From contig CALWUU010000043.1 of NCBI GenBank assembly GCA_944384835.1, positions 50,004 to 114,003 on the forward strand: a stretch of DNA of 64,000 nt. The letters run 5' to 3'. The notes below the pieces were generated by a model. The model was not told the DNA's origin. It saw nothing but the letters and a program-made list of their open reading frames with translations, and did not search any database. Positions 1-64,000 of this stretch are shown one piece after another (the first letter of the stretch is position 1; the number at the start of each line of letters is the position of its first letter). Made by a program: the position numbers and the translations under genes. Source of the DNA: an uncultured Clostridia bacterium. Its GTDB lineage: Bacteria > Bacillota > Clostridia > Oscillospirales > Acutalibacteraceae.

Positions 1-441
1 GTCCAATACTTTTTTCAGCTCAGGATATTTTTTAGCTGCTTTTTTATTGGCGCCGGCAACCAGAGGCAATACCAAGTACGCTTTTAATTTCCCGCTAAAA
101 CCTGAATCTTCAATATCATCACGAATTTTTTGGTAGGTCATCATTACAGTAAGCGCTGAAGCAAATTCAAAATTTGTTTGACCGCTGGTACAGTAATTGC
201 ATTTTTTTAAAGGATTAAACACACATTTTCCGGACTGAAACGGCGTGCATTCCTCTTCAAGCCCTAACATCATAAGTACCAAAAAGGTACTGTCATAGCT
301 TAATGCAAAACGGGATGCAATTCCGTATTCTTTTCCCATGCGTTTACACAGCGAACAGTAAATGCCTTTATACTGGTCATATTCACGTACTTTTAATTCC
401 GGTATTTTCGGTCTGATATAACCAAACAAGTACAAAACCAT
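1..441 (-). CDS. Conserved Firmicutes hypothetical protein, DUF5685-like; N-terminal part only, 3' end cut by the window edge
   Basis: Hand translation of the minus strand from ATG at 441-439 gives MVLYLFGYIRPKIPELKVREYDQYKGIYCSLCKRMGKEYGIASRFALSYDSTFL... and stays open to position 1. The N-terminal FGYIxP..ELKxxEY..YK..YCxLC pattern recalls DUF5685. The family assignment is from memory. Confidence 0.6.
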   Translation of the reverse strand, partial: MVLYLFGYIRPKIPELKVREYDQYKGIYCSLCKRMGKEYGIASRFALSYDSTFLVLMMLGLEEECTPFQSGKCVFNPLKKCNYCTSGQTNFEFASALTVMMTYQKIRDDIEDSGFSGKLKAYLVLPLVAGANKKAAKKYPELKKVLD

Positions 442-642
442 CCTTATTTTATAATATACAATTTATTCTACTATATTCTTGTAACTCATTTAATTAACAA
501 TATGTAAATTTTCTTGCAGAAAGCGTGCTTTTCATAGATAAAACCTCTTTTTTCATATAGAATACATATAGTGCAGCCCCAAATATGATGTTTGCTCAAC
601 GATATTAAAATAAATAAAAAGCTAACATGGAGATGATATACA

Positions 643-1281
643 ATGGCCGTAATCCAAAGAATTGCGTGCGGACATGTAAATTGCTATTTGGTAACTGAAA
701 AAGGGAATTCTATTTTAATTGATACTGCGCAAAGCAAATATAGAGAAAAATTATATCAAATTTGCAAAGAAAAACAGGTACGCCTAATTGTGCTGACACA
801 TGGCCATATCGACCATATTGAGAATGCCGCATATTTGTCCAATTGTCTTCAAGTGCCAATTGCAATGCATTCTGAGGATACGGAGCTGATTGAAACGCCT
901 CGTGTACAAACGCTTCATTCAAATGGAATGATGTGAAATATATTGCTAAGGATGTCCAACCGCAATCAAAATATTCCTGTTCCTCCATTTACACCTACCG
1001 TTTTACTGTCTGACAATGATCATTTAACAGAATTCGGCATTAATGCAGCCATCATTCATTTACCGGGTCATACAAACGGTTCCATAGGAATTGATATTGA
1101 CAGTACCTATTTCATAGCCGGCGATGCTTTAATGAATTTTGTATATCCATGCCCTTCTTTGCTTTATACGGATAAACAAGCATTACGTCAAATCTGCCAT
1201 AAAATATATTCTCTGTAAAACAGAACTATTTATTTTGGGCATGGCAGACCGGCAAAAAACAGAAAATGGACTATAAAATAA
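643..1281 (+). pseudogene. MBL-fold metallo-hydrolase interrupted by two in-frame stop codons (TGA 937-939, TAA 1216-1218)
   Basis: ORFs 643-936 and 943-1218 and the following 1219-1281 segment are all in the same frame. Segment 1 has THGHIDH, segment 2 has HLPGHTNGS and GD, and segment 3 has YFGHGRP, the last MBL histidine motif. Together they make one complete MBL domain. Confidence 0.75.
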
Positions 1282-1318
1282 AAGGAAAGTTTGCTTCAAA
1301 ACTTTCCTTTTATTTTTA
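1281..1318. terminator. Bidirectional hairpin terminator between the MBL pseudogene and uvrA
   Basis: aaaggaaagtt (1281-1291) pairs with aactttccttt (1300-1310). The hairpin is flanked by an A-run and a T-run. Confidence 0.65.
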
Positions 1319-4135
1319 TAATTGTAAATATTTCTTTAAATACTGTCCTGTGTAAGAGGCATCCACTGTTGTTATTTTTTCAGGCGTCCCTTGCGCTACA
1401 ATGGTACCTCCGTTATTACCGCCTTCAGGACCAATGTCTATAATATGGTCTGCTGTTTTAATCAGGTCCAAGTTGTGCTCAATGACAACGACCGTATTCC
1501 CTGAATCCACCAATTTTTGAAGAACATTAATTAACATATGCACATCAGCAATATGCAGTCCCGTCGTTGGCTCGTCTAAAATATAAATAGTACGACCCGT
1601 GGAACGTTTAGACAATTCCGTAGCTAATTTCACACGCTGTGCTTCACCGCCGGAAAGTGTTGTGGAAGGCTGACCGATTTTAATATACCCCAAACCTACT
1701 TCCTGCAGGGTCTGCAATTTTCGTTGAATTTTCGGGATATTGGAGAAAAATTCCAAGCCTTCTTCTACTGTCATGTCCAATACATCAGAGATGCTTTTCC
1801 CTTTATATTTAATTTCCAATGTTTCACGATTGTACCGTTTTCCTTTACATACATCACAAGGCACGTAAATATCTGGTAAAAAGTGCATTTCAATCTTTAA
1901 GATACCGTCGCCTTGGCAGGCTTCACACCGTCCTCCTTTGACGTTAAATGAGAATCTGCCAGCATTAAAGCCACGTATTTTGGCATCTTGTGTGGAAGCG
2001 TACAGTTCACGAATGTCCGTGAATAATCCTGTATATGTTGCAGGATTGGAACGCGGTGTTCTGCCGATTGGAGATTGGTTGATTTGAATAACCTTATCAA
2101 GCTCTTCTACGCCTTTGATCTCTCTAAATTTGCCCGGCTTTGTTTTTGCGCCGTTCAAATGGGAAGCCAAATATTTATATAAAATTTCATTGATCAAAGA
2201 CGATTTTCCCGAACCTGATACACCTGTAACGCATACCAATTCTCCCAAAGGAATATCCACATTGATATTCTTTAAATTGTTTTGAGCCGCACCAATGATT
2301 TTCAGTTTTTTTCCATTGCCCTTGCGGCGCTTTTCAGGCACTTCCACTTTCTTGCGCCCGCTTAAATACTGACCTGTGATGGAATCCTTGGATTTTAATA
2401 TATCCGCTGCTTTTCCGTTAAATACAACGTTTCCGCCGTGTACGCCTGCGCCGGGACCAATGTCTATAATATGATCTGCCGCCAGCATAGTATCTTCATC
2501 ATGCTCCACTACAATGACGGTATTTCCCAAATCGCGCAAATGGCATAACGTGCCCAGCAGTTTATCATTGTCCCTTTGATGCAATCCAATGCTTGGCTCG
2601 TCCAAAATGTACAACACGCCCATAAGAGAAGACCCGATTTGCGTAGCCAGACGAATCCGCTGACTTTCGCCGCCGGAGAGCGTTCCAGAGGAACGTGACA
2701 GCGTCAAATATTCCAAACCAACGCTTTTCAAAAATCCAAGCCGCTCCTTAATTTCTTTTAAAATAGATGCGGCAATGAACATTTCACGGTCTGTTAATTG
2801 CAAATCGTTGACAAAATCCAATGCTTCTGTAATAGATTTATCACAAAACTCGCTGATGTTAATACCGCCGACAGTCACAGACAGACTTTCGGGGGACAAG
2901 CGTCTGCCATGACATTGATCGCATGGAATAGCGCTCATATAAGATTCAATTTCTTCTTTAATCCAATTGCTCTGCGTTTCTCTGAAACGGCGTTCTAAAT
3001 TGTTGATGATACCTTCAAATTCTGTCTTATATTTTCCCGTACCGTATTCATTGGTGCGTTCAATTTCAATTTTTTCTCCTTTGGTACCGTACAATAAAAT
3101 ATCTACAATTTCGTCAGAAAGATCTTCAATCGGCGTATCCAAAGAAAACTGATACTGTTTTGCCAGCGCTTTCATATACATAGCGGCAATGGTACTGCCT
3201 TCCATCGCCCAGCCGCTGGCTTTTAAGCCTCCCTGATTGATAGAAAGCCTGCGGTCAGGCAAAATCAAATCAGGGTCTATTTTCATAAACACACCAAGAC
3301 CCGTACATTTTGCGCAGGCGCCGAACGGATTGTTAAACGAAAACATACGCGGGGTTAATTCTTCTATGCTACCGCCATGTTCCGGACAAGCATAGTTTTG
3401 AGAAAACAACATATCTTCTCCGTCAATCACGTTAATCATAATTAATCCGCCTGACAGTCCAGATGCAATTTCAACGGAATCTGCAAGACGTGATTTCATA
3501 TCTTCCTGAATCACAAGGCGGTCTACCACAATTTCAATAGTATGTTTTTTATTTTTCTCCAGTTTAATTTCTTCGGATAAATCATAAATAATGCCATCCA
3601 CCCGTACGCGCACATAGCCGGCTTTTCTTGCCACTTCAAATTCTTTTACGTGTTCGCCTTTTCTTCCCCGCACCACCGGAGCCAGTATTTGTATTTTTGT
3701 GCGTTCTTCCAGTTCCATCACATGGTCTACAATCTGGTCAATGGTCTGCTGTTTGATTTCTCTGCCGCAAACAGGGCAATGAGGAATACCGATTCTGGCA
3801 TACAGCAAACGCAAATAGTCATAAATCTCCGTTACCGTACCTACTGTGGAACGTGGATTTTTAGATGTGGTTTTTTGGTCAATGGAAATAGCGGGAGACA
3901 AACCGTCAATATAATCCACGTCTGGCTTTTCCATTTGTCCTAAAAACTGACGTGCGTAAGAAGACAAGGACTCTACATACCGTCTCTGTCCTTCGGCATA
4001 AATGGTATCAAATGCCAAAGAAGATTTTCCCGAACCTGACAAACCTGTAATAACAACCAGTTGATCTCTCGGAATTTCAATATCAATATTTTTCAGGTTG
4101 TGCTCCCTGGCACCTTTGACCTGAATGCTTTTCAT
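1316..4135 (-). CDS. uvrA: Excinuclease ABC subunit A
   Basis: ORF 1316-4216. Start placed at ATG 4135 ([27 protein letters not shown]) downstream of GGAGG. Two Walker A motifs ([18 protein letters not shown]), two LSGGE signatures and Cys-rich zinc modules are present. Confidence 0.97.
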
Positions 4136-4154
4136 AGACACAACTTTGCCTCCT

Positions 4155-6116
4155 TTATTTTTGACCTTCCAACTGTTTAATCTTATCCCGCAGGAATGCC
4201 GCATGCTCGAACTCAAGCAGTTTGGCAGCAGCTTTCATTTCTTTTGTCAGTTGTTCTATCATCAGCTTGCGCTCTGCAGCGGTAAGTTTTTTCTTTTTCT
4301 TTTCTTTTCCTTCCTCTTTGTGAGTGGAAATCTCTAAAATTTCAGCCACTTTCTTTGTTACTGTCTTTGGAATAATGCCGTGTTCTTCGTTATATTTGAT
4401 TTGCAGTTCACGGCGGCGCTCTGTTTCACGAATGGCGTTTTCCATAGACGGAGTAACACAATCAGCATACATAATCACTTTACCTTCCGAGTTGCGTGCC
4501 GCACGTCCAATGGTTTGAATCAAAGAACGCTCAGAACGAAGGAATCCTTCTTTATCGGCGTCCAATATAGCAACAAGCGACACTTCAGGAATATCCAATC
4601 CTTCTCTAAGCAGATTAATTCCGATTAAAACATCAAATTCTCCCAAACGCAAATCGCGGATAATTTCCATACGTTCTACGGTATCAATATCATGATGCAT
4701 ATAACGTACCCGTATGCCTACATTTTCAAGATAGCCGGTTAAATCTTCCGCCATTTTCTTTGTCAGCGTCGTTACCAATACGCGATTGCCCGTAGCAGTA
4801 CGCATATTGATTTCAGAAATCAAATCATCAATTTGTCCATCAGTGGGGCGGACAAATATTTCAGGATCAACCAAACCTGTCGGACGTATCACTTGTTCTA
4901 CCACTTGAGCGGAATGTTCCAATTCAAAATCGCCCGGCGTTGCGCTGACAAATACCGCTTGATTGATTCTATTGTAAAATTCATCAAAATTCAAAGGACG
5001 GTTATCAAACGCAGAAGGCAAACGAAATCCGTAGTCAATCAAATTGCTCTTTCTTGCTCTGTCACCTGCGTACATGGAACGCAGCTGAGGAAGCATTACA
5101 TGGGACTCGTCCACAAACATCAAATAATCGTCCGGAAAATAATCCAGCAGCGTGTAAGGCGCACTGCCCGGTTTTCTGCCTGCCAATACGCGGGAGTAAT
5201 TTTCAATGCCCTTACAAAAACCAATCTCCTGGAGCATTTCCATATCATAATTGGTACGCTGCTCTATGCGCTGGGCTTCCACCAATTTATCATGTTCTTT
5301 AAAATACTTTACACGTTCTGCCAATTCATCTTCCAGCTCATGAATTGCTTTATTCAGTTTTTCCCTGGGCACAATGTAATGAGACGCAGGATAAATAGCG
5401 GCATGCTTCAAATCTGCCTTTAATTCTCCCGTAAGCGGATTGATTTCGCTGATACGGTCAATTTCATCGCCAAAAAACTCCACGCGAATGACAGCGTCAG
5501 ATGACTGTGCAGGAAAGATTTCCACAACATCACCGCGCACACGAAACTTGTTGCGAATAAAATTCACATCGTTGCGCTCATATTGCAACTCCACCAATTT
5601 GCGAAGCAAATCGTCACGTTTTTTCTGCATACCGGGTCTTAATGAAATCACCATGGTACGGTAATCAATCGGGTTACCTAAACTGTAAATACAAGATACG
5701 CTGGCTACAATGATAACATCCCGTCTTTCTGATAAAGCCAGCGTTGCGGAGTGCCTTAATTTATCGATTTCATCATTAATAGCAGAATCTTTTTCAATAT
5801 AGGTATCCGTTTGCGCAATATACGCTTCCGGCTGATAGTAATCATAATAGGAGACAAAATATTCAACTGCATTATTGGGGAAAAATTCGCGAAACTCAGA
5901 GCATAATTGAGCCGCTAACGTTTTATTATGGGCTAAAACTAAGGTTGGACGGTTTAATTTTGCTATGATATTTGCCATAGTGAATGTTTTACCGGAACCG
6001 GTAACACCAAGCAAGGTTTGCTCTCTGTCCCCTGCCTGAATACCTTGTACCAATTTGTCAATTGCCTTTGGCTGGTCGCCTGTTGGAACATAATTTGATA
6101 CCAATTGAAAATCCAT
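4155..6116 (-). CDS. uvrB: Excinuclease ABC subunit B
   Basis: ORF 4155-6152. Start placed at ATG 6116 ([19 protein letters not shown]). Contains GVTGSGKT, helicase motifs and a C-terminal UVR domain ([17 protein letters not shown]). Confidence 0.97.
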
Positions 6117-6214
6117 AGAACCCCTCCGGTATGATACAGAATTCAGTCGCAATCACACAATGCTACCATTGTTCAGAATATCTTTTATTCCGCACAAGTA
6201 TGAAAACAACATAC

Positions 6215-6258
6215 AGAACATTTGTTCTTATCATATACCTGTGATATCTCAATGTCAA
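6215..6258 (-). promoter_or_regulatory. uvrBA promoter with a LexA (Cheo) box
   Basis: The minus strand reads TTGACA (6258-6253), a 17-nt spacer, TATGAT (6235-6230), then AGAACATTTGTTCT (6228-6215). This matches the Firmicutes GAAC-N4-GTTC SOS box. Confidence 0.7.
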
Positions 6259-6346
6259 GTGACATTATATCATAAATCAACAAGTGCCACAATGGAAGCT
6301 ATCTCCTGAAACGATTTCATAAATTTACCGAAATCATAAGGCTGAT

Positions 6347-6379
6347 AAAGGAAAAACACAGTATCATCGCGATACTGTG
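6347..6379 (-). terminator. Rho-independent terminator after radC
   Basis: cacagtatc and gatactgtg form a 9-bp stem with loop atcgc, followed on the minus strand by TTTTTCCTTT. Confidence 0.65.
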
Positions 6380-6386
6380 AACTATA

Positions 6387-7295
6387 TCATACATCTTGTT
6401 TATTTTTAGTTTGTCTGCGTTTTGATTCATAAAAAGCCAAACGGGTACTCTTCATTTGTCCTTTTCCAAAAGGCGTTTTGATTTTAATGATTTTCGAATT
6501 CAAATGCTCTTGTTCATCTTCTGTTTGAATAAATTGATTTTCCGGCTTTAAGATATGAGCAAGCAACCCGCAGTCTTTCATAGACAAATAATCAGGATAA
6601 CCAAATATGATATGATCCTGAAGATGTACGTCTATGGTTTCCATAGCGGCGTTTAGTTTTCTGGTTGCTATAATATCTCCCGGAGACGGCATAACATTTC
6701 CACTTGGATGATTATGTGCAATAATGGCCTCCGCCGCATTGTAAGTAGCCGCCAATGTAATGATTTTACGTATGTAGAGAGGTACTGTATTTACGTTACC
6801 TTCTGTTACAATTCCACAATATAATACACGATTTTTACTGTCCATTAGCACCAAAACTACCATTTCGTTTTTCCTGCCAATAAATTGGGGTGAAATAATA
6901 CTCATTGCAGAATTGGTATCATAAATACGCTCTTTATCAGAAGTTTGCGTATTGATGTAGTGACGGCTTAATTGCGGAATTAACTTTAATAAGATAGCAA
7001 CATTTTGAGTGATACCTTTTGTTTTAGTCAATTCTTCAATAGGCGCGTCGCACACACCGGATATTGTGCCAAAGCGGTCTAATAATTCATGGGCAATCGG
7101 ATTGGTATCTGCCCTTGGCAAACCGTAAAATAATAACAGCTCTAAAATTTGATGTTCTTCAAAGACGTCCAAATTGTGTTTCAAAAATCTTTGTTTTACA
7201 CGTTCTCTATGACCTTGGTGAACAGAACGTTCTTTTGTTTTTGTCTTTTTATGTTTCGGTTGACTACTTGCTGTTTCTTCATGTATTTCTGACAA
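6387..7295 (-). CDS. radC: RadC-family JAB-domain protein
   Basis: ORF 6387-7331. Contains the HNHPSG..PS..D JAMM motif and an N-terminal HhH-like region (ELLDRFGTISGV). A TTG at 7295 lies 5 nt after GGAGAGG, and ATG 7331 is the alternative start. The C-terminal tail is about 55 aa longer than a typical RadC. Confidence 0.85.
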   Translation of the reverse strand: MSEIHEETASSQPKHKKTKTKERSVHQGHRERVKQRFLKHNLDVFEEHQILELLLFYGLPRADTNPIAHELLDRFGTISGVCDAPIEELTKTKGITQNVAILLKLIPQLSRHYINTQTSDKERIYDTNSAMSIISPQFIGRKNEMVVLVLMDSKNRVLYCGIVTEGNVNTVPLYIRKIITLAATYNAAEAIIAHNHPSGNVMPSPGDIIATRKLNAAMETIDVHLQDHIIFGYPDYLSMKDCGLLAHILKPENQFIQTEDEQEHLNSKIIKIKTPFGKGQMKSTRLAFYESKRRQTKNKQDV

Positions 7296-7452
7296 AATAA
7301 CCTCTCCTTTCCTTATAAATTGATAACACATAAAAGCGTTTATTAAAACATTATATCACGAGTAGATAAAATATCTACAAAAAAGTTGGTTTTATTCGCG
7401 ATTGACTTGCAACACACATACAAACACGTTATACTTTTCAGCAGGTGATTAC

Positions 7453-8412
7453 ATGAAAACGATTACAATAGGTATAAATGATGCAGGACAACGTCTGGAT
7501 AAATTCTTAATAAAAACTTTCCCAAATTTACCAAAATCTATGCTATATAAAAGCATACGCAAAAAAGATATCAAATGCAATGGGAAACGATGTGAAAATT
7601 CCACACATTTACAAGTCAACGATGTTTTAACGCTATATCTAAAAGATGAATTCTTCCAAAAAGAAGAAAAAGAGTATGATTTTTTAAAGGCGCCTGTAAA
7701 ATTAAACATCGTATATGAAGATAAAAATATTATGCTGCTTGATAAAAAACCGGGTCTTATCGTCCATCCTGATGAAAATTATCATTTTGATTCTTTAATT
7801 GCCCGTATTCAACATTATCTATATGACAAAGGAGAATACCAACCAACACAGGAAGCTTCCTTTGCTCCCGCTTTAATTAACCGCATAGACCGTAACACCG
7901 GCGGCATTGTAATGGCGGCAAAAAACGCTGAAACGCTGCGCATTATGAATGAGAAAGTAAAAAAACGTGAAATAGATAAATACTATTTATGTGTTGTTCA
8001 CGGCAAAATGGCTAAGAAAGAGGACACGCTGGAAGGCTATTTAGAAAAAAATGAAAGTCAAAACCGCGTTTATGTTTCTCAAAAAGCTACAAACCGTACC
8101 AAAAGCATTTATACCCATTACCGTGTGCTGGAAGAAAAATCTGCTTACAGTTTATTGGAAATTGAGTTATTAACGGGCAGAACACATCAAATACGCGCTC
8201 ATATGGCCTCTATCGGTCATCCTTTGGCAGGTGACGGAAAATACGGAACCAATGCGCTGAATAAAACAAATCCGTTCCGTTACCAAGCGCTGTATTCTTA
8301 TAAGCTCCGTTTTTCTTTTCAAACTCCCGCAGGTATCTTAGACTATTTAAATCAAAAAGAATTTACTGTAAACGATATTTGGTTTTTAAAAGAATTTCAA
8401 AAATTTCAATAA
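7453..8412 (+). CDS. RluA-family 23S rRNA pseudouridine synthase (RluC/RluD-like)
   Basis: ORF 7402-8412. Start placed at ATG 7453 after AGGTGA. Has an N-terminal S4-like domain and the motifs NRIDRNTGG and GRTHQIRAH. Confidence 0.9.
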   Translation: MKTITIGINDAGQRLDKFLIKTFPNLPKSMLYKSIRKKDIKCNGKRCENSTHLQVNDVLTLYLKDEFFQKEEKEYDFLKAPVKLNIVYEDKNIMLLDKKPGLIVHPDENYHFDSLIARIQHYLYDKGEYQPTQEASFAPALINRIDRNTGGIVMAAKNAETLRIMNEKVKKREIDKYYLCVVHGKMAKKEDTLEGYLEKNESQNRVYVSQKATNRTKSIYTHYRVLEEKSAYSLLEIELLTGRTHQIRAHMASIGHPLAGDGKYGTNALNKTNPFRYQALYSYKLRFSFQTPAGILDYLNQKEFTVNDIWFLKEFQKFQ

Positions 8413-8518
8413 TATTTCATACCTTCCTCCTTTCTTCCAAAGATTTGAACATAAACAGCGCCGTCCATTTACTCAAAACATAACTGCTTCAAAAGAAATC
8501 TTCTATTGCATAATAAAA

Positions 8519-8562
8519 CGAGGACACTTGCACTTTCGTGTCAATGTGTCCTCATTTTGTTT
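8519..8562 (+). terminator. Terminator after the pseudouridine synthase gene
   Basis: gaggacac and gtgtcctc form a stem, followed by ATTTTGTTT. Confidence 0.55.
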
Positions 8563-8608
8563 ATCAACATTTCTAATCTCAGAACAAAGCTGTTTTTTAT
8601 TTCATTTT

Positions 8609-8638
8609 AATCGTATTTATAAGCTTATAAATACGATT
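8609..8638. repeat. Perfect 30-bp palindrome
   Basis: aatcgtatttataagcttataaatacgatt is its own reverse complement and is centred on AAGCTT. Confidence 0.9.
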
Positions 8639-9002
8639 GCTGCATAAAAATATGCGAAATATAATCGCTTTCTTCCTTATTGTGTCTTATCCCATGCTAT
8701 CCTATCACATGTTGTGTCAACAAAGCGGCGGATAGATACACCATTTTATTTTTACTATGAATTTTGTCAGGCGATATCATCACTCAATATTGCGGTTTGC
8801 AATGAATTCTAATGCTGTAACTACATTTATGAACATATTGCTCATCTTTTCCTGTTGTCATAAAACAGCTATATCACAAATAAAAAAAGATTCATTATAA
8901 ATATTGCAGTAAGTCATATTTTTACATAGTTACACTGCATAGTTCTGTCGTTCATAATAAACATGAAACACAAAAACAAAATAAGAATTCATAAAAATAA
9001 AA

Positions 9003-9035
9003 AAGAGAGTAAGCTGTGAAGCTATACTCTCTTTT
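9003..9035 (-). terminator. Terminator at the end of the his operon
   Basis: agagagta and tactctct form a stem flanked by A and T runs, immediately after the hisE stop codon. Confidence 0.6.
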
Positions 9036-9362
9036 TTAAGTGTTTTTATCTACAGAATGGAACTGTTTTAAATTGTTGGATTTCAAACTGCGTTTTTCCA
9101 ATTCTGCGTTGATATCCGCTACCGTTACATTTTGATGTACCATAAGAACGGTTAAATGATATAGCAAATCCGAAATTTCCATTACCAATTCATTGTGGTC
9201 ATTGTTTTTTGCGGCAATAATCACTTCACTGCATTCTTCGCCGCATTTTTTCAAAATTTTATCCAACCCTTTTTCAAATAAGTAATTGGTATAGGAACCT
9301 TCTGCATGGGCATCTTTTCTTGTAATAATGGTATCGTACAAATCTTTCATAGGGTTGCTCAT
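9036..9362 (-). CDS. hisE: Phosphoribosyl-ATP pyrophosphatase
   Basis: 108 aa with a MazG-like fold. Contains YTNYLFEKGLDKILKKCGEE..E..DLLYHL. Confidence 0.9.
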   Translation of the reverse strand: MSNPMKDLYDTIITRKDAHAEGSYTNYLFEKGLDKILKKCGEECSEVIIAAKNNDHNELVMEISDLLYHLTVLMVHQNVTVADINAELEKRSLKSNNLKQFHSVDKNT

Positions 9363-9390
9363 AACTATACCTCTTTTTTATATCAAAATT

Positions 9391-9753
9391 TTATCGCTTC
9401 CAAATCTCATTGAAAAAACAGGTATGAGAACCTGTGTGGCAAGCAGCGCCTGTTTGCTCTACTTCCACCAACAAAGTATCGTTGTCGCAGTCACCATACA
9501 TACGGATTACTTTCTGCAAATGACCGGATGTGGCGCCTTTGTTCCACAGTTCCTGACGAGAACGGCTGTAAAACCATGTGTAACCTGTTTCCAGCGTCTT
9601 TTGTAATGACTCACGGTTCATATATGCCAGCATTAAAACATCTTTGCTTCCCGATTCCTGTACAACAGCAGGAATCAACTCTCCTTTTTGAAAAAAAGAA
9701 TCCAAAAAATCAGACTGAAATACAGCTCCGTTTTGTGCCAAAATTTCACTCAT
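9391..9753 (-). CDS. hisI: Phosphoribosyl-AMP cyclohydrolase
   Basis: 120 aa. Contains LIPAVVQ..., LMLAYMN, WFYSRSR..LW.KG..SGH and CD.D.LL..V. Confidence 0.92.
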
Positions 9754-10475
9754 ATGGATTCACCCCTTGCCACAGATACTGCTTGGAACAAATTCAAATC
9801 TCCGGTATACAGCGCTTTGCCGCAAATGGCACCATATAAACCCAACGCCTTGAGCTGATAGATATCATCCAAATTGCTGACACCGCCGCTTGCAATAATA
9901 TTACAGGAAACAGCGCGGTTTAATTGATCCAACATTTCCAAATTCGGACCTGTTAACGTACCGTCACGTGAAATATCAGTAAAAATAATTGTCTTTACGC
10001 CTGCTGCTTCCATCTCTTTCGCCAAAGTGATGTAATCCACTTCCGACTGTTCTATCCAACCTTCTGCCGCTACTTTGCCATGCAAAGCATCAATACCCAC
10101 AGCGATTTTATCCCCGTATTTAGCTACCGCTTCCTTTACTAGCTGAGGGTTACGCAGTGCGGCAGAACCTAAAATAACACGGGACACACCTTGCTCCAAA
10201 TAAAACGCAATGGTTTCCATACTGCGGATACCTCCGCCAATTTCCACTTTTAAGTCCGTATGGGCAAGCACGTCAAATACCAAACTGCTGTTGACAGGTT
10301 TTGCGTCCTTTGCTCCATCCAAATCTACCATATGAATCCAGGAAGCGCCTGCATTTTGAAAGGATTTTGCGGTCTCTACGGCATCTTCCGCCACCTTATG
10401 GGCTGTTGCGTAATCTCCTTTTACCAGGCGAACACAAGTACCGTCTTTGATATCAATTGCGGGAAAAATAATCAT
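9750..10475 (-). CDS. hisA: ProFAR isomerase HisA
   Basis: 241 aa. Begins [22 protein letters not shown] and contains DLDGA and GGGIRS. Its stop overlaps the hisI start. Confidence 0.92.
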
Positions 10476-10496
10476 GCTGTTTCTTTCCTTTCCGTA

Positions 10497-11072
10497 TTAC
10501 AATACCCCTTTGGTGGAAAGCACTTCCCCGCCGGTTTGCCTGCATGCCAAACGCATGGCATGGGCTACTGCTTTATAAATCGCCTCAACACAATGGTGAG
10601 TATTTTTTCCGTATTCCAGTTTTACATGCATGGTAATACCTGCATGGATTGCCAATGCACGAAAAAATTCTTCCGTCATACAGCTGTCATAGCTGCCTAC
10701 CTGTTCCTGTGCAAATTCTGCTTGAAATACCAAAAACGGTCTGCCGCTGATATCCAAAGAACAAAATGCCAGCGCCTCGTCCATCGGAACATAAAAACTG
10801 CCGAAACGGGCAATACCGCCTTTGTTTCCCAACGCTTCACTGAAGGCTTTTCCTAATACAATGCCTGTATCTTCTATGGTATGGTGACAATCTACATGCA
10901 AATCGCCTGTTACCTCCAGCTGTAAACCAAAACCACCATGTACGGCAAATGCGGTTAACATATGGTCAAAAAATCCAATACCTGTATGAACGGATACATC
11001 GCCTCCGTCTACACATAGCGTAAGGCAAATGTCTGTTTCTTTTGTTACACGTTTCTGGGTAGAAGACCTCAT
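10497..11072 (-). CDS. hisB: Imidazoleglycerol-phosphate dehydratase
   Basis: ORF 10497-11186. Start placed at ATG 11072 (MRSSTQKRVTKETDI), 1 nt after the hisC TGA stop. Contains GIGFFDHML and HH.IED. Confidence 0.92.
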   Translation of the reverse strand: MRSSTQKRVTKETDICLTLCVDGGDVSVHTGIGFFDHMLTAFAVHGGFGLQLEVTGDLHVDCHHTIEDTGIVLGKAFSEALGNKGGIARFGSFYVPMDEALAFCSLDISGRPFLVFQAEFAQEQVGSYDSCMTEEFFRALAIHAGITMHVKLEYGKNTHHCVEAIYKAVAHAMRLACRQTGGEVLSTKGVL

Positions 11073-11073
11073 G

Positions 11074-12150
11074 TCAATTTGCCCCTTTCTCTGATAAGAA
11101 TTGTGTACATAACTGTACCACCGTTTCATTTTCTTCCGGAGCGCCTGCTGTAATACGCAAATGGTCTCCCATATAGCGAATAGCAACGCTGTTGTCTAAC
11201 AGATACTCATACAATTCCTTTGCATACGGCGTACGCACAAACACAAAGTTGGTACAGCTGTGATATAAAAATAAACTGTTGGGAAATGTTTGTTCCAGTT
11301 GTTTCATAGCGTCAAACAGTTCTTTTTTAGCGTATAAAAGCGTAATAATCGCTTTGTCTATCATTTCCTTTTGATTTAACACTGCCGCGCCAAACGCCTG
11401 CGTTACTGTATTAACGTTATAAGGAGATTTCACGGCACGAATGGCATTGGTCAGCGTTTGATTTGCCACGGCAAATCCCAAACGAACCGCAGCCATACCA
11501 AATGCTTTGGAACAAGTGCGTAAAATAATCAGATTGTCATAAGATTCCACTTCCTGCAATAGTGACTGATCCCAAAAATCCATATATGCTTCGTCCAAGA
11601 TCACAAGAGCGCTTACGCAACGAATCAAGCGCCGTACTTCTTCTTTGCAAAGTCCCAAAGAAGTCGGATTGCATGGATTGGAAAAAATAATCATACGCGC
11701 TTGCTTTTCATTGGCTGTTTCAATGACTCTGTCTACGTTTATGGTTAAATCCTCATTTTTAGGAACTTCTATACATTCCGCTTCTACGATAGAAGTATAA
11801 AAACGGTACATAGAAAAGTCATGGGAAAGGGTAAGAACACGATCGCCTTTCATTAAGAAGGCAGACATTAACACTTGAATCAATTCGTCAGAGCCATTTC
11901 CTGCTGTTACCAAATTGCTGTTTACACCGTAATGACGTCCAAATGCCGTAACGGTTTCGTTGGCATATGGGTCGGGATAACGATTAAATGCAATTTGATT
12001 TACAGAGGTATGGAATTGCTCCATAATCTCACTTGGTACGGATAGAAAAGATTCATTGGCATCCAAACGAATGCGATACTCTCCCTGAATTGGGTCATAA
12101 GGTTTTAAATCTTTGATTTTTTCATTTAAACTGTAAGACACGTGTTCCAC
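11074..12150 (-). CDS. hisC: Histidinol-phosphate aminotransferase
   Basis: 358 aa class-II aminotransferase. Contains LDANE, NPCNPT and the SKAFG PLP lysine motif. Confidence 0.92.
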   Translation of the reverse strand: MEHVSYSLNEKIKDLKPYDPIQGEYRIRLDANESFLSVPSEIMEQFHTSVNQIAFNRYPDPYANETVTAFGRHYGVNSNLVTAGNGSDELIQVLMSAFLMKGDRVLTLSHDFSMYRFYTSIVEAECIEVPKNEDLTINVDRVIETANEKQARMIIFSNPCNPTSLGLCKEEVRRLIRCVSALVILDEAYMDFWDQSLLQEVESYDNLIILRTCSKAFGMAAVRLGFAVANQTLTNAIRAVKSPYNVNTVTQAFGAAVLNQKEMIDKAIITLLYAKKELFDAMKQLEQTFPNSLFLYHSCTNFVFVRTPYAKELYEYLLDNSVAIRYMGDHLRITAGAPEENETVVQLCTQFLSEKGAN

Positions 12151-12160
12151 CTCTTTTCTA

Positions 12161-13447
12161 TCATTCAGAACGCACTTTAATGGAGTTTGCGTGCGCTGTT
12201 AAACCTTCTGCTTCTGCCAAGGCGACAATATCATTTTTTGCCTCTTTCAGCGCATCTTGCGTGTAATAAATAAAGCTGGATTTTTTGACAAAGCTGTCAA
12301 CAGACAGCGGAGAGAAAAATCTTGCTGTTCCGCTGGTAGGCAAAACGTGATTTGGACCTGCATAATAATCGCCCAATGGTTCCGGTGAATAATTGCCAAG
12401 GAACAAAGAGCCTGCATTGTCCAAACGACCGATATATTCCAGCGGATTTTCCACACACACCTCCAAGTGTTCGGGAGCCAAATCATTTGCAAACTCAATG
12501 GCTTCATCCATGGTATCGCAAACAATCACCGCGCCGAAATCATCCAATGATTTGTTGATGATATCTTTTCTTTCCAGGTGTTCTACCTGCTCATAAATCT
12601 GAGCAATGGTCTCTTCTGCAATTTTTGAAGAAGTGGTAAGCAAAATTGCAGAAGCCAATACATCGTGCTCTGCCTGAGACATCAAATCCGCAGCCAAATA
12701 TTTTGGATTTGCAGTTTCATCTGCCACAATCAAAATTTCACTGGGACCTGCAATCATATCAATATCCACAGTACCGTATAAGTGTTTTTTTGCAGTGGCA
12801 ACAAAAATATTTCCCGGGCCAACAATTTTATCTACTTTCGGCATGGTTTCGGTACCGTATGCCAAAGCCGCAACTGCCTGTGCGCCGCCAACCAGGAATA
12901 CACGGTCAACGCCCGCTACCAAAGCCGCCGCCATAATATCCGGATTTGGTTTTCCGTCTTTGCCCGGAGGAGTAACCATTACAATTTCCTGGACGCCTGC
13001 AATTTTAGCAGGAATTGCGTTCATCAATACGGATGACGGATAAGCCGCCGTACCGCCGGGTACATAAATGCCTACTTTCGCAAGACCGCGTACGCGCTGT
13101 CCTAAAATAACGCCGTTGTCTTTTGTATCCAACCAGCTTTGTTGTTTTTGGCGGCTGTGGAACTCATAAATATTATTTGCCGCACGCTCTAAAGCTTCCA
13201 AAAAATAAGCGTCGCATTGCTTTGTCAGTTCTTTTAGCTGTTCTTTTGTAATTTCCACTTGCTCAGGGATACTGCCGTCAAATTTTAATGTATATTCCGC
13301 AACGGCTTTGTCTCCGTTATTGCGTACGTTTTCCAAAATATCAGCTACAATAGCGTCTACTTTTCTGTCTTTTTCATCACAGCGCTGTTTTAATTGCTGT
13401 ACGTAGGTACGTGTTGTATTTTCGTCTTTTTCTACCAACTGAATCAT
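12161..13447 (-). CDS. hisD: Histidinol dehydrogenase
   Basis: 428 aa. Contains GGAQA.AA.AYGT, the PSE..I.AD context and SQAEHD. Confidence 0.95.
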
Positions 13448-13449
13448 GA

Positions 13450-14085
13450 TTATTCCGTCTCCTTTGCTTGTTCCATTTGACCAATCAGTGTGTCAATTTC
13501 TCCCTTGCGAAGCTTCATGCTCGCCGTATTTACAATGAGTCTTGCAGAAATATCACACACTTTTTCTATAACTTCCAAACCGTTTTCTTTCAATGTGGAG
13601 CCAGTTTCCACAATATCAATAATGGCGTCTGACAACCCCAGCAACGGCGCCAGTTCCACAGAGCCTTCAATTTTGATAATTTTTACATCCATGCCTTTGC
13701 CTTCAAAAAAGCTGCGGGCAACATTGGGATATTTGGTTGCAATGGTTTTGGACGCATAACCGCCGTAAAAATCTGTGCCTTTTGGAGCGGCCAATGCAAA
13801 TTTACATTTGCCGAACCCTAAGTCCAATACTTCGTAAAAACTACTGCCGTTTTCAATGATGGTATCTTTTCCTACCACGCCCAAATCGCATACGCCGTGT
13901 TCCACATAGGTAATAACATCGGCAGCCTTTGCAAGAACAACTTCAAATTGATTGTCGCCGATAGGCAAAATCAACTTTCTGCCTTTTTCATGCACAGCAG
14001 TACAATCAAAACCAATGCGTTCAAACATTGCCACGGTATCCCGTTCCAGCCTGCCTTTTGTCAAAGCAATTCGTAATGGCTTCAT
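13450..14085 (-). CDS. hisG: ATP phosphoribosyltransferase, short form
   Basis: 211 aa. Begins [13 protein letters not shown] and contains D.VETG.TL. The short form is consistent with the adjacent hisZ. Confidence 0.93.
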
Positions 14086-14098
14086 GTTGATTTATCCC

Positions 14099-15292
14099 CT
14101 ATCTTGTTAAAGTTTCTATTTTTTCACCTACAAAATCCACTCTTGAAATCCCCATTTGTTTGGCATAATCCAGAGATTCTTTTCTGGTGACAAAAATGCT
14201 GTTTTCACAGCGCAAACCATCGCCCACCAAGTTGGCGGCGTAGCAAATCGCTTTCATTTCGTAACCATCGTCACAATGTACCAATACGTCTACAGTTGGC
14301 GCTTTTTTGCCTTTTCCGTTATTGATTAAAATATCCGTAATGGCGTCTACATTCATTGCAAAACCAATGGCGGGCATGGGCGAGTCAAAGCTTGCAAGCA
14401 AATTGTCGTAACGTCCGCCTGTCAGCACCGCGTCGCCGCATCCTTCCACATAGGCGCTAAATACAATATCCGTATAGTAGTCGGTTCTTTGCACAAGTCC
14501 CAAATCTATCATAATATGGTCACCAATACCTAAATCCGTTAAGGCACTGTACAATTCCTGCAAATAGGAAAGGGTTTGGAACGCAGAATCATCCACACAG
14601 AACTGTGCCGCCTCTTTCAAAATTTCTTCTCCGCCGAACAAACGGGGCAAACGGCGCATTGCATTGACAGATTTGCTTTCTCCCAATTGATCCAGCACCA
14701 TATCAAGCGCCGCATAGTTTTTGGCTTCAATATATTGGCGAATATCTTCCCTTACTGTGTCGTCAATGGGCAGCTGGGCGGCAATAGCTTTGAAAAAGCC
14801 TGCATGTCCCAGCTCAATTCGAAAGTTTGGTACACATCGGCTAAGTGCTTCTATGGCAATTGCCAGCACTTCCAAATCCGCTCTGCGGCCTCTGGCGCCC
14901 AAAAGCTCAATGCCTGACTGCATGACTTCATCGTTGCGGCCGGTAAGGCCTGGATTGTTGCAATAAATATGCTGCGTATAATAAAGCCGAATGGGTTTTG
15001 GAAGATTTTGCAGCCTGGTTGCCGTTAATCTGGCAATGGGCATGGTAGAATCAGGGCGCATACAAACCAAACGTCCTCGTTTATCGCTCATTTTGTACAT
15101 GACTTCCTGACCAATACCTGAGGATTCCGTATCAAATACATCGTAAAATTCCAGTCCGGGTGTAATGACTTCATGAAATCCATGGGAAGAAAAGACATCT
15201 GCCAGCGTGCGTTCCACATAGCGATGTGTCAAGCATTCTTCAAACAGTAAATCTTTTGTCCCTTCCGGAGTTATTTTATGGTATTTTCTCAT
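14099..15292 (-). CDS. hisZ: ATP phosphoribosyltransferase regulatory subunit (HisRS paralog)
   Basis: 397 aa with a class-II aaRS-like core. First gene of the his operon, adjacent to a short hisG. Confidence 0.88.
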   Translation of the reverse strand: MRKYHKITPEGTKDLLFEECLTHRYVERTLADVFSSHGFHEVITPGLEFYDVFDTESSGIGQEVMYKMSDKRGRLVCMRPDSTMPIARLTATRLQNLPKPIRLYYTQHIYCNNPGLTGRNDEVMQSGIELLGARGRRADLEVLAIAIEALSRCVPNFRIELGHAGFFKAIAAQLPIDDTVREDIRQYIEAKNYAALDMVLDQLGESKSVNAMRRLPRLFGGEEILKEAAQFCVDDSAFQTLSYLQELYSALTDLGIGDHIMIDLGLVQRTDYYTDIVFSAYVEGCGDAVLTGGRYDNLLASFDSPMPAIGFAMNVDAITDILINNGKGKKAPTVDVLVHCDDGYEMKAICYAANLVGDGLRCENSIFVTRKESLDYAKQMGISRVDFVGEKIETLTR

Positions 15293-15339
15293 GATTTCAT
15301 CCCACCATTTCGATGTTATTTTTTCTTCATCACTTTAGC

Positions 15340-15376
15340 ATGCTAATATAATAACATATTAGCATAAGAATGTAAA
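15340..15376 (-). promoter_or_regulatory. Candidate his-operon promoter with an overlapping palindromic operator
   Basis: The minus strand reads TTTACA (15376-15371), a 17-nt spacer, then TATTAT (15353-15348). The inverted repeat ATGCTAATAT-N6-ATATTAGCAT (15340-15365) spans the spacer and the -10 hexamer. Confidence 0.45.
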
Positions 15377-15403
15377 TGATAAAATTAAATAAAGATTTTT
15401 GGT

Positions 15404-18400
15404 TTAGAACATGGTCATTTGGCTACTTTCAGGCAAACCTTTTAACGCGCCTGCCTGCTGGAGCATTTCAATCACTGTTTTGGAAACTTTGGAGCGCACC
15501 TGTAAATCATCAACGGAAATATACTCCCCTCCTGTTTCCCTTGCAGCTGCAAGACTTTGTGCAGCTGCATCGCCAACACCTGACAAAGAAGCAAACGGTA
15601 AACGGATTTTTCCGTCTTCCACCAAAAATTTGACCGCATCGGATTTATATAAGTCCACAGGAAGCACCTGAATTCCCCGTGCCAGCATTTCATTGGCAAT
15701 TTGGAATGTTGCGTACATATCCTCTTCTTTTTTGGTTGCCTCTTTCCCCTTCATGGTAATTTCCTGCATTTTTCTTTTTACCGCTTCTTTCCCTAAAATA
15801 ACGGTAGCTCCGTCAAAGTCTTCACCGCGCACAGTAAAGTAAGCTGCATAGTATTCCAGCGGTTTATGTACCTTATACCAGCCTAAGCGCAGGGTTGCAA
15901 TCATGTATGCCGCCGCGTGGGCTTTTGGAAACATATATTTAATTTTCATACAGGAATCTATGTACCATTGAGGAACATCGTGTTCTTTCATAGCATTGAT
16001 ATGCTCTTCGGTTAACAAGGTTGCAGCTTTACCCTTACGGGTAATCTCCATAATTTTAAAGGCCATTTTAGGCTCTAAGCCTTTTAGCATTAAGTAAGTC
16101 ATAATACTGTCACGAGTACCAATAACCTCTGAAATGGTACATACTTTATTTTTAATCAGGTCTTGTGCGTTGCCCAGCCAAACGTCAGTACCATGGGACA
16201 AACCGGAAACCTGAAGTAAGTCGGAAAAGGTTTTCGGCTGTGCGTCAATCAGCATTTGACGTACAAAGCTGGTGCCAACCTCAGGCAAAGAGAAGGTACC
16301 TGTTTCAGAGTCAATATCTTCCGGCGTCACTCCCAGCGCTTCTGTGGAGGTAAACAGAGACATGACCTGGGGATCACTCATGGAAACATCCATCACCGAA
16401 ATACCGGTATAATCTTCCAAATAGCGGTATATGGTAGGAACATCGTGTCCCAGCTCGTCAAGCTTACAAATGGTATCGTGAATGGAATGGAAGTCGAAGT
16501 GGGTTGTAATATTATCGGACTTTTGGTCATTGGCAGGACGCTGTACGGGACAGAAATCATAAATTTCCATACCTCTTGGCACAACAACCATACCGCCCGG
16601 GTGCTGACCTGTGGTACGTTTTACGCCTGTACAGCCGATAGCCAACCGCAGTTCTTCTGCACGGTGCATGGTAATGCCTTTTTCCTCACAATATTTTTTC
16701 ACGTAGCCAATGGCTGTTTTATCTGCAATGGTACCAATGGTACCCGCTTTAAACACGTTGTCTTTGCCAAATAATGTTTCTGTATAGCGGTGTGCTTCAC
16801 TTTGATATTCACCTGAAAAGTTCAGGTCAATATCAGGCGTTTTATCGCCGTCAAATCCAAGGAAGGTTTCAAATGGAATGGTATGTCCGTCACGATTTAA
16901 CAACGTACCGCAATGAGGACATTTTTTTTCAGGCAAGTCAAAACCGGAACCATAGCTGCCGTCTGTAATAAATTCACTGTATTTGCAGTTTGGACAAACA
17001 TAATGGGGTTCCAAAGGATTTACTTCGGAAATACCGGACATGGTAGCAACAAACGAAGAGCCAACGGAACCACGGGAACCTACCTGATAGCCATGAGCCA
17101 CAGAATCTGCAACCAGCTTTTGCGCGGTCATATACAGTACGGAGAAACCATGTTTTGTAATAGAACCAAGTTCTTTGTCCAAACGATTTTTTACCAACTC
17201 GGGAACAGGATCACCATAGATTTCTTTTGCTCTTTCCCATGTAATACGAATCAAATCTTCTTCCGCACCGTCAATGAACGGAGGAAATACACCAGGTGGA
17301 ATTGGGCTGACATCTTCCACCATATCCGCAATTTTACGGCTGTTGGTAACAACGACTTCATACGCTTTTTCTTTTCCTAAATAAGCAAATTCCTCCAGCA
17401 TTTCCGCCGTCGTTCGCATATATAAAGGCGCTTGCTTGTCTGTATCACCGAATCCTTTGCTTGCCATCAAAATTTTTCGATAATCTCCATCTTTAGGGTC
17501 TAAGAAATGAACATCGCAGGTCGCGACGACCGGCTTGTTCATCTCCTCGCCCAATTTCACAATGGTTCGGTTAAACTCTCGCAGTGCTTCTACATCAGGA
17601 ACTTTTCCTTCTTCCACCATGAACATATTGTTTCCCACCGGTTGAATTTCCAGATAATCATAAAAGCCTGCAATTTCTTTTAATTTATCCCAAGGCTGTC
17701 CGTTAAAAACAGCACGGAACAATTCACCTGACTCGCATGCACTGCCCAGCAGCAAGCCTTCACGGTATTTTACCAGTTCGCTTTTGGGGATACGCGGATT
17801 TTTATAAAAATACTCCAAATGGGCTTTTGAAATGAGGCGATATAGATTTTTTAATCCCACCTGATTTTGCACCAAGATAATTTGATGTGCAGGCTGAATT
17901 TTTTTGCTGTCTCCCCCTGTCAGTGATGTGTTGATGTCCTGAACAACAGAAGCTCCTGTATCTTCTTTTAGACGCACCAACAGATTTGCCAAAATTTTTG
18001 CAAGAACGGTTGCGTCATCGCTGGCACGGTGGTGATTAAACGGGTCTAATTTTAAATATTTTGCAACTGTGTCTAATTTACAGTTTTTAATATCTTTCAG
18101 CATGGCACGGCACATGGGAACTGTATCAATATACGGATATGTAAACCCCATATCATGACGCTGTGCAGCCATACGAATAAAGGCTGTGTCAAAGTTTGCA
18201 TTATGAGCAACCAAAACCGCATCTTTTCCACAAAATTCATAAAATGCACGCACCGCCTCTTCTTCAGAGGGCGCATCCTTTACCATTTCGTCTGTAATGC
18301 CGGTTAACTGAGTAATTTTTTCCGGAATGTGCTGTTCCGGATTGACAAACGTATTAAAGCTATCTATAATTTCTCCGTTTTTTAATTTCACGGCGCCTAT

Positions 18401-19744
18401 TTCCGTTAAGCGGTCTGTATTTGGACTTAAACCTGTTGTTTCTACGTCAAAGCAAATAAATTCATCGTCCAAACTGCGCTGTGATTCACCTGTTAAAGCC
18501 GGCACCATATCATTGACAAAATAAGCTTCCACGCCGTAAATAACTTTAAACTCCCCGCCGTTTTTGCGAATTTTATTGACCGCGTTCATAGCATCAGGAA
18601 ATGCCTGCGCCACACCGTGGTCAGTGATGGCAATGGCAGGCTGTCCCCATTTGTAGGCACGGTTGATTAAGTCGCTGGCAGCATTGATGCCGTCCATGCT
18701 GGACATATTGGTATGTAAATGCAGTTCTACGCGTTTTTCTTCTGCCTTGTCCACTACCTGAAGCAATTCTACCGTTGCAATTCCGCGTACGCGACATACA
18801 ATCTCACGGTCATACTTATCGTATTCAATTTCGCCGCGGGTCAAAATAGCGCCGCCTTTTTTCAGCATATCCAAAGGACGGCAGTTTGCTGCGTCATCTA
18901 TGATTTTTAAGGTCATGGAACCTGTATAATCTGTAATTTTAATGGAGTAAATTTTTTTGCTCTTATCTCTGGTGAAACGTTCCTCCAAATCAAAAATTTC
19001 ACCCCAAATGGTAACATTGCCGGCATCCGGAGTTACGTTTCCAATTGCAATGGTTTTTCCTTTCACAGGCCGTCCGTAAATATCACGTGCAGTATTGGGC
19101 AAAATGGTAGGCATTAACGTATCGTTTGTACGTACCTCAGTGGTTTTCGGATTGGGACGTTCCTGCATAGACGCTTCATAGTGTTCCACTTGTTCTATTA
19201 CTTGCTCGCGCCGTATGGTTTCTTCCTGCTGCTTTTGGCGTTCAATGTAAACGGAACTTTCGTTGTCTATGGCTAGAGTTCCGCCAAAACTTACTGTCAG
19301 AGGAATACCAAATTCATCCATAACCATTTTTTGCAGAGAACGATCCACATGGCGTTTCTTTAACAATTCAAATCCGCCGTGCATTAATGTAATATTTAAC
19401 TTTTCATCTTGTAAATTCACTTGGGCATCCTTAAAACAACCTGATAAGCTGGCATCACGGCGTTTCAATTCGTAAAAAATTTCATTGACATATGCTTCAG
19501 AAAAACGTTCTTTTGGAAAATGGGGAAACAACTCAACTCTTTGCAAATCTAACGGTGACTTTCCAATCGCTTTTTCCAAAGCAATTAAATCTTTACGCTG
19601 TACCAAATCAAAAAAAGATACCTGCAAAGACAGCATTCGCATGCTTTGATTGATTTCTACTTTTAAAATTTCACCTTGCGCAACTGTTTCCGGCAATTTA
19701 GAAACATCAATATATGACTGAAAAAATGTACTGATCCTGTTCAA
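15404..19744 (-). CDS. polC: DNA polymerase III alpha subunit, PolC type
   Basis: 1446 aa. Has a PHP domain, an inserted DEDDh exonuclease domain (FDVETTGL, HNANFD, HRASDDA) and the polymerase core. Confidence 0.97.
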   Translation of the reverse strand: MNRISTFFQSYIDVSKLPETVAQGEILKVEINQSMRMLSLQVSFFDLVQRKDLIALEKAIGKSPLDLQRVELFPHFPKERFSEAYVNEIFYELKRRDASLSGCFKDAQVNLQDEKLNITLMHGGFELLKKRHVDRSLQKMVMDEFGIPLTVSFGGTLAIDNESSVYIERQKQQEETIRREQVIEQVEHYEASMQERPNPKTTEVRTNDTLMPTILPNTARDIYGRPVKGKTIAIGNVTPDAGNVTIWGEIFDLEERFTRDKSKKIYSIKITDYTGSMTLKIIDDAANCRPLDMLKKGGAILTRGEIEYDKYDREIVCRVRGIATVELLQVVDKAEEKRVELHLHTNMSSMDGINAASDLINRAYKWGQPAIAITDHGVAQAFPDAMNAVNKIRKNGGEFKVIYGVEAYFVNDMVPALTGESQRSLDDEFICFDVETTGLSPNTDRLTEIGAVKLKNGEIIDSFNTFVNPEQHIPEKITQLTGITDEMVKDAPSEEEAVRAFYEFCGKDAVLVAHNANFDTAFIRMAAQRHDMGFTYPYIDTVPMCRAMLKDIKNCKLDTVAKYLKLDPFNHHRASDDATVLAKILANLLVRLKEDTGASVVQDINTSLTGGDSKKIQPAHQIILVQNQVGLKNLYRLISKAHLEYFYKNPRIPKSELVKYREGLLLGSACESGELFRAVFNGQPWDKLKEIAGFYDYLEIQPVGNNMFMVEEGKVPDVEALREFNRTIVKLGEEMNKPVVATCDVHFLDPKDGDYRKILMASKGFGDTDKQAPLYMRTTAEMLEEFAYLGKEKAYEVVVTNSRKIADMVEDVSPIPPGVFPPFIDGAEEDLIRITWERAKEIYGDPVPELVKNRLDKELGSITKHGFSVLYMTAQKLVADSVAHGYQVGSRGSVGSSFVATMSGISEVNPLEPHYVCPNCKYSEFITDGSYGSGFDLPEKKCPHCGTLLNRDGHTIPFETFLGFDGDKTPDIDLNFSGEYQSEAHRYTETLFGKDNVFKAGTIGTIADKTAIGYVKKYCEEKGITMHRAEELRLAIGCTGVKRTTGQHPGGMVVVPRGMEIYDFCPVQRPANDQKSDNITTHFDFHSIHDTICKLDELGHDVPTIYRYLEDYTGISVMDVSMSDPQVMSLFTSTEALGVTPEDIDSETGTFSLPEVGTSFVRQMLIDAQPKTFSDLLQVSGLSHGTDVWLGNAQDLIKNKVCTISEVIGTRDSIMTYLMLKGLEPKMAFKIMEITRKGKAATLLTEEHINAMKEHDVPQWYIDSCMKIKYMFPKAHAAAYMIATLRLGWYKVHKPLEYYAAYFTVRGEDFDGATVILGKEAVKRKMQEITMKGKEATKKEEDMYATFQIANEMLARGIQVLPVDLYKSDAVKFLVEDGKIRLPFASLSGVGDAAAQSLAAARETGGEYISVDDLQVRSKVSKTVIEMLQQAGALKGLPESSQMTMF

Positions 19745-19759
19745 ATTATCCCGTTCCTT

Positions 19760-20809
19760 TTACATCTTTAAAATTTCTTCCATTAATGTATCAATTAAAA
19801 TATCTTCCGGTACTTTTTTAATTACTTCGCCTTTTTTGAATATCAAACCTACTCCGTCTCCGCCGGCAATCCCAATATCAGCTTCTTTTGCTTCACCCGG
19901 TCCGTTTACAGCACATCCCATTACAGCTACTTTCAACGGCTTATGACAGTCCTTCAAACGTTGTTCTACTTCATTGGCAATACCGATTAAGTCAATTTTT
20001 GCTCTGCCGCAGCTTGGACAGGAAATCATTTGAGGAGTTGTACTATCAAGATCCAATGCTTTTAAAATATCTTTTCCTGCCGCAATTTCTTTGACCGGGT
20101 CGGCAGTCAGAGAAACACGTATGGTATCGCCAATACCACGCTGTAACAGCGAACCGATTCCTATAGCAGATTTAATCAAACCCATACGCTCGGTTCCCGC
20201 TTCCGTTACACCTAAATGCAATGGATAATCACACTGCTGAGCCGTTAGTTCATATGCTTTTATCATGATATCCACATTAGATGACTTGATGGAAAGCACA
20301 ATATCATTAAAATCAAATTTTTCCAATAGCGACGCATGATGCAGTGCACTTTCACAAAGCGCCTGCGGCGTAGGTCCTCCATATTTTTTCAAAATTTCTT
20401 TTTCTACAGATCCGGAATTGACGCCAATACGAATGGGAATATGTTTCTCTTTGCACACTTGCGCTACCGCTTTGACACGGTCATCGGAACCGATATTTCC
20501 CGGATTAATTCTGATTTTATCAATGCCTGCGGCCGCAGCGTCTAAAGCCAGTTTATAATCAAAATGTATATCTGCAACCAAAGGAATGGTAATTGCTTCT
20601 TTTATAGCAGGAATTAAAGCAACTGCATTCTTATTTGGGATTGCAACACGCACAATTTGGCATCCTGCTTTTTCCAAAGCAATTGCCTGTGCAACATTCC
20701 CTGCAATATCATCTGGCGCAGCATTTAACATAGACTGCACGCTGATCGGCGTATTTCCTCCGATTGCCAACGCTCCTGCATATACCGTTTTGCTGTGTCG
20801 TCTGTTCAT
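19760..20809 (-). CDS. ispG: 4-hydroxy-3-methylbut-2-en-1-yl diphosphate synthase
   Basis: ORF 19760-20878. Start placed at ATG 20809 (MNRRHSKTVYAG) after AGGAGAGGTG. Contains the cluster cysteines CPSCGR and GCAVNGPGE. Confidence 0.93.
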   Translation of the reverse strand: MNRRHSKTVYAGALAIGGNTPISVQSMLNAAPDDIAGNVAQAIALEKAGCQIVRVAIPNKNAVALIPAIKEAITIPLVADIHFDYKLALDAAAAGIDKIRINPGNIGSDDRVKAVAQVCKEKHIPIRIGVNSGSVEKEILKKYGGPTPQALCESALHHASLLEKFDFNDIVLSIKSSNVDIMIKAYELTAQQCDYPLHLGVTEAGTERMGLIKSAIGIGSLLQRGIGDTIRVSLTADPVKEIAAGKDILKALDLDSTTPQMISCPSCGRAKIDLIGIANEVEQRLKDCHKPLKVAVMGCAVNGPGEAKEADIGIAGGDGVGLIFKKGEVIKKVPEDILIDTLMEEILKM

Positions 20810-20849
20810 AAAATCACCTCTCCTTTTACGAAATGTTATCTTTTCTGTC

Positions 20850-20882
20850 ATTATAACATAAAAGAAATTGCACAGCAATTTC
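20850..20882 (-). promoter_or_regulatory. Candidate ispG promoter carrying the AAATTGC-N3-GCAATTT palindrome
   Basis: The minus strand reads TTGCTG (20878-20873), a 17-nt spacer, then TATAAT (20855-20850). The palindrome gaaattgcacagcaatttc occupies 20864-20882. Confidence 0.5.
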
Positions 20883-20957
20883 TAACATATAAACGTTAAA
20901 ACGTTCTCTTAACAGCCAAAATTTTTAATTTTGTTGCTGTTTTGAGGTTGTTATAAT
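20851..20957. repeat. Intergenic module copy A1, about 107 nt
   Basis: Aligns by eye at roughly 80 percent identity with 38116-38219. Contains the promoter block, an AACGTT repeat, a hairpin (20911-20941) and the TGAGGTTGTTATAA end. Confidence 0.75.
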
Positions 20958-21060
20958 ATAAAAGAAATTGTGAAATAATTTATAACCTGTAATGGTTGCA
21001 ATGTTCTTCTTGACAGTCAAAATTTTGAACATTGAAAAGTGTTACTTTCATGGTTTGTTT
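20951..21060. repeat. Intergenic module copy A2, a degenerate tandem copy
   Basis: TTATAATATAAAAGAAATTGTGAAATAATTTATAAC...AATGTTCTTCTTGACAGTCAAAATTTT parallels the first 75 nt or so of copy A1. Confidence 0.6.
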
Positions 21061-21099
21061 TCTGAAAGGTTGGAATACCATTTTTATTGTTTTTACAGA

Positions 21100-21143
21100 A
21101 AAAGCCAACCAAATTTCTCAACAAAAATTCGGTTGGCTTTTAT
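21100..21143 (-). terminator. Terminator after rseP
   Basis: gccaaccaaattt and aaattcggttggc form a 13-bp stem with one mismatch, flanked by T-runs on both strands. Confidence 0.7.
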
Positions 21144-21159
21144 TCTGTTTTGTATAAGG

Positions 21160-22227
21160 TTAACTCCATCCAAATAAACGAGATATATCTCCAAAGGTAA
21201 TTACTACCATAAAGCACATCAGAAACACAAATCCGGCCACATGAACCCAGCCCTCATATTTGGGATTCATCGGTTTACGGCGAATTGCTTCAATAATTAA
21301 GAAAATTAAACGTCCTCCATCCAAGGCAGGCAACGGCAACAGATTTACAACACCGAGATTTAATGTAATAATCATCATAATATTTAAAATATTATTCAGC
21401 GCTGTTAAAAAGCTGGTTTCCAAGCCTACGGAAGCTGCTTGAGAAATAGCGCCCGCAACGCCTACGGGACCGGAAAGTTGGTTAAATCCAAATCGTCCCG
21501 TTACAATTCCGGCTAAACTGGACCAAACCATACGCACAGTGGACACCGTATCTTTTCCCGCATTGGCAATAATGGTAGCAAAGTTTTTCTCAATGGGAAA
21601 TACTTTAAAATCCAAAATAGGGCTTATTTGACCGTCTATTTCACGGGTATTTAATTTAATGTCATCAAATCGCACTTGCTCTCCATCCCTGAGAACCACC
21701 AAATCCACTGCGTTGGGGTCAGCTGTTGCAAGCGCAAACTGTAAATCGGTACCACTGAAAATACGGTAACCATCTATGGAGTAAAATTGATCCCCTACCT
21801 GGACGCCTGCATCCTGCAAGGCAGAACCACTGTCTGCAAACATACTGATTCTGGTAGAAGCAAACGCAGGCTGCTGTACAGACAGCACCAGCGCTAAAAT
21901 AAAGCCCAGCAGTATATTCATAACAGCTCCGGCACAAACCACAATCATTCGTTTCCATACTGCTTTGTTGCCAAATGCACGTTCGTCATCGCTTTTTGTG
22001 TCTTCGCCTTCCATTGCGCAAAATCCGCCAATTGGAAATAAGCGTATAGAATATTTTGTTTCTTTCTTCCCCCACTTTATAATGCGCGGTCCCATACCAA
22101 TCGCAAATTCATTTACGCGTATACCGCACCATTTGGCCGTCAAAAAATGGCCTAACTCATGGATAAACACAACAAATGTAAATGCAAGTATCGCTATGAT
22201 AATAAGTAGGACAATAATAGAGATCAC
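21160..22227 (-). CDS. rseP: RIP zinc metalloprotease RseP/RasP (M50 family)
   Basis: 355 aa. Contains HELGHF, a PDZ segment, an NLLP..LDGG motif and several TM segments. Confidence 0.93.
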   Translation of the reverse strand: MISIIVLLIIIAILAFTFVVFIHELGHFLTAKWCGIRVNEFAIGMGPRIIKWGKKETKYSIRLFPIGGFCAMEGEDTKSDDERAFGNKAVWKRMIVVCAGAVMNILLGFILALVLSVQQPAFASTRISMFADSGSALQDAGVQVGDQFYSIDGYRIFSGTDLQFALATADPNAVDLVVLRDGEQVRFDDIKLNTREIDGQISPILDFKVFPIEKNFATIIANAGKDTVSTVRMVWSSLAGIVTGRFGFNQLSGPVGVAGAISQAASVGLETSFLTALNNILNIMMIITLNLGVVNLLPLPALDGGRLIFLIIEAIRRKPMNPKYEGWVHVAGFVFLMCFMVVITFGDISRLFGWS

Positions 22228-22239
22228 CTTCTTTATTTG

Positions 22240-23388
22240 TTAATCTATGGTGTCTAATACAAAACGACGAGCCGACTCATCAACTTCCAGCACGTCTTCA
22301 ATACACGTTACTGCTCCAGGATTTTGACGTTCCATTGCCTGTGTTACTAAGTCGCCAATGGTGAGAAATCCAATGCGACCTTGTAAAAATAATTTTACAG
22401 CTTCTTCATTAGCACCGTTGGCTGCCGCAGGAGCCAATCCTCCCCGAACAAACGCGTTTTTACAAGCGTTTAAGCAACGAAACGTATCATAATCCGGCTT
22501 GTAAAATGATAACTGTCCGCATTCGGTTAAATCCAGCTGTTTGCACGGTGACGGGTACCTTTGAGGAAATGTAATTGCATACTGAATCGGGATTCTCATA
22601 TCAGGTACACCTAATTGCGCCAGTACGGAATTATCCTGGTACTCAATCAAAGAATGAATGATACTCTCACGATGCACCACAACATCCAATTGCTCCATGG
22701 GCATAGAGAACAGCCATGCAGCTTCAATCAATTCCAATCCTTTGTTCATCATGGTTGCAGAATCAATAGTGACTTTTGCCCCCATATTCCAATTGGGATG
22801 ATTCAGCGCCTGTTTTACAGTAACATGCTCCAACTCTTCTTTTGTCTTACCAAAAAAAGGTCCTCCCGATGCCGTTAAGATAATTCGTTTTAATTGCTTA
22901 TGGTCAGCACAGCCATATAAACATTGAAATACGGCTGAATGTTCGCTGTCTACCGGAATGATGCGCACTCCTTTTTCCTTTGCAGCCTGCATCACCAAAG
23001 AGCCGCCTGCAACCAAAGTTTCCTTGTTTGCCAAAGCGACATCTTTTTTTGCTTCAATGGCCGCTAATGTAGGACGCAGTCCCACCATGCCAACGACAGA
23101 GTTTAATACAAGATCCGCTTCTTGTGCAGAAGCTGCCAAACACAGACCTTCCATGCCGGAAACAACGGTAACAGGCAAGTCTGCAACAGCAATTTTCAAC
23201 TGTTTTGCTGCCTCTAAATCAAAAACCGCAACAAGTTGCGGCTTGAATTCTCGTATTTGCTTTTCAAGCAACGCGATATTTTGATACGCTGCCAATGCAG
23301 TAACCGATAAACCAAGACCTCGTACAATATCTAATGTTTGGCATCCGATAGAACCGGTGGAACCTAAAATAGAAAGTTTCTTTTCCAT
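22240..23388 (-). CDS. dxr: 1-deoxy-D-xylulose 5-phosphate reductoisomerase
   Basis: 382 aa. Contains ILGSTGSIG, the NKE..V context, PVDSEH and HPNW.MG. Confidence 0.96.
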   Translation of the reverse strand: MEKKLSILGSTGSIGCQTLDIVRGLGLSVTALAAYQNIALLEKQIREFKPQLVAVFDLEAAKQLKIAVADLPVTVVSGMEGLCLAASAQEADLVLNSVVGMVGLRPTLAAIEAKKDVALANKETLVAGGSLVMQAAKEKGVRIIPVDSEHSAVFQCLYGCADHKQLKRIILTASGGPFFGKTKEELEHVTVKQALNHPNWNMGAKVTIDSATMMNKGLELIEAAWLFSMPMEQLDVVVHRESIIHSLIEYQDNSVLAQLGVPDMRIPIQYAITFPQRYPSPCKQLDLTECGQLSFYKPDYDTFRCLNACKNAFVRGGLAPAAANGANEEAVKLFLQGRIGFLTIGDLVTQAMERQNPGAVTCIEDVLEVDESARRFVLDTID

Positions 23389-23425
23389 TATTATTCACCA
23401 ATCTGTCATTTTATTTCAAACAATT

Positions 23426-24250
23426 TTATTGAATCACTGGTAATAGTTGGATAAACAGATAAATAAACGGTCCGACAATGACAACACTGTCAAAACGATC
23501 CATCATACCTCCGTGACCCGGAATTAAATTTCCAAAATCTTTAACGTCATAACTTCGTTTGATGATGGAAAAACTCAAATCTCCCACAATAGATAAAATT
23601 GCGGTTACACCGCCGATAATAGCAAGCGCCAAATAAGAGACAGTAAGCTGTGAGCCATAAAAGATAAGATTATATAAATAGCCCATGAGCATAATCAGCC
23701 CAATATTTATGATAAATCCGCCCACTGCGCCTTCTACTGTCTTTTTTGGGCTGATATTCGGACATAATTTATGTTTTCCTATAAAACTGCCTACAAAATA
23801 TGCTCCCGCGTCTGCAATCCATGCGGCAAACAACGCCATTACCACATACAGCATACAGTGCTGCGGATTGAGATATCTCATGAGGGATACTGTATTTAAT
23901 GAGGTTGTAACCAGCAGAGTCATGCCAAATACCACACAAATATCTTGAAACTTGACCTTTTTGTAATGATATATAGTAGAACCCAGTATGGAAATGGTAT
24001 ACAGGAAATATGTAACCATTGACCAATACAATTGATTGGGTATCAATGGAATTGCAAGCGCAAATGCTACACTTGGCAATATAAACGTAACATGTTTACG
24101 CAGTCCCACTGCCGAAACCAGTTCAAAAACAGCGGTAGCAGTAATCAGTGCCATTATGATATTCAAAGAATACGGAAAAATAAACTGGAATCCTATCATC
24201 GCAGCTACAATGCCTATGACCAAACATCCGGACAGTATCCTTTTAATCAA
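23426..24250 (-). CDS. cdsA: Phosphatidate cytidylyltransferase
   Basis: ORF 23426-24340. A TTG at 24250 lies 8 nt after GGAGG and 1 nt after the uppS TGA. The CTP-transferase signature S..KR...KD.G..IPGHGG..DR.DS is present. Confidence 0.9.
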   Translation of the reverse strand: MIKRILSGCLVIGIVAAMIGFQFIFPYSLNIIMALITATAVFELVSAVGLRKHVTFILPSVAFALAIPLIPNQLYWSMVTYFLYTISILGSTIYHYKKVKFQDICVVFGMTLLVTTSLNTVSLMRYLNPQHCMLYVVMALFAAWIADAGAYFVGSFIGKHKLCPNISPKKTVEGAVGGFIINIGLIMLMGYLYNLIFYGSQLTVSYLALAIIGGVTAILSIVGDLSFSIIKRSYDVKDFGNLIPGHGGMMDRFDSVVIVGPFIYLFIQLLPVIQ

Positions 24251-24251
24251 A

Positions 24252-24977
24252 TCAGACACCTCCAAACCTTCTGTTGCGCTTTGCATATTCATCCAAACAA
24301 TGTTCCAAATCTTCCGTGGTAAAATCAGGCCACAGCACATCCATAAAAATCAGTTCGGAATACGCTGATTGCCACAGCAAAAAATTAGAAAGTCTGCATT
24401 CGCCGCTGGGACGAATAATCAAATCAGGATCCGGTTCTCCATACGTATACATATGGTCGGACAACATCTGCTCTGTAATCTCAGAAGGCTGCAAGGTACC
24501 GTTTTGTACTTTCTCCGCCAAATTCTGCGCAGCACGTGTAATTTCCGCTCTGCTGCCGTAATTCATAGCCAAATTCAAAACCATTCCCGTACGAGTTTTA
24601 CCCGTTTCAATGGTTTGTGCTATCAGTTCCTGCAAATCTTCCGAAAATACAGAAGTATCTCCCAAAAAACGAATTTTAATATCGTCATTGAGTAAATCTT
24701 CCAAAGCATCTTTTAAATATTGTTTAAACAAACCCATTAAAGCGCCCACTTCCTCTTCAGGACGCTTCCAGTTTTCTGTTGAAAAAGCATATACCGTTAA
24801 GTATTTAATGCCAATTTTACTGCAATAGCGGGTAATGGCTTTAAACTTAGCAGCGCCTGCTCTATGTCCCATAGAGCGCGGCATCAAACGTTTTTTGGCC
24901 CAGCGACCGTTTCCGTCCATAATAATGGCCAGATGCTGCGGCAAAATACGTTCCCCTTGGTTTGCAGAAGATTTCAT
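24252..24977 (-). CDS. uppS: Isoprenyl transferase (undecaprenyl-diphosphate synthase)
   Basis: 241 aa. Contains HLAIIMDGNGRWA, FS.ENW.RP and RLSNFLLWQ.AY.E. Confidence 0.96.
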   Translation of the reverse strand: MKSSANQGERILPQHLAIIMDGNGRWAKKRLMPRSMGHRAGAAKFKAITRYCSKIGIKYLTVYAFSTENWKRPEEEVGALMGLFKQYLKDALEDLLNDDIKIRFLGDTSVFSEDLQELIAQTIETGKTRTGMVLNLAMNYGSRAEITRAAQNLAEKVQNGTLQPSEITEQMLSDHMYTYGEPDPDLIIRPSGECRLSNFLLWQSAYSELIFMDVLWPDFTTEDLEHCLDEYAKRNRRFGGV

Positions 24978-24998
24978 AATAATTACCGCCTACAATGA

Positions 24999-25553
24999 TT
25001 ATAGTTCAAGAATTTCTTTTTCTTTTTTTGCATGCATAGCATCTGCTTCTTTACAGTATTTATCTGTTAAATCTTGAGCTTTTTTCTCTCCGTCTTTTAA
25101 ATCGTCCTCTGTAATGTCACCGTCTTTTTTCATTGCTTTTAATTTTTCAATGGCATCACGGCGAATGGAACGAATTGCAACTTTACCGTTTTCACACATT
25201 TTTCCGATATCCTTTGCAATTTCACGGCGTCTTTCCTCTGTTAACTGTGGGAAAGTAAGACGAATCACTTTACCGTCATTTTGCGGATTGATACCTAAAT
25301 CTGCAACTTGGATTGCTTTTTCGATACTGTCCAAAGAAGAAACATCCCATGGCTGAATCACAAGAACCCTTGCTTCTGAAACGGAAACTGCCGCAAGTTG
25401 ATTGATTGCAGTAGGAGCACCGTAGTAATCTACCATCACTTTATCTAAAATGGCTGGATTTGCACGGCCTGCACGCACTGCAGCAAATTCATCTGATAAA
25501 ACATGAATGGATTTTTGCATTTTTTCTTCTGCTTGTATTAAAATATCTTTCAT
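24999..25553 (-). CDS. frr: Ribosome recycling factor
   Basis: 184 aa. Contains RAGRANP.ILD...V.YYG and PPLTEERR-like LTEERRREIAK. Confidence 0.96.
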   Translation of the reverse strand: MKDILIQAEEKMQKSIHVLSDEFAAVRAGRANPAILDKVMVDYYGAPTAINQLAAVSVSEARVLVIQPWDVSSLDSIEKAIQVADLGINPQNDGKVIRLTFPQLTEERRREIAKDIGKMCENGKVAIRSIRRDAIEKLKAMKKDGDITEDDLKDGEKKAQDLTDKYCKEADAMHAKKEKEILEL

Positions 25554-25611
25554 AACCTAATACCTTCCTACTAAATGACTTATTGATATAATATAGATCA
25601 TAATTTTAAAT

Positions 25612-26325
25612 TTATTCTACCAAAGTGCCGACAGATTCACCGCAAATTGCCTTTACAATGTTTTCCGGTTTATCAATGCTGAATACCAGCAATGCAATGT
25701 CGTTATCTTTGCAAAGAGATGCCGCTGTGCTGTCCATAACTTTTAAGTCTTGATTGAGCACGTCCATAAAAGAAAGCTTTTCGTATTTCACAGCACTCGG
25801 ATTGGTTTTCGGGTCACTGTCGTAAACGCCGTCTACCATGGTTGCTTTTAAAATAACGTCCGCGTCAATCTCAGCAGCGCGCAAAGCTGCGGCTGTATCC
25901 GTTGAAAAGAAAGGATTACCCGTTCCGCATCCGAATACAACCACTCTTCCTTTTTCCAAATGACGAACTGCCTTATTGCGAATATAAGGTTCTGCAACTT
26001 CCTGCATGGCAATTGCAGTTTGCACACGTACATCCAAACCCAACTGCTCCAATGCATCGGCAACACCCAAAGCATTAATTACCGTTGCCAGCATACCCAT
26101 GTGGTCTGCTCTGGTTCTATCCATATTTCCGCTGCTGCGGCCTCTCCAAAAATTTCCGCCGCCTACAACAATAGCTACTTCAACCCCCATATCCACACAA
26201 GTTTTTACCGGCTGGCAGAACTTTAATACTGTATCAAAATCAATTCCATGAGATTGTTTTCCCGCTAAAGACTCGCCGCTTAATTTTAAAAGAACCCTTC
26301 TATATTTCGGCTGCAAAAGAAACAC
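25612..26325 (-). CDS. pyrH: UMP kinase
   Basis: 237 aa. Contains [20 protein letters not shown] and VDGVY..DP. Confidence 0.96.
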
Positions 26326-26434
26326 CCCGTCTTTCCAAATTTTTTCTACCTGTCTATTTTACAATAAGCGCAACATATTGTAAAGCGAATCTACGCTTTT
26401 CATACAGAAGATTATTTGGTCAAACGGGGAATTT

Positions 26435-27448
26435 TTAAAATCTTTCATCATACACTTTTAAAATTTCGGTTAATGTTTTGCGTACAGCTTCAGCCACACT
26501 GCCGGGTTCCACTACAGTTACTTGATTACCAAACCCCACAAGCCAGCCAATAAACGGCGGGCTGACAGCCACCTTTAATTTCACATAAATATGCTCATCA
26601 TCGCATTTGGAAATAGAAATGTGACTGCCGAATTTATCAAGTATAACGCCGATTAAAGAATTTTTTATCTTTAACGTGATCCTTTCTTCTTTTCCTCCAT
26701 ACATTCCAAATACTTTTTGAGAATATACTGCTAAATCAAACTGCTGAAAACAATCTTTTCCCTGCCGCGGTTGTTCCAGTAAACAGATGGATGACATTTT
26801 ATCTACACGGTAATGTTTAATTTGGCTGCTTTCACTGTCAAAGGCAACTAAATAGTATTTTTCATCATCCCAAGAAAGCGCCCAGGGACTGACGCAATAG
26901 GACTCTCCGTTTTTACGAAATTGTTTGCGTACTTTTTCAGGCTGCTGAAAATCCACCACCCATTCAAAGTATTGAAACGTGATTTGATTGTCCTGTGCAA
27001 TGGCATTATGGATATGATCTACATTGTAATAAATAGATTCATTTACAGTTTTAATTCGATTGGTCATGTAAACCTGTCTTTTTAATTGACGCGCTTCATA
27101 TACACTGGCCAGCTGACCGATTTTATGTATCAACTCTGTTGATTTCTTATGAGTAATAAATTTGGAAGATTGTACCGCATCTACCAGCAATTTTAATTCA
27201 GGCAATTCAAATGAGCGGCTGGCAACATAATAGGCGCATGTACGGGCATTATTTTTCTCAATATCAACACCGTACAAACGCAAATGTTCAATATCGTTAT
27301 AAAGACTCTTTCGTTCGGCTTGAATATTATATTGATCTAATTTTGTGACCAGTTCTTTAATGGTAAGAGGATGGGATTCATCTGTCTCCTCCATCAAAAT
27401 TTTCATTAGATATAATATTTTCATTTTTTGATTTGCATTGCCGGACAT
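26435..27448 (-). CDS. WYL-domain transcriptional regulator (HTH-WYL-WCX architecture)
   Basis: 337 aa. Has an N-terminal winged HTH (KILYLMKILMEETDESHPLTIKELVTKL), a central WYL-like core (SPWALSWDDEKYYLVAFD...HYRVDKM) and a C-terminal extension domain. Confidence 0.8.
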   Translation of the reverse strand: MSGNANQKMKILYLMKILMEETDESHPLTIKELVTKLDQYNIQAERKSLYNDIEHLRLYGVDIEKNNARTCAYYVASRSFELPELKLLVDAVQSSKFITHKKSTELIHKIGQLASVYEARQLKRQVYMTNRIKTVNESIYYNVDHIHNAIAQDNQITFQYFEWVVDFQQPEKVRKQFRKNGESYCVSPWALSWDDEKYYLVAFDSESSQIKHYRVDKMSSICLLEQPRQGKDCFQQFDLAVYSQKVFGMYGGKEERITLKIKNSLIGVILDKFGSHISISKCDDEHIYVKLKVAVSPPFIGWLVGFGNQVTVVEPGSVAEAVRKTLTEILKVYDERF

Positions 27449-27560
27449 AAAAAGCCCTCCTATCGGAATGTTACGTAAATAAAATGTTAATTATATTATA
27501 CTTCAGAATAGTTATTTTTTACTATTTGCTTAATATTTTCACATTTTTTTGTCTCAACTA

Positions 27561-27596
27561 AAAAAGCAGCGTAACCAACATTACGCTGCTTTTTTA
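27561..27596 (-). terminator. Terminator after the carbonic anhydrase gene
   Basis: agcagcgtaa and ttacgctgct form a stem with loop ccaaca, flanked by A5 and T6. Confidence 0.75.
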
Positions 27597-27605
27597 ATTA
27601 TTCCA

Positions 27606-28148
27606 TTAATTAACGGGAGTTAATTTGCCGGTAGTGACATCAATAACATAGCCAAGTACTTCTACTTTATCAGGGATCAAAGGATGCCTGCGAATTAAAT
27701 TTACAGAATTTTCTACTGATGTTTCTACTTTATGAAAACCGCACAGCCATTGATCAAAATCAGGTCTGCAATATTTCATCATTTCAATGGAATCCTCTGA
27801 AATACCATTATTCCGCATATTTTGCATCACTGCCTCACTGTCCAACCCCTGTACGCCGCAGTCAGTATGTCCAATAACCAAAATATGTTCTACTCCCAAA
27901 GTATGCACTGCAATTAATAAACTGCGCATAACGCTGCCGAAGGGATCCGCAATGATTCCACCTGCATTTTTAATGATTTTAGCATCCCCATTGCGAAGTC
28001 CCAAAGCCGCAGGCAGCAACTCTGTTAGTCTTGTATCCATACAAGATAAAATCGCAAGTTTTTTATTTGGATACTTGCCCGCGGCATATTTTTCATAAGC
28101 TTTGCTCTCCACAAACGCTTTGTTATACTCTAAAATCTCTTCCAACAT
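27606..28148 (-). CDS. Beta-class carbonic anhydrase
   Basis: 180 aa. Contains zinc-ligand motifs CMDTRL and HTDCG. Confidence 0.88.
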   Translation of the reverse strand: MLEEILEYNKAFVESKAYEKYAAGKYPNKKLAILSCMDTRLTELLPAALGLRNGDAKIIKNAGGIIADPFGSVMRSLLIAVHTLGVEHILVIGHTDCGVQGLDSEAVMQNMRNNGISEDSIEMMKYCRPDFDQWLCGFHKVETSVENSVNLIRRHPLIPDKVEVLGYVIDVTTGKLTPVN

Positions 28149-28392
28149 AATGAAAGTACCTCTATTCTATTTTAAGATTTCGTTATATTGTAACATGTTT
28201 TATACATACTTACAATCCTGAACATAATTTGTATAAATTTTATACATTCATGTGGAAAGCCAAGAAATTGCACTTATTCTCTGCCGCTCCATCATTCAGC
28301 CGCTCAGAAACCATTGTCTTGTTTCTAAATGACTTTATAAGCCAGAATTTAATATCAACACCACATCACTAAAATAAAAAGAACAAACAATA

Positions 28393-28430
28393 CGGTTGCA
28401 AAACAAAATATATATTTCGTTTTGCAACCG
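28393..28430 (-). terminator. Terminator after the THUMP methyltransferase gene
   Basis: cggttgcaaaac and gttttgcaaccg form a 12-bp stem, followed on the minus strand by a T-rich tract. Confidence 0.65.
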
Positions 28431-28436
28431 GTCCCT

Positions 28437-29555
28437 CTATTTAAAATACATATATAATTGACACTTGATCATGCCGTTATATAATTTTCTTCTTTTATCT
28501 GCTTTTCTTCCATAACATTGCTCAAACATTTCATCAGGAGTAATGATAGAATAACTCCATCCGTGTTTTGGCTGGAAGACTTGTCCCATAATCTGATATA
28601 ATTCCTCTGCCTGCTTGATATCCAGCAGGCGTTCTCCATATGGCGGATTACAAATCACGACCCCGGTCTCAGTTTCTGTCTTAAAGTCGCGTATATCTCT
28701 TTTTTCTGCCTGAATACAGCCTATCACGCCTGCCTTTTTTGCATTTGCAATGGTTAAAGACACCGCAGCGCCGTCTATATCAAAACCTTTGCCTTGAAAA
28801 CGGGCATCTCTGCGTATCAGGTCAAATGCGCGCTCTTTTTCTTTTTTCCAAACAGAAGCATCAATTTGATCCCAGTTTTCCGCCGAAAAGCTGCGGCGCA
28901 AGCCGGGCGCGATATTTAATGCATACAATGCCGATTCAATCAATACCGTTCCTGAACCGCAAAATGGGTCTACCATATTGCCGTTTACACGCACACGAGA
29001 TAAATGTGCCATAGCGGCGGCCAATGTTTCTTTGATTGGCGCATCCGTTGCACTTGCACGGTAGCCCCGTTTATGCAGTCCTTGACCGGAAGTATCTATC
29101 ATAATACTGACCTGATCTTTCATAATTAAAAATTGAATTTGATATAAAGTATCGGTTTCATCAAACCACGAAACATGATACTTCTGTTTCAGCCGTTCTA
29201 CTACGGCTTTCTTTATGATTTTTTGACAGTCAGGCACACTGGATAATTGAGAACTGAGGGAACGACCTTTCACTGGAAAAATATCATTTTTACCAATCCA
29301 GGCTTCCCACGGCAGAGCTTTTACCCCCTGAAACAATTCTTCAAAAGTACGTGCCTGAAAGGTTCCAAGCAGAATAAGCACACGTTCACTGTATCGTGAA
29401 CATAAATTTGCTCTTACCAGCATATTGATATCACCGTCAAATACCACTCGTCCATTTTGCGGTTCTACACGTTTTGCTTCCATTGCACGCAGTTCATCCG
29501 CTACCAACCCTTCTACCCCTAAAATGCAAGGGCAAACCAATTTAAAATTCTCCAT
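28437..29555 (-). CDS. THUMP-domain class I SAM-dependent RNA methyltransferase (RlmL/YpsC-like)
   Basis: 372 aa. Has an N-terminal THUMP region, DPFCGSGT and NPPYGERL motifs. Confidence 0.88.
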   Translation of the reverse strand: MENFKLVCPCILGVEGLVADELRAMEAKRVEPQNGRVVFDGDINMLVRANLCSRYSERVLILLGTFQARTFEELFQGVKALPWEAWIGKNDIFPVKGRSLSSQLSSVPDCQKIIKKAVVERLKQKYHVSWFDETDTLYQIQFLIMKDQVSIMIDTSGQGLHKRGYRASATDAPIKETLAAAMAHLSRVRVNGNMVDPFCGSGTVLIESALYALNIAPGLRRSFSAENWDQIDASVWKKEKERAFDLIRRDARFQGKGFDIDGAAVSLTIANAKKAGVIGCIQAEKRDIRDFKTETETGVVICNPPYGERLLDIKQAEELYQIMGQVFQPKHGWSYSIITPDEMFEQCYGRKADKRRKLYNGMIKCQLYMYFK

Positions 29556-29584
29556 ATATTGCTGTTCACTCCAATTCTGGATTT

Positions 29585-29618
29585 AAAAAGGGACCGCGCT
29601 GTCACGCGGCCCCTTTCT
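29585..29618 (-). terminator. Terminator after hpf
   Basis: The minus strand reads ggggccgcg-tgacag-cgcggtccc followed by TTTTT. Confidence 0.75.
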
Positions 29619-29629
29619 GCAATTAATTA

Positions 29630-30175
29630 TTAATCCTCTTCATCCGGTTCCAATAAACCGTATCCGCCGTTGTTGCGCTTATAGACCACAGCAATCTCTT
29701 CTGTTTCAGCGTCGCGGAACATATAAAATTGGTGACCTAACATATCCATTTGCAAAATAGCTTCTTCTATATGCATTGGCTTTACCGGAACTTTTTTCGT
29801 TCTTGCTATTTTATATTCAACAGTCGGCTGTTCCGGAACTTCACCATTATAATAATCTTCTACATAATCACGCAGTGCGCCTGAATGTAACTTTTTCTCC
29901 AATTTTGTTTTATTTTTTCTAATTTGTCTGCCCAAAGCACTGATCACCTGATCCAGCGCGTCATTCATTTCAAAATCTGTAGCTTCCGCACGGAAAATCA
30001 AGCCGCTTTGGCGTATGGTAATTTCTACTGTTTGACGGTTATGTTCTACTGTAACCACAACATGTGCGTCTGCATCTTCTGCAAAAATTCTGTCATAACG
30101 AGAAAGTTTCTTTTCTACTAATTCTTTAAAATTGTTCTTTAGATTTACTTTTCTGCCGGTAATAGTGATCTTCAT
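29630..30175 (-). CDS. hpf: Ribosome hibernation-promoting factor, long form
   Basis: ORF 29630-30211. Start placed at ATG 30175 (MKITITGRKVNL). Has an S30AE N-domain and a C-terminal dimerisation domain (KPMHIEEAILQMDMLGHQFYMFRD). Confidence 0.93.
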   Translation of the reverse strand: MKITITGRKVNLKNNFKELVEKKLSRYDRIFAEDADAHVVVTVEHNRQTVEITIRQSGLIFRAEATDFEMNDALDQVISALGRQIRKNKTKLEKKLHSGALRDYVEDYYNGEVPEQPTVEYKIARTKKVPVKPMHIEEAILQMDMLGHQFYMFRDAETEEIAVVYKRNNGGYGLLEPDEED

Positions 30176-30299
30176 ACCAACATCTCCCTTAACAAAACAT
30201 TCTCGCAGCAAAAATTATGGGGCTTAAAACGAAGTCTTCATATTTCTTACTACGAAACAAGTATAACACATTGTATAAAAAAAGGGAAGTCATTTCTTT

Positions 30300-31142
30300 T
30301 TATATTGTTACTTTTTTATGTCTGGTCACATGACAGCCTACATTGACGGCAACAGGAAGTCCTGCAATATGTGTGGCATACTGTTCAATGGCTACTGAAA
30401 GAGCCGTTGTATTTCCGCCAAATCCCTGGGGACCAATATCCAGCTGATTTACTCTTTCCAGCATTTCCTGCTCCAGCAAACGATATTCTTCTTTTGGATT
30501 GTGTATTGATATTTCACGGCATAATGCCTTTTTGGCAAGATAAGCACACAGCTCAAAATCTCCGCCAATACCAACGCCAAGCACCATAGGAGGACAAGGG
30601 TTACTGCCGGCTAATCTTGCTGTTTCCACTACAAAATTGATAATATCTTCTTTTGCTGCGGAAGGAGTAAACATTTTGATTCTGCTCATATTTTCACTGC
30701 CGAATCCTTTTGGCGCCACCATTAGTTCCACTTTGTCTCCCGGCACGATTCTTGTATGAATCACAGCAGGCGTATTATCGTTCGTATTTTTTCTTTCCAA
30801 CGGGTCTTCCACTACTGATAGTCGGAGCAAACCTTCCACATAACCTTGTCTTACGCCTTCATGTATGGCTTGCTCAAAATCTCCTCCGGTAAAATGCACC
30901 TCTTGTCCAACTTCTATAAATACCACAGCCATACCTGTGTCCTGACAAATGGGAATCTGCATCTCTCTGGCGGCGTTCATATTACTGCATAAGTCGTTTA
31001 ATATTGCCTTGCCAGTATCATTGGTCTCCATTTTACATGCTTTGCAGATTTCTTCCTCTAAATCAGCCGGCAAAACACGGTTTGTTTCAATACACAGCCG
31101 TTTGACTGCCGCAGTAATTTGAGATACATCCACTTCTCTCAT
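30300..31142 (-). CDS. Class I Fe-S hydro-lyase alpha subunit (fumarate hydratase / tartrate dehydratase alpha type)
   Basis: ORF 30300-31148. Start placed at ATG 31142, 7 nt after AAAGGAG. Contains CQDTG, KGFGSEN and GVGIGG. No beta-subunit gene is adjacent. Confidence 0.85.
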   Translation of the reverse strand: MREVDVSQITAAVKRLCIETNRVLPADLEEEICKACKMETNDTGKAILNDLCSNMNAAREMQIPICQDTGMAVVFIEVGQEVHFTGGDFEQAIHEGVRQGYVEGLLRLSVVEDPLERKNTNDNTPAVIHTRIVPGDKVELMVAPKGFGSENMSRIKMFTPSAAKEDIINFVVETARLAGSNPCPPMVLGVGIGGDFELCAYLAKKALCREISIHNPKEEYRLLEQEMLERVNQLDIGPQGFGGNTTALSVAIEQYATHIAGLPVAVNVGCHVTRHKKVTI

Positions 31143-31154
31143 AAACATTCTCCT

Positions 31155-32309
31155 TTAAACTCGGCGAATTCCGTTTACAAATACCATAGCTGGTTTTGCA
31201 GATAATAGCAGCGGGTCTTGCTCAAACACAACCAAATCTGCATCTTTTCCTGTTTCTATGGAACCTACCTGTTTTTCTATGCCGCAAATGCGGGCAGGTT
31301 CAATGGTAATAGCTTTCAAGGCAGCATCATGATCAGCACCTTCACGCACTGCAAGACCCGCCGCTAAGGTCAAATATTGCAAAGGAATCACAGGATGATC
31401 CGTAATAATCGCAGTTTGAATCCCATGCTTCATCAAAATTCCCGGACAAGACGGCGTCAAGTGCTTCAATTCAGGTTTTGAGCGGTCTGACAAAAACGGT
31501 CCTGATAAAACCCTCGCATGTTCCTCTTTCAGCTGGTCTGCAATCAAATGACCCTCAGTACCATGTACGATGACATAATCCAAATCAAATTCTTTAGCAA
31601 GGCGAATCGCTGTAAAAATATCATCTGCCCTATGCGCATGAAAATGAACCTGGATTTCTTTTTCTAAAGCCGGAACCAATGCTTCGCATTTTAAGTCGTA
31701 CTCCGGAGGCGTGGAGTCTTCCTCTTCCAAAGCGCGTTTTTTTTCGTGTAAATAATGTTTCGCTTTATAAAGCTGCTCGCGGATCAATGCTGCCGTTGCC
31801 ATTCTTGTAACAGGCGTTTGACTTTTGTCGTGATAAACGCTTTTCGGATTTTCTCCCAAAGCCATTTTGATGGCAAGCGGTGCTTTGACAATCATACGGT
31901 CAATACAGTTTCCGTACGTTTTTATGGCTGCCAGCTGACCGGAAATAGGATTTGCGGAGCCGGGACCTGTTACAACCGTGGTAACGCCGCCTTCCAGCGC
32001 TTCCCTAAAACAGTTTTCCATAGGATTAATAGCGTCAATGGCGCGCAGATGAGGCGTAATGGGTTCTGTATCTTCGTTGCAGTCGTCGCCCTCAAAATCC
32101 AAACCGTCCTCAAAAATACCCAGATGTGTATGCGCATCAATAAATCCGGGATATACATGCGCTCCTTTTAAATCAATGACATCTTCATCTGTAGTATCCC
32201 AAAAGTCTCCTGTTCCAACTTGGTGAATGAGTCCATTTTGAATTTGAATATATCCCTGTTGTATTGTATCTCCTGCCATAGTGTGTATGATGCCGTTGTG
32301 TAATATCAT
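31155..32309 (-). CDS. Amidohydrolase-family metal-dependent hydrolase
   Basis: 384 aa. Contains PGFIDAHTHLG, H.H in FHAHR, and a C-terminal G.I..GKDADLV motif. Confidence 0.85.
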   Translation of the reverse strand: MILHNGIIHTMAGDTIQQGYIQIQNGLIHQVGTGDFWDTTDEDVIDLKGAHVYPGFIDAHTHLGIFEDGLDFEGDDCNEDTEPITPHLRAIDAINPMENCFREALEGGVTTVVTGPGSANPISGQLAAIKTYGNCIDRMIVKAPLAIKMALGENPKSVYHDKSQTPVTRMATAALIREQLYKAKHYLHEKKRALEEEDSTPPEYDLKCEALVPALEKEIQVHFHAHRADDIFTAIRLAKEFDLDYVIVHGTEGHLIADQLKEEHARVLSGPFLSDRSKPELKHLTPSCPGILMKHGIQTAIITDHPVIPLQYLTLAAGLAVREGADHDAALKAITIEPARICGIEKQVGSIETGKDADLVVFEQDPLLLSAKPAMVFVNGIRRV

Positions 32310-32374
32310 ATTATAAATACCTTTCTAACCCTTTGTTCCGGATATAAAAAGTGGAGTGCGAACACTCCACTTTT

Positions 32375-32827
32375 TCATCTGGATTGACCTGATCCATGAC
32401 GGGAAAAACCGCCGCGCTTAGACTCCAAACCTTTTTTTAAAGCAGACATTTTTTCGTCGCTGCTTTGTTTGAATTTAGTCAGCATATCTTCAAAACTTGC
32501 CCCTTCATTTTTTTTATTGAACCATTCAAAATGATCGGGACCTTTTCTGGTTGAATGTGCAGGCTGTACAGTCTGCTCGGAATCCGATACGGTTTCCATT
32601 GCTTTTTTCATAGAAAGACTAATCTTGCCGTCTTCCCCTACACTAAGTACCTTTACTTTGACTGTTTGCCCTTCACTGACAAAATCTGTAATTTCTTTCA
32701 CAAAAGTGGGCGCTACTTCTGAAATATGTACCATACCTGTTTTACCTTCGCCCAGTTCCACAAAAGCGCCAAATTTTGTAATACCTGTAATTTTTCCTTC
32801 AAGAATCGCTCCTACTTCAAGCTGCAT
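32375..32827 (-). CDS. yabR: S1 RNA-binding domain protein
   Basis: 150 aa. The S1 domain reads GAILEGKITGITKFGAFVELGEGKTGMVHISEV. It sits at the yabR position downstream of divIC. Confidence 0.85.
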   Translation of the reverse strand: MQLEVGAILEGKITGITKFGAFVELGEGKTGMVHISEVAPTFVKEITDFVSEGQTVKVKVLSVGEDGKISLSMKKAMETVSDSEQTVQPAHSTRKGPDHFEWFNKKNEGASFEDMLTKFKQSSDEKMSALKKGLESKRGGFSRHGSGQSR

Positions 32828-32856
32828 ATTAGTACTGGTTTCCTCCTTACACAGGT

Positions 32857-33204
32857 TTAATTACCTGCTACATTTACAAATACTCGTTCTCCGGGTTTTA
32901 CAAAATCCAGACCCGTTCTGGCTAAGCGTTCAATATATTCTTTGTTTTCATTGATATTTGCATCCAAAGATTTTTGAATTTCGTTGTTTTTCATATTTTG
33001 TACTTGCAGCTCTTGTGTCACAGAAGCCAATTCTTCCTTTTTCCCACTGATTTGAATCTGCTGACTGATAAACACCGCAACCACATATACCGCAAAAACA
33101 GCCGCGGCAACTGTCAAAAAAATGTTGCGCTTTGATCTTTTGGTACGTTTATGCTTTGATTTTTTATGCTTAGCATCGACTGCTGCTTCATAATTTTGTG
33201 TCAT
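32857..33204 (-). CDS. divIC: Septum formation initiator (FtsB/DivIC family)
   Basis: 115 aa with a basic N-terminus, a single TM segment, a coiled coil, and synteny with yabQ. Confidence 0.8.
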   Translation of the reverse strand: MTQNYEAAVDAKHKKSKHKRTKRSKRNIFLTVAAAVFAVYVVAVFISQQIQISGKKEELASVTQELQVQNMKNNEIQKSLDANINENKEYIERLARTGLDFVKPGERVFVNVAGN

Positions 33205-33745
33205 CTTCCGGGATACCCCCTTTGAGATCTTTACCGGAACCGATAAAAAAACTTTTAACTCGATTATACACTATGTCCGGTGCAGGTTTCAAGGGATTTT
33301 CAATATTTCGTTCTGAATTTTTCTTTCTTTTTTTATTTTCCACATGTTTTTGGGTAATGGCGTTTTTTTCCTTTTCATAAAACGTTTTTATTGGTAAGCT
33401 GATACGGCGTTTGAACCATAAAGAAAATTTGACACAAATGCGATGAATCCATTTAGCAATGCGAACGGTAATTCTTCCAACAGTAAAAAAATAAACCATC
33501 ATACCAATCAATTCACCGCCAATGATGTAAAAGCGGATTTCACCGCTGTTTACTGCCAGAGCCAGCAAAAAAGTGACGAATGCGGCTGCAATGCCAAATA
33601 AAATGTCCTGCACATACATAACAATTTTGCCTGTACGAAATAAAATACGGGTAACGCGGAAAACATCGTAAACAACTGCCAACGCCAAACCAATCAATGC
33701 AGATATACCAAGACTTAACAGTTGCGAAGACAGAGTTACTTCCAC
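33188..33745 (-). CDS. yabQ: Spore cortex biosynthesis protein YabQ
   Basis: 185 aa polytopic membrane protein (LIGLALAVVYDVFRV..), located downstream of yabP. Confidence 0.75.
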   Translation of the reverse strand: MEVTLSSQLLSLGISALIGLALAVVYDVFRVTRILFRTGKIVMYVQDILFGIAAAFVTFLLALAVNSGEIRFYIIGGELIGMMVYFFTVGRITVRIAKWIHRICVKFSLWFKRRISLPIKTFYEKEKNAITQKHVENKKRKKNSERNIENPLKPAPDIVYNRVKSFFIGSGKDLKGGIPEDDTKL

Positions 33746-33757
33746 AGCAGTTCACCC

Positions 33758-34045
33758 CTATTTGAATAGTTTGGAGAAGAATCCTGTACTTGCAGATTGA
33801 TTTTCCGTATAGGATACGGAATTAATTTCTCCATCCAGATTCAACTCTCCTGTTTCTAAATTCAGTTTACTAATGTGCAGTCCTTTGCCTTTAATTACGA
33901 TTTCTCCCAAGTCTGTATACGCAATGATGGTGTCTTCGTCAAAGCTATCTACGTTGGAAACACCTGTAGCAGTTAAGATTTTTCTGTTTTCTAAAATTAA
34001 ACTGTGAGGTGTCTTTGTACTGCTTTTTCTTTCATCTGTCATCAT
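33758..34045 (-). CDS. yabP: Sporulation protein YabP
   Basis: ORF 33758-34084. Start placed at ATG 34045. Contains HSLILENRKILTATGVSNVDSFDEDTI..T..G.L.IKG..L.I. Confidence 0.85.
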   Translation of the reverse strand: MMTDERKSSTKTPHSLILENRKILTATGVSNVDSFDEDTIIAYTDLGEIVIKGKGLHISKLNLETGELNLDGEINSVSYTENQSASTGFFSKLFK

Positions 34046-34155
34046 AAAAATACCCCCAACAAATTCATACAAATAAGTATGCACTTGCCGGGGGCAATAT
34101 GCGGTATTCCGCTATTATCCTGTACCATAATTATGCTGTTGCTGTCTGTATCTAT

Positions 34156-34422
34156 TTATTTTTCTTCTATCACACGGTATAAGTCTGCTGCAGTATCTCT
34201 GTTTGCATATTCATTTACAGCAACCACTTCTGCTTTTATTGTACGCATACCAAGCTGAAGTTCCAATATATCTCCGCATTTTACATCATAAGATGCGCGC
34301 GCTGCTTTTCCATTGACCAATACTCTTCCCGCATCACAAGCTTCATTTGCTATGGTACGGCGTTTAATCAGGCGCGATACTTTTAAATATTTATCTAATC
34401 TCATATCATTCTCCAATGGCAT
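34156..34422 (-). CDS. yabO: S4-domain RNA-binding protein (Hsp15/YabO-like)
   Basis: 88 aa. Contains MRLDKYLKVSRLIKRRTIA...GRV.VNGK. Confidence 0.85.
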   Translation of the reverse strand: MPLENDMRLDKYLKVSRLIKRRTIANEACDAGRVLVNGKAARASYDVKCGDILELQLGMRTIKAEVVAVNEYANRDTAADLYRVIEEK

Positions 34423-34483
34423 AAAACAAAAAATGCAGCCTCAACAAAATCGTTAGGCTACATTACAAGTTGACTATTTTAAA

Positions 34484-34759
34484 TTATTTGTTTGTAGCAT
34501 CTTTGAAAGCTTTACCAGCTTTAAATGCAGGTACTACAGAAGCTGCGATTTTGATTTCTTCACCTGTTCTTGGATTTTTACCAATTTTAGCTTTACGTTC
34601 TCTAGCCTCAAATGTGCCAAAACCTACAATTTGAACTTTGTCTTTGCTTGCAACGGCCTCAATAATGGACTCGATTACAGCGTTTACTGCGCTGTCTGCG
34701 TCTTTTTTTGAAATTTCTGCTTTTTCTGCAACTGCAGCAACTAGTTCTGTTTTATTCAT
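34484..34759 (-). CDS. hup: HU-family DNA-binding protein
   Basis: 91 aa. Contains MNKTELV, GFGTFE.R.R.A..G.NP.TGE.I.I and PAFKAGK. Confidence 0.96.
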   Translation of the reverse strand: MNKTELVAAVAEKAEISKKDADSAVNAVIESIIEAVASKDKVQIVGFGTFEARERKAKIGKNPRTGEEIKIAASVVPAFKAGKAFKDATNK

Positions 34760-34789
34760 TGTTTTTTACCCCCGAAATTTTAATCAATC

Positions 34790-35596
34790 TCATTGTGAGA
34801 ATTTTTCTGTTGTGACCTGCCGCCAAATAGAGTCTAACTCCTGAGGCGTTAAGTCTGACCAACATAATTGTTTTTCCTGAGTATATTTCTCAATAGCAGC
34901 AAAGTAAATTATAAAGCGATTACATGCATTTGTCAAGGAATACTCAGGCTCCACTTCGCACTTTCTGGCAACATTTACTGCCGAAAACAACAAATCTCCC
35001 ACATGCTGTTCCAACAAATTACTATCCTGTTGTTCTGACAGTGTCTGTTTTAACGCCTGCGCACGGGCAATTATTTGGTCTAAAGCTGCATTTGCATCCG
35101 GTATATCCACCCCAACTTTTGCCGCTTTTTTTTGTACCTTATAACTGCGCATAAGAGCAGGCAACGCAACAGAAACACTCTCCAGCACCTCTGTCTGTGT
35201 TGTTTGAGATTTTGTTTTTTTCTTAATCTCATCCCAATTAGACAAAACTTGAGCAGAATCTTTTACCTTGACATCTCCAAATACATGCGGATGACGCACC
35301 ACCAGTTTTTTAGCTACGCCGTCCACTACATCGGAAAATGTAAAAGTTCCCTGTTCTGCCTCTATCTGTGCATGAAACAACACTTGCATTAAAACATCGC
35401 CCAATTCTTCCTTAAGAAGCTCTATATTATTGGTATCGATCGCTTCAATAGCCTCATATGTCTCCTCAATAAAATTGGCGCGTACACTTTGATGCGTTTG
35501 TTCTCTATCCCAAGGGCAGCCTCCCGGAGCGCGCAGCAATGTAATAATACGCTCTAAGTCGCCAATGGTATAGCGTTCTTTTTGTTGAAAATCCAA
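34790..35596 (-). CDS. mazG: MazG nucleotide pyrophosphohydrolase (tandem MazG domains)
   Basis: 268 aa. Contains CPWD..QTH.S....IEE.YE and EELGD.L. Confidence 0.9.
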   Translation of the reverse strand: MDFQQKERYTIGDLERIITLLRAPGGCPWDREQTHQSVRANFIEETYEAIEAIDTNNIELLKEELGDVLMQVLFHAQIEAEQGTFTFSDVVDGVAKKLVVRHPHVFGDVKVKDSAQVLSNWDEIKKKTKSQTTQTEVLESVSVALPALMRSYKVQKKAAKVGVDIPDANAALDQIIARAQALKQTLSEQQDSNLLEQHVGDLLFSAVNVARKCEVEPEYSLTNACNRFIIYFAAIEKYTQEKQLCWSDLTPQELDSIWRQVTTEKFSQ

Positions 35597-35640
35597 GTCC
35601 AGACTCCTTTTGCAAAAGATTGTGTTTACATTGGCTTATT

Positions 35641-37401
35641 TTACATGATAAGGTGATGTTTTTCAAGTATTTTTACAAGTTTTTGACCTTTTGGCAGCAT
35701 TAACAAATCTTCTTTGCATAAAGCTCTTAAACACAGCAGCGACACGATGTAAACGAAAACCGCGATCAGCACTGCAATTCCCGCGGCAAGAGAGTCCGGT
35801 ATTACCTTTGTCATTGCAAAACAGGAAAAATATGCCGCTATACTACAGAACATGGAAGCAATGGCCGGTTTTGTAAAAACAGAGTGGAATTTCAAGTGTA
35901 TTTTTGTTTCTTTGCAAAGGAAATAACATGCTGCAATCGTAATAAATACATAACAAACCAACGTTCCTATGCCTGCACCCAAAATATTAATTTCCGGAAT
36001 TCCTGTCAAAACATAGTTTAAGCCTATTTTTAGCCCCAATCCTACACATAATAGTTTGACCGGCAAATCTACGCGTCCGACTGCTTGCAGCATACTAAAA
36101 ACGGGCGTACTTAAAGAAGCAAAAATAGCTGCCACTCCCATAATGGCCAATGTGCGTGAAGTAATCGGAGTGGATAATTTTGCGCCGAATACTGCCTGGC
36201 TGACAGGTCCTGATAATACGCTTAATCCCAAACCTGCCGGTATGCTGAACAACGCGGTCATACGCAGTACGGAAGAAATGCTTTTTTGCAGCTGGCAGCG
36301 GCTGCCGCTCATCCATGCGGACGTAACGCTTGGTAAGGCGCTGATACCAAACGCCTGTGTAATTCCCGGCACCAGCATAAACAATGCCAGCGCTTGAGAA
36401 TAGCAGCCAAACAAAAAGTTGGAAACAGTCCCCGTTGCTATTTTAACCTCTAAATCCGGAATCATACCTTGATACATATTAAGAAGCGGTTCCGGACGAA
36501 CCGACATAATATGATTGATTCTTGTCTGAAGAAAAGTAGTATCAACCAAAGCGGCAACATTTACGGCCAATGCTCCAATTCCAATGGGAACTGCCATTTT
36601 AATCAATTTTCCTATGATTCTTTTTCTGTCAGCACATGGAGCAGAACACTGAAGCTCATGACACGTAATACTATCACCTTTTCTTTTGTGACGGATCCAG
36701 AGATAAAAGAAGCTCATAAAGGACCCGACAGTGACGCCGAATACCGCAGCAGCAGCCGTATAAGGCAGCAATGCGCTTTTGGCAAACGCCTCAGAAGTAA
36801 CTTGCTGTCCCCATACGGTTCCTGAACTATAAAATTCTCCCATACCAAGATGAAATACCACATATGCGGCAGATAATCCAACCAACAATTTAAAAATTGC
36901 TTCTATCACTTCTGAAATTGCCGTAGGATACATGTTACTCATACCTTCATAGTAGCCACGATAAACAGAGGATAAACAACTGAACAAAATAGCCGGAGCA
37001 AGACAAAACATAGCAGGAAGTGCTCCGCCGTTTCCAATGGCTCTTACATAAAATGGCGCTGATATGATCATAATTGCAAGTCCAAGGCCGCCTGTAATTA
37101 AAAATATGGGAATGGATAATTTATGAATCCTCCGCACGTCAGCATATCTTCCGCATGCCAGATTTTCAGAAACCATTCTTGCAATGGCAATGGGAAAACC
37201 GGCCGTTGCCAAGCTGTGAATCGGACTGTAAAAATGGTACGCTGTATTAAAATAGCCCAATCCTTCTTCTGTGATAATCCATGTAAGAGGTATTTTAAAC
37301 ATAGCGCCGATTAATTTTACCAAAATCATACTAACAGTTAAAATCAAAGCGCCGTGCAAAAAGCTTTGACGTTTTCTTTTTTGATGATTACGGGGCTGCA
37401 T
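35641..37401 (-). CDS. MOP-superfamily polysaccharide/lipid II flippase (SpoVB/YabM/MurJ-like)
   Basis: 586 aa with more than 12 predicted TM segments. Occupies the position of yabM upstream of mazG. Confidence 0.8.
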   Translation of the reverse strand: MQPRNHQKRKRQSFLHGALILTVSMILVKLIGAMFKIPLTWIITEEGLGYFNTAYHFYSPIHSLATAGFPIAIARMVSENLACGRYADVRRIHKLSIPIFLITGGLGLAIMIISAPFYVRAIGNGGALPAMFCLAPAILFSCLSSVYRGYYEGMSNMYPTAISEVIEAIFKLLVGLSAAYVVFHLGMGEFYSSGTVWGQQVTSEAFAKSALLPYTAAAAVFGVTVGSFMSFFYLWIRHKRKGDSITCHELQCSAPCADRKRIIGKLIKMAVPIGIGALAVNVAALVDTTFLQTRINHIMSVRPEPLLNMYQGMIPDLEVKIATGTVSNFLFGCYSQALALFMLVPGITQAFGISALPSVTSAWMSGSRCQLQKSISSVLRMTALFSIPAGLGLSVLSGPVSQAVFGAKLSTPITSRTLAIMGVAAIFASLSTPVFSMLQAVGRVDLPVKLLCVGLGLKIGLNYVLTGIPEINILGAGIGTLVCYVFITIAACYFLCKETKIHLKFHSVFTKPAIASMFCSIAAYFSCFAMTKVIPDSLAAGIAVLIAVFVYIVSLLCLRALCKEDLLMLPKGQKLVKILEKHHLIM

Positions 37402-37509
37402 GCAAACACATCCATTCCTCTTTCAAATACTAAGAATGATATATGATTGCATTGTCCCGCTTATGCCAAAGACAACCTATTTTCGCCATAATCACTGTAT
37501 AACATCAAA

Positions 37510-37540
37510 TAAAAAAGAGAGGATATCTTCCTCTCTAAAA
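37510..37540 (-). terminator. Terminator after the zinc-ribbon gene
   Basis: agagagga and tcctctct form a stem, followed on the minus strand by TTTTTTATTT. Confidence 0.7.
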
Positions 37541-37554
37541 GAAATACGAATGTA

Positions 37555-38064
37555 TTATACTTGTGGATTCTCATCTTGTTTTTGTGCTTGCTCCTGAGCC
37601 GGTTGTTCTTGCTGTGCCTGCTCTTGCTGCTGCGGCTCAGCTTCCGCATTACATCCACAACCGCATCCGCCTTGTGGTGCATAAGCATCATTCTGAGGTG
37701 CTTCGTGCACCAATTTTTCACCGCATTGGCTGCAGAAGCCGGCAGTTTTTGGATTTGGTTCACCGCATCTTGTGCAGAATGTTTTGTTGCTCATTTTGGA
37801 TAACTGTTCGTTCACTTCATCCAATTCATCATATTTTTCGTTGATTAGAATAATGATATCATCCATTTCTTCAGTGGAATCTACGCCTTGTTTGCGCGCT
37901 TCATAAACAGCTCTGCCAAGCGCTTCAAAATTTCTTTTAATATCAGCGTTTAGATCTACTGCTTGTAATTTTAATTTGGAAGTGTCAACCAGTTCGCCTG
38001 TTTTCTTACCAACAACATTAGCGGCCTGTTTTGCATTTGAAACAAGATTTTCAAATAGTCCCAT
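37555..38064 (-). CDS. Zinc-ribbon domain protein with an N-terminal helical region and a Q/E-rich tail
   Basis: 169 aa. Contains CTRCG...N(11)...CSQCG, a GGCGCGC tract and a PQQQEQAQQEQPAQEQAQKQ tail. It has its own promoter and terminator. Confidence 0.7.
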   Translation of the reverse strand: MGLFENLVSNAKQAANVVGKKTGELVDTSKLKLQAVDLNADIKRNFEALGRAVYEARKQGVDSTEEMDDIIILINEKYDELDEVNEQLSKMSNKTFCTRCGEPNPKTAGFCSQCGEKLVHEAPQNDAYAPQGGCGCGCNAEAEPQQQEQAQQEQPAQEQAQKQDENPQV

Positions 38065-38114
38065 AATATTCGTCTCCTTTTATCATAAATAATTTTCAAT
38101 TATTTTCTAATTAT

Positions 38115-38146
38115 ATTATAACATAATAGAAATTGCAAAGCAATTT
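38115..38146 (-). promoter_or_regulatory. Candidate promoter carrying the AAATTGC-N3-GCAATTT palindrome
   Basis: The minus strand reads TTGCTT (38143-38138), a 17-nt spacer, then TATAAT (38120-38115). The palindrome gaaattgcaaagcaattt occupies 38129-38146. Confidence 0.5.
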
Positions 38147-38219
38147 TAACCTATCAACATGAAAACGTCCCATTAACAGTAACAATTTTATTTTGTTACT
38201 GTTATGAGGTTGTTATAGC
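38116..38219. repeat. Intergenic module copy B, about 104 nt
   Basis: Roughly 80 percent identical by eye to 20851-20957. It has a perfect 11-bp hairpin, aacagtaacaa (38175-38185) pairing with ttgttactgtt (38193-38203). Confidence 0.75.
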
Positions 38220-38266
38220 ATGAAAAATTATAAAATAAAATCAAAAGTCTCCCATAGAATTTATAA

Positions 38267-39763
38267 CTAATTTATTGATTGTGCAGAAGAAAGCAGAAAT
38301 TGATGATAGATCGATTTTACTTTTTCTTTCCTATCTAGCATTTCTTGATAACGGTCAATATATTCATACGGAAATTTGAAATTAAATATTCTTTGCAATT
38401 CATCTTTATGCGGATGTTTTATTTTTGATACAGCACCTGCTCCGCAAGCCAAAATGGTATGACTTTCGTCCATAATATAAACGTTATAGTAATTTTCATA
38501 TCCGGGTTTTGCCCATCCTGTATTTTCAAGATTACCAACCATACGACTTTGACGATACAAATAATACGGGATATAGTTCTGTTCGGTCAGTACCGTATCC
38601 ACATAGTTCAGCATCTGGCTTGCACCTTCTCCATCATTGATAAAAAGCGCTTTACCGTTTTTATTGATATTGGAGGAACGTTTTAACGCTAACGTGTGTA
38701 CGGTGATACTTTCCGGATGTAACGCGACAACACCGTCCAGCGTATTGCGGAAACTTTCCACACTGTCCCCTGCAAGTCCAACAATCAAATCCATATTAAT
38801 ATTATCAAAACCATGGTCTCTTGCCAAATGGAACGCATCCAGTGTTTGCTGTGTGGTATGGTCTCTTCCAATGAGTTTGAGTACTTCATCATTTAAAGTT
38901 TGCGGATTGATACTGATTCTGGTTATACCGCGTTCCTTCATCGCCTGCAATTTGTCCGCCGTAATTGTATCCGGACGGCCTGCTTCCACTGTAAATTCAC
39001 GGCATGTGCCCATGTCAAAATTTGTGTTTACCGTATCAATAATTTGTCCCAGCTGCGGCGCATTCAGCGTGGTTGGAGTTCCTCCTCCCATATATACCGT
39101 TTCCAAGCGCAAACCGCATGCTTTTGCAACTGCCGCGGTATATTCTAATTCTTTGCATAACAACTCTACATACTGTGGGATTAGTTTACCTGTTTTTTCC
39201 GTAGACTGAGCTACGAAAGAACAATACGCGCAGCGGGTAGGACAAAAGGGAATCGAAATATATAAACTGAACGACTCCGGCTTAGAGGCAGCTAAAATAG
39301 GCTGTTCATGCTGCATGGTACGGACGCTCAACGCTGTTTTCTCTTGTGAAACATGCAAACTGTTCAAAAAATATTCCGCAGCTTTGGTCTGTCCCATTTC
39401 CGCTGTCAATTTTCTAAGAAGTTTAATTGGACGTACGCCGATTAATACGCCCCATTTCGGACGATATCCCGTCAGCTCTACCAAAATATCATACAACAGC
39501 ACCGCCATGGCCAGACCGCATTGACGTTCAAAGTCAGGTTCATCCAAGGAAAAGGTTCCTCGCTTTTCCGCAAAGCGATCCTCCATTTTTACGGAAACAT
39601 GCAGATGAGCCGCTCCGTTTTCTTCCTTGCAGCCTGTATAAACCAACAAGCTGTCATCATGTCCGTTTTCATAGACGGCAGTTACTTTTTCGTAAGGAAA
39701 AAAGATATCGCAAAGACTTTCCATTTCGTAAAGATAAGAATGTCCATCAATAACCAAAATCAT
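38267..39763 (-). CDS. hemZ: Radical SAM coproporphyrinogen-dehydrogenase-like protein HemZ
   Basis: 498 aa. Has the CxxxCxxC cluster motif (CPTRCAYCSF) and a HemN-like core with a long N-terminal extension typical of HemZ. Confidence 0.8.
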   Translation of the reverse strand: MILVIDGHSYLYEMESLCDIFFPYEKVTAVYENGHDDSLLVYTGCKEENGAAHLHVSVKMEDRFAEKRGTFSLDEPDFERQCGLAMAVLLYDILVELTGYRPKWGVLIGVRPIKLLRKLTAEMGQTKAAEYFLNSLHVSQEKTALSVRTMQHEQPILAASKPESFSLYISIPFCPTRCAYCSFVAQSTEKTGKLIPQYVELLCKELEYTAAVAKACGLRLETVYMGGGTPTTLNAPQLGQIIDTVNTNFDMGTCREFTVEAGRPDTITADKLQAMKERGITRISINPQTLNDEVLKLIGRDHTTQQTLDAFHLARDHGFDNINMDLIVGLAGDSVESFRNTLDGVVALHPESITVHTLALKRSSNINKNGKALFINDGEGASQMLNYVDTVLTEQNYIPYYLYRQSRMVGNLENTGWAKPGYENYYNVYIMDESHTILACGAGAVSKIKHPHKDELQRIFNFKFPYEYIDRYQEMLDRKEKVKSIYHQFLLSSAQSIN

Positions 39764-40388
39764 CTTTGTTGCCCTTCATAAACGGATTTGTGTGACGTTC
39801 ATAATCCAGTGTCGTGGAATCTCCGTGAGCAGGAAACACTCCATAGTTGCCTTCCAACTCAGCTACTTTTTGTACGGACTCCATCATTTTTGCAGGATCA
39901 GAAGTTGGAAAATCAGTTCTTCCAATGGAACCTTTAAAAATAGTGTCCCCGCTGAAAATTGCATCTTTTACAATCAGACAACTGCTGCCAATGGTATGTC
40001 CCGGTGTATGCAAAACTCGGAAGGTTAAATTTCCTACCTGAATTTTATCACCGTCATGAAATAACACATCCGGTACGAACGGGTCGCATTGACGTTCGGC
40101 AATCACTGTAGATAAATTCAAACGGCTGTCAGTCGCGAAATCTTTTTCCAATTCATGCATATAAATTTTAGCGCCTGTCATATCCTGTACTGCTTTTACA
40201 CCCATGATATGGTCAAAATGCCCGTGAGTCAATAAAATAGCATCTACTTTTTTTAAACCTTTTATTTGATCAAACAGCTCATCTGAGATAAAGCCGGGAT
40301 CAATCACTGCAGAAATGCCGGTTTCCTCATCTGTTACAACAAAACAGTGTGTCGGCAGCATTCCGCCTGTAATTTCTTGAATTTGCAT
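39747..40388 (-). CDS. MBL-fold metallo-hydrolase (glyoxalase II-like)
   Basis: 213 aa. Contains THGHFDH, HTPGHT.GS, GD and AHG. Confidence 0.88.
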   Translation of the reverse strand: MQIQEITGGMLPTHCFVVTDEETGISAVIDPGFISDELFDQIKGLKKVDAILLTHGHFDHIMGVKAVQDMTGAKIYMHELEKDFATDSRLNLSTVIAERQCDPFVPDVLFHDGDKIQVGNLTFRVLHTPGHTIGSSCLIVKDAIFSGDTIFKGSIGRTDFPTSDPAKMMESVQKVAELEGNYGVFPAHGDSTTLDYERHTNPFMKGNKDDFGY

Positions 40389-40424
40389 ATTGGTAATTCC
40401 TTTCTCACAAACGTCTCATATACT

Positions 40425-42611
40425 TTATGAACGTTTGATGCTGATAATGCCTTCTATATTGGATAACTTGGAAATAACGGAATTCAAATGCTCCAAACCT
40501 TGAATGGTAATGGTAGCATAAATCACATCCGTACCGTTTTTTAATTCTCTGGAATTTAACGAATGGACGCTGATACGCAAATTATACAGCTGCTGCGTTA
40601 CATTCATCAACACGCCTGTGGTATGATTGGCTAAAATCTCCAAAGTCGTCTTAAATTCTTCTTTTACTTGATTTGCCCACTGTACTTCAATCCATCGTTC
40701 CGGCTCAGAACTGCTTGCAATATCCTTTGGAACATTGCTGCAGGTACGTTTGTGAACAGATACCCCAAAGCCGCGTGTAACAAATCCGATAATATCATCG
40801 CCGGGCAATGGATTACAGCAGCGGGAAAGTTTGGTCAGACAATCTCCGCCCATGCCTTTTACCAAAATACCGTTAGACGCTTTATTCGGCTTTGCTTCCA
40901 CTGTTTTCGGCGGCTCGGTTTTTTGCACTGCTTCGGTAGCTTTTTTCTGCTTTACATACTCTTCCTTAATGCGATGGATAATTTTCCACAACTGAATACC
41001 GCCGTAACCAATGGCAGCATAAATATCTTCCAAATTCGCACAGTTCTGACGTTTTACAAACGGATTAATCAAATCATAAAGCTCATCCTGAGGCACAATA
41101 ATACCATTGCGTTTTAATTCACGCTCCAGTTCTTCTCTGCCCTCTTCGATATTTTCTTCCCGACGCTCTTTTTTAAACCACTGACGGATTTTATTTCTCG
41201 CTTCGCTGGTACGTACAATTTTCAGCCAGTCACGGCTTGGGCCGTGAGAACCTTCTTTGGCTGTAATGACTTCCACAATCTCGCCTGTTTTGATTTTATA
41301 ATCAATAGGCACAATGCGCTTATCCACTTTTGCGCCAATCATACGGTTACCCACCGCGCTGTGAATGGCATACGCAAAGTCAATCACGGTGGAGCCCGCC
41401 GGCAGACTGATTACCTCTCCTCTCGGAGTAAAGACAAATACCGAATCGGAAGATAAATCCGTTTTAATGGTACGCACCAAATCCGTAGCGTCGCTGCTGT
41501 CCGTTTGATTCTCCAAAATTTTGCGCACCCAAGCCAAATGCTCTTCCAAAGAATCTTCGGAAGTAACGCCTACTTTATATTTCCAGTGTGCGGCAATACC
41601 GTATTCTGCCGTATAATGCATATCCCATGTGCGAATTTGCACTTCAAACGGAATTCCTTCCGAGCCGATTACGGTTGTATGCAAAGACTGGTATAAATTC
41701 GGTTTGGGAGTAGAAATATAATCTTTAAAACGGTTTGGAATGGGATGATATAAATCATGTATAATTCCCAGAGCGTTATAACAATCAATAACGGTATCTA
41801 CAATCACTCTGACCGCGTATACATCGTAAATCTGGTCAATGGATTTTCCTTGTACAAACATTTTATTATAAATACCATTGATGCTTTTGACCCTGCCTTC
41901 CAAATGCACTTTTGGAATAACAGGAAGCATTTTTTCCAGTATCTGCCCTTTGATTTTTTCTATAAAATCAGCGCGTTCATCTTTATGCAGTTCCAAAGCA
42001 TGTTCAATCTCTTGGTAACCCATAGGGTCTAAGTAGCGCAAAGATAAATCTTCCAGCTCTTCTTTTACCGCGCGAATACCCAAACGGTCAGCAATTGGAG
42101 CATATACCTCCATATTTTCCAGCGCTTTATCCCGCTGTTTTTGCGGGGTCATATACTCAATGGTCCGCATATTATGCAGGCGGTCTGCCAGTTTAATGAT
42201 AATAACTCTAATGTCCTCCGACATAGCTATGAGCATTTTTCGAATATTTTCCGCCTGCTGCTCTTCACGGGAGGAGAAAGGCACTTTACCAAGTTTGGTA
42301 ACGCCGTTGATTAAATTGGCAATTTCTTTGCCAAACATTTTTGTGATTTCTTCTAAAGTGATGTCCGTATCTTCTACCACATCATGCAGCAAACCCGCAA
42401 CCACACAAGGGGTGTCCATACCCAGTTCTACCAAAATACAAGCTGCGGCAACGGGATGCGTAATATATGGCTCGCCTGATTTTCGCTTTTGCTCTTTGTG
42501 CGCTTCTGCCGCAACCTGATATGCATGTTCTATCTGCTCCAAGTCAAAAGAACGGCCGCTGGCTTTAATTAAATTTAATAAATCGTCATATGTTTTCAGT
42601 GGATATGCCAT
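40425..42611 (-). CDS. relA: Bifunctional (p)ppGpp synthetase/hydrolase
   Basis: ORF 40425-42665. Start placed at ATG 42611 (MAYPLKTYDDLL). Has an HD domain (HDVVEDT), a synthetase domain (YQSLHT, EVQIRT), and TGS and ACT domains. Confidence 0.96.
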   Translation of the reverse strand: MAYPLKTYDDLLNLIKASGRSFDLEQIEHAYQVAAEAHKEQKRKSGEPYITHPVAAACILVELGMDTPCVVAGLLHDVVEDTDITLEEITKMFGKEIANLINGVTKLGKVPFSSREEQQAENIRKMLIAMSEDIRVIIIKLADRLHNMRTIEYMTPQKQRDKALENMEVYAPIADRLGIRAVKEELEDLSLRYLDPMGYQEIEHALELHKDERADFIEKIKGQILEKMLPVIPKVHLEGRVKSINGIYNKMFVQGKSIDQIYDVYAVRVIVDTVIDCYNALGIIHDLYHPIPNRFKDYISTPKPNLYQSLHTTVIGSEGIPFEVQIRTWDMHYTAEYGIAAHWKYKVGVTSEDSLEEHLAWVRKILENQTDSSDATDLVRTIKTDLSSDSVFVFTPRGEVISLPAGSTVIDFAYAIHSAVGNRMIGAKVDKRIVPIDYKIKTGEIVEVITAKEGSHGPSRDWLKIVRTSEARNKIRQWFKKERREENIEEGREELERELKRNGIIVPQDELYDLINPFVKRQNCANLEDIYAAIGYGGIQLWKIIHRIKEEYVKQKKATEAVQKTEPPKTVEAKPNKASNGILVKGMGGDCLTKLSRCCNPLPGDDIIGFVTRGFGVSVHKRTCSNVPKDIASSSEPERWIEVQWANQVKEEFKTTLEILANHTTGVLMNVTQQLYNLRISVHSLNSRELKNGTDVIYATITIQGLEHLNSVISKLSNIEGIISIKRS

Positions 42612-42616
42612 ATCAT

Positions 42617-44680
42617 TTAACCGTCCTTTCTTAAAGATTCTAATTGGCGCAGTACCGGGGAACAAAACAAATCAACTTTTCCGGCAACAGGCTTTAAAGT
42701 AATTCTGCAAATGTCACCGTCCTCAGTTTTCTCAATCAGATTTTGGTCTTTTAAAACATCCAAGGCCAATAACAATTTTGATAATGTCATACCGGACAAT
42801 TGCAATTGTTCCAATAATAACAAAATATGATGCTGCCAGCCGTTGCTGCTTCTTAAAAAACGATAAAGCGCCGCAAATTCATCACGGTTTGGAGTCATAT
42901 GCAAAAGCTCTTCACCAGTTAAGCATTCACCGCGTTTTACTTTTTCATACATACGGTATTCTAACAGCGTTTGTTCTTCATTTACCTGGGACAGCTTTAT
43001 ATCTTTGATAAATACAGACAAATTTTCCGTATTGCGGTATTCGTTGACTTCCAGCGTAACCGCTAAGTCTACCAAATCGCCCACTTGATAAGGAAAATCC
43101 TGTAATGCAGTACGAAATTTCAGACATTGAACTGTAGTATGATTTCTCTCAAGACGCAAGCGCAGGTGGTTCCCTCCGCCGATTGGCGTAATTTCTTTTA
43201 GTTCCATTCCGTAAAGTCCGAACACGGGAGACGGATTGTCCGTGCCAAACGGCTCCAGATAAGCAATCTGTTTGGGCATTTCAATTGTCAATGCGGCAGG
43301 ATTCAATTTACAGTCCAAGTGTATGGTTTGAGGAGGCATGTCTGTTGGCAGAGAAGCAGCAAACTCATTGATTTGTCTGCGAAACCGGAAGATATGTTCT
43401 GTTGGCATACTCAAACCGGCCGCCATTGGATGACCTCCGTATTTTGTAAGCAAAGGAGCGCAGTGGCAAATGGCATCAAATAAGGAAAATCCTTCTACGC
43501 TTCTGCCGGAAGCTTTTGCTTCATTGCCCGTATAGGAAATAACAATACTCGGTTTTCCAAACATCTCCGTAATACGGGAAGATACAATTCCGATCACGCC
43601 GTGATGCCAATCTTCCCCTTCTACCACAATCACACGCTCATACATGCGCTCAGGCTCGTCATGGAGCAGCTGCAACGCTTTTTCCGTAATTTCCGTTTCA
43701 ATCTTTTTTCTGGTGTCATTGTCATGGCAAATCTCCTGAGCAAGGGTCTGTGCCTGTTCCATATCTTCCGATAAAAGCAAACGAACCGCTCTGTCCGACG
43801 CGCCGATTCTGCCCGTTGCATTGATGCGCGGCACAATAGTAAAAGCGACATTGGTAGAAGTAAGTTCCTTGCCGCTCATGCTTGCTTGTTCCAGCAACGC
43901 GCAAATTCCGGGACGGTCGCTGTGTGACAACAACGGCAGACCCGCTTGCACAAGCGCGCGGTTTTCTCCCTTAAGGGACACAATATCTCCTACCGTACCA
44001 ACCGCTGCCAAATCTGCGTAATTTTCCAGTAAGGTGGTGATATCTGCCCCTTCACCTTCCAGCGCAGTAATCAGCTTAAATGTAACACCTACACCTGATA
44101 AGTCTTTAAACGGGTAGGTGCAATCTACACGGTGAGGGTCTACCACAGCCACAGCTTTGGGCAATATGTCTCTTGGACGGTGATGGTCAGTAATCACAAC
44201 ATCAATGCCCAATTGCGAAGCATAAACAACCTCATCGATGGAGGCAATCCCATTATCTACCGTAACAATCAGCTGTACTCCCTGCTCATGCAGTTGATCC
44301 AAAGCCTCTAAATTGAGACCGTAACCTTCCTGCTCCCTTAAAGGAATATAAAACATAACGTTAGCGCCGCAGGATTCCAAATACGAATACAGCATGGCAG
44401 TGGAAGTAACGCCGTCTGCATCATAGTCTCCATATACGCAAATAGTTTCAAAATGTTCAATTGCTCTTTGAATGCGGGCAACTGCACAATCCATATCTTT
44501 CATTAGAAAGGGGTCGGCAAATGATTTTGATACGTCAAATAACGCATCAATGTCATCTTTTGTATGAAAGCCGCGTATCTCCAACATCATAGCCAAAAAC
44601 GAAGGGTACTGCATTTCTTCCGCAATTTTAGCCGCCCTTGCCTTGTCCAGGGGGGACACGCTCCATTTTTTGATATTCAT
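42617..44680 (-). CDS. recJ: Single-stranded-DNA-specific exonuclease RecJ
   Basis: 687 aa. Contains DHH motifs (GDYDADGV, DNG, DHH) and a DHHA1 GGH motif. Confidence 0.95.
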   Translation of the reverse strand: MNIKKWSVSPLDKARAAKIAEEMQYPSFLAMMLEIRGFHTKDDIDALFDVSKSFADPFLMKDMDCAVARIQRAIEHFETICVYGDYDADGVTSTAMLYSYLESCGANVMFYIPLREQEGYGLNLEALDQLHEQGVQLIVTVDNGIASIDEVVYASQLGIDVVITDHHRPRDILPKAVAVVDPHRVDCTYPFKDLSGVGVTFKLITALEGEGADITTLLENYADLAAVGTVGDIVSLKGENRALVQAGLPLLSHSDRPGICALLEQASMSGKELTSTNVAFTIVPRINATGRIGASDRAVRLLLSEDMEQAQTLAQEICHDNDTRKKIETEITEKALQLLHDEPERMYERVIVVEGEDWHHGVIGIVSSRITEMFGKPSIVISYTGNEAKASGRSVEGFSLFDAICHCAPLLTKYGGHPMAAGLSMPTEHIFRFRRQINEFAASLPTDMPPQTIHLDCKLNPAALTIEMPKQIAYLEPFGTDNPSPVFGLYGMELKEITPIGGGNHLRLRLERNHTTVQCLKFRTALQDFPYQVGDLVDLAVTLEVNEYRNTENLSVFIKDIKLSQVNEEQTLLEYRMYEKVKRGECLTGEELLHMTPNRDEFAALYRFLRSSNGWQHHILLLLEQLQLSGMTLSKLLLALDVLKDQNLIEKTEDGDICRITLKPVAGKVDLFCSPVLRQLESLRKDG

Positions 44681-44829
44681 ACCGCCTACACCTTCCTATT
44701 CTTGTTTAATTGTAACATTTTTCGACTCTTTATTCAATCTATTTTCACAATTGTTCCGTTAAAAATGAGAAATTTTCTTATTTTTATCTATTTTATTTTA
44801 TTTCTGAAATAAACGAAAAATATTGGCAA

Positions 44830-44881
44830 ATAAAATAAAACAAAGGTGATATCATTGTACAAAACAACAATATCACCTTTG
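44830..44881 (-). terminator. Terminator after the exonuclease gene
   Basis: caaaggtgatat (44841-44852) pairs with atatcacctttg (44870-44881), followed on the minus strand by a T-rich run. Confidence 0.7.
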
Positions 44882-45805
44882 TCATATCATTTGGCTCTCT
44901 GCATTTTTTAAACCTGTTACTTGTGCAGTCAACTCTGTTCCGTTTTCTGTTTTTTCTGTATTTTCTTCTTCCTTATGGGGAAGGATACATTTTTTTACCA
45001 CCATGCCGTCATATTTCAATTTAAACTGTACCCTGCCAATAAAACGGTTATCACAATGTTTGCAGCGAAAATTAGCGCGATAGCTTTTATTTTTCAGCTG
45101 CCATTCGCCTTCGCGGGATGCTCTTCGCCCGCAGGCATCACAATGAAATATCATATCAGAACGTTTTATCAGAGGATTGTTCAAATCACAAATGATCATG
45201 GTTTTAAATGTGATCTTCTCATAAAAAGCGTCTGTTCTGGCATCCTGAATAAATGGAATCAATGTTTCTCTTTGATACAGCTTTTGTAAACATCGCAGAG
45301 ACAGCATACTATCATCCATTGCACGGTGGTGGGCAATATCTTCTTCATTGATTCCCAGCAGCTGCGCTGAAGTTGAAAGTCCCATTTGTTTTGTGGCATC
45401 GTAATGCAGCATTTGTTCACAGTAACATTGTAAATCAACATATTGTTTTAGGAATGGAATACGTTCACTGCCGCAAAAATAACGGCTGTTTTCAATGAGG
45501 GCTAAAATGTCAGACGTACCCCATGTCATTAAGACAGCGTCCCCCATCCATTTACGAAAACGGCTCATTACCTGCATAAACTGCAGACCGTTGGCCAGTT
45601 CTTCGTTTGTAATATTTGTCAGCGTTTTAATCTTTCCGCTGATTTTTTTGCCCACTTGCGGACGAACCAAAGCGTCAAAGGTATCCAGCACATGCAATTG
45701 TTCATCTACTTTTACTGCGCCGAATTCTATAATTTCATTCATAAAGCCTTTTAGACGCCGGCTATACGTTCCATTCCATTCCAAATCCAATATTACAAAG
45801 TTCAT
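44882..45805 (-). CDS. DEDDh 3'-5' exonuclease (KapD/ERI-1-like) with a C-terminal Cys4 zinc-ribbon module
   Basis: 307 aa. Contains ILDLEWN, IIEFGAV and HHRAMDDS. The C-terminus has HCDACG...N(20)...CKHCDN. Confidence 0.8.
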   Translation of the reverse strand: MNFVILDLEWNGTYSRRLKGFMNEIIEFGAVKVDEQLHVLDTFDALVRPQVGKKISGKIKTLTNITNEELANGLQFMQVMSRFRKWMGDAVLMTWGTSDILALIENSRYFCGSERIPFLKQYVDLQCYCEQMLHYDATKQMGLSTSAQLLGINEEDIAHHRAMDDSMLSLRCLQKLYQRETLIPFIQDARTDAFYEKITFKTMIICDLNNPLIKRSDMIFHCDACGRRASREGEWQLKNKSYRANFRCKHCDNRFIGRVQFKLKYDGMVVKKCILPHKEEENTEKTENGTELTAQVTGLKNAESQMI

Positions 45806-45817
45806 TGAATACTCCGA

Positions 45818-47635
45818 TTATTTTTTGCTAGATTTTTTCATACGAAGCTCTTTCGATAAAATCCGTTTTCTCATACGGATATTCTCAGGGGTTACTTCTA
45901 CCAGCTCATCATCTTTGATGAATTCTAAACATTGCTCAAGGCTTAAGTTGCTGTGAGGCGTTAATTTCAGCGCATCATCAGAACCGGAAGCTCTTGTATT
46001 GGTCATTTGTTTTTTCTTACATACGTTCACGGTAATATCTTCAGATTTTGGACTTACACCCACAATCATACCTTCATACACTTCAACGCCCGGACCGATA
46101 AACAAACGTCCGCGATCCTGCGCATTGTACAAACCGTAAGCGGTTGCTTCACCTGTTTCATGCGCTACTAAAGAGCCTTGTGCACGCTGGGGAATCTCGC
46201 CGCGAAAAGGTTCATATGAATCGAATACATGATTCATAATACCATTACCGTTGGTATCGGTCAAGAACTCTTGGCGATAACCCATCAATCCCCTTGCAGG
46301 AATTTTAAATTCCATGTGCGTCGTACCCGTATCTCTGGTACCCATATTGAGCAATTCCGCTTTGCGTCCGCCCAATTTTTCCATAACAGCTCCAACATAG
46401 CTTTCAGGTACTTCAATCATAAGATGCTCAATGGGTTCATATTTTTGCCCGTCAATTTCTTTATAAATTACATTTGGACTGGAAACTTGGAATTCAAACA
46501 ACTCCCTGCGCATATTCTCAATCAAAATAGAAAGATGCAATTCACCGCGGCCTGATACTTTAAAGGTATCGGCAGAATCGGTTTCTTCTACGCGCATGGC
46601 AACGTTAGTTTCCACTTCTTTAAACAGTCTGTCGCGAATATTACGAGAAGTAACATATTTACCCTCTCTTCCCGCAAACGGACTGTTATTGACCATAAAC
46701 ATCATGGTAACGGTAGGCTCGTCAATTTTTACAAACGGCAATGGCTCCACACAGTCAACCGCGCAGGCTGTTTCGCCGATATTCAAATCAGCAATGCCTG
46801 CAACCGCAATAATATCTCCTAGTTTTGCTGTTTCCGCTTCTACTTTTTTCAAACCCTGATATTGGAACAGCTTTGTAATTCTCGCATTTTTGGTACTTCC
46901 GTCCCTGCCGCAGACTACCACCGGCATACCTACTTTTACTTCTCCACGCTCTACACGTCCCACACCGATTCTTCCAACAAATTGGTCATAATCGATGTTG
47001 GAAAACAAAATTTGCGTTCCGCCGTTCATATCCCCTTGCGGAGCAGGAATTTCTTTTACAATGGTTTCAAACAACGGTTCCATATTATCGTTAGGCTCCA
47101 TTGGGTCATACATTGCATAGCCGTCACGTCCTGACGCATATACAACCGGGAATTCCAATTGGTCTTCATCTGCACCTAACTCGATGAATAAATCCAAAAT
47201 TTCATCTACCACTTCTGCCGGTCTTGCGCCTGGACGGTCAATCTTATTCACAACAACAATTGGCTTTTTGCCAAGACCTATCGCTTTTTTCAGTACAAAA
47301 CGTGTTTGCGGCATACAGCCCTCAAAAGAGTCTACCAGCAAAATAACGCCGTCAACCATCATCAAAATACGTTCTACCTCACCTCCAAAGTCAGCATGAC
47401 CCGGAGTATCTATAATATTGATTTTTGTGTCCTTATACATAACTGCTGTATTTTTTGCCAAAATGGTAATGCCGCGTTCCCGTTCAATATCGTTGGAATC
47501 CATAACACGGTCTTCCACTGTTTCATTGGTACGAAAAACGCCGCTTTGGCGCAGCAACTGATCAACCAATGTGGTTTTTCCGTGGTCAACGTGAGCAATA
47601 ATGGCAACATTTCTTAAATCTGTTCTTACATCCAT
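45818..47635 (-). CDS. typA: Translational GTPase TypA/BipA
   Basis: ORF 45818-47728. Start placed at ATG 47635 (MDVRTDLRNVAIIAHVDHGKTTLVD). Contains DTPGHADF and NKID. Confidence 0.96.
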   Translation of the reverse strand: MDVRTDLRNVAIIAHVDHGKTTLVDQLLRQSGVFRTNETVEDRVMDSNDIERERGITILAKNTAVMYKDTKINIIDTPGHADFGGEVERILMMVDGVILLVDSFEGCMPQTRFVLKKAIGLGKKPIVVVNKIDRPGARPAEVVDEILDLFIELGADEDQLEFPVVYASGRDGYAMYDPMEPNDNMEPLFETIVKEIPAPQGDMNGGTQILFSNIDYDQFVGRIGVGRVERGEVKVGMPVVVCGRDGSTKNARITKLFQYQGLKKVEAETAKLGDIIAVAGIADLNIGETACAVDCVEPLPFVKIDEPTVTMMFMVNNSPFAGREGKYVTSRNIRDRLFKEVETNVAMRVEETDSADTFKVSGRGELHLSILIENMRRELFEFQVSSPNVIYKEIDGQKYEPIEHLMIEVPESYVGAVMEKLGGRKAELLNMGTRDTGTTHMEFKIPARGLMGYRQEFLTDTNGNGIMNHVFDSYEPFRGEIPQRAQGSLVAHETGEATAYGLYNAQDRGRLFIGPGVEVYEGMIVGVSPKSEDITVNVCKKKQMTNTRASGSDDALKLTPHSNLSLEQCLEFIKDDELVEVTPENIRMRKRILSKELRMKKSSKK

Positions 47636-47729
47636 GTAAATACCTCTTTTAACTTGATAACATACAAATATCTCTGTCAATCTATGAGTACATATAGAAT
47701 TGACTTCATTTTTTCTTTCATTCAACAAA

Positions 47730-47762
47730 AAAGCGCCGGCATGCTTACCGACGCTTTTTTAT
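47730..47762 (-). terminator. Terminator after tRNA-Gly
   Basis: The minus strand reads aaaaaagcgtcgg-taagcat-gccggcgctttttt. Confidence 0.7.
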
Positions 47763-47767
47763 CAGAC

Positions 47768-47843
47768 TGGAGCGGATGACGAGGCTCGAACTCGCTACCT
47801 CCACCTTGGCAAGGTGGCGCTCTACCAGATGAGCTACATCCGC
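47768..47843 (-). tRNA. tRNA-Gly (anticodon GCC)
   Basis: The reverse complement is GCGGATGTAGCTCATCTGGTAGAGCGCCACCTTGCCAAGGTGGAGGTAGCGAGTTCGAGCCTCGTCATCCGCTCCA. It folds as a cloverleaf with anticodon loop TTGCCAA, a TPsiC arm GTTCGAGCC and an encoded CCA. Confidence 0.95.
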
Positions 47844-47863
47844 AGTTCCTTACCGCGATGATT

Positions 47864-47892
47864 ATTATATTACAGCTTTCAAAAAATGTCAA
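47864..47892 (-). promoter_or_regulatory. Consensus sigma-A promoter for tRNA-Gly
   Basis: The minus strand reads TTGACA (47892-47887), a 17-nt spacer, then TATAAT (47869-47864). Confidence 0.65.
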
Positions 47893-47986
47893 CTAGTTTT
47901 CCCATAATTTTTTGATATTGTTTTTCCATTTGATTTCTTATTCAATTTACAATATGATAGGATGAATAAAAAGAGCATGTCACGTT

Positions 47987-48019
47987 AAAATTGCTTTGCT
48001 ATTTTGAATGTGATATAAT
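47987..48019 (+). promoter_or_regulatory. Candidate promoter of the dnaD-like gene with a near-palindrome AAATTGC-N3-GCTATTT
   Basis: TTGCTT (47991-47996), a 17-nt spacer, then TATAAT (48014-48019). The upstream GTTAAAATTGCTTTGC matches the two minus-strand module promoters. Confidence 0.5.
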
Positions 48020-48036
48020 TTGAACGAGGTGTTTCG

Positions 48037-49125
48037 ATGAAATTTTCAATTAATTTAGGGGCATGGAATTCTGTTTTTGCAGTTCCTGCGCAAGTAGTAG
48101 ATCAACATTTAAAATTAGCAGGCGGCGTTCATTTGAAAGTGCTGTTATGGCTATTGCGCCATGCAGGCACGGAAGTGGACATTGCTGATATTTCAAAAGC
48201 GCTTGGTATTGGAACTGCCGATATTAAGGATGCAATGCAATATTGGGCGGCAGCCGGTCTGATTGCGGATTTTTCCTGCGATTGCGACCAAGTCACCCTC
48301 ACACCTGTGATGCCAGAATCTACAGGCTCTGAAAATATTGCTTCAAAAGTATCCGCCTGTGTACAGGCAGATACTTCAAACGAACCCTCCCGTTCAGAAA
48401 TCATCGAACATGCCGTTTCTGTACATACCCTGACGGAACCACAGAAAGAAAAGCAAACGGAAAAGCCGGCAAAAACTTCTATTCGCATGAAAAAACCGGA
48501 TGGAATTTATATTGCCCAGCGAACTGCTGAATGTGCGGAAATCGGATTTTTAATGCAGGAAGCACAGCAAATTTTGGGACGTGCTATCTCACCTGCTTTG
48601 TCCTCTGCTTTGCTTATGATTCATGACGACTACGGTTTGCCTGTTGAAGTGATTATTATGCTTTTGATGTATGTAAAAAGCATTCACAAAGATAATACCA
48701 GCTATATTGAAGCGGTCGCAAGAAATTGGGCTGCCGAAGAAATCAACACCCATGAAAAAGCAAACGAGAAATTAAATCAGTTATCTTTGATCGCAAAATC
48801 ATGGCGCTGTATTGAACAAATATTGGGCATTAACCATCGTTCTCCCAGCGCCAAAGAAGAAGAATATACTCAACGTTGGATGCATCAATGGAATTTTACA
48901 GCCGATATGATACGCGAGGCTTACGAGCGCTGTGTAAACGCAACCGGAAAGCTTAGCTTACATTATATGAATAAAATTTTAGAACGCTGGCACAAAGCGG
49001 GTATTACTACCCCAAAGCAAGCCGCATTGGAAGCTGGTGAAAAAGCTGCAAAAGAACAGGAAAAACAAAAACCAACCTATGATTTGGAAGAATATGAAAA
49101 AATAGATTTAAGCGAATTTATGTAA
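48037..49125 (+). CDS. DnaD-domain replication initiation / helicase-loading protein (B. subtilis DnaB/DnaD-like)
   Basis: 362 aa with an N-terminal winged-helix-like region and two DnaD/DnaB_2-type repeats (..IEAVARNWAAEEI.., ..MNKILERWHKAGITT..). Confidence 0.8.
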   Translation: MKFSINLGAWNSVFAVPAQVVDQHLKLAGGVHLKVLLWLLRHAGTEVDIADISKALGIGTADIKDAMQYWAAAGLIADFSCDCDQVTLTPVMPESTGSENIASKVSACVQADTSNEPSRSEIIEHAVSVHTLTEPQKEKQTEKPAKTSIRMKKPDGIYIAQRTAECAEIGFLMQEAQQILGRAISPALSSALLMIHDDYGLPVEVIIMLLMYVKSIHKDNTSYIEAVARNWAAEEINTHEKANEKLNQLSLIAKSWRCIEQILGINHRSPSAKEEEYTQRWMHQWNFTADMIREAYERCVNATGKLSLHYMNKILERWHKAGITTPKQAALEAGEKAAKEQEKQKPTYDLEEYEKIDLSEFM

Positions 49126-49137
49126 GGAGGGACTGTT

Positions 49138-50121
49138 TTGGGATACAGCCGTGAAATTTATGATGAGGCCATGGCCATGGTAAATGGAAACCGTGCGAAA
49201 GCAATGGAAGAATGTAATTTGCGCAAAACAGCATTTTACGGGCAATATCCTCGCGCGGCAGAAATTGAAACAGAATTAGCAGCAACGGCAATTGAAGCTG
49301 CAAGAGCAGTATTAAACGGCGCTCATGCAAAAGAACAGCTAGCGTTATTGAAACAAAAAAATCTTTCCCTGCAAAATGAGCGTATTTCGCTGTTACAAAA
49401 AGCAGGACTTCCCGAAACGTATTTGGAGCCTTCCTTTTCATGCAATATTTGTAAGGATGAAGGATTTGTTGACGGCAGAATGTGCAGTTGCTTAAAAAAG
49501 CTAATGCGCATACAAGCATGCAATCAACTAAACGCTTCTACCCCCCTTGCGCTGTGCACCTTTGACAATTTTTCTTTGTCCTACTATCCAAACGAACCTT
49601 CTGACAGCGGTATTTCTGCTTATCAGCAAATGGAGCAAATTCTGCGTTATTGCAAAACGTATGCAAATCAATTTTCTATGAATGCTCCAAATCTGTTAAT
49701 GCAAGGCGGAACCGGCTTGGGAAAAACACACTTATCCTTAGCAATTGCACATGAGGCTATTGAAAAAGGATACGGCGTGATTTACGGTTCCGCACAAAAT
49801 ATGGTTACCAATTTGGAAAAAGAACGCTTTCAAAAAGGCAATGAACAACAGGACACCAACCAACTGATGCTGCAATGTGATTTATTAATCATAGATGATC
49901 TTGGAACGGAATTTTCCACTTCATTTGTAACCGCTGCAATTTACAACATTGTAAATACAAGGCTAATGACACATAAACCAACTATTATCAGTACCAATTT
50001 ATCTATGAAAGAATTAGAAGAACGTTACACAGAGCGTTTTGCTTCCCGTATTTTAGGCAGTTATATTCCTCTGTTTTTCCGAGGAAAAGATATCAGACAG
50101 CAGAAAAGACGTAAAAAATAA
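49138..50121 (+). CDS. dnaI: DnaI/DnaC-type AAA+ helicase loader
   Basis: 327 aa. TTG start after AAGGAGG. Has an N-terminal Cys cluster (CNICKDEGF..CSC), Walker A GGTGLGKTHL and Walker B LLIIDDLG. Confidence 0.85.
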   Translation: MGYSREIYDEAMAMVNGNRAKAMEECNLRKTAFYGQYPRAAEIETELAATAIEAARAVLNGAHAKEQLALLKQKNLSLQNERISLLQKAGLPETYLEPSFSCNICKDEGFVDGRMCSCLKKLMRIQACNQLNASTPLALCTFDNFSLSYYPNEPSDSGISAYQQMEQILRYCKTYANQFSMNAPNLLMQGGTGLGKTHLSLAIAHEAIEKGYGVIYGSAQNMVTNLEKERFQKGNEQQDTNQLMLQCDLLIIDDLGTEFSTSFVTAAIYNIVNTRLMTHKPTIISTNLSMKELEERYTERFASRILGSYIPLFFRGKDIRQQKRRKK

Positions 50122-50128
50122 AAATAGA

Positions 50129-50156
50129 GCAGTCTGAACAGACTGCCTTATTTTTG
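50129..50156 (+). terminator. Terminator after dnaI
   Basis: gcagtctg and cagactgc form a hairpin, followed by CTTATTTTTG. Confidence 0.55.
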
Positions 50157-50170
50157 TGGAAAAAAGAAAA

Positions 50171-50215
50171 AGGAATTACCTATTTACATCCCCATGAAAT
50201 AGGTAATTCCTTTTA
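50171..50215 (-). terminator. Terminator after agrB
   Basis: aggaattacctattt (50171-50185) pairs with aaataggtaattcct (50197-50211) in a 15-bp stem. A T-run follows on the minus strand. Confidence 0.8.
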
Positions 50216-50812
50216 TTAAATTGCTGTTCTCTTTTTTACCGCATCTGCAATTTTAGAAATCCCCACTAAAATTGAGACAGTTGCCACAGCTAACATAATG
50301 AAAACGGCATAACGCTGTGTTTGAGAGAAACAGCAAAGCACTGCAAATATGATGCTGTACAAGCTAAGAATAACTTTTACCTTAGCCTTACATTTTTTCA
50401 CTTCGGGTTCTGATAACGGTTTATTCTTATCTTCAACCGGAGCTATAAACAGCACGGTCAAAGCGCAACATGCAAACAGGAGAGTAATAATAAGTAATTG
50501 TAGTATGGTGCTGATATAAACACCTAGAAAAACACTAAATCCAAATAAAAGGACTGAACTAATGTAACATTTCAAGTGACTGCCAGCATGAAAGCCACCT
50601 GAAAAAGTACGTAAGGGAATAAAGAATAAGAGATAAATAATGCTTTCAATGATACATTGAAAAATGGCTCCAATAATTAAACATGTTGCGATACCGAACG
50701 CTTGTGACAGCATCAAGCCAAATGCAAAAGTGAAGAAAGCTGATTCATCTTCGGGAATAATTTTCCCTTTTACAGATGCAGCTACGCATTTCTCAGCAAG
50801 CTTTGTAATCAT
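50216..50812 (-). CDS. agrB: Accessory gene regulator B (AgrD-processing membrane peptidase)
   Basis: ORF 50216-50854. Start placed at ATG 50812 (MITKLAEKCV), which overlaps the agrD2 TGA stop as ATGA. Polytopic membrane protein. LRTFSGGFHAGSHLKC has His and Cys 7 residues apart, like catalytic H77/C84 of S. aureus AgrB. Confidence 0.88.
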   Translation of the reverse strand: MITKLAEKCVAASVKGKIIPEDESAFFTFAFGLMLSQAFGIATCLIIGAIFQCIIESIIYLLFFIPLRTFSGGFHAGSHLKCYISSVLLFGFSVFLGVYISTILQLLIITLLFACCALTVLFIAPVEDKNKPLSEPEVKKCKAKVKVILSLYSIIFAVLCCFSQTQRYAVFIMLAVATVSILVGISKIADAVKKRTAI

Positions 50813-50958
50813 GTTTGAAACTGATTGGGGATTGCTGGAATATAAGGTTGGCACAACATAAAATAGTATGCCGAATTTACGTTGCCCATTGTGGCTGCGA
50901 AAGCTGTACCTGTAGAAATTTGTACAATCTTCTCAAAAAGGTTACGATTCGTTTTCAT
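50809..50958 (-). CDS. agrD: AgrD-like autoinducing-peptide precursor 2 (49 aa, non-canonical Cys position)
   Basis: Hand-translated and not in the ORF track: MKTNRNLFEKIVQISTGTAFAATMGNVNSAYYFMLCQPYIPAIPNQFQT. GGAGG lies 9 nt upstream of the ATG. It aligns without gaps to AgrD-like 1. Confidence 0.7.
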   Translation of the reverse strand: MKTNRNLFEKIVQISTGTAFAATMGNVNSAYYFMLCQPYIPAIPNQFQT

Positions 50959-51104
50959 ATTTTCATACCTCCACAAAAGTTTGACATCCTGTTATGCCAA
51001 ACATTTTATGAATACCAAAGATACTGCTATATTAATTCTTTGGGTGTTTCCCTTACACGATCTGTAAGAGAATGAATCATTTTCATATTTTCAATAGCGA
51101 GAAA

Positions 51105-51254
51105 TTATTTTTGGAATCTTTTTGGAAGTGCCGGTACTTTTGGCTGATGCAACATAAATGTACATGCAGAGTTAACATTGGATACTGCTACTTTTGCTGC
51201 TGCCTCTGTAGCTGCTTTCATAACTTTGTTTGTGATTTTGTTTGTGATTTTCAT
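51105..51254 (-). CDS. agrD: AgrD-like autoinducing-peptide precursor 1 (49 aa)
   Basis: Hand-translated and not in the ORF track: MKITNKITNKVMKAATEAAAKVAVSNVNSACTFMLHQPKVPALPKRFQK. GGAGG lies 8 nt upstream of the ATG. The SAC-x4-HQP..P pattern matches clostridial AgrD (Cys plus 4 ring residues, then a HQP/EP tail). Confidence 0.8.
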   Translation of the reverse strand: MKITNKITNKVMKAATEAAAKVAVSNVNSACTFMLHQPKVPALPKRFQK

Positions 51255-51322
51255 TCTCATTTCCTCCAAATATTTTTATGAATTAATTGGCTTTATCAGC
51301 CTACATAAATTATAAAAGAAAA

Positions 51323-51358
51323 ATGCGACATTTGGGAAAAAACGTCGCATTTTGCTTT
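51323..51358 (-). terminator. Hairpin with T-run between kinase 2 and agrD1 (terminator or attenuator)
   Basis: The minus strand reads aatgcgacg-N12-tgtcgcatt followed by TTTTCTTTT. A TATAAT (51314-51309) follows immediately. Confidence 0.5.
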
Positions 51359-51419
51359 TTAGTGTGACTGAACTTCACACTCGTTCATATTTTATTCATA
51401 AACTCTGCATATTATGAAG

Positions 51420-52751
51420 TTATTTTTGTTCATTAAGTAATGGAATTGAAATTGCAAGTGTAAAGATTGTGTCACTATGATCAATACTTATAATACCATT
51501 ATATTTTTCGACAGCCATTTTAATATTCTCTACTCCAAACCCATGATTGTGTTTATCCAATTTAGAAGAAACAAGCTTTTCATTTTCATAAATCAAATTA
51601 TTTTGTTTTGTGTTTTCTATAATAATACTTAAAATATCATTTGTGCGTTTTACTTCTAAAATAATTTTCTTTTCACCATGTTGTATTTCACTGCATGCTT
51701 TTACGGCATTATCCAATGCGTTTGCAAAAATAGTACAAGTATCAATATATTTTAAAAAGGATAAATCATTGTACAAAATTTGTTTTTCAAATGTAATTCC
51801 CTGTTCGTTACAAGTTTTCTCCTGCTCATATAAAATCACATCAAATGCAGTATTATTTACGCGAAAACTAGATGCCGCCATTTGCTGGCTCATCTGTGTT
51901 TGCAATTCATGCATATAATTCAACGCTTTATCTTTACTGTCTGTGTGATATAACCGTTCCAGTGTAGTAATGTGATTTTTAAAATCATGCAATTGTTTTC
52001 GACTTTCATTCAAACCTTTTTCAATTTGTTTATAGTAACTTGCTTGGATTCGCTGCATTTCTTCAGCTTCCCGCAATTGATTTTCCAACTCATATTTTCT
52101 TAAATTTCTGTCATAAATAAAGAACACTGCTATATTACATAAAATTAATCCAAAACAAACTAAAGACATAAAAATTTTATGACTTTCATCTTTCGGCACA
52201 TATGCCTCCAATTTAACCATTAAAATAATATTTGCAATCGTTACAATAGGTAACGTAAATAAAAGCAATACTTCTTTTCCACTTTTGGCATATTTTCTAT
52301 CTTTGGTAAATATAAAAATAATTCGGATAATAATAAATAATAAAACTTTGCTAATAATGGTCATAGCTAACCTGGCCGTGGGTATCTGTATTACCATTGT
52401 TAAATTTTCTCCGAATATCCATGATGTCAAAATAATAACAAAAAATTCAAAGAATATAGATAACGTGGCTACCAGTACCGATAGAAAGAATTTTACCAAT
52501 AATTTTCCCTTATAGAAAACAATTGCCATAGATAAATTTAATATAACTGCAACAATTACATTAAGCCAAAATATTCCTAAAAAGTTGATACAAGCTAAAC
52601 TGACACCACATACCAGAACACTAATCGCTTTTATTATTATATCTGGTTTAGATGTTCCCCATTTATCTAATAAAAAATGATGAAATAACATCAATACAAT
52701 TAAAAAATCAAAACAACATAAAAATGACTGTATTATAATTTCGTACATCAT
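51420..52751 (-). CDS. AgrC-like sensor histidine kinase 2 (HPK10 / GHKL, polytopic sensor)
   Basis: 443 aa with 6-7 N-terminal TM segments. Contains H box HDFKNHITTLERL, N box FANALDNAVKAC and G box HGFGVENIKMAVEKYNG. Confidence 0.88.
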   Translation of the reverse strand: MMYEIIIQSFLCCFDFLIVLMLFHHFLLDKWGTSKPDIIIKAISVLVCGVSLACINFLGIFWLNVIVAVILNLSMAIVFYKGKLLVKFFLSVLVATLSIFFEFFVIILTSWIFGENLTMVIQIPTARLAMTIISKVLLFIIIRIIFIFTKDRKYAKSGKEVLLLFTLPIVTIANIILMVKLEAYVPKDESHKIFMSLVCFGLILCNIAVFFIYDRNLRKYELENQLREAEEMQRIQASYYKQIEKGLNESRKQLHDFKNHITTLERLYHTDSKDKALNYMHELQTQMSQQMAASSFRVNNTAFDVILYEQEKTCNEQGITFEKQILYNDLSFLKYIDTCTIFANALDNAVKACSEIQHGEKKIILEVKRTNDILSIIIENTKQNNLIYENEKLVSSKLDKHNHGFGVENIKMAVEKYNGIISIDHSDTIFTLAISIPLLNEQK

Positions 52752-52805
52752 TTTTTAATACTCCTTCAAATAGCTTTGGTTAAAAAGCTATAAAATCTTT
52801 ATATA

Positions 52806-54125
52806 TCAAGCGGGCAGCGGAACTATTACTGCCAAAATAAAGCTGTCCTGTGTGTATTCAATACTAACCAATCCATGATATTTTTCAACTGCCATTTTAA
52901 TATTTTCTATCCCAAAGCCATGATGTTCCTTATTAGCTTTAGTTGTAAAAAAACGGTTGTTACTTTCCAAAATTTGATTCTGTTTCGTATTTTTTATTAC
53001 GATACTAAGCATATCTTTTTGTCTTTTTAAAACCAGTTCAATCTTTCTTTTACCTGTTTTTATTTCACTGCAAGCTTTCACCGCATTATCTAACGCATTG
53101 GCAAATATGGTACAAGTATCCATATAAGACAGAAATGACAAATCATTATATAAAATTTGTTTCTCAAAGGTGATATTTAAGTCCTGACAGCGTTTGTTCT
53201 TTTCATATAGTATAACATCAAAAGCTGCATTTTTCACTTTAAAACTTGCCAAATCCATTTGTTCTTTCATTTGTTGTTGCAATTCTTGCATATAAGAAAC
53301 AGCTTTGACACTCTCTTTACCTTCATGCAAATGTTCCAATGTTGTAATATGGTTTTTAAAGTCATGCATTTGTTTCCTGCTCTCATTCAAACTTTTTTCC
53401 AACTGCATATAATAGTTCGCCTGCAGTCTTTGCATTTCTTGCGCTTGCCGCAGTTCATTTTCAAGTTCATATTTTTTTAAATTTTTATCATAGATAAAAA
53501 ATACTGCGATATTACATAAAATCAGTCCAATGCAAACAAAAGCCATTAGAATTTTGTGGCTTTCTTCTGAAGGCGCATGATATTCTAACTGCACCATTAA
53601 TATAATATTGGCTACTGTTACAATCGGCAATGTATAAAGTAAAAGAGATTCTTTTCCGATTTTAGTATATTTTTTACCTCTTTTTATCAAAAAAATAATA
53701 CGAACCAAGGTAAAAAGAAGAACCTTACTGATAATCGTCATAGGTACTTGCACAGAAGGAAGCGTAACTATAACCGTAAGGTTTTCACCAAATATAGCTG
53801 AACCCATAACCATAGTAATAAATTCTGATACTAGAGATAAAGTACACGTAACTACAGATAGAAAAACTTTAACTAACCATTTTCCCTGATAAAAAACACA
53901 TGATAAAAGAAAAGTTAATGTAAAAACAGTTAACACATTCCAAAGAGAATTTTGGAACGTGTTAATAAAAGTTAACGTAATAGAACAAACGAGAATACCC
54001 AAAAACTTAAAGAGAAACAATTTTCGAGATTGTTCCCACCTATCTTTTAGATAGTATTGCAAAAACATGATAAAAATACTGTACTCCACCACACATATCA
54101 GTATGCCAAACAGTAATTCAAACAT
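52806..54125 (-). CDS. AgrC-like sensor histidine kinase 1
   Basis: 439 aa paralog of kinase 2 with the same motif set (HDFKNHITTLEHL, FANALDNAVKAC, HGFGIENIKMAVEKYHG). Confidence 0.88.
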   Translation of the reverse strand: MFELLFGILICVVEYSIFIMFLQYYLKDRWEQSRKLFLFKFLGILVCSITLTFINTFQNSLWNVLTVFTLTFLLSCVFYQGKWLVKVFLSVVTCTLSLVSEFITMVMGSAIFGENLTVIVTLPSVQVPMTIISKVLLFTLVRIIFLIKRGKKYTKIGKESLLLYTLPIVTVANIILMVQLEYHAPSEESHKILMAFVCIGLILCNIAVFFIYDKNLKKYELENELRQAQEMQRLQANYYMQLEKSLNESRKQMHDFKNHITTLEHLHEGKESVKAVSYMQELQQQMKEQMDLASFKVKNAAFDVILYEKNKRCQDLNITFEKQILYNDLSFLSYMDTCTIFANALDNAVKACSEIKTGKRKIELVLKRQKDMLSIVIKNTKQNQILESNNRFFTTKANKEHHGFGIENIKMAVEKYHGLVSIEYTQDSFILAVIVPLPA

Positions 54126-54127
54126 AG

Positions 54128-54832
54128 CTATCCCCTTATGTATTTTTGAAACTTCATATTAAAATTGGTCATTCTGTCTCTTGCCAATTTAATTTCTGTT
54201 GAATAATCTAAAATAACCTTTGTTTTTGTAATGCTTGTAACGTGGTCAAAATTCACAATATAGCTCTTTTGAGGCATCTCGAATTGATCGGCAGGCAATG
54301 ACGACAGTAAATCATTCAATGAAGCCCCTGTTTCATACACTTGTTCTTTTGTATAAATAATTCTCTTTCTCTGATAAGATTCAATATAAATAATTTTGTT
54401 GATAGAAATAAAGCAATTTTCATATGCGCATTTTACCGCAATTTTTCTGTTAAGCTTTTTAAACTCCTGAATACAAGAAAGAACAGCTTCATTAAATTTG
54501 TCCTGAGCAATTGGTTTTACCAAGTACCTATGCGCATGCAAATGGTACCCTTCAGCAGCGTATTGCTCAAAAGAGGTAGTCAAAATAATGGTAGCGTCCA
54601 GTCCGTCTTTTACCAACTGTTTGCCAATCTCTATACTGTTTACTCCATTTTCCAGCTGAACATCTAAAAATAGAATGTCATAGATATTTTTAATATTCAA
54701 TAATTCCTCTGAAGTACAAATTTCATCAAGTTCATAATCTACATCATTGGAAATCGCAAACTCGTCCAGTTTATCGCGAATAATTAAACGATGAATTGCT
54801 TCGTCATCGCAAACGGCTATTTTTAGTAACAA
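54128..54832 (-). CDS. LytTR-family response regulator 2 (AgrA-like)
   Basis: 234 aa. TTG start overlaps the regulator 1 stop by 10 nt. The receiver has CDDE, FLDVQL and LVKP. The C-terminal domain is LytTR-type. Confidence 0.88.
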   Translation of the reverse strand: MLLKIAVCDDEAIHRLIIRDKLDEFAISNDVDYELDEICTSEELLNIKNIYDILFLDVQLENGVNSIEIGKQLVKDGLDATIILTTSFEQYAAEGYHLHAHRYLVKPIAQDKFNEAVLSCIQEFKKLNRKIAVKCAYENCFISINKIIYIESYQRKRIIYTKEQVYETGASLNDLLSSLPADQFEMPQKSYIVNFDHVTSITKTKVILDYSTEIKLARDRMTNFNMKFQKYIRG

Positions 54833-55557
54833 TTTCCGTCAACACCTTTACAAAAGCCTCTCAAGTACTTGTGAAACTTCATATTAAAATCGTCTATACG
54901 GTCTCTTGCCAGTTTTATATCAATGGTATGTTCCAATATCACTTTGGTTTTGGTTAAACTGGTTACACAGTCTAAATTCACAATATAACTTTTTTGCGGC
55001 ATTTCAAATTGCGTGGTAGGTAATTGCTCTAATAATTCCTGAAGCGATGCGCCTGTTTCATAAACCTGTTCCTTTGTATGGATCATTCTTTTTCGATGGT
55101 AAGATTCTATATAAACAATACTGTTAATAGAAATAAAGCAATTTTCATATGCGCACTTAACTTCTATTTTTCTATTAGATTTCTTAAAATCCTTAATACA
55201 AGATACTATCGCTTCATTAAAATTTGACTGTTGTATCGGCTTTATCAAATAGCGATGTGCCTTTAAATAATATCCTTCAGATGCATACTGTTCAAACGAT
55301 GTCGTGATGATAATAGTGGCGTCAATACCTTTTTGCAGCAATCGCTTTCCTACTTCAATGCCATTCATACCGTCTTCCAGTTGCACATCCAAAAATAGAA
55401 TATCATAAATATTTTCCATTTTCATCAATTCTTTTGAACTGGTAAATTCATCAAGTTCATAATCAATATCATTTGAAATTGCATAGGCATCTAACTTGTC
55501 ACGAATAATCAATCGATGAATCGCTTCATCATCACAAACAGCAATTCTTAACAACAT
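54823..55557 (-). CDS. LytTR-family response regulator 1 (AgrA-like)
   Basis: 244 aa. Receiver residues are conserved (CDDE, FLDVQL, LIKP) and the DNA-binding domain is LytTR-type. By eye it is roughly three quarters identical to regulator 2. Confidence 0.88.
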   Translation of the reverse strand: MLLRIAVCDDEAIHRLIIRDKLDAYAISNDIDYELDEFTSSKELMKMENIYDILFLDVQLEDGMNGIEVGKRLLQKGIDATIIITTSFEQYASEGYYLKAHRYLIKPIQQSNFNEAIVSCIKDFKKSNRKIEVKCAYENCFISINSIVYIESYHRKRMIHTKEQVYETGASLQELLEQLPTTQFEMPQKSYIVNLDCVTSLTKTKVILEHTIDIKLARDRIDDFNMKFHKYLRGFCKGVDGNCY

Positions 55558-55666
55558 TCCAGCAACACCTTTTCATTATAGTGAAATAATTATTTTCATA
55601 CCTGAATCATTTTGAATAGTATTTACTGCTATAATTTGAAATAAAATCCAATTTTGGATTATTTCT

Positions 55667-55695
55667 ATTATAAAAACAAATATTGAATATGTCAA
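55667..55695 (-). promoter_or_regulatory. Consensus sigma-A promoter of the regulator/kinase operon
   Basis: The minus strand reads TTGACA (55695-55690), a 17-nt spacer, then TATAAT (55672-55667). Confidence 0.6.
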
Positions 55696-55752
55696 AAAAT
55701 TTAACATATTTTTCTTAAATTGGGAAGAAATTTACTGAATATGTCAAAAAAT
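55684..55752. repeat. 17-nt direct repeat TGAATATGTCAAAAAAT (two copies, 52-nt period)
   Basis: Exact copies at 55684-55700 and 55736-55752. Each contains the TTGACA hexamer on the minus strand. Confidence 0.85.
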
Positions 55753-55831
55753 GTCGTTTAGCCATGTTTTAAATTTGCAGCAGCTTTTTTAACTGCCGCA
55801 GTATAAAAACATTATCATAGATTTTTATCTG

Positions 55832-56962
55832 TTATACGTCTGCCAATTCGCCAAGGCTTTTGGCTTTTAAGTATGCATTGATAAACCCGTCAATGTCCCC
55901 GTCCATGACCGCATTAATATTACCCATTTCATAATTGGTTCTATGGTCTTTGACAAGTGTATAAGGCATAAATACATAAGAACGAATTTGACTTCCCCAG
56001 CCAATTTCTTTTTGCTCACCTTTAATATCTTCAATTTTATCCAAATGTTCACGCTCTTTAATTTCCATTAATTTGGAAACAAGCATTTTCATTGCTGTTT
56101 CACGGTTTTGATGCTGGCTGCGCTCTACTTGGCATGCCACAACAATATTAGTCGGTATATGGGTAATGCGAACCGCCGAAGACGTTTTATTTACCTTTTG
56201 ACCGCCGGCACCGCTGGCACGATAAACATCAATACGCAAATCATCCGGATTAATGTCCACTTGGATATTATCATCAATTTCCGGCATAACCTCTAAAGAA
56301 GCAAAAGAAGTATGACGTCTGCCGGAAGAATCAAAAGGAGAAACACGAACCAAACGGTGCACACCTGCTTCGCTTTTTAAAAAGCCGTATGCGTTGGTTC
56401 CCTCTATTAATACAGATGCGCTTTTTAACCCTGCCTCTTCTCCGTCCAAATAATCCAATGTTTTTACTTGGTAACCATGACGTTCACCCCAGCGGCAGTA
56501 CATACGGTATAACATTTCCGCCCAATCCTGCGCTTCGGTTCCTCCTGCGCCTGCATGAAACGTTAGAATTGCATTATTCCCATCATATTCTCCTTGCAGC
56601 AAAGTAGAAAGCCGCTGTACTTCCAGTTCTGAATGGAAGTGTTCAAACTCAGACTGTGCTTCTTCCAATATAGAGAGGTCTTCTGCCTCATTTCCCAGTT
56701 CTATTAAGGTTTGAATATCATCAAACATTTGTTTTAAGGCGTTATATTTTGCCACTTTATTTTTTAAAGTACTGGTACGCTGCAATACTTTTTGAGAATG
56801 CGCCATATCATTCCAAAATTCCGGTTCAGCCGCCTGCGCCTCCAACTGTTTAATCTCTTCTTCTGCCGCTTTTAAATCCAAAGCTTCTTCCAAATCAGAC
56901 AAATCCGGTTTCAGTTCCTCTAAAGCTAATTTTAATTCTTCAAATTGAAGCATTTCTATCAT
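55832..56962 (-). CDS. prfB: Peptide chain release factor 2
   Basis: 376-aa uninterrupted ORF with SPF and GGQ motifs (VSPFDS, SGAGGQKVNKT). ATG 56953 is an alternative start. No +1 frameshift site is needed. Confidence 0.95.
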   Translation of the reverse strand: MIEMLQFEELKLALEELKPDLSDLEEALDLKAAEEEIKQLEAQAAEPEFWNDMAHSQKVLQRTSTLKNKVAKYNALKQMFDDIQTLIELGNEAEDLSILEEAQSEFEHFHSELEVQRLSTLLQGEYDGNNAILTFHAGAGGTEAQDWAEMLYRMYCRWGERHGYQVKTLDYLDGEEAGLKSASVLIEGTNAYGFLKSEAGVHRLVRVSPFDSSGRRHTSFASLEVMPEIDDNIQVDINPDDLRIDVYRASGAGGQKVNKTSSAVRITHIPTNIVVACQVERSQHQNRETAMKMLVSKLMEIKEREHLDKIEDIKGEQKEIGWGSQIRSYVFMPYTLVKDHRTNYEMGNINAVMDGDIDGFINAYLKAKSLGELADV

Positions 56963-57234
56963 CCTTTTATTTATCTCAATACCTAAATTATAATTAATTC
57001 ATGTACCTGCTTTAAATGCAAAAAATTTCCTGAATTAGTAACTGTTATATTATAGTAGAATTGCCCGAGAAAGTAAAGCGTATTCCAGTGATAATATATA
57101 GTTCAAAGGAAATTTAAAGCAAAACATTGCAGTTTACAAAATAATTAGGTACAATAAGAAAGAAATTGAACAATAACTATAATGCAAATTCACTTATTTT
57201 AATTTAGTATTATAGAGATATATTTCAGAAAGGC

Positions 57235-58266
57235 ATGGTATCTATTATGTCAAAGTATACGGGTTTAGAATGTCCTATCTGCAAAAATACATTTAAAAAT
57301 GATGATGATATTGTAGTTTGCCCTGAATGCGGCGCACCGTATCACAGAGCATGCTACCAAAAAGAAGGCCATTGCATTTATGAAGATAAACATGGAACTG
57401 ATCAAGACTGGCAGGGACAGGAACATGTACATCAAGAAGCCGGAGATAAAAAATGTCCTCGATGCGGTACTATCAATCCTTCCGATTCCTTATTTTGTTC
57501 CAAGTGCGGACAGTCATTAAGCTATGACAGTCAGGCACACGGACAAGCACCAACAGATTCTGAACAATCTTATACCCCGCCAACCCCTCCGCCGGGAGCC
57601 GGACCAAATGTCGGACCAACAGGCATGCCATATCCATTTGATCCAATGGGAGGCGTAAATCCCAAGGATCATATCGAAGGTATTGAAGCGGGAGATATGG
57701 CAAAATTTGTACAGACAAACACACCGTATTATATGGGAAGATTTTTAAATCTTTCTGCGTTCAAACGAGGTCGGTTCCATTTTGCTGCTTTTTTATTCGG
57801 CGGAGGCTGGTTTTTATACCGTAAACAATATGTAATTGGCATCATATTAACAGCATTTCAAATCATTTCTTCAGTGGCAATCAGTTTTTTACAGACATAT
57901 TATACGATTCCTTTGATGAATGAATTGCTGCCAAATGTAAATCAGGTCGGCAAATATTACTGGGGATTCATCCAGTCTTGGGACGCTCTTGCCGCCAAAT
58001 CTCCCTTAACGTTATTTTTGGTCATGCTGCCGACAATATTACTGTTCCTCCAATTGGTAGAACGGATTCTATGCGGTATTTTCGCCAACAAGCTGTATTT
58101 AAAGCATTGTGTCAAAGAGATTAATGAAATTAAAGTAAATACCACAACAACTCAAGAATATGAAACACAGTTGAAACAAAGAGGCGGCGTTAGCACAACA
58201 CTTGCATTTTCTCTCATGATTTGTTATTTTATTATTAATTTTATTCCCATGTTTTTTAACTTTTAA
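57235..58266 (+). CDS. Membrane protein with N-terminal zinc ribbons and a DUF2628-like TM domain
   Basis: 343 aa. Contains CPICK..CPECG..H..C, then CPRCG..CSKCG, a Pro-rich linker and the TM region FAAFLFGGGWFLYRKQY. ATG 57247 is an alternative start. Confidence 0.7.
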   Translation: MVSIMSKYTGLECPICKNTFKNDDDIVVCPECGAPYHRACYQKEGHCIYEDKHGTDQDWQGQEHVHQEAGDKKCPRCGTINPSDSLFCSKCGQSLSYDSQAHGQAPTDSEQSYTPPTPPPGAGPNVGPTGMPYPFDPMGGVNPKDHIEGIEAGDMAKFVQTNTPYYMGRFLNLSAFKRGRFHFAAFLFGGGWFLYRKQYVIGIILTAFQIISSVAISFLQTYYTIPLMNELLPNVNQVGKYYWGFIQSWDALAAKSPLTLFLVMLPTILLFLQLVERILCGIFANKLYLKHCVKEINEIKVNTTTTQEYETQLKQRGGVSTTLAFSLMICYFIINFIPMFFNF

Positions 58267-58308
58267 ATGTTCAGAGAGATGGATTAATAAACTAAGGAGT
58301 TGACATCA

Positions 58309-59187
58309 TTGAAAGTAAGAAAGGCTGTTATCCCTGCTGCAGGGCTGGGAACACGCGTACTGCCCGCTACAAAGGCAATGCCGAAAGAAATGCTGACTAT
58401 TGTAGATAAACCGGCAATTCAATATATCGTTGAGGAAGCGGTAAAGTCCGGAATTACAGACATTTTGATTATTACAAACAGAGGCAAAGAGGTAATTGAG
58501 GATCATTTTGACCGTGTGCCGGAATTGGAAGAACGTCTTTTGGCCGGAGGAGATTCCAAGAAAGCCATGTTCGATGAAGTAGTGGACATTTCCCGCTTGG
58601 CTAATATTTATTTTATTCGCCAAAAAGAAACAAAAGGACTTGGCCATGCAGTAAACTGTGCCCGTTCTTTCGTAGGCAACGAGCCTTTTGCCGTTTTGTA
58701 CGGAGACGATGTTATTATTGGAGAGGATCCCGCTTGCGGACAGCTCATTCGTGCATATGAAGAATTCGGTCGCGGCGTATTGGGTGTAAATCAAGTATCT
58801 GCAGAAGCCATCACCAAGTACAGCTCTTTAAAAGTAGATCCAATTCGCGATAACTACTTTCTATGCACTGACATGATAGAAAAACCTACCCCTGACAAAA
58901 TCATGTCTTTATATTCCATTTTGGGCCGCTGCGTGCTTCCCCCTGAAATATTTGATATTTTAGACCAAACACAACCGGGCGCGGGAGGAGAAATCCAGTT
59001 GACAGACGCTATGTGCGAACTGGCACGCCGTGATGGTATGACAGCCGTGGAGTTTACAGGAAAGCGTTACGACATGGGCAATAAACTGGGAATTATGCAG
59101 GCAAATGTTGAGCTTGCTCTGAAGCACAAAGACATTGGTGCTGATTTCAAACAGTATTTACAGCAATTGGCTAAAACTCTTTCATAA
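58309..59187 (+). CDS. galU: UTP--glucose-1-phosphate uridylyltransferase
   Basis: ORF from 58300. A TTG at 58309 lies 9 nt after AAGGAG and gives MKVRKAVIPAAGLGTRVLPATKAMPKEML. VEKP-like IEKP is present. Confidence 0.93.
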   Translation: MKVRKAVIPAAGLGTRVLPATKAMPKEMLTIVDKPAIQYIVEEAVKSGITDILIITNRGKEVIEDHFDRVPELEERLLAGGDSKKAMFDEVVDISRLANIYFIRQKETKGLGHAVNCARSFVGNEPFAVLYGDDVIIGEDPACGQLIRAYEEFGRGVLGVNQVSAEAITKYSSLKVDPIRDNYFLCTDMIEKPTPDKIMSLYSILGRCVLPPEIFDILDQTQPGAGGEIQLTDAMCELARRDGMTAVEFTGKRYDMGNKLGIMQANVELALKHKDIGADFKQYLQQLAKTLS

Positions 59188-59191
59188 AAGA

Positions 59192-59238
59192 TTGACAACG
59201 CAGTGATGGATATGATATAATCACTGCGTTATTCTTTT
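59192..59238 (+). promoter_or_regulatory. rpsF promoter interleaved with the galU terminator hairpin
   Basis: TTGACA (59192-59197), an 18-nt spacer, then TATAAT (59216-59221). The stem aacgcagtgat (59198-59208) pairs with atcactgcgtt (59220-59230) and is followed by ATTCTTTT. Confidence 0.55.
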
Positions 59239-59311
59239 ATATATTGTAAAAAATAACAATCCTTACTCTGCCGTTAAGCAGGGTCTAAAGTCCAAAAGGA
59301 GGTGCAATACA

Positions 59312-59662
59312 ATGCCAAATCTAACAAATTCTTATGAAACTGTCATTATCCTATCCAACAATTTGGGTGATGACGCAATTGCTGCAACAATTGAAAAGTT
59401 TAAAAAGTTAATTGCAGACAATGGTGAAGTAGAATCTGTTGAGGATTGGGGTAAACGCAAGTTTGCTTACCCAATTCAAAAACAAAATGAAGGTCACTAT
59501 ACACTGATTAACTTTAAAAGCTCCCCTGAATTTACAGCTGAGCTTGACAGAATTTACAATATTACTGACGGAGTACTTCGTTCTCTTATTGTGAAAAAAG
59601 AGATAAAACCTGCTAAAGCAAAAAAGGCTCCAAAACAATTTGAAGCTGCTAAAGCAGAATAA
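59312..59662 (+). CDS. rpsF: 30S ribosomal protein S6
   Basis: 116 aa. Contains YETVIIL and WGKRKFAYPI......G.Y. Confidence 0.96.
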   Translation: MPNLTNSYETVIILSNNLGDDAIAATIEKFKKLIADNGEVESVEDWGKRKFAYPIQKQNEGHYTLINFKSSPEFTAELDRIYNITDGVLRSLIVKKEIKPAKAKKAPKQFEAAKAE

Positions 59663-59687
59663 TTGCTGAGGAGGAAAGTGATTCATT

Positions 59688-60155
59688 ATGTTAAACGTTG
59701 CAATATTAATGGGCCGTTTAGTTGCTGACCCTGAAATTCGCCATACACCAAACGACATTGCGGTAACAAGCTTTACCATTGCAGTTGACCGTTCTTATGT
59801 AAAATCCGGCGCGGAACGTCAAGCGGATTTTATTGATATTGTTGCATGGCGCTCAACTGCAGAATTTGTATGTAAATATTTCCGCAAGGGTCAAATGATT
59901 GCTGTTCAAGGATCGATTCAAACCAGATCTTATACAGATAAAGACGGCAATAAACGGAAAGCCTTTGAAATTGTAGCGGATAATGTACACTTTGCTGATT
60001 CTAAACGTGATAATTCCGCTCCTGCAATGGGCGGCGGTATGTATCAGCAGCCTGCAGCACGTCCTGATGTAACAAGTGCTCCTGCACCGGCTTATACAAG
60101 CGGTGATACCGGAGACTTTGAAGAAATTTTGAATGACGATGATTTGCCATTCTAA
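59688..60155 (+). CDS. ssb: Single-stranded DNA-binding protein
   Basis: 155 aa. Has an OB fold (MLNVAILMGRLVADPEIRHT), a Gly/Pro-rich linker and the acidic tip DDDLPF. Confidence 0.96.
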   Translation: MLNVAILMGRLVADPEIRHTPNDIAVTSFTIAVDRSYVKSGAERQADFIDIVAWRSTAEFVCKYFRKGQMIAVQGSIQTRSYTDKDGNKRKAFEIVADNVHFADSKRDNSAPAMGGGMYQQPAARPDVTSAPAPAYTSGDTGDFEEILNDDDLPF

Positions 60156-60197
60156 ATTCTAAAATTCTGAAAATCAAATGTAAAAGGAGGCTTTACC

Positions 60198-60461
60198 ATG
60201 TCTGAGAAAAATGAAAGACCAGAAAGAGACAACCGTCGCGGCGGCGCACGTAAAGGCCGTAAAAAAGTTTGCAGCTTCTGTGTTGATAAAGTAGATTCCA
60301 TCGATTACAAAGATGTTGCAAAACTTCGTCGTTTTATCTCTGAGAGAGCAAAAATTCTACCTCGCAGAGTGACAGGCACATGCGCACATCACCAACGCGA
60401 GTTGACAGTTGCTATCAAACGCGCACGTATCATTTCATTGCTTCCATTCAGCAGTGACTGA
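60198..60461 (+). CDS. rpsR: 30S ribosomal protein S18
   Basis: 87 aa. Contains KKVC.FC, IDYKD...[27 protein letters not shown]. Confidence 0.96.
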
Positions 60462-60477
60462 TTATAAAATAGAAACA

Positions 60478-60518
60478 TAGATCAATACAGTTGATACTGT
60501 ATTGATCTTTTTGTTTTT
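60478..60518 (+). terminator. Terminator after rpsR
   Basis: agatcaatacag and ctgtattgatct form a 12-bp stem around a short loop, followed by TTTTGTTTTTT. Confidence 0.8.
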
Positions 60519-60572
60519 TACAACTAATTGTAGTATAATAACTTACAACAGAAACCATAAGGAGGTTATCAG

Positions 60573-61364
60573 TTGCGTATTGACTTTCATACTCATGTTT
60601 TTCCGGACAAATTAGCAGAAAAAGCACTTACATCCATATCTGAACACACAGGAGCCCCCTACTTTACCAACGGAACCATTGCCGATACAGATGAGAAATT
60701 TAAAGAATGGAATGTAGATGTTTCTGTTGCACTGCACATTGCAACCAATCCAAAACAACAACACAATGTAAATACCTGGGCAGCCGAAATTCAAACAGAA
60801 AAACGTTTTTGTTTTGGTTCTGTGCATCCGGATGCAGCGGATGCTTTAACTGAACTGGAAAGAATCAAAAATCTAGGATTATACGGTGTAAAGCTTCATC
60901 CTTATTTCCAATCATTCAATATTGACGATCAAAAGATGTTCCCCATCTATGACTATATTTCTTTTCTGAAACTTCCGCTTCTCTTACATGTTGGATTTGA
61001 TCCTTCGTATCCCGGAGCTACACAAGGCGTTCCACAGCGTTTAATTACAGTATTGGAACAATTTCCCCATTTAACGATAATTGCAGCTCATATGGGCGGT
61101 TTAGGCTGTTATCAAGAGACACAAACATACCTTTTGGGAAAACCGATTTATCTCGACACAGCAATTGCATCTCAATTCTTAACTCCTGAACTGTTTGGTC
61201 ATATGGTATCAAAACACGATTCACAGCGTATTTTATTCGGCAGTGACTGTCCTTGGAGCCCTTCTGCCGCCGAAGCTCAAATGATAGAACAAAGTAATCT
61301 TTCCTCGGAACAACGGGAAAAAATCTTTTATCAAAATGCGCAGAGATTACTGCACATAACATAA
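60573..61364 (+). CDS. Amidohydrolase_2 / TIM-barrel metal-dependent hydrolase family protein
   Basis: 263 aa. TTG start after AAGGAGG. Contains IDFHTHVFP, HP, AHMGG and FGSDCPW. Confidence 0.8.
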   Translation: MRIDFHTHVFPDKLAEKALTSISEHTGAPYFTNGTIADTDEKFKEWNVDVSVALHIATNPKQQHNVNTWAAEIQTEKRFCFGSVHPDAADALTELERIKNLGLYGVKLHPYFQSFNIDDQKMFPIYDYISFLKLPLLLHVGFDPSYPGATQGVPQRLITVLEQFPHLTIIAAHMGGLGCYQETQTYLLGKPIYLDTAIASQFLTPELFGHMVSKHDSQRILFGSDCPWSPSAAEAQMIEQSNLSSEQREKIFYQNAQRLLHIT

Positions 61365-62117
61365 AAAACAGGCAAACCATAAACAAGATAAAGTGATAAT
61401 ATTGTCGGAACAGTCTTTCATTGTGGTTATTACTCCTTCTATAAAAACGTACTGAAAAATATTGTAATCATCACTTCTTTTTTGTTAGCAGGCGGGGTCA
61501 CAGTTTCTGATTTTGCGGACTGTTCCCTTCATAAGGAAACACTTTTGCGACGCCACAAACCATGGATACTTTATAAAGATAACTCTGATGTTATCATCAA
61601 CTATTTCATTCACATATATATCAACGAATTATTTTCCGAAAGAAAGGATGGCTAATGATAAAGGAATGAATATCAATGCTGTATTTAAACCTTTCAGATA
61701 GAGTAGAATGGACCAAGTCATAGTAACGAATATTGCTGAGAAATTAGATTGTTTTGTACAGCTAATTTATAGCTGCTGCAACAATATGTGATGAATTGCA
61801 AGTGAAACAGAAAACAGGGTTAGTTTTTTTTACAAAATTACACACGCACATACTGGTAAAAATGATTGATTCCGAGATGAAGGATACGTATATTTGCATC
61901 TTACCAAAGCAGAACTGCACACAGTAAAGATATCCATTCTGCAAACAAGAGAAATCATTGCTGCGTTAGATAATTTGTGCAACCGGGAAGCAAATACTAA
62001 AACACCGGAAATCCCATAAAAAAATATATGCACAACAAAAAATTATTTACAAAGCATTTTTAATACAGGTCTTAACTATGAGATATCATGAGCAGAAATC
62101 ATAGAAAGGAATTGACT

Positions 62118-62645
62118 ATGGAAAAAGGAATCATTATTTATCAATCGAAATACGGAGCAACAAAAAAGTATGCTCAATGGCTTCAAGATATGACAGGATT
62201 TGACTGCACGGAAACACAGAAAGCAACCGTCAATGATATCATGCCTTATGAAATAATCGTATTATGTGGTGGTATTTATGCTTCCGGAATAGCTGGACTA
62301 TCATTCTTAAAAAAGAATATCAGCCGATTTAAAAATAAGAAAATAGTCATATTATGTGTGGGTGCTTCCCCCTATGATGAAAGCGCACTTGAAAAAATCA
62401 AAGCACACAATCTTACAGATAAGTTAAATGAAATTCCACTTTTCTATGGAAGAGGTGCATGGGATGAAAGCAAAATGGAATTTATGGATAGGACTTTATG
62501 CAAAATATTACAAAAATCCGTATCTAAAAAAGATCCCACAACATATGAGCCTTGGATGAAAGCGCTTATGTGCGCGATGGGACAAAAATGTGATTGGACG
62601 GATAAGAAATATTTGCTTCCGCTATTAAATTATTTGAAGAGTTAA
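62118..62645 (+). CDS. Flavodoxin-domain protein
   Basis: ORF 62088-62645. Start placed at ATG 62118 (MEKGIIIYQSKYGATKKYAQWL), which resembles a flavodoxin FMN-binding N-terminus. Confidence 0.75.
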   Translation: MEKGIIIYQSKYGATKKYAQWLQDMTGFDCTETQKATVNDIMPYEIIVLCGGIYASGIAGLSFLKKNISRFKNKKIVILCVGASPYDESALEKIKAHNLTDKLNEIPLFYGRGAWDESKMEFMDRTLCKILQKSVSKKDPTTYEPWMKALMCAMGQKCDWTDKKYLLPLLNYLKS

Positions 62646-62973
62646 ATTTATTTCAAAAATAACAAAAGCAAGGTGCTAATGTGAATAAATCAAAATAAAT
62701 TTTCTGTCTGGTATGCAGAAATGAAACCAGATGAAACATATGGGAAGATACAAAGTTCAAACAACTTCCCCCTATATTATCCAAATGATTCACAGGAAGC
62801 TTTAACCAATGCAGCAGAAATGCATATCTCCATTGTCAAAGAGCATGACCCACAGATACAGATCCGATAACACGCAGATAGAATACGGTTATCCCTTTTT
62901 GATATTGCCTCATTCCAAATATAGAAATCCGCCGTATCGTCAAAGTTTGAATCTGTTAAGAAAATAGCAAATC

Positions 62974-63011
62974 AAAAAATGCGCAAGCGGACAATCCGCT
63001 TGCGCATTTTA
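62974..63011. terminator. Strong bidirectional hairpin
   Basis: atgcgcaagcgga (62979-62991) pairs with tccgcttgcgcat (62995-63007), flanked by A6 and T4. Confidence 0.7.
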
Positions 63012-63235
63012 GCCATCGTTGTATCTTGTATTTTTTAGTATGAAAAAGCCTTGATTTATGCGATTTTGCGTACACAAAAATGAAAGGATAATTTACATTC
63101 AATCTCTCAAAACCAGTGTTTTATTGCGTAATAAAACGGATATACCGCATTTACGACATATCCGCTTTCAATCCTGTCTGTCAGCCGTTAATAATTACTT
63201 GTCCTTCTTTGTCTTGTATATAATTTACCTGTTTT

Positions 63236-64000
63236 TTATAAACCGGAGCTAACAATCAATACAATATGCGCCCCGTATTGCAGTTCGTTTCCGGCTTGTT
63301 GATCTTGATAACCAATGACATAACCTGCCTCTAAACTATCCGATTGATAAACATAAGAAACCTCAAAGCCTTGCTCCCTTAATTGTTTTTCTGCTTGTTC
63401 ATAAGACATTCCCGCCACATTCGGCAGTATGCGTTTATAGGGCCCCTGACTTATTTCAACTAAAATCGTTCCGCCTTTTATCATGCTCTCTCCTGCTTTT
63501 GGGGTTTGAGAAATAATATAACCTTCAGGAATTTGGTCACTAAACACATAGCGAGATGAGAGTACTTCGTAATCCAATACTTGTTGTGCAGAGCTTGCTC
63601 TTACAACAGAATAATTCTGTCCTACCAGATTAGGAGCAGTCATTACTACTTCTGAAATTTCTGAAGTTTGAGACGAAAACACTCTTTCTTGAGAAATGTG
63701 ACTTTCTGCTTCTACACTGGAGGTTAGTATAAATTCTTCGCTTGATTGATTAAAAGATTCCCCGCCATTAAAATTAAAGAGGAAAAAAATAACCATTGCG
63801 GCTGCCAGCACTACTATGGCAGAAATTAGAATCCATACCCATGCAGGTAAAAGATGTTTTTCTTTTGGTTCTTTTATATGCTCTGATGCTTTGATTTTTC
63901 TTAATTCATCTTCTGTCAGCTTTGGTATACTTTGCGTTTCTTCAATTACTGCTGTAATGGTGGGAGACGCTGATAATTCTGCCCTCAGACGCTCAAATGT
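63236..64000 (-). CDS. prkC: PASTA-domain Ser/Thr kinase (PrkC/Stk1-like); C-terminal part only, 5' end outside the window
   Basis: The frame stays open from 63236 to the window end. It encodes a juxtamembrane segment, a TM helix (WVWILISAIVVLAAAMVIFF) and two PASTA repeats (APNLVGQNY..., LPNVAGMSYEQAEKQLREQGF...). Confidence 0.85.
   Translation of the reverse strand, partial: TFERLRAELSASPTITAVIEETQSIPKLTEDELRKIKASEHIKEPKEKHLLPAWVWILISAIVVLAAAMVIFFLFNFNGGESFNQSSEEFILTSSVEAESHISQERVFSSQTSEISEVVMTAPNLVGQNYSVVRASSAQQVLDYEVLSSRYVFSDQIPEGYIISQTPKAGESMIKGGTILVEISQGPYKRILPNVAGMSYEQAEKQLREQGFEVSYVYQSDSLEAGYVIGYQDQQAGNELQYGAHIVLIVSSGL

Follow-up and report, generated by a model that had tools for sequence, protein, structure and literature searches.

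The locus analysed here belongs to the agr type of peptide quorum sensing and lies on the chromosome of an uncultured gut bacterium of the Acutalibacteraceae. On balance, it probably combines a single signal and a single maturase with two receptors and two regulators, the strains forming specificity groups of the staphylococcal kind. AgrB would cleave the precursor AgrD1 and cyclise it to a thiolactone peptide with a CTFML ring, and this signal would be sensed by both kinases and passed on to both regulators. This reading is preferred over a circuit with two signals since both kinase sensors swap together with the AgrD1 ring and not with AgrD2 or AgrB.

Gene content and transcription units

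All the ORFs and junctions that an earlier note on this DNA had listed were found, on the minus strand (as are all features described below), in the window, i.e. the whole stretch of 64,000 nucleotides that was analysed. Matches to Pfam and TIGRFAM models confirmed the agr-type families claimed there for AgrB, both kinases, both regulators and AgrD1, and the locus is not of the double-glycine/ABC bacteriocin or competence type, an alternative which had also been considered. The proteins score far under the cutoffs of the staphylococcal equivalog models (AgrA 27 vs 400 bits, AgrC 34 vs 500 bits). The single AgrB and the tandem paralog pairs of kinase and regulator were likewise borne out. The genes appear to form two transcription units, agrA1-agrA2-agrC1-agrC2 followed by agrD1-agrD2-agrB.

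The agrA1 gene (54823..55557) encodes the response regulator RR1 of 244 aa with a receiver and a LytTR domain (Pfam Response_reg 47.8 bits, LytTR 57.9 bits), and agrA2 (54128..54832) encodes RR2, a regulator of 234 aa which matches the same two Pfam models and is 75% identical to RR1. As had been noted, agrA2 starts with TTG, and its first 10 nt overlap the end of agrA1; both the start and the overlap are kept in all doubled loci. The C-terminal tail of agrA1 (10 aa) is a read-through into the duplicated leader of agrA2, the junction being homologous to the RBS region of agrA1 itself.

The 439-aa product of agrC1 (52806..54125), HK1, is an AgrC-like HPK10 kinase (HATPase_c_5 89.5 bits) composed of a polytopic sensor with multiple hydrophobic segments (about residues 1-205) and a DHp/CA module. 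In the PDB its sequence matched only 6e52, the kinase module of AgrC from S. aureus, and the phospho-His residues align. The AgrC-like kinase HK2, encoded by agrC2 (51420..52751; 443 aa, HATPase_c_5 83.7 bits), shares 57% of its residues with HK1; the identity is lower in the sensor (48%) than in the cytoplasmic part (65%). The H-box HDFKNHITTLE is identical in both kinases and α1 (DDEAIHRLIIRDKLD) is identical in both regulators, so separate outputs are not evident, and the sequences show no insulation between two kinase–regulator channels. AgrA1 and AgrA2 would probably cross-talk or mix as dimers. Heteromeric kinase–regulator pairs, the alternative offered in the earlier note, are possible. 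A few DHp positions differ between HK1 and HK2, including the charge reversal K270D, and some partner preference is therefore possible.

The first unit would be transcribed from PagrA1 (55667..55695; TTGACA-17-TATAAT), which agrees with the consensus at 12 of 12 positions and is the sole site of the locus to do so; neither hexamer varies among 7 genomes. This promoter is probably constitutive. The second unit is probably autoinduced. The hairpin and the TATAAT box described 5' of agrD1 were found again by the promoter and hairpin scan and by folding. The scan placed PagrD1 at 51309..51338 (TTCCCA-18-TATAAT), and its TATAAT is present throughout the doubled clade as well as in the lineages L002 and L003. 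The weak −35 element looks typical of an activator-dependent promoter. Upstream of agrD1 there is a direct repeat, T(A/G)TGAA with 21-bp periodicity (51374..51400), a candidate LytTR binding site, which is conserved in 9 genomes, single-copy relatives included, and whose pattern has 2 matches in the window vs 0.10 expected. The distance from the repeat to the −10 element downstream, about 65-98 nt, exceeds that of the S. aureus AgrA boxes, which counts against the proposed role. The terminator-like hairpin with a T-run located 3' of agrC2 (51320..51353; −19.7 kcal/mol, z=−7.6) overlaps the −35 region of PagrD1 and is conserved across the clade.

The AIP precursor AgrD1 (51105..51254; 49 aa, ...NVNSA-C-TFML-HQPKVPALPKRFQK) matches TIGR04223 with 40 bits (cutoff 19), its predicted thiolactone ring being CTFML; the gene is preceded by the RBS GGAGGA. 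A gap of 146 nt separates agrD1 from agrD2. The scan detected a hairpin in this intergenic region (50979..51002; −15.2 kcal/mol, z=−5.5) with a T-tail extending into the agrD2 RBS, and its sequence is conserved in the doubled clade; it is possibly an attenuator which would set the ratio of agrD1 to agrB. The AgrD maturase AgrB (50216..50812; 198 aa, PF04647 117.7 bits) carries His75 and Cys82 with the same 7-residue spacing as H77/C84 of S. aureus, and both residues are invariant across 11 homologues. An intrinsic terminator (50161..50214; −24.2 kcal/mol, z=−5.5, followed by a T-run) is located 3' of agrB.

Selection on the duplicated genes and decay of agrD2

The doubling of regulator and kinase is conserved at one syntenic site in a clade of uncultured Acutalibacteraceae. 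The gene-neighbourhood check proposed in the earlier note showed that the doubled layout is also present in at least 5 MAGs at the species level and in many metagenome contigs and is thus not unique to the genome of the window. Both copies of the kinase and of the regulator are under purifying selection (dN/dS 0.02-0.05 for agrA1, 0.03-0.05 for agrA2, 0.06-0.11 for agrC1 and 0.05-0.08 for agrC2). These ratios (0.02-0.11) count against a meaningless duplication in transit, in which the extra kinase and regulator would be redundant and bound to be lost like AgrD2. Single-copy relatives with the order A-C-D-B do occur at the same syntenic site, and of the three genes that were duplicated, one has begun to decay. 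However, the four kinase and regulator genes are intact in all 11 complete doubled loci examined, which include divergence at the species level (dS >1), the paralogs carry fixed specific differences (23 in the regulators, 34 in the kinases) and the split of the kinases predates the species radiation. We consider such a transitory state extremely improbable.

The statement that none of the copies looks decayed did not hold for agrD2 (50809..50958). This gene encodes a degenerate AgrD paralog of 49 aa (...NVNSA-Y-YFML-CQPYIPAIPNQFQT) with Tyr at the position of the ring Cys, and the protein did not match the AgrD models even at E<=10. Among the AgrD2 alleles only the canonical ones, with CSFML or CSSML rings, pass, matching TIGR04223 at 24-30 bits. 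The segment reads SAY-YFML-CQPYIP in the window, SAC-SSML in L010, SVC-SFML in L011 and SAC-SFML-HQPKIP in L012. The ring Cys was lost at least three more times in sister lineages; the losses there are C>R, C>G, a codon deletion and a 30-nt deletion. All Cys-lost loci recovered in full have both kinases and both regulators intact. Because the ring-forming Cys is lost, AgrD2 of this lineage would no longer be an autoinducer precursor.

The agrD2 gene evolves near-neutrally across the clade. Its dN/dS is 0.50-0.78 (0.34-0.68 between canonical alleles alone) vs 0.02-0.14 for the other six genes and 0.02-0.07 for agrD1. The difference from agrD1 is significant (Fisher p=0.0003-0.005) and that from neutrality is not (p=0.10-0.62), although 49 codons give low power to separate weak constraint from neutrality.

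These data bear on the proposal that the one AgrB matures AgrD1 and AgrD2 into different autoinducers, each sensed by its own kinase–regulator pair. This circuit, suggested in the earlier note, was not supported. It would explain why every signalling part is present in two copies next to a single AgrB, and some strains do have two different canonical rings (CTFML and CSFML in L011, CSFML and CSSML in L010); moreover, two AgrDs were proposed to share one AgrB in Clostridium autoethanogenum (PMC8748961). In the window, however, AgrD2 has neither Cys nor Ser at the cyclisation position. Its Cys was lost at least 4 times in total without the loss of either kinase or regulator, and selection on it is near-neutral everywhere. 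The rings of canonical AgrD2 alleles equal that of AgrD1 or differ little from it, and in L012 both rings are CSFML with the same NVNSA tail. We find two separate signals quite improbable, and AgrD2 probably arose as a redundant copy of the AgrD1 signal.

The reading frame, a good RBS, the N-terminal amphipathic helix and the C-terminal IPxIPxxFQT are all retained in AgrD2, and some function is therefore possible. The Tyr form might yield a linear peptide through AgrB cleavage without cyclisation, or might be a dead-end substrate which titrates AgrB and damps the signal. The allele is fixed, its exact sequence being present on at least 9 independent contigs from several projects. As the acyl-enzyme of AgrB precedes the attack of the internal Cys (PMC10482373), cleavage without cyclisation is chemically conceivable. 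On the other hand, Nd/Sd of 23/10 is indistinguishable from neutral, the flanks of the cleavage site are also changed (H>C, K>Y), and the same position was destroyed differently elsewhere, by deletions among others, which favours loss and not a new conserved function. A functional non-canonical product thus seems highly doubtful, and retention of the ORF is explained more simply by its coupling to agrB. No purine-rich Shine-Dalgarno sequence was found 5' of the agrB ATG, which makes translational coupling of agrB to the agrD2 ORF probable. The ATGA overlap of the agrD2 stop (TGA) with the agrB start, noted earlier and confirmed here, occurs as ATGA or TTGA in every full-length allele, and both known agrD2 deletions are in-frame. 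The agrD2 frame is probably retained because agrB, lacking an RBS of its own, starts at the agrD2 stop.

Co-switching of both sensors with the AgrD1 allele

Two near-isogenic, mosaic strain pairs connect the sensors with AgrD1. L041 and the window are 99.5-100% identical in A1, A2, D2 and B (100% in AgrB) and 96.5-100% in the cytoplasmic half of HK2, whereas the amino acid identity drops to 76% in the HK1 sensor and 75% in the HK2 sensor, and AgrD1 differs by T32S. Similarly, L011 and L049 agree at 97.5-100% across A1 and A2 and at 98.5% in the spacer between C2 and D1, but their sensors are of opposite types (59-76% nt identity), as are their D1 alleles. When 10 genomes are compared, the HK1 sensors fall into two groups and the HK2 sensors into the same two, with identities of at least 84% inside a group and 73-76% across groups, and this split coincides exactly with the AgrD1 ring, CTFML or CSFML in the swapped strains, and not with the D2 allele. 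Strains with either ring circulate in human gut metagenomes. They would represent two specificity groups, with recombination moving both sensor domains and agrD1 as one set.

The association of the sensors with AgrD1 rests on one T/S polymorphism and the two mosaic pairs. As C1, C2 and D1 are near neighbours, hitchhiking could account for some of the co-switching; in L041, however, the cytoplasmic segments in between were left out of the exchange. A sensor divergence of 25% is large for a Thr/Ser change in the ring, and this counts against the reading with one signal. The two-signal circuit is also at odds with these data, as the AgrD2 allele covaries with neither sensor and AgrD1 covaries with both.

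Another explanation assumes one self-sensing pair and one eavesdropping or discriminating pair, which would detect peptides of co-resident strains of the other group or of former AgrD2-type producers as activator or antagonist input. The kinases do represent two old lineages: the one kinase of the L006 lineage joins HK1 with 98% bootstrap, and a group made up of HK1 and HK2 alone received 0%. The low identity of the two sensors and the co-circulation of both ring types would fit such a role, and the death of AgrD2 would leave the second receptor orphaned. Nevertheless, both sensors swap, not one, whenever the strain's own AgrD1 allele changes, and the paralogs are identical in the H-box and the regulator α1. 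We regard eavesdropping as unlikely and prefer the sensing of one AgrD1-derived signal by both kinases, a ligand–receptor pairing deduced from sequence comparison.

Relation to known agr systems

The order of the genes, described in the earlier note as atypical, is so relative to S. aureus only. Most distant clostridial loci retrieved for comparison have A-C-D-B, which is a common clostridial layout, already known from agr2 (agrACDB) of the clostridial Clostridioides difficile 027 (PMC3754575). That locus has one copy per gene, and tandem kinase and regulator paralogs were not described there. Our literature search found no paper describing the doubled AA-CC layout.

As in S. aureus agrBDCA, the maturase is a cysteine protease with a His/Cys dyad, the ring of AgrD comprises five residues including the Cys and precedes a tail with Pro, the kinase is polytopic and of the HPK10 type, and the regulator has a LytTR domain. 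The S. aureus groups I-IV are defined by a hypervariable region over agrD and the kinase sensor, with conserved regulators (PMC10482373), and the allelic groups found here are defined in the same way. In contrast to S. aureus, the genes here follow the order A-C-D-B, divided over two units, and kinase and regulator each form a tandem pair; AgrB lies outside the variable block, and there is no recognisable RNAIII at the locus.

The Agr 1 and 2 systems of C. autoethanogenum comprise two agrD, two agrC and one agrB, the proposed processor of both precursors (PMC8748961). They form two separate loci without agrA, each AgrD is canonical and has a ring of its own, and a double mutant was needed for a phenotype, whereas here all genes share a single locus and the second AgrD has degenerated. 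Functionally, one signal with two receptors and two regulators has its closest analogue in Lactiplantibacillus plantarum, in which the AIP LamD558 is reported to be sensed by two cooperating homologous agr-type systems, lamBDCA and the orphan lamKR (PMC12405376). While lamKR is unlinked, the paralogs described here are interleaved within a single operon (A1-A2-C1-C2), and a switch of the peptide allele goes along with a switch of both sensors.

Family assignment, gene order and origin of the locus

The locus comprises, in the order of transcription, agrA1 (55557-54823), agrA2 (54832-54128), agrC1 (54125-52806), agrC2 (52751-51420), agrD1 (51254-51105), agrD2 (50958-50809) and agrB (50812-50216). 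All seven ORFs lie on the minus strand of the window, with the coordinates and junctions described in the earlier note, whose observation was largely right. Both regulators contained Response_reg and LytTR domains in Pfam (LytTR 57.9 and 60.3 bits for AgrA1 and AgrA2, respectively) and the FLD57 and K106 motifs. The kinases AgrC1 and AgrC2 matched HATPase_c_5 (89.5 and 83.7 bits), had at least six hydrophobic segments within residues 1-210, as in a polytopic sensor, and carried an HDFKNH motif which aligned with the His of the AgrC motif HDYVN. The sole PDB sequence match of AgrC1 was the kinase module of S. aureus AgrC, and the alignment paired the phospho-His residues. AgrB scored 117.7 bits with PF04647 (cutoff 23), and its His75/Cys82 pair, invariant in 11 homologues, shows the same 7-residue spacing as the H77/C84 catalytic dyad of S. 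aureus AgrB (PMC10482373). NCBIfam placed AgrD1 among the cyclic lactone autoinducer peptides of the AgrD family (TIGR04223, 40 bits, cutoff 19) and gave no match for AgrD2. No ABC transporter was found at the locus, AgrB and AgrD standing in place of a GG-leader peptide and a C39-peptidase ABC exporter. The locus is thus agr-type and not a double-glycine/ABC-type LytTR system (ComCDE, Blp, Pln), an alternative which had been considered and was not borne out. Both AgrA (27.4 and 24.2 bits, cutoff 400) and AgrC (34.4 and 25.7 bits, cutoff 500) scored below the cutoffs of the staphylococcal equivalogs (NF046049, NF046015), of which they are family-level relatives only. The identity between paralogs was 75% for the regulators and 57% for the kinases.

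In a clade of uncultured gut bacteria, whose source records are labelled Ruminococcaceae, Clostridia or Acutalibacteraceae, the locus is flanked by prfB on one side and a dnaC/dnaD-like pair on the other. The doubled layout AA-CC-DD-B was found in the window, in the comparison loci L010, L011, L012, L040, L041 and L049-L052 and, with a decayed agrD2, in L001. Three more distant lineages carry a single A-C-D-B set at the same site. As this order was also found in most of the distant clostridial loci recovered and has been published for C. difficile 027 (agrACDB; PMC3754575), the gene order is ordinary for the class, the unusual part being the doubling of A and C. The layout is therefore shared by the clade relatives and not unique to the window, and a literature search found no paper describing the doubled A and C genes. 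The G+C content of the agr locus is 29-33%, compared with about 40% in its flanks (window 50000-56000), which, given the shared syntenic position of the locus in all relatives, is not evidence of recent transfer. The only tRNA gene in the window, tRNA-Gly(GCC) at 47768-47843 on the minus strand, lies between typA and the dnaD-like gene.

The 20 nt 5' of the agrA2 TTG start (AAAGGTGTTGACGGAAATTG) match the RBS region of agrA1 (AAAGGTGTTGCTGGAATG), and the 10 extra residues of AgrA1 are a read-through into the duplicated leader of agrA2. The regulator duplication thus carried its own leader. AgrC1 and the lone kinase of the L006 lineage grouped together with 98% bootstrap support (85-86% for each domain separately), and an exclusive clade of AgrC1 and AgrC2 received 0%, which rules out a recent in-place kinase duplication. 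The two kinases would derive either from an old duplication with reciprocal losses or from a lateral acquisition of agrC1. The regulator tree favoured none of the alternatives (20-24% support) and thus neither orders nor dates the three duplications. The idea that single-copy relatives keep a remnant of agrD2, by which D-D-B would be ancestral, was rejected. By eye, an RBS/start and an 'IPQQLFL' tail seemed to be kept in L003, but local alignments to the D2 unit were no better than those of shuffled sequences (z=0.1-0.2 for L003, -0.3 to -0.9 for L002 and 2.5-2.9 for L006); only L001 was significant (z=27-31). In other lineages of distant Clostridia/Tissierellaceae, two agrD-agrB pairs lie a few kb apart (L015, 1383-2095 and 7843-8555; L018, 3559-4235 and 7861-8552), and the signal-production half, not the receptor half, is duplicated there.

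Sequence and selection of the second agrD gene

AgrD1 (...NVNSA-C-TFML-HQPKVP) is a textbook clostridial AgrD. The window AgrD2 reads ...NVNSA-Y-YFML-CQPYIP and holds Tyr at the position of the ring Cys, the residue which attacks the AgrB acyl-enzyme and closes the thiolactone (PMC10482373). Neither this protein nor any other Cys-less allele gave a TIGR04223 match even at E≤10. The orthologues in three sister species-level MAGs are canonical (SAC-SSML-HQPKIP in L010, SVC-SFML in L011 and SAC-SFML in L012) and pass TIGR04223 at 24-30 bits. By sequence criteria, the window AgrD2 is a homologue by descent and not a functional AgrD family member. At least nine independent contigs, drawn from several projects, encode the identical 49-aa AgrD2, and those that are long enough carry the whole locus intact; the Tyr allele is therefore not an error.

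A profile search of 5.8 billion proteins for AgrD2 relatives yielded the canonical alleles CSFML, CSSML and CNFML and further independent losses of the ring Cys, namely C>R (P0099), C>G (P0102 and P0104) and deletion of the Cys codon (P0101 and P0103, listed in 38 index blocks). In L001, agrD2 has a 30-nt in-frame deletion and is strongly diverged. The Cys-lost loci that were recovered in full have kept both kinases and both regulators. Truncated or frameshifted forms (P0100, P0106, P0107 and P0109-P0111) were not used as evidence of pseudogenisation and were left out of the loss count. One of them, P0111, derives from the error-ridden assembly L054 (GCA_009741595.1, VOFC01001444.1), in which every gene is fragmented and the truncated AgrD2 'proteins' are artefacts, a caution for pseudogene calls derived from databases.

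Pairwise dN/dS values (Nei-Gojobori) of the window against six other doubled loci were 0.02-0.05 for agrA1, 0.03-0.05 for agrA2, 0.06-0.11 for agrC1, 0.05-0.08 for agrC2, 0.02-0.07 for agrD1 and 0.07-0.14 for agrB, compared with 0.50-0.78 for agrD2. Even pairs of canonical AgrD2 alleles gave 0.34-0.68. The substitution pattern of AgrD2 differed from that of AgrD1 (Fisher p=0.0003-0.005), and no difference from the neutral expectation was found (p=0.10-0.62). In L012, AgrD1 and AgrD2 do not differ in the ring or in the NVNSA tail. The simplest reading of these sequence data is that AgrD2 is a once-redundant copy which is now drifting. The claim that none of the copies looked decayed was thus wrong for AgrD2, which is without the ring Cys, fails TIGR04223 and evolves near-neutrally. 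For genome mining, this means that an 'AgrD-like' ORF adjoining agrB is not necessarily a signal.

No Shine-Dalgarno sequence precedes agrB, whose start overlaps the stop of agrD2 (ATGA in the window, TTGA in L010-L012); both known agrD2 deletions are in frame. We infer that agrB may be translationally coupled to the agrD2 frame, which would explain why the agrD2 ORF has remained open. A 19-codon ORF (MKMIHSLTDRVRETPKELI) was observed directly 3' of the agrD1 stop (51027-51086, minus strand), and it is open yet variable in L010, L011 and L012 (e.g. MKIMYSPLTNGVRGTSKELI). The start context of agrD2 (GAAAATATGAAAAC) is repeated in that of this ORF (GAAAATATGAAAAT), and the ORF's ATGAAAAT is a repeat of the 8 nt with which agrD1 begins; the ORF may have been left over from the junction of the agrD duplication.

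Sensor domains, AgrD1 rings and kinase-regulator pairing

The window, L040 and L011 have the AgrD1 ring CTFML (T-type), and L041, L010, L012, L049, L051, L052 and L001 have CSFML (S-type). The sensor domains of both kinases split exactly according to this ring: members of one group are at least 84% identical, and members of different groups 73-76%. Two reciprocal mosaics were found. L041 shares 99.5-100% nucleotide identity with the window over the upstream region, agrA1, agrA2, agrD2 (the same Cys-less allele) and agrB, and the identity in the cytoplasmic halves is 96.5-100% for agrC2 and 93-97.5% for agrC1, whereas it falls to 60-84% in both sensor-coding segments, and the agrD1 of L041 is S-type. 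Similarly, L011 and L049 are 97.5-100% identical through agrA1-agrA2 and 98.5% in the agrC2-agrD1 spacer, whereas L011 is T-type both in agrD1 and in the block that extends from the start of agrC1 through the sensor of agrC2 (where the most divergent windows are 59-76% identical to L049). These two near-isogenic comparisons show that the association of the sensors with AgrD1 is more than phylogeny, with the caveat that the three elements adjoin one another, that there is effectively a single polymorphism and that the mosaics number two. The co-switching of both sensors with the ring argues that both kinases read the AgrD1-derived peptide, so that two receptors would be tied to one peptide. The AgrD2 alleles (Tyr, canonical, deleted, Arg, Gly) are spread irrespective of the sensor type. 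As the window AgrD2 is also Cys-less, the two-signal, two-receptor circuit proposed in the earlier note is unsupported for this genome.

AgrB does not co-vary with AgrD, its sequence in L041 (CSFML) being 100% identical to that in the window (CTFML). The regulator dN was 0.012-0.034, irrespective of the specificity group of the compared genome. The clade shares with S. aureus the specificity-group polymorphism (PMC10482373), i.e. divergence in the kinase sensor and AgrD, conserved regulators and recombinational exchange. In contrast to S. aureus, in which the C-terminal part of AgrB co-varies with AgrD, AgrB lies outside the variable block here, and two receptors appear to be tied to one peptide. 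The closest functional analogue is L. plantarum, in which a single AIP elicits a response from LamCA as well as from LamKR, which is unlinked (PMC12405376). In C. autoethanogenum, two AgrD, two AgrC and a single AgrB are distributed over two separate loci (PMC8748961). Unlike in these two species, the paralogs in the window are interleaved within a single operon, the gene for the second peptide is degenerating, the two sensors switch together with the peptide allele and AgrB is not in the variable block.

The H-box with the helix after it and regulator α1 usually carry the specificity of kinase-regulator pairing, as is known from other two-component families. The H-box and the following helix (HDFKNHITTLE) are identical between the kinase paralogs, as is α1 (DDEAIHRLIIRDKLD) between the regulators, and consequently no sign of insulation between two kinase/regulator channels was seen in these elements. 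Cross-phosphorylation or mixed dimers are therefore plausible from the sequences. The paralogs nevertheless differ at 23 fixed, paralog-specific positions in the regulators (14 in the receiver domain and 7 in LytTR) and 34 in the kinases (20 in the sensor, 9 in the DHp/linker including K270D, and 5 in CA), which indicates that the copies are not interchangeable duplicates. It is conceivable, but rather improbable, that AgrC1/AgrC2 and AgrA1/AgrA2 form an obligate mixed module (heterodimeric kinases, or LytTR heterodimers on asymmetric TATGAAT/TGTGAAG half-sites) which reads one autoinducer; both sensors would then have to be swapped together to change the pherotype, and the Cys-less AgrD2 would be a translated leader or an AgrB-titrating decoy setting the AgrB level. 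If true, two-sensor coincidence or ratio detection would be built into this agr architecture, something described for no AIP system.

Agr is a paradigm for peptide quorum sensing and pherotype interference, and to our knowledge, almost everything known about it comes from one-kinase, one-regulator loci in pathogens. In this abundant, uncultured human-gut lineage, two receptors and two regulators are under selection in one operon, the second signal gene is left to decay and both sensor domains were swapped together with one ring residue in the pherotype switch. With its four sensor alleles and with two peptides that differ by Thr/Ser, the lineage offers a natural, sequence-defined experiment on how AIP receptors tell near-identical ligands apart and on why a cell would have two receptors for one signal.

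Promoters, hairpins and putative regulatory sites

A perfect promoter, TTGACA-17-TATAAT, is located upstream of agrA1 (55695-55667, minus strand) and is invariant across the clade. The agrD1 promoter (TTCCCA-18-TATAAT) is overlapped by a hairpin with a T-run 3' of agrC2 (51353-51320, -19.7 kcal/mol, z=-7.6). A second hairpin lies between agrD1 and agrD2 (51002-50979, -15.2 kcal/mol, z=-5.5) and a strong terminator 3' of agrB (-24.2 kcal/mol); the hairpin in the agrC1-agrC2 spacer was not significant (z=-0.7). An Rfam scan of the locus for RNAIII-like or other known RNAs gave only sub-threshold chance matches. Upstream of the agrD1 promoter, there is a T(A/G)TGAA direct repeat with the 21-bp spacing typical of LytTR sites, kept in nine genomes including single-copy ones. 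The pattern has 2 matches in the window, compared with 0.10 expected, and the candidate LytTR repeat is unusually far from the -10 element. The receptors and regulators would thus be expressed constitutively and the agrD1-(agrD2)-agrB unit would be autoinduced, with possible attenuation between agrD1 and agrB. In the alignment, a G+C-rich hairpin with a T-run was seen by eye between agrD and agrB of relatives (L001, 7772-7800, e.g. CCGGCATACCGTGCCGGTTTG; L003, 7865-7920), and attenuation between the peptide and maturase genes may be a conserved feature of the clade.

A 7-bp perfect palindrome, AATCCAA-AA-TTGGATT, was observed at 55636-55660 (minus strand), a few bases 3' of the -10 element of the agrA1 promoter. 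It is followed by the block TTGGRTTTTATTTCAA, conserved in 7 genomes, inside the leader of about 110 nt; the palindrome and the block could be an operator or a 5'-UTR element. The only other match of the 21-bp-spaced TRTGAA repeat in the window (TATGAAAAAAGAGGTTTTATCTATGAA, 531-557, minus strand) lies between genes, about 90 nt 5' of a minus-strand gene (MVLYLFGYIRPKIPELKVRE...) which runs off the window start, and may be either a regulon target or a chance match in AT-rich sequence.

Follow-up and report, generated by a model that had tools for sequence, protein, structure and literature searches.

The locus described here carries two AgrD-like reading frames in front of a single agrB gene, and the second of them lacks the cysteine from which the thiolactone ring of an autoinducing peptide (AIP) would be closed. 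What, then, does this second frame do: does it encode a signal of unusual chemistry, or has it ceased to be a signal precursor? We address this question for a stretch of 64,000 nucleotides from an uncultured Clostridia bacterium, referred to as the window throughout, and for the corresponding loci of its relatives, which carry L numbers.

Organisation of the operon

The genes lie on the minus strand in the order RR-RR-HK-HK-D1-D2-agrB, and beyond agrB dnaC-like and dnaD-like genes follow in convergent orientation. The features are listed in the direction of transcription.

55832..56962, minus strand: prfB, flanking gene, 5' of RRa on this strand
54823..55557, minus strand: RRa, LytTR response regulator of 244 aa (PF04397 and PF00072)
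54128..54832, minus strand: RRb, LytTR response regulator of 234 aa (PF04397 and PF00072)
52806..54125, minus strand: HKa, AgrC-type sensor kinase of 439 aa (PF14501, E = 1.5e-25)
51420..52751, minus strand: HKb, AgrC-type sensor kinase of 443 aa (PF14501, E = 1e-23; weak match to staphylococcal AgrC)
51320..51353, minus strand: terminator-like hairpin 3' of HKb, overlapping the D1 promoter-like site
51309..51338, minus strand: promoter-like site TTCCCA-18-TATAAT 5' of D1, by consensus match only; the sequence is kept in related loci
51263..51267, minus strand: Shine-Dalgarno (SD) motif GGAGG of D1, 8 nt before its ATG, read from the sequence
51105..51254, minus strand: agrD1 (D1), ORF for a canonical AgrD precursor of 49 aa (TIGR04223, 40.4 bits)
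50979..51002, minus strand: conserved stem-loop followed by UUUUG, terminator- or attenuator-like, directly 5' of the D2 SD motif
50968..50972, minus strand: SD motif GGAGG of D2, 9 nt before its ATG, read from the sequence
50809..50958, minus strand: agrD2 (D2), AgrD-derived ORF of 49 aa without ring Cys (Tyr31, Tyr32, Cys36, Tyr39)
50216..50812, minus strand: agrB, AgrB peptidase/cyclase of 198 aa (PF04647, E = 2.3e-34 over 179 residues)
50128..50147, unstranded: predicted bidirectional terminator-like hairpin 3' of agrB

By Pfam profiles, both kinases combine a polytopic sensor with HATPase_c_5 (PF14501) and both regulators a receiver (PF00072) with a LytTR domain (PF04397), which is the make-up of AgrC/AgrA-type two-component systems; similarity to the staphylococcal AgrC equivalog is weak (26-34 bits, the cut-off being 500). 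Apart from its match to PF04647, AgrB has the catalytic residues R68, G73, H75 and C82, invariant in 11 relatives, as is K129-N130-K131. Their spacing matches that of R70, G75, H77 and C84, which are needed for proteolysis by S. aureus AgrB, and of its K129-131 (PMC10196373). The preliminary description had already treated the locus as agr-like with doubled kinases, and these matches support that reading. It is an agr-type quorum-sensing operon that belongs to an uncultured species of gut Ruminococcaceae and in which regulators, kinases and precursor genes each come in pairs, next to a single AgrB.

With agrBDCA of S. aureus it shares the small precursor, the membrane peptidase/cyclase with identical R/G/H/C spacing, the HPK10-type kinase and the LytTR regulator. 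It differs in the order RR-RR-HK-HK-D-D-B and in the doubling of regulator, kinase and precursor around a single AgrB. The follower peptide is different as well: it reads HQPKVPxxPKRFQK here, while S. aureus AgrD has an acidic follower of the DEVEVPKELTQLHE type.

The stem-loop in the spacer between D1 and D2 comprises 7 pairs, for which a comparison of 6 loci shows compensatory changes. By limiting read-through, it could keep the expression of D2-agrB below that of D1; in RiPP operons, a lower level of the enzyme than of the precursor is common for precursor-enzyme pairs. An Rfam scan of 44000..58000 returned one tRNA only, and the spacer matches no known RNA family.

Two paralogous precursors

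D1 matches TIGR04223, the family of cyclic lactone autoinducer precursors, with 40.4 bits (E = 2.3e-10, cut-off 19), and has no match in Pfam. It reads SAC31TFML35 followed by HQPKVPALP and hence places the ring cysteine five residues before the cleavage site and prolines in the follower. The predicted ring is CTFML and the predicted cut lies before HQP, which leaves the follower peptide HQPKVPALPKRFQK. This layout, SAC-xxxx-HQP with a five-residue ring and then His, is also that of C. perfringens AgrD (PMC7300355), where the 6-R peptide CLWFTH represents the AIP ring CLWFT plus the next residue (PMC7300355). The ring sequence itself differs from the one in C. perfringens, where agrBD lies apart from its two-component system and D2 has no counterpart. 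Profile match and parallel both bear out the earlier proposal that D1 fits AgrD, with CTFML cut before HQP. Across the relatives D1 is almost unchanged (ring CTFML, CSFML, CSFLL or CTYLL; follower HQPKVPA-x-PKRFQK), Cys31 and HQPK are invariant among all D1 orthologs compared, and dN/dS against congeners is 0.02-0.05. Judged by its sequence, D1 is a bona fide AgrD and a new member of the family, with CTFML as the predicted ring.

D2 is related to D1. Both 49-codon ORFs had been reported in the preliminary description, though without their strand, and its coordinates and, letter for letter, its translations were reproduced here, on the minus strand, as were the gapless alignment, the GGAGG 8-9 nt upstream and the common motif NVNSA-xx-FML-x-QP-x-(V/I)PA(L/I)P. 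A BLASTP comparison of the two gives 20 identical residues out of 48 (42%), zero gaps and E = 1e-13 for this single comparison. The resemblance is not due to chance, and the two are paralogs. The window's D2 is furthermore 63% identical to D2 orthologs which pass TIGR04223, and its position relative to agrB is the same in all loci compared, so that its descent from AgrD genes is well documented. At position 31, however, D2 has Tyr where D1 and the canonical D2 orthologs have Cys; neither Cys nor Ser occupies the ring position, and the sole Cys sits at position 36. No profile match was obtained at E <= 10 in NCBIfam, TIGR04223 included, or at E <= 1 in Pfam. With Tyr31 at the ring position, the window's D2 is predicted, as had been proposed, to be incapable of making the canonical ring.

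Exactly this D2 is found in nine further metagenome contigs (ten with the window) from several samples, which cover both allele groups of the kinase sensors; since the search returns only identical proteins by construction, this identity is silent on constraint. In the nine contigs, the depositors' gene finders call D1, D2 and an agrB with ATGA overlap, and the exact D2 sequence sits nameless in NCBI-derived protein sets. We rate it as extremely improbable that a sequencing or assembly artefact lies behind the Cys-less D2, given the nine other contigs from different samples and assemblers and at least 19 substitutions from the orthologs with zero indels. A word-indexed homolog search with D2 returned the identical protein alone, so variation could not show. 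Among 1.84 billion representative proteins, searched exhaustively by phmmer, the window's D2 matched only itself, a single canonical D2 and a repeat protein that is unrelated; a second Cys-shifted family was not found. As an observation on D2 itself, several of its features speak against decay: the ORF is full-length, the SD motif is excellent, and NVNSA, FML, QP and both PxxP motifs of the follower (PYIP and PAIP) are kept.

D2 and the kinases among related species

Relatives were collected through AgrB homologs of 69-95% identity, whose genes lie in syntenic loci bounded by prfB and dnaC, and a pattern search with the D2 start region contributed eleven extra contigs. L001 (99.7%) and L002 (95.8%) belong to the window's species, and L017, L018 and L019 (uncultured Ruminococcaceae UMGS404, UMGS454 and UMGS1071) share ~86% nucleotide identity with it over 14.6 kb. 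The states of D2 are as follows.

L017/L047: canonical ring Cys, CSSML
L018/L048/L055, L049, L054: canonical ring Cys, CSFML
L019/L050/L053: canonical ring Cys, CSFML, the same as the ring of their own D1
L058: canonical ring Cys, CNFML
Window species: ring lost, C31Y, together with Y32, H36C and K39Y
L052/L057: ring lost, 3-nt deletion of the Cys codon; QPK changed to QSI
L059: ring lost, ORF of 26 aa with in-frame deletion of the ring region
L016: ring lost, ORF of 39 aa without the ring region
L060: ring lost, uncalled ORF with Cys changed to Tyr and HQP to YVS
L011/L020/L061, L062: ring lost, recognisable remnants containing stops
L056: ambiguous, +2 frameshift in an A-run, possibly a sequencing error

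The canonical orthologs score 24-39 bits with TIGR04223 and pass its cut-off, and the Cys-less versions do not match. On this distribution, the D2 ring is judged to have been lost independently in at least five lineages besides that of the window. The preliminary description had named decaying orthologs in advance as grounds for giving up D2 as a functional signal, and such copies are present in L016, L059, L052/L057, L060, L061/L011 and L062, possibly also in L056. Nor does the Cys shift recur in orthologs, a point that it had proposed to check: as phmmer, over the 1.84 billion representatives, gave only the protein itself, a canonical D2 and an unrelated protein, the "shift" is a state of a single species, the window's, and not a recurring design.

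The substitution rates point in the same direction. Between the window and its congeners, dN/dS amounts to 0.50-0.75 for D2 (dN 0.21-0.27), compared with 0.12-0.14 for agrB, 0.05-0.11 for HKa and HKb and 0.02-0.12 for the flanking genes. Canonical D2 genes compared with L058, over a long distance, give 0.15-0.21, and D2 therefore appears constrained where the ring is kept. The comparison of the window with L002 is uninformative on constraint, as D2, agrB and RRa are identical in nucleotide sequence between the two strains (dS = 0). From the parsimony ancestor to the window's D2 we count 19 nucleotide changes, corresponding to 12 replacement and 2 silent codons, with omega = 1.03; on sister branches omega is 0.24-0.54. 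In a neutral simulation the frame was still open after 19 substitutions in 58% of the runs, and for this reason the open frame in the window's species proves nothing alone.

Eight of the 12 replacements in the window's D2 fall on otherwise invariant positions (K6, A15, K21, A23, C31, H36, K39 and R46 out of 19 such positions, defined on 7 D1 and 6 canonical D2 sequences), which is, if anything, an enrichment (Fisher p = 0.04). It could reflect adaptive change. As evidence of positive selection we discard it: the parsimony ancestor favours the window's state at variable sites, and changes there are undercounted. One of the positions, His36, is P1', the first residue of the follower, and none of the D1 and canonical D2 sequences compared departs from it. 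Cleavage by S. aureus AgrB depends strictly on the first two residues of the follower (PMC10196373), and by analogy H36C may impair the cleavage of D2.

If D2 were a distinct signal with its own kinase, as the preliminary description had considered, one of the sensors should follow it. The window and L002 are a suitable pair in this respect: they are conspecific (dS < 0.04 in the flanks), the cytoplasmic domains of their kinases show 94-99% identity, and neither D2 nor agrB differs between them. Despite the identical D2, the sensor domains of both kinases share only 76-77% identity, and both window sensors have 91% identity with their counterparts in L018, another species. Conversely, the sensors of L052, where the D2 Cys is deleted, are 94-99% identical to those of L017 and L054, two loci with a canonical D2. 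The HKa and HKb sensors vary in step with one another and for the most part with D1; they do not follow the state of D2. The residue at position 2 of the D1 ring, Thr or Ser, mostly tracks the sensor groups, the sole exception seen being L054 (CTFML, other group). Relatives with a single system have either an HKa-type (L014) or an HKb-type kinase (L011, L012), always together with a D1-like peptide. Nothing in these patterns ties either kinase to D2, and the idea of a separate D2 signal with a kinase of its own is not sustained. As in the specificity groups of S. aureus agr, the block that is hypervariable within the species comprises the precursor and the kinase sensor domains; unlike in S. 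aureus, it excludes agrB, and it excludes D2.

Translation of agrB and the fate of D2

The stop codon TGA of D2 overlaps the ATG of agrB (ATGA, 50812..50809). In the window, L017-19, L058, L059 and L012, the start codon of agrB (ATG, TTG or GTG) overlaps the D2 stop, as ATGA, TTGA or GTGA, and no SD motif was found within 18 nt of this codon in any of these; agrB of L016 has a weak AGGGG ~10 nt upstream and nothing stronger. D2 and agrB hence have the arrangement of a translationally coupled pair, i.e., overlapping stop and start and a downstream gene without SD motif. The overlapping stop is not independent evidence for coupling, because agrB's own Met-Ile codons dictate the overlap. The best-conserved part of D2 is its SD motif with the first six codons, a 28-nt exact match in the window, L016, L017, L018 and L019. 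In L052, L059 and L016, lineages that keep SD motif and start of D2, three out of three deletions in D2 are multiples of 3 (p ~0.04, a value resting on these three in-frame deletions only). Taken from these patterns, agrB may be translated by coupling to D2, which would keep the frame of D2 open.

We consider it the best explanation, with a probability of roughly 0.6, that D2 is a redundant AgrD duplicate which no longer encodes a thiolactone signal and is possibly kept open as a leader ORF of agrB. D1 would be the working precursor, from which AgrB cuts after Leu35 and closes the CTFML thiolactone, and D2 an old D1 paralog directly before agrB. D2 would be redundant because in sister species its AIP core equals that of D1 or closely resembles it. 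Within the clade, the capacity of D2 to form a ring would have been lost repeatedly. In the window's species D2 would have drifted at a neutral rate until ring Cys, His36 and Lys39 were replaced, so that it would yield no canonical AIP; Cys36 would be a by-product of this drift rather than a relocated ring residue. Ribosomes on D2 would supply the translation of agrB by termination and reinitiation, and the ORF, its strong SD motif and its frame would be retained because agrB, without an SD motif of its own, starts inside the D2 stop. In short, we infer that the signalling function of D2 was lost and that the ORF persists through translational coupling.

Leaving out the coupling, D2 may simply be a young pseudogene without any role, its open frame and SD motif surviving by chance and agrB being translated independently. 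The neutral simulation, with its 58% of open frames, would allow this, and so would omega ~1; moreover, L011, L061 and L062 have stop-bearing remnants of D2 and presumably still express agrB. We nevertheless regard it as doubtful, perhaps one chance in four or five, as it would have to accommodate an agrB without recognisable SD motif and with TTG or GTG starts in several species, deletions in L052, L059 and L016 that spare frame, SD motif and start, the 28-nt match over SD motif and first six codons as the most conserved part of the gene, and zero indels beside 19 substitutions in the window's D2.

Somewhat less probable still is a new function for D2, where AgrB or another enzyme would make from it a non-canonical product serving as second signal, decoy substrate or antagonist of a single kinase. 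Candidate products are a linear peptide freed by a cut after Leu35, a lactone on Ser29 with a ring of seven residues (SAYYFML) and a shifted CQPYI thiolactone. A ring can be closed without Cys, as seen in rare serine-lactone AIPs, e.g., the Hungateiclostridium thermocellum case cited in PMC8251862. These have Ser at the ring position, though, where the window's D2 has Tyr; the nearest serine, Ser29, would give the 7-residue ring and is equally present in D1, where the expected nucleophile is Cys31. The intact 49-codon ORF with its strong SD motif, the retained NVNSA, FML, PYIP and PAIP, the clustering of changes at functional positions, and two kinases and two regulators that are intact and under purifying selection (omega 0.02-0.14) would all suit such a function. 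Against it stand omega ~1 on the window's D2 branch, the occurrence of the variant in one species only among 1.84 billion representatives searched by phmmer, the independent decay of D2 in at least five other lineages, and the failure of either kinase sensor to track the state of D2. In addition, the P1' residue His36 is changed, and the window's AgrB is 95% identical to that of species with canonical D2. That a D2 of the window's type is still bound and cut by AgrB and gives such a non-canonical product, acting as an orthogonal signal or inhibiting either AgrB or one of the kinases, we hold to be more unlikely again; if true, it would show how a redundant AIP precursor can evolve into the source of a new signal chemistry.

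The closest precedent is Clostridium autoethanogenum, for which AgrD1 and AgrD2 were proposed to share a single AgrB1 (PMC8748961). The two systems agree in having two AgrDs per AgrB, two AgrC-type kinases and a conserved PxxP in the follower (PMC8748961). In C. autoethanogenum, however, both AgrDs keep the ring residue, lie in separate operons and have kinases of their own, and the double deletion has a phenotype; the second precursor described here is without ring Cys and shows no co-variation with a kinase. A literature search for tandem agrD, Cys-less AgrD, agrD-agrB translational coupling and agr in Ruminococcaceae retrieved nothing specific.

For the organisms, the analysis describes an agr system whose kinases and regulators are both doubled, from Ruminococcaceae that are abundant in the human gut and uncultured; its predicted AIP core is clear, either CTFML or CSFML, and could be synthesised. 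As a lead to new signal chemistry D2 is weak, since drift in a redundant copy seems to account for the cysteine "shift". From an evolutionary point of view, it would represent a duplicated RiPP precursor that decays repeatedly with its frame kept, plausibly feeding ribosomes to the processing enzyme. For genome mining it is a caution that an AgrD-like ORF adjoining agrB is not necessarily a signal.

Sequence elements flanking D1 and D2

Five features are listed here, four in and around the agr locus by position in the window and the last by position in L012, a distant syntenic relative with a single system.
47771..47843, minus strand: tRNA gene (Rfam RF00005, 65.7 bits), between typA/bipA and a dnaD-like gene
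50979..51002, minus strand: conserved stem-loop followed by UUUUG, directly 5' of the D2 Shine-Dalgarno sequence
51338..51309: D1 promoter-like site, TTCCCA-18-TATAAT
51361..51381: palindrome TGTGA-N7-TCACA, upstream of the promoter-like site
L012, 6937..7004 (approximate): 24-codon ORF MQRKHTNFQGALCNLNKIPQQLFL, with a G-rich Shine-Dalgarno sequence

The stem-loop in the D1-D2 spacer shows compensatory base changes across six loci; it may set the ratio of D1 to agrB by acting as a leaky terminator or attenuator. The palindrome does not have the appearance of the usual LytTR direct repeats. Its conservation extends to L011, L012 and L014, the most remote of the syntenic loci, and we regard it as a candidate regulator-binding site. 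In L012, the stop codon of the 24-codon ORF falls within a GTGA on the GTG start codon of agrB, and the ORF looks like another shrunken D2 remnant that is still coupled to agrB.

Among the database proteins related to D1, seven (P0009, P0011, P0012, P0013, P0015, P0016 and P0018) either have a frameshifted tail past FMLH or carry unrelated sequence inserted N-terminally or internally. The probable source is misassembly or chimeric contigs and not biology.

Doubled kinases and regulators

The order RR-RR-HK-HK of response regulators and sensor kinases (51420..55557) is not that of tandem RR-HK modules. At the same chromosomal site, the single-system relatives have kept different kinase paralogs, namely the HKa type in L014 versus the HKb type in L011 and L012, which implies an old duplication with subsequent differential loss.

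Sensor domains of HKa and HKb

We compared residues 1-215 of HKb and HKa (51420..54125) with those of seven related loci, L002, L017, L018, L019, L052, L054 and L016. In both kinases the sensor domains form allele groups that do not respect species boundaries: those of the window share 91% identity with L018 of the sister species UMGS454, but only 76-77% with the conspecific L002. Unlike the sensor domains, the cytoplasmic kinase domains and the regulators match the species tree. Between the window's locus and L002, dS amounts to 0.73 for HKa, 0.57 for HKb and 0.14 for D1; it is at most 0.04 in the flanks, and 0 for D2 and agrB. Judged from these comparisons, the sensor pattern resembles agr specificity groups with trans-species polymorphism, in which both kinases would switch together.
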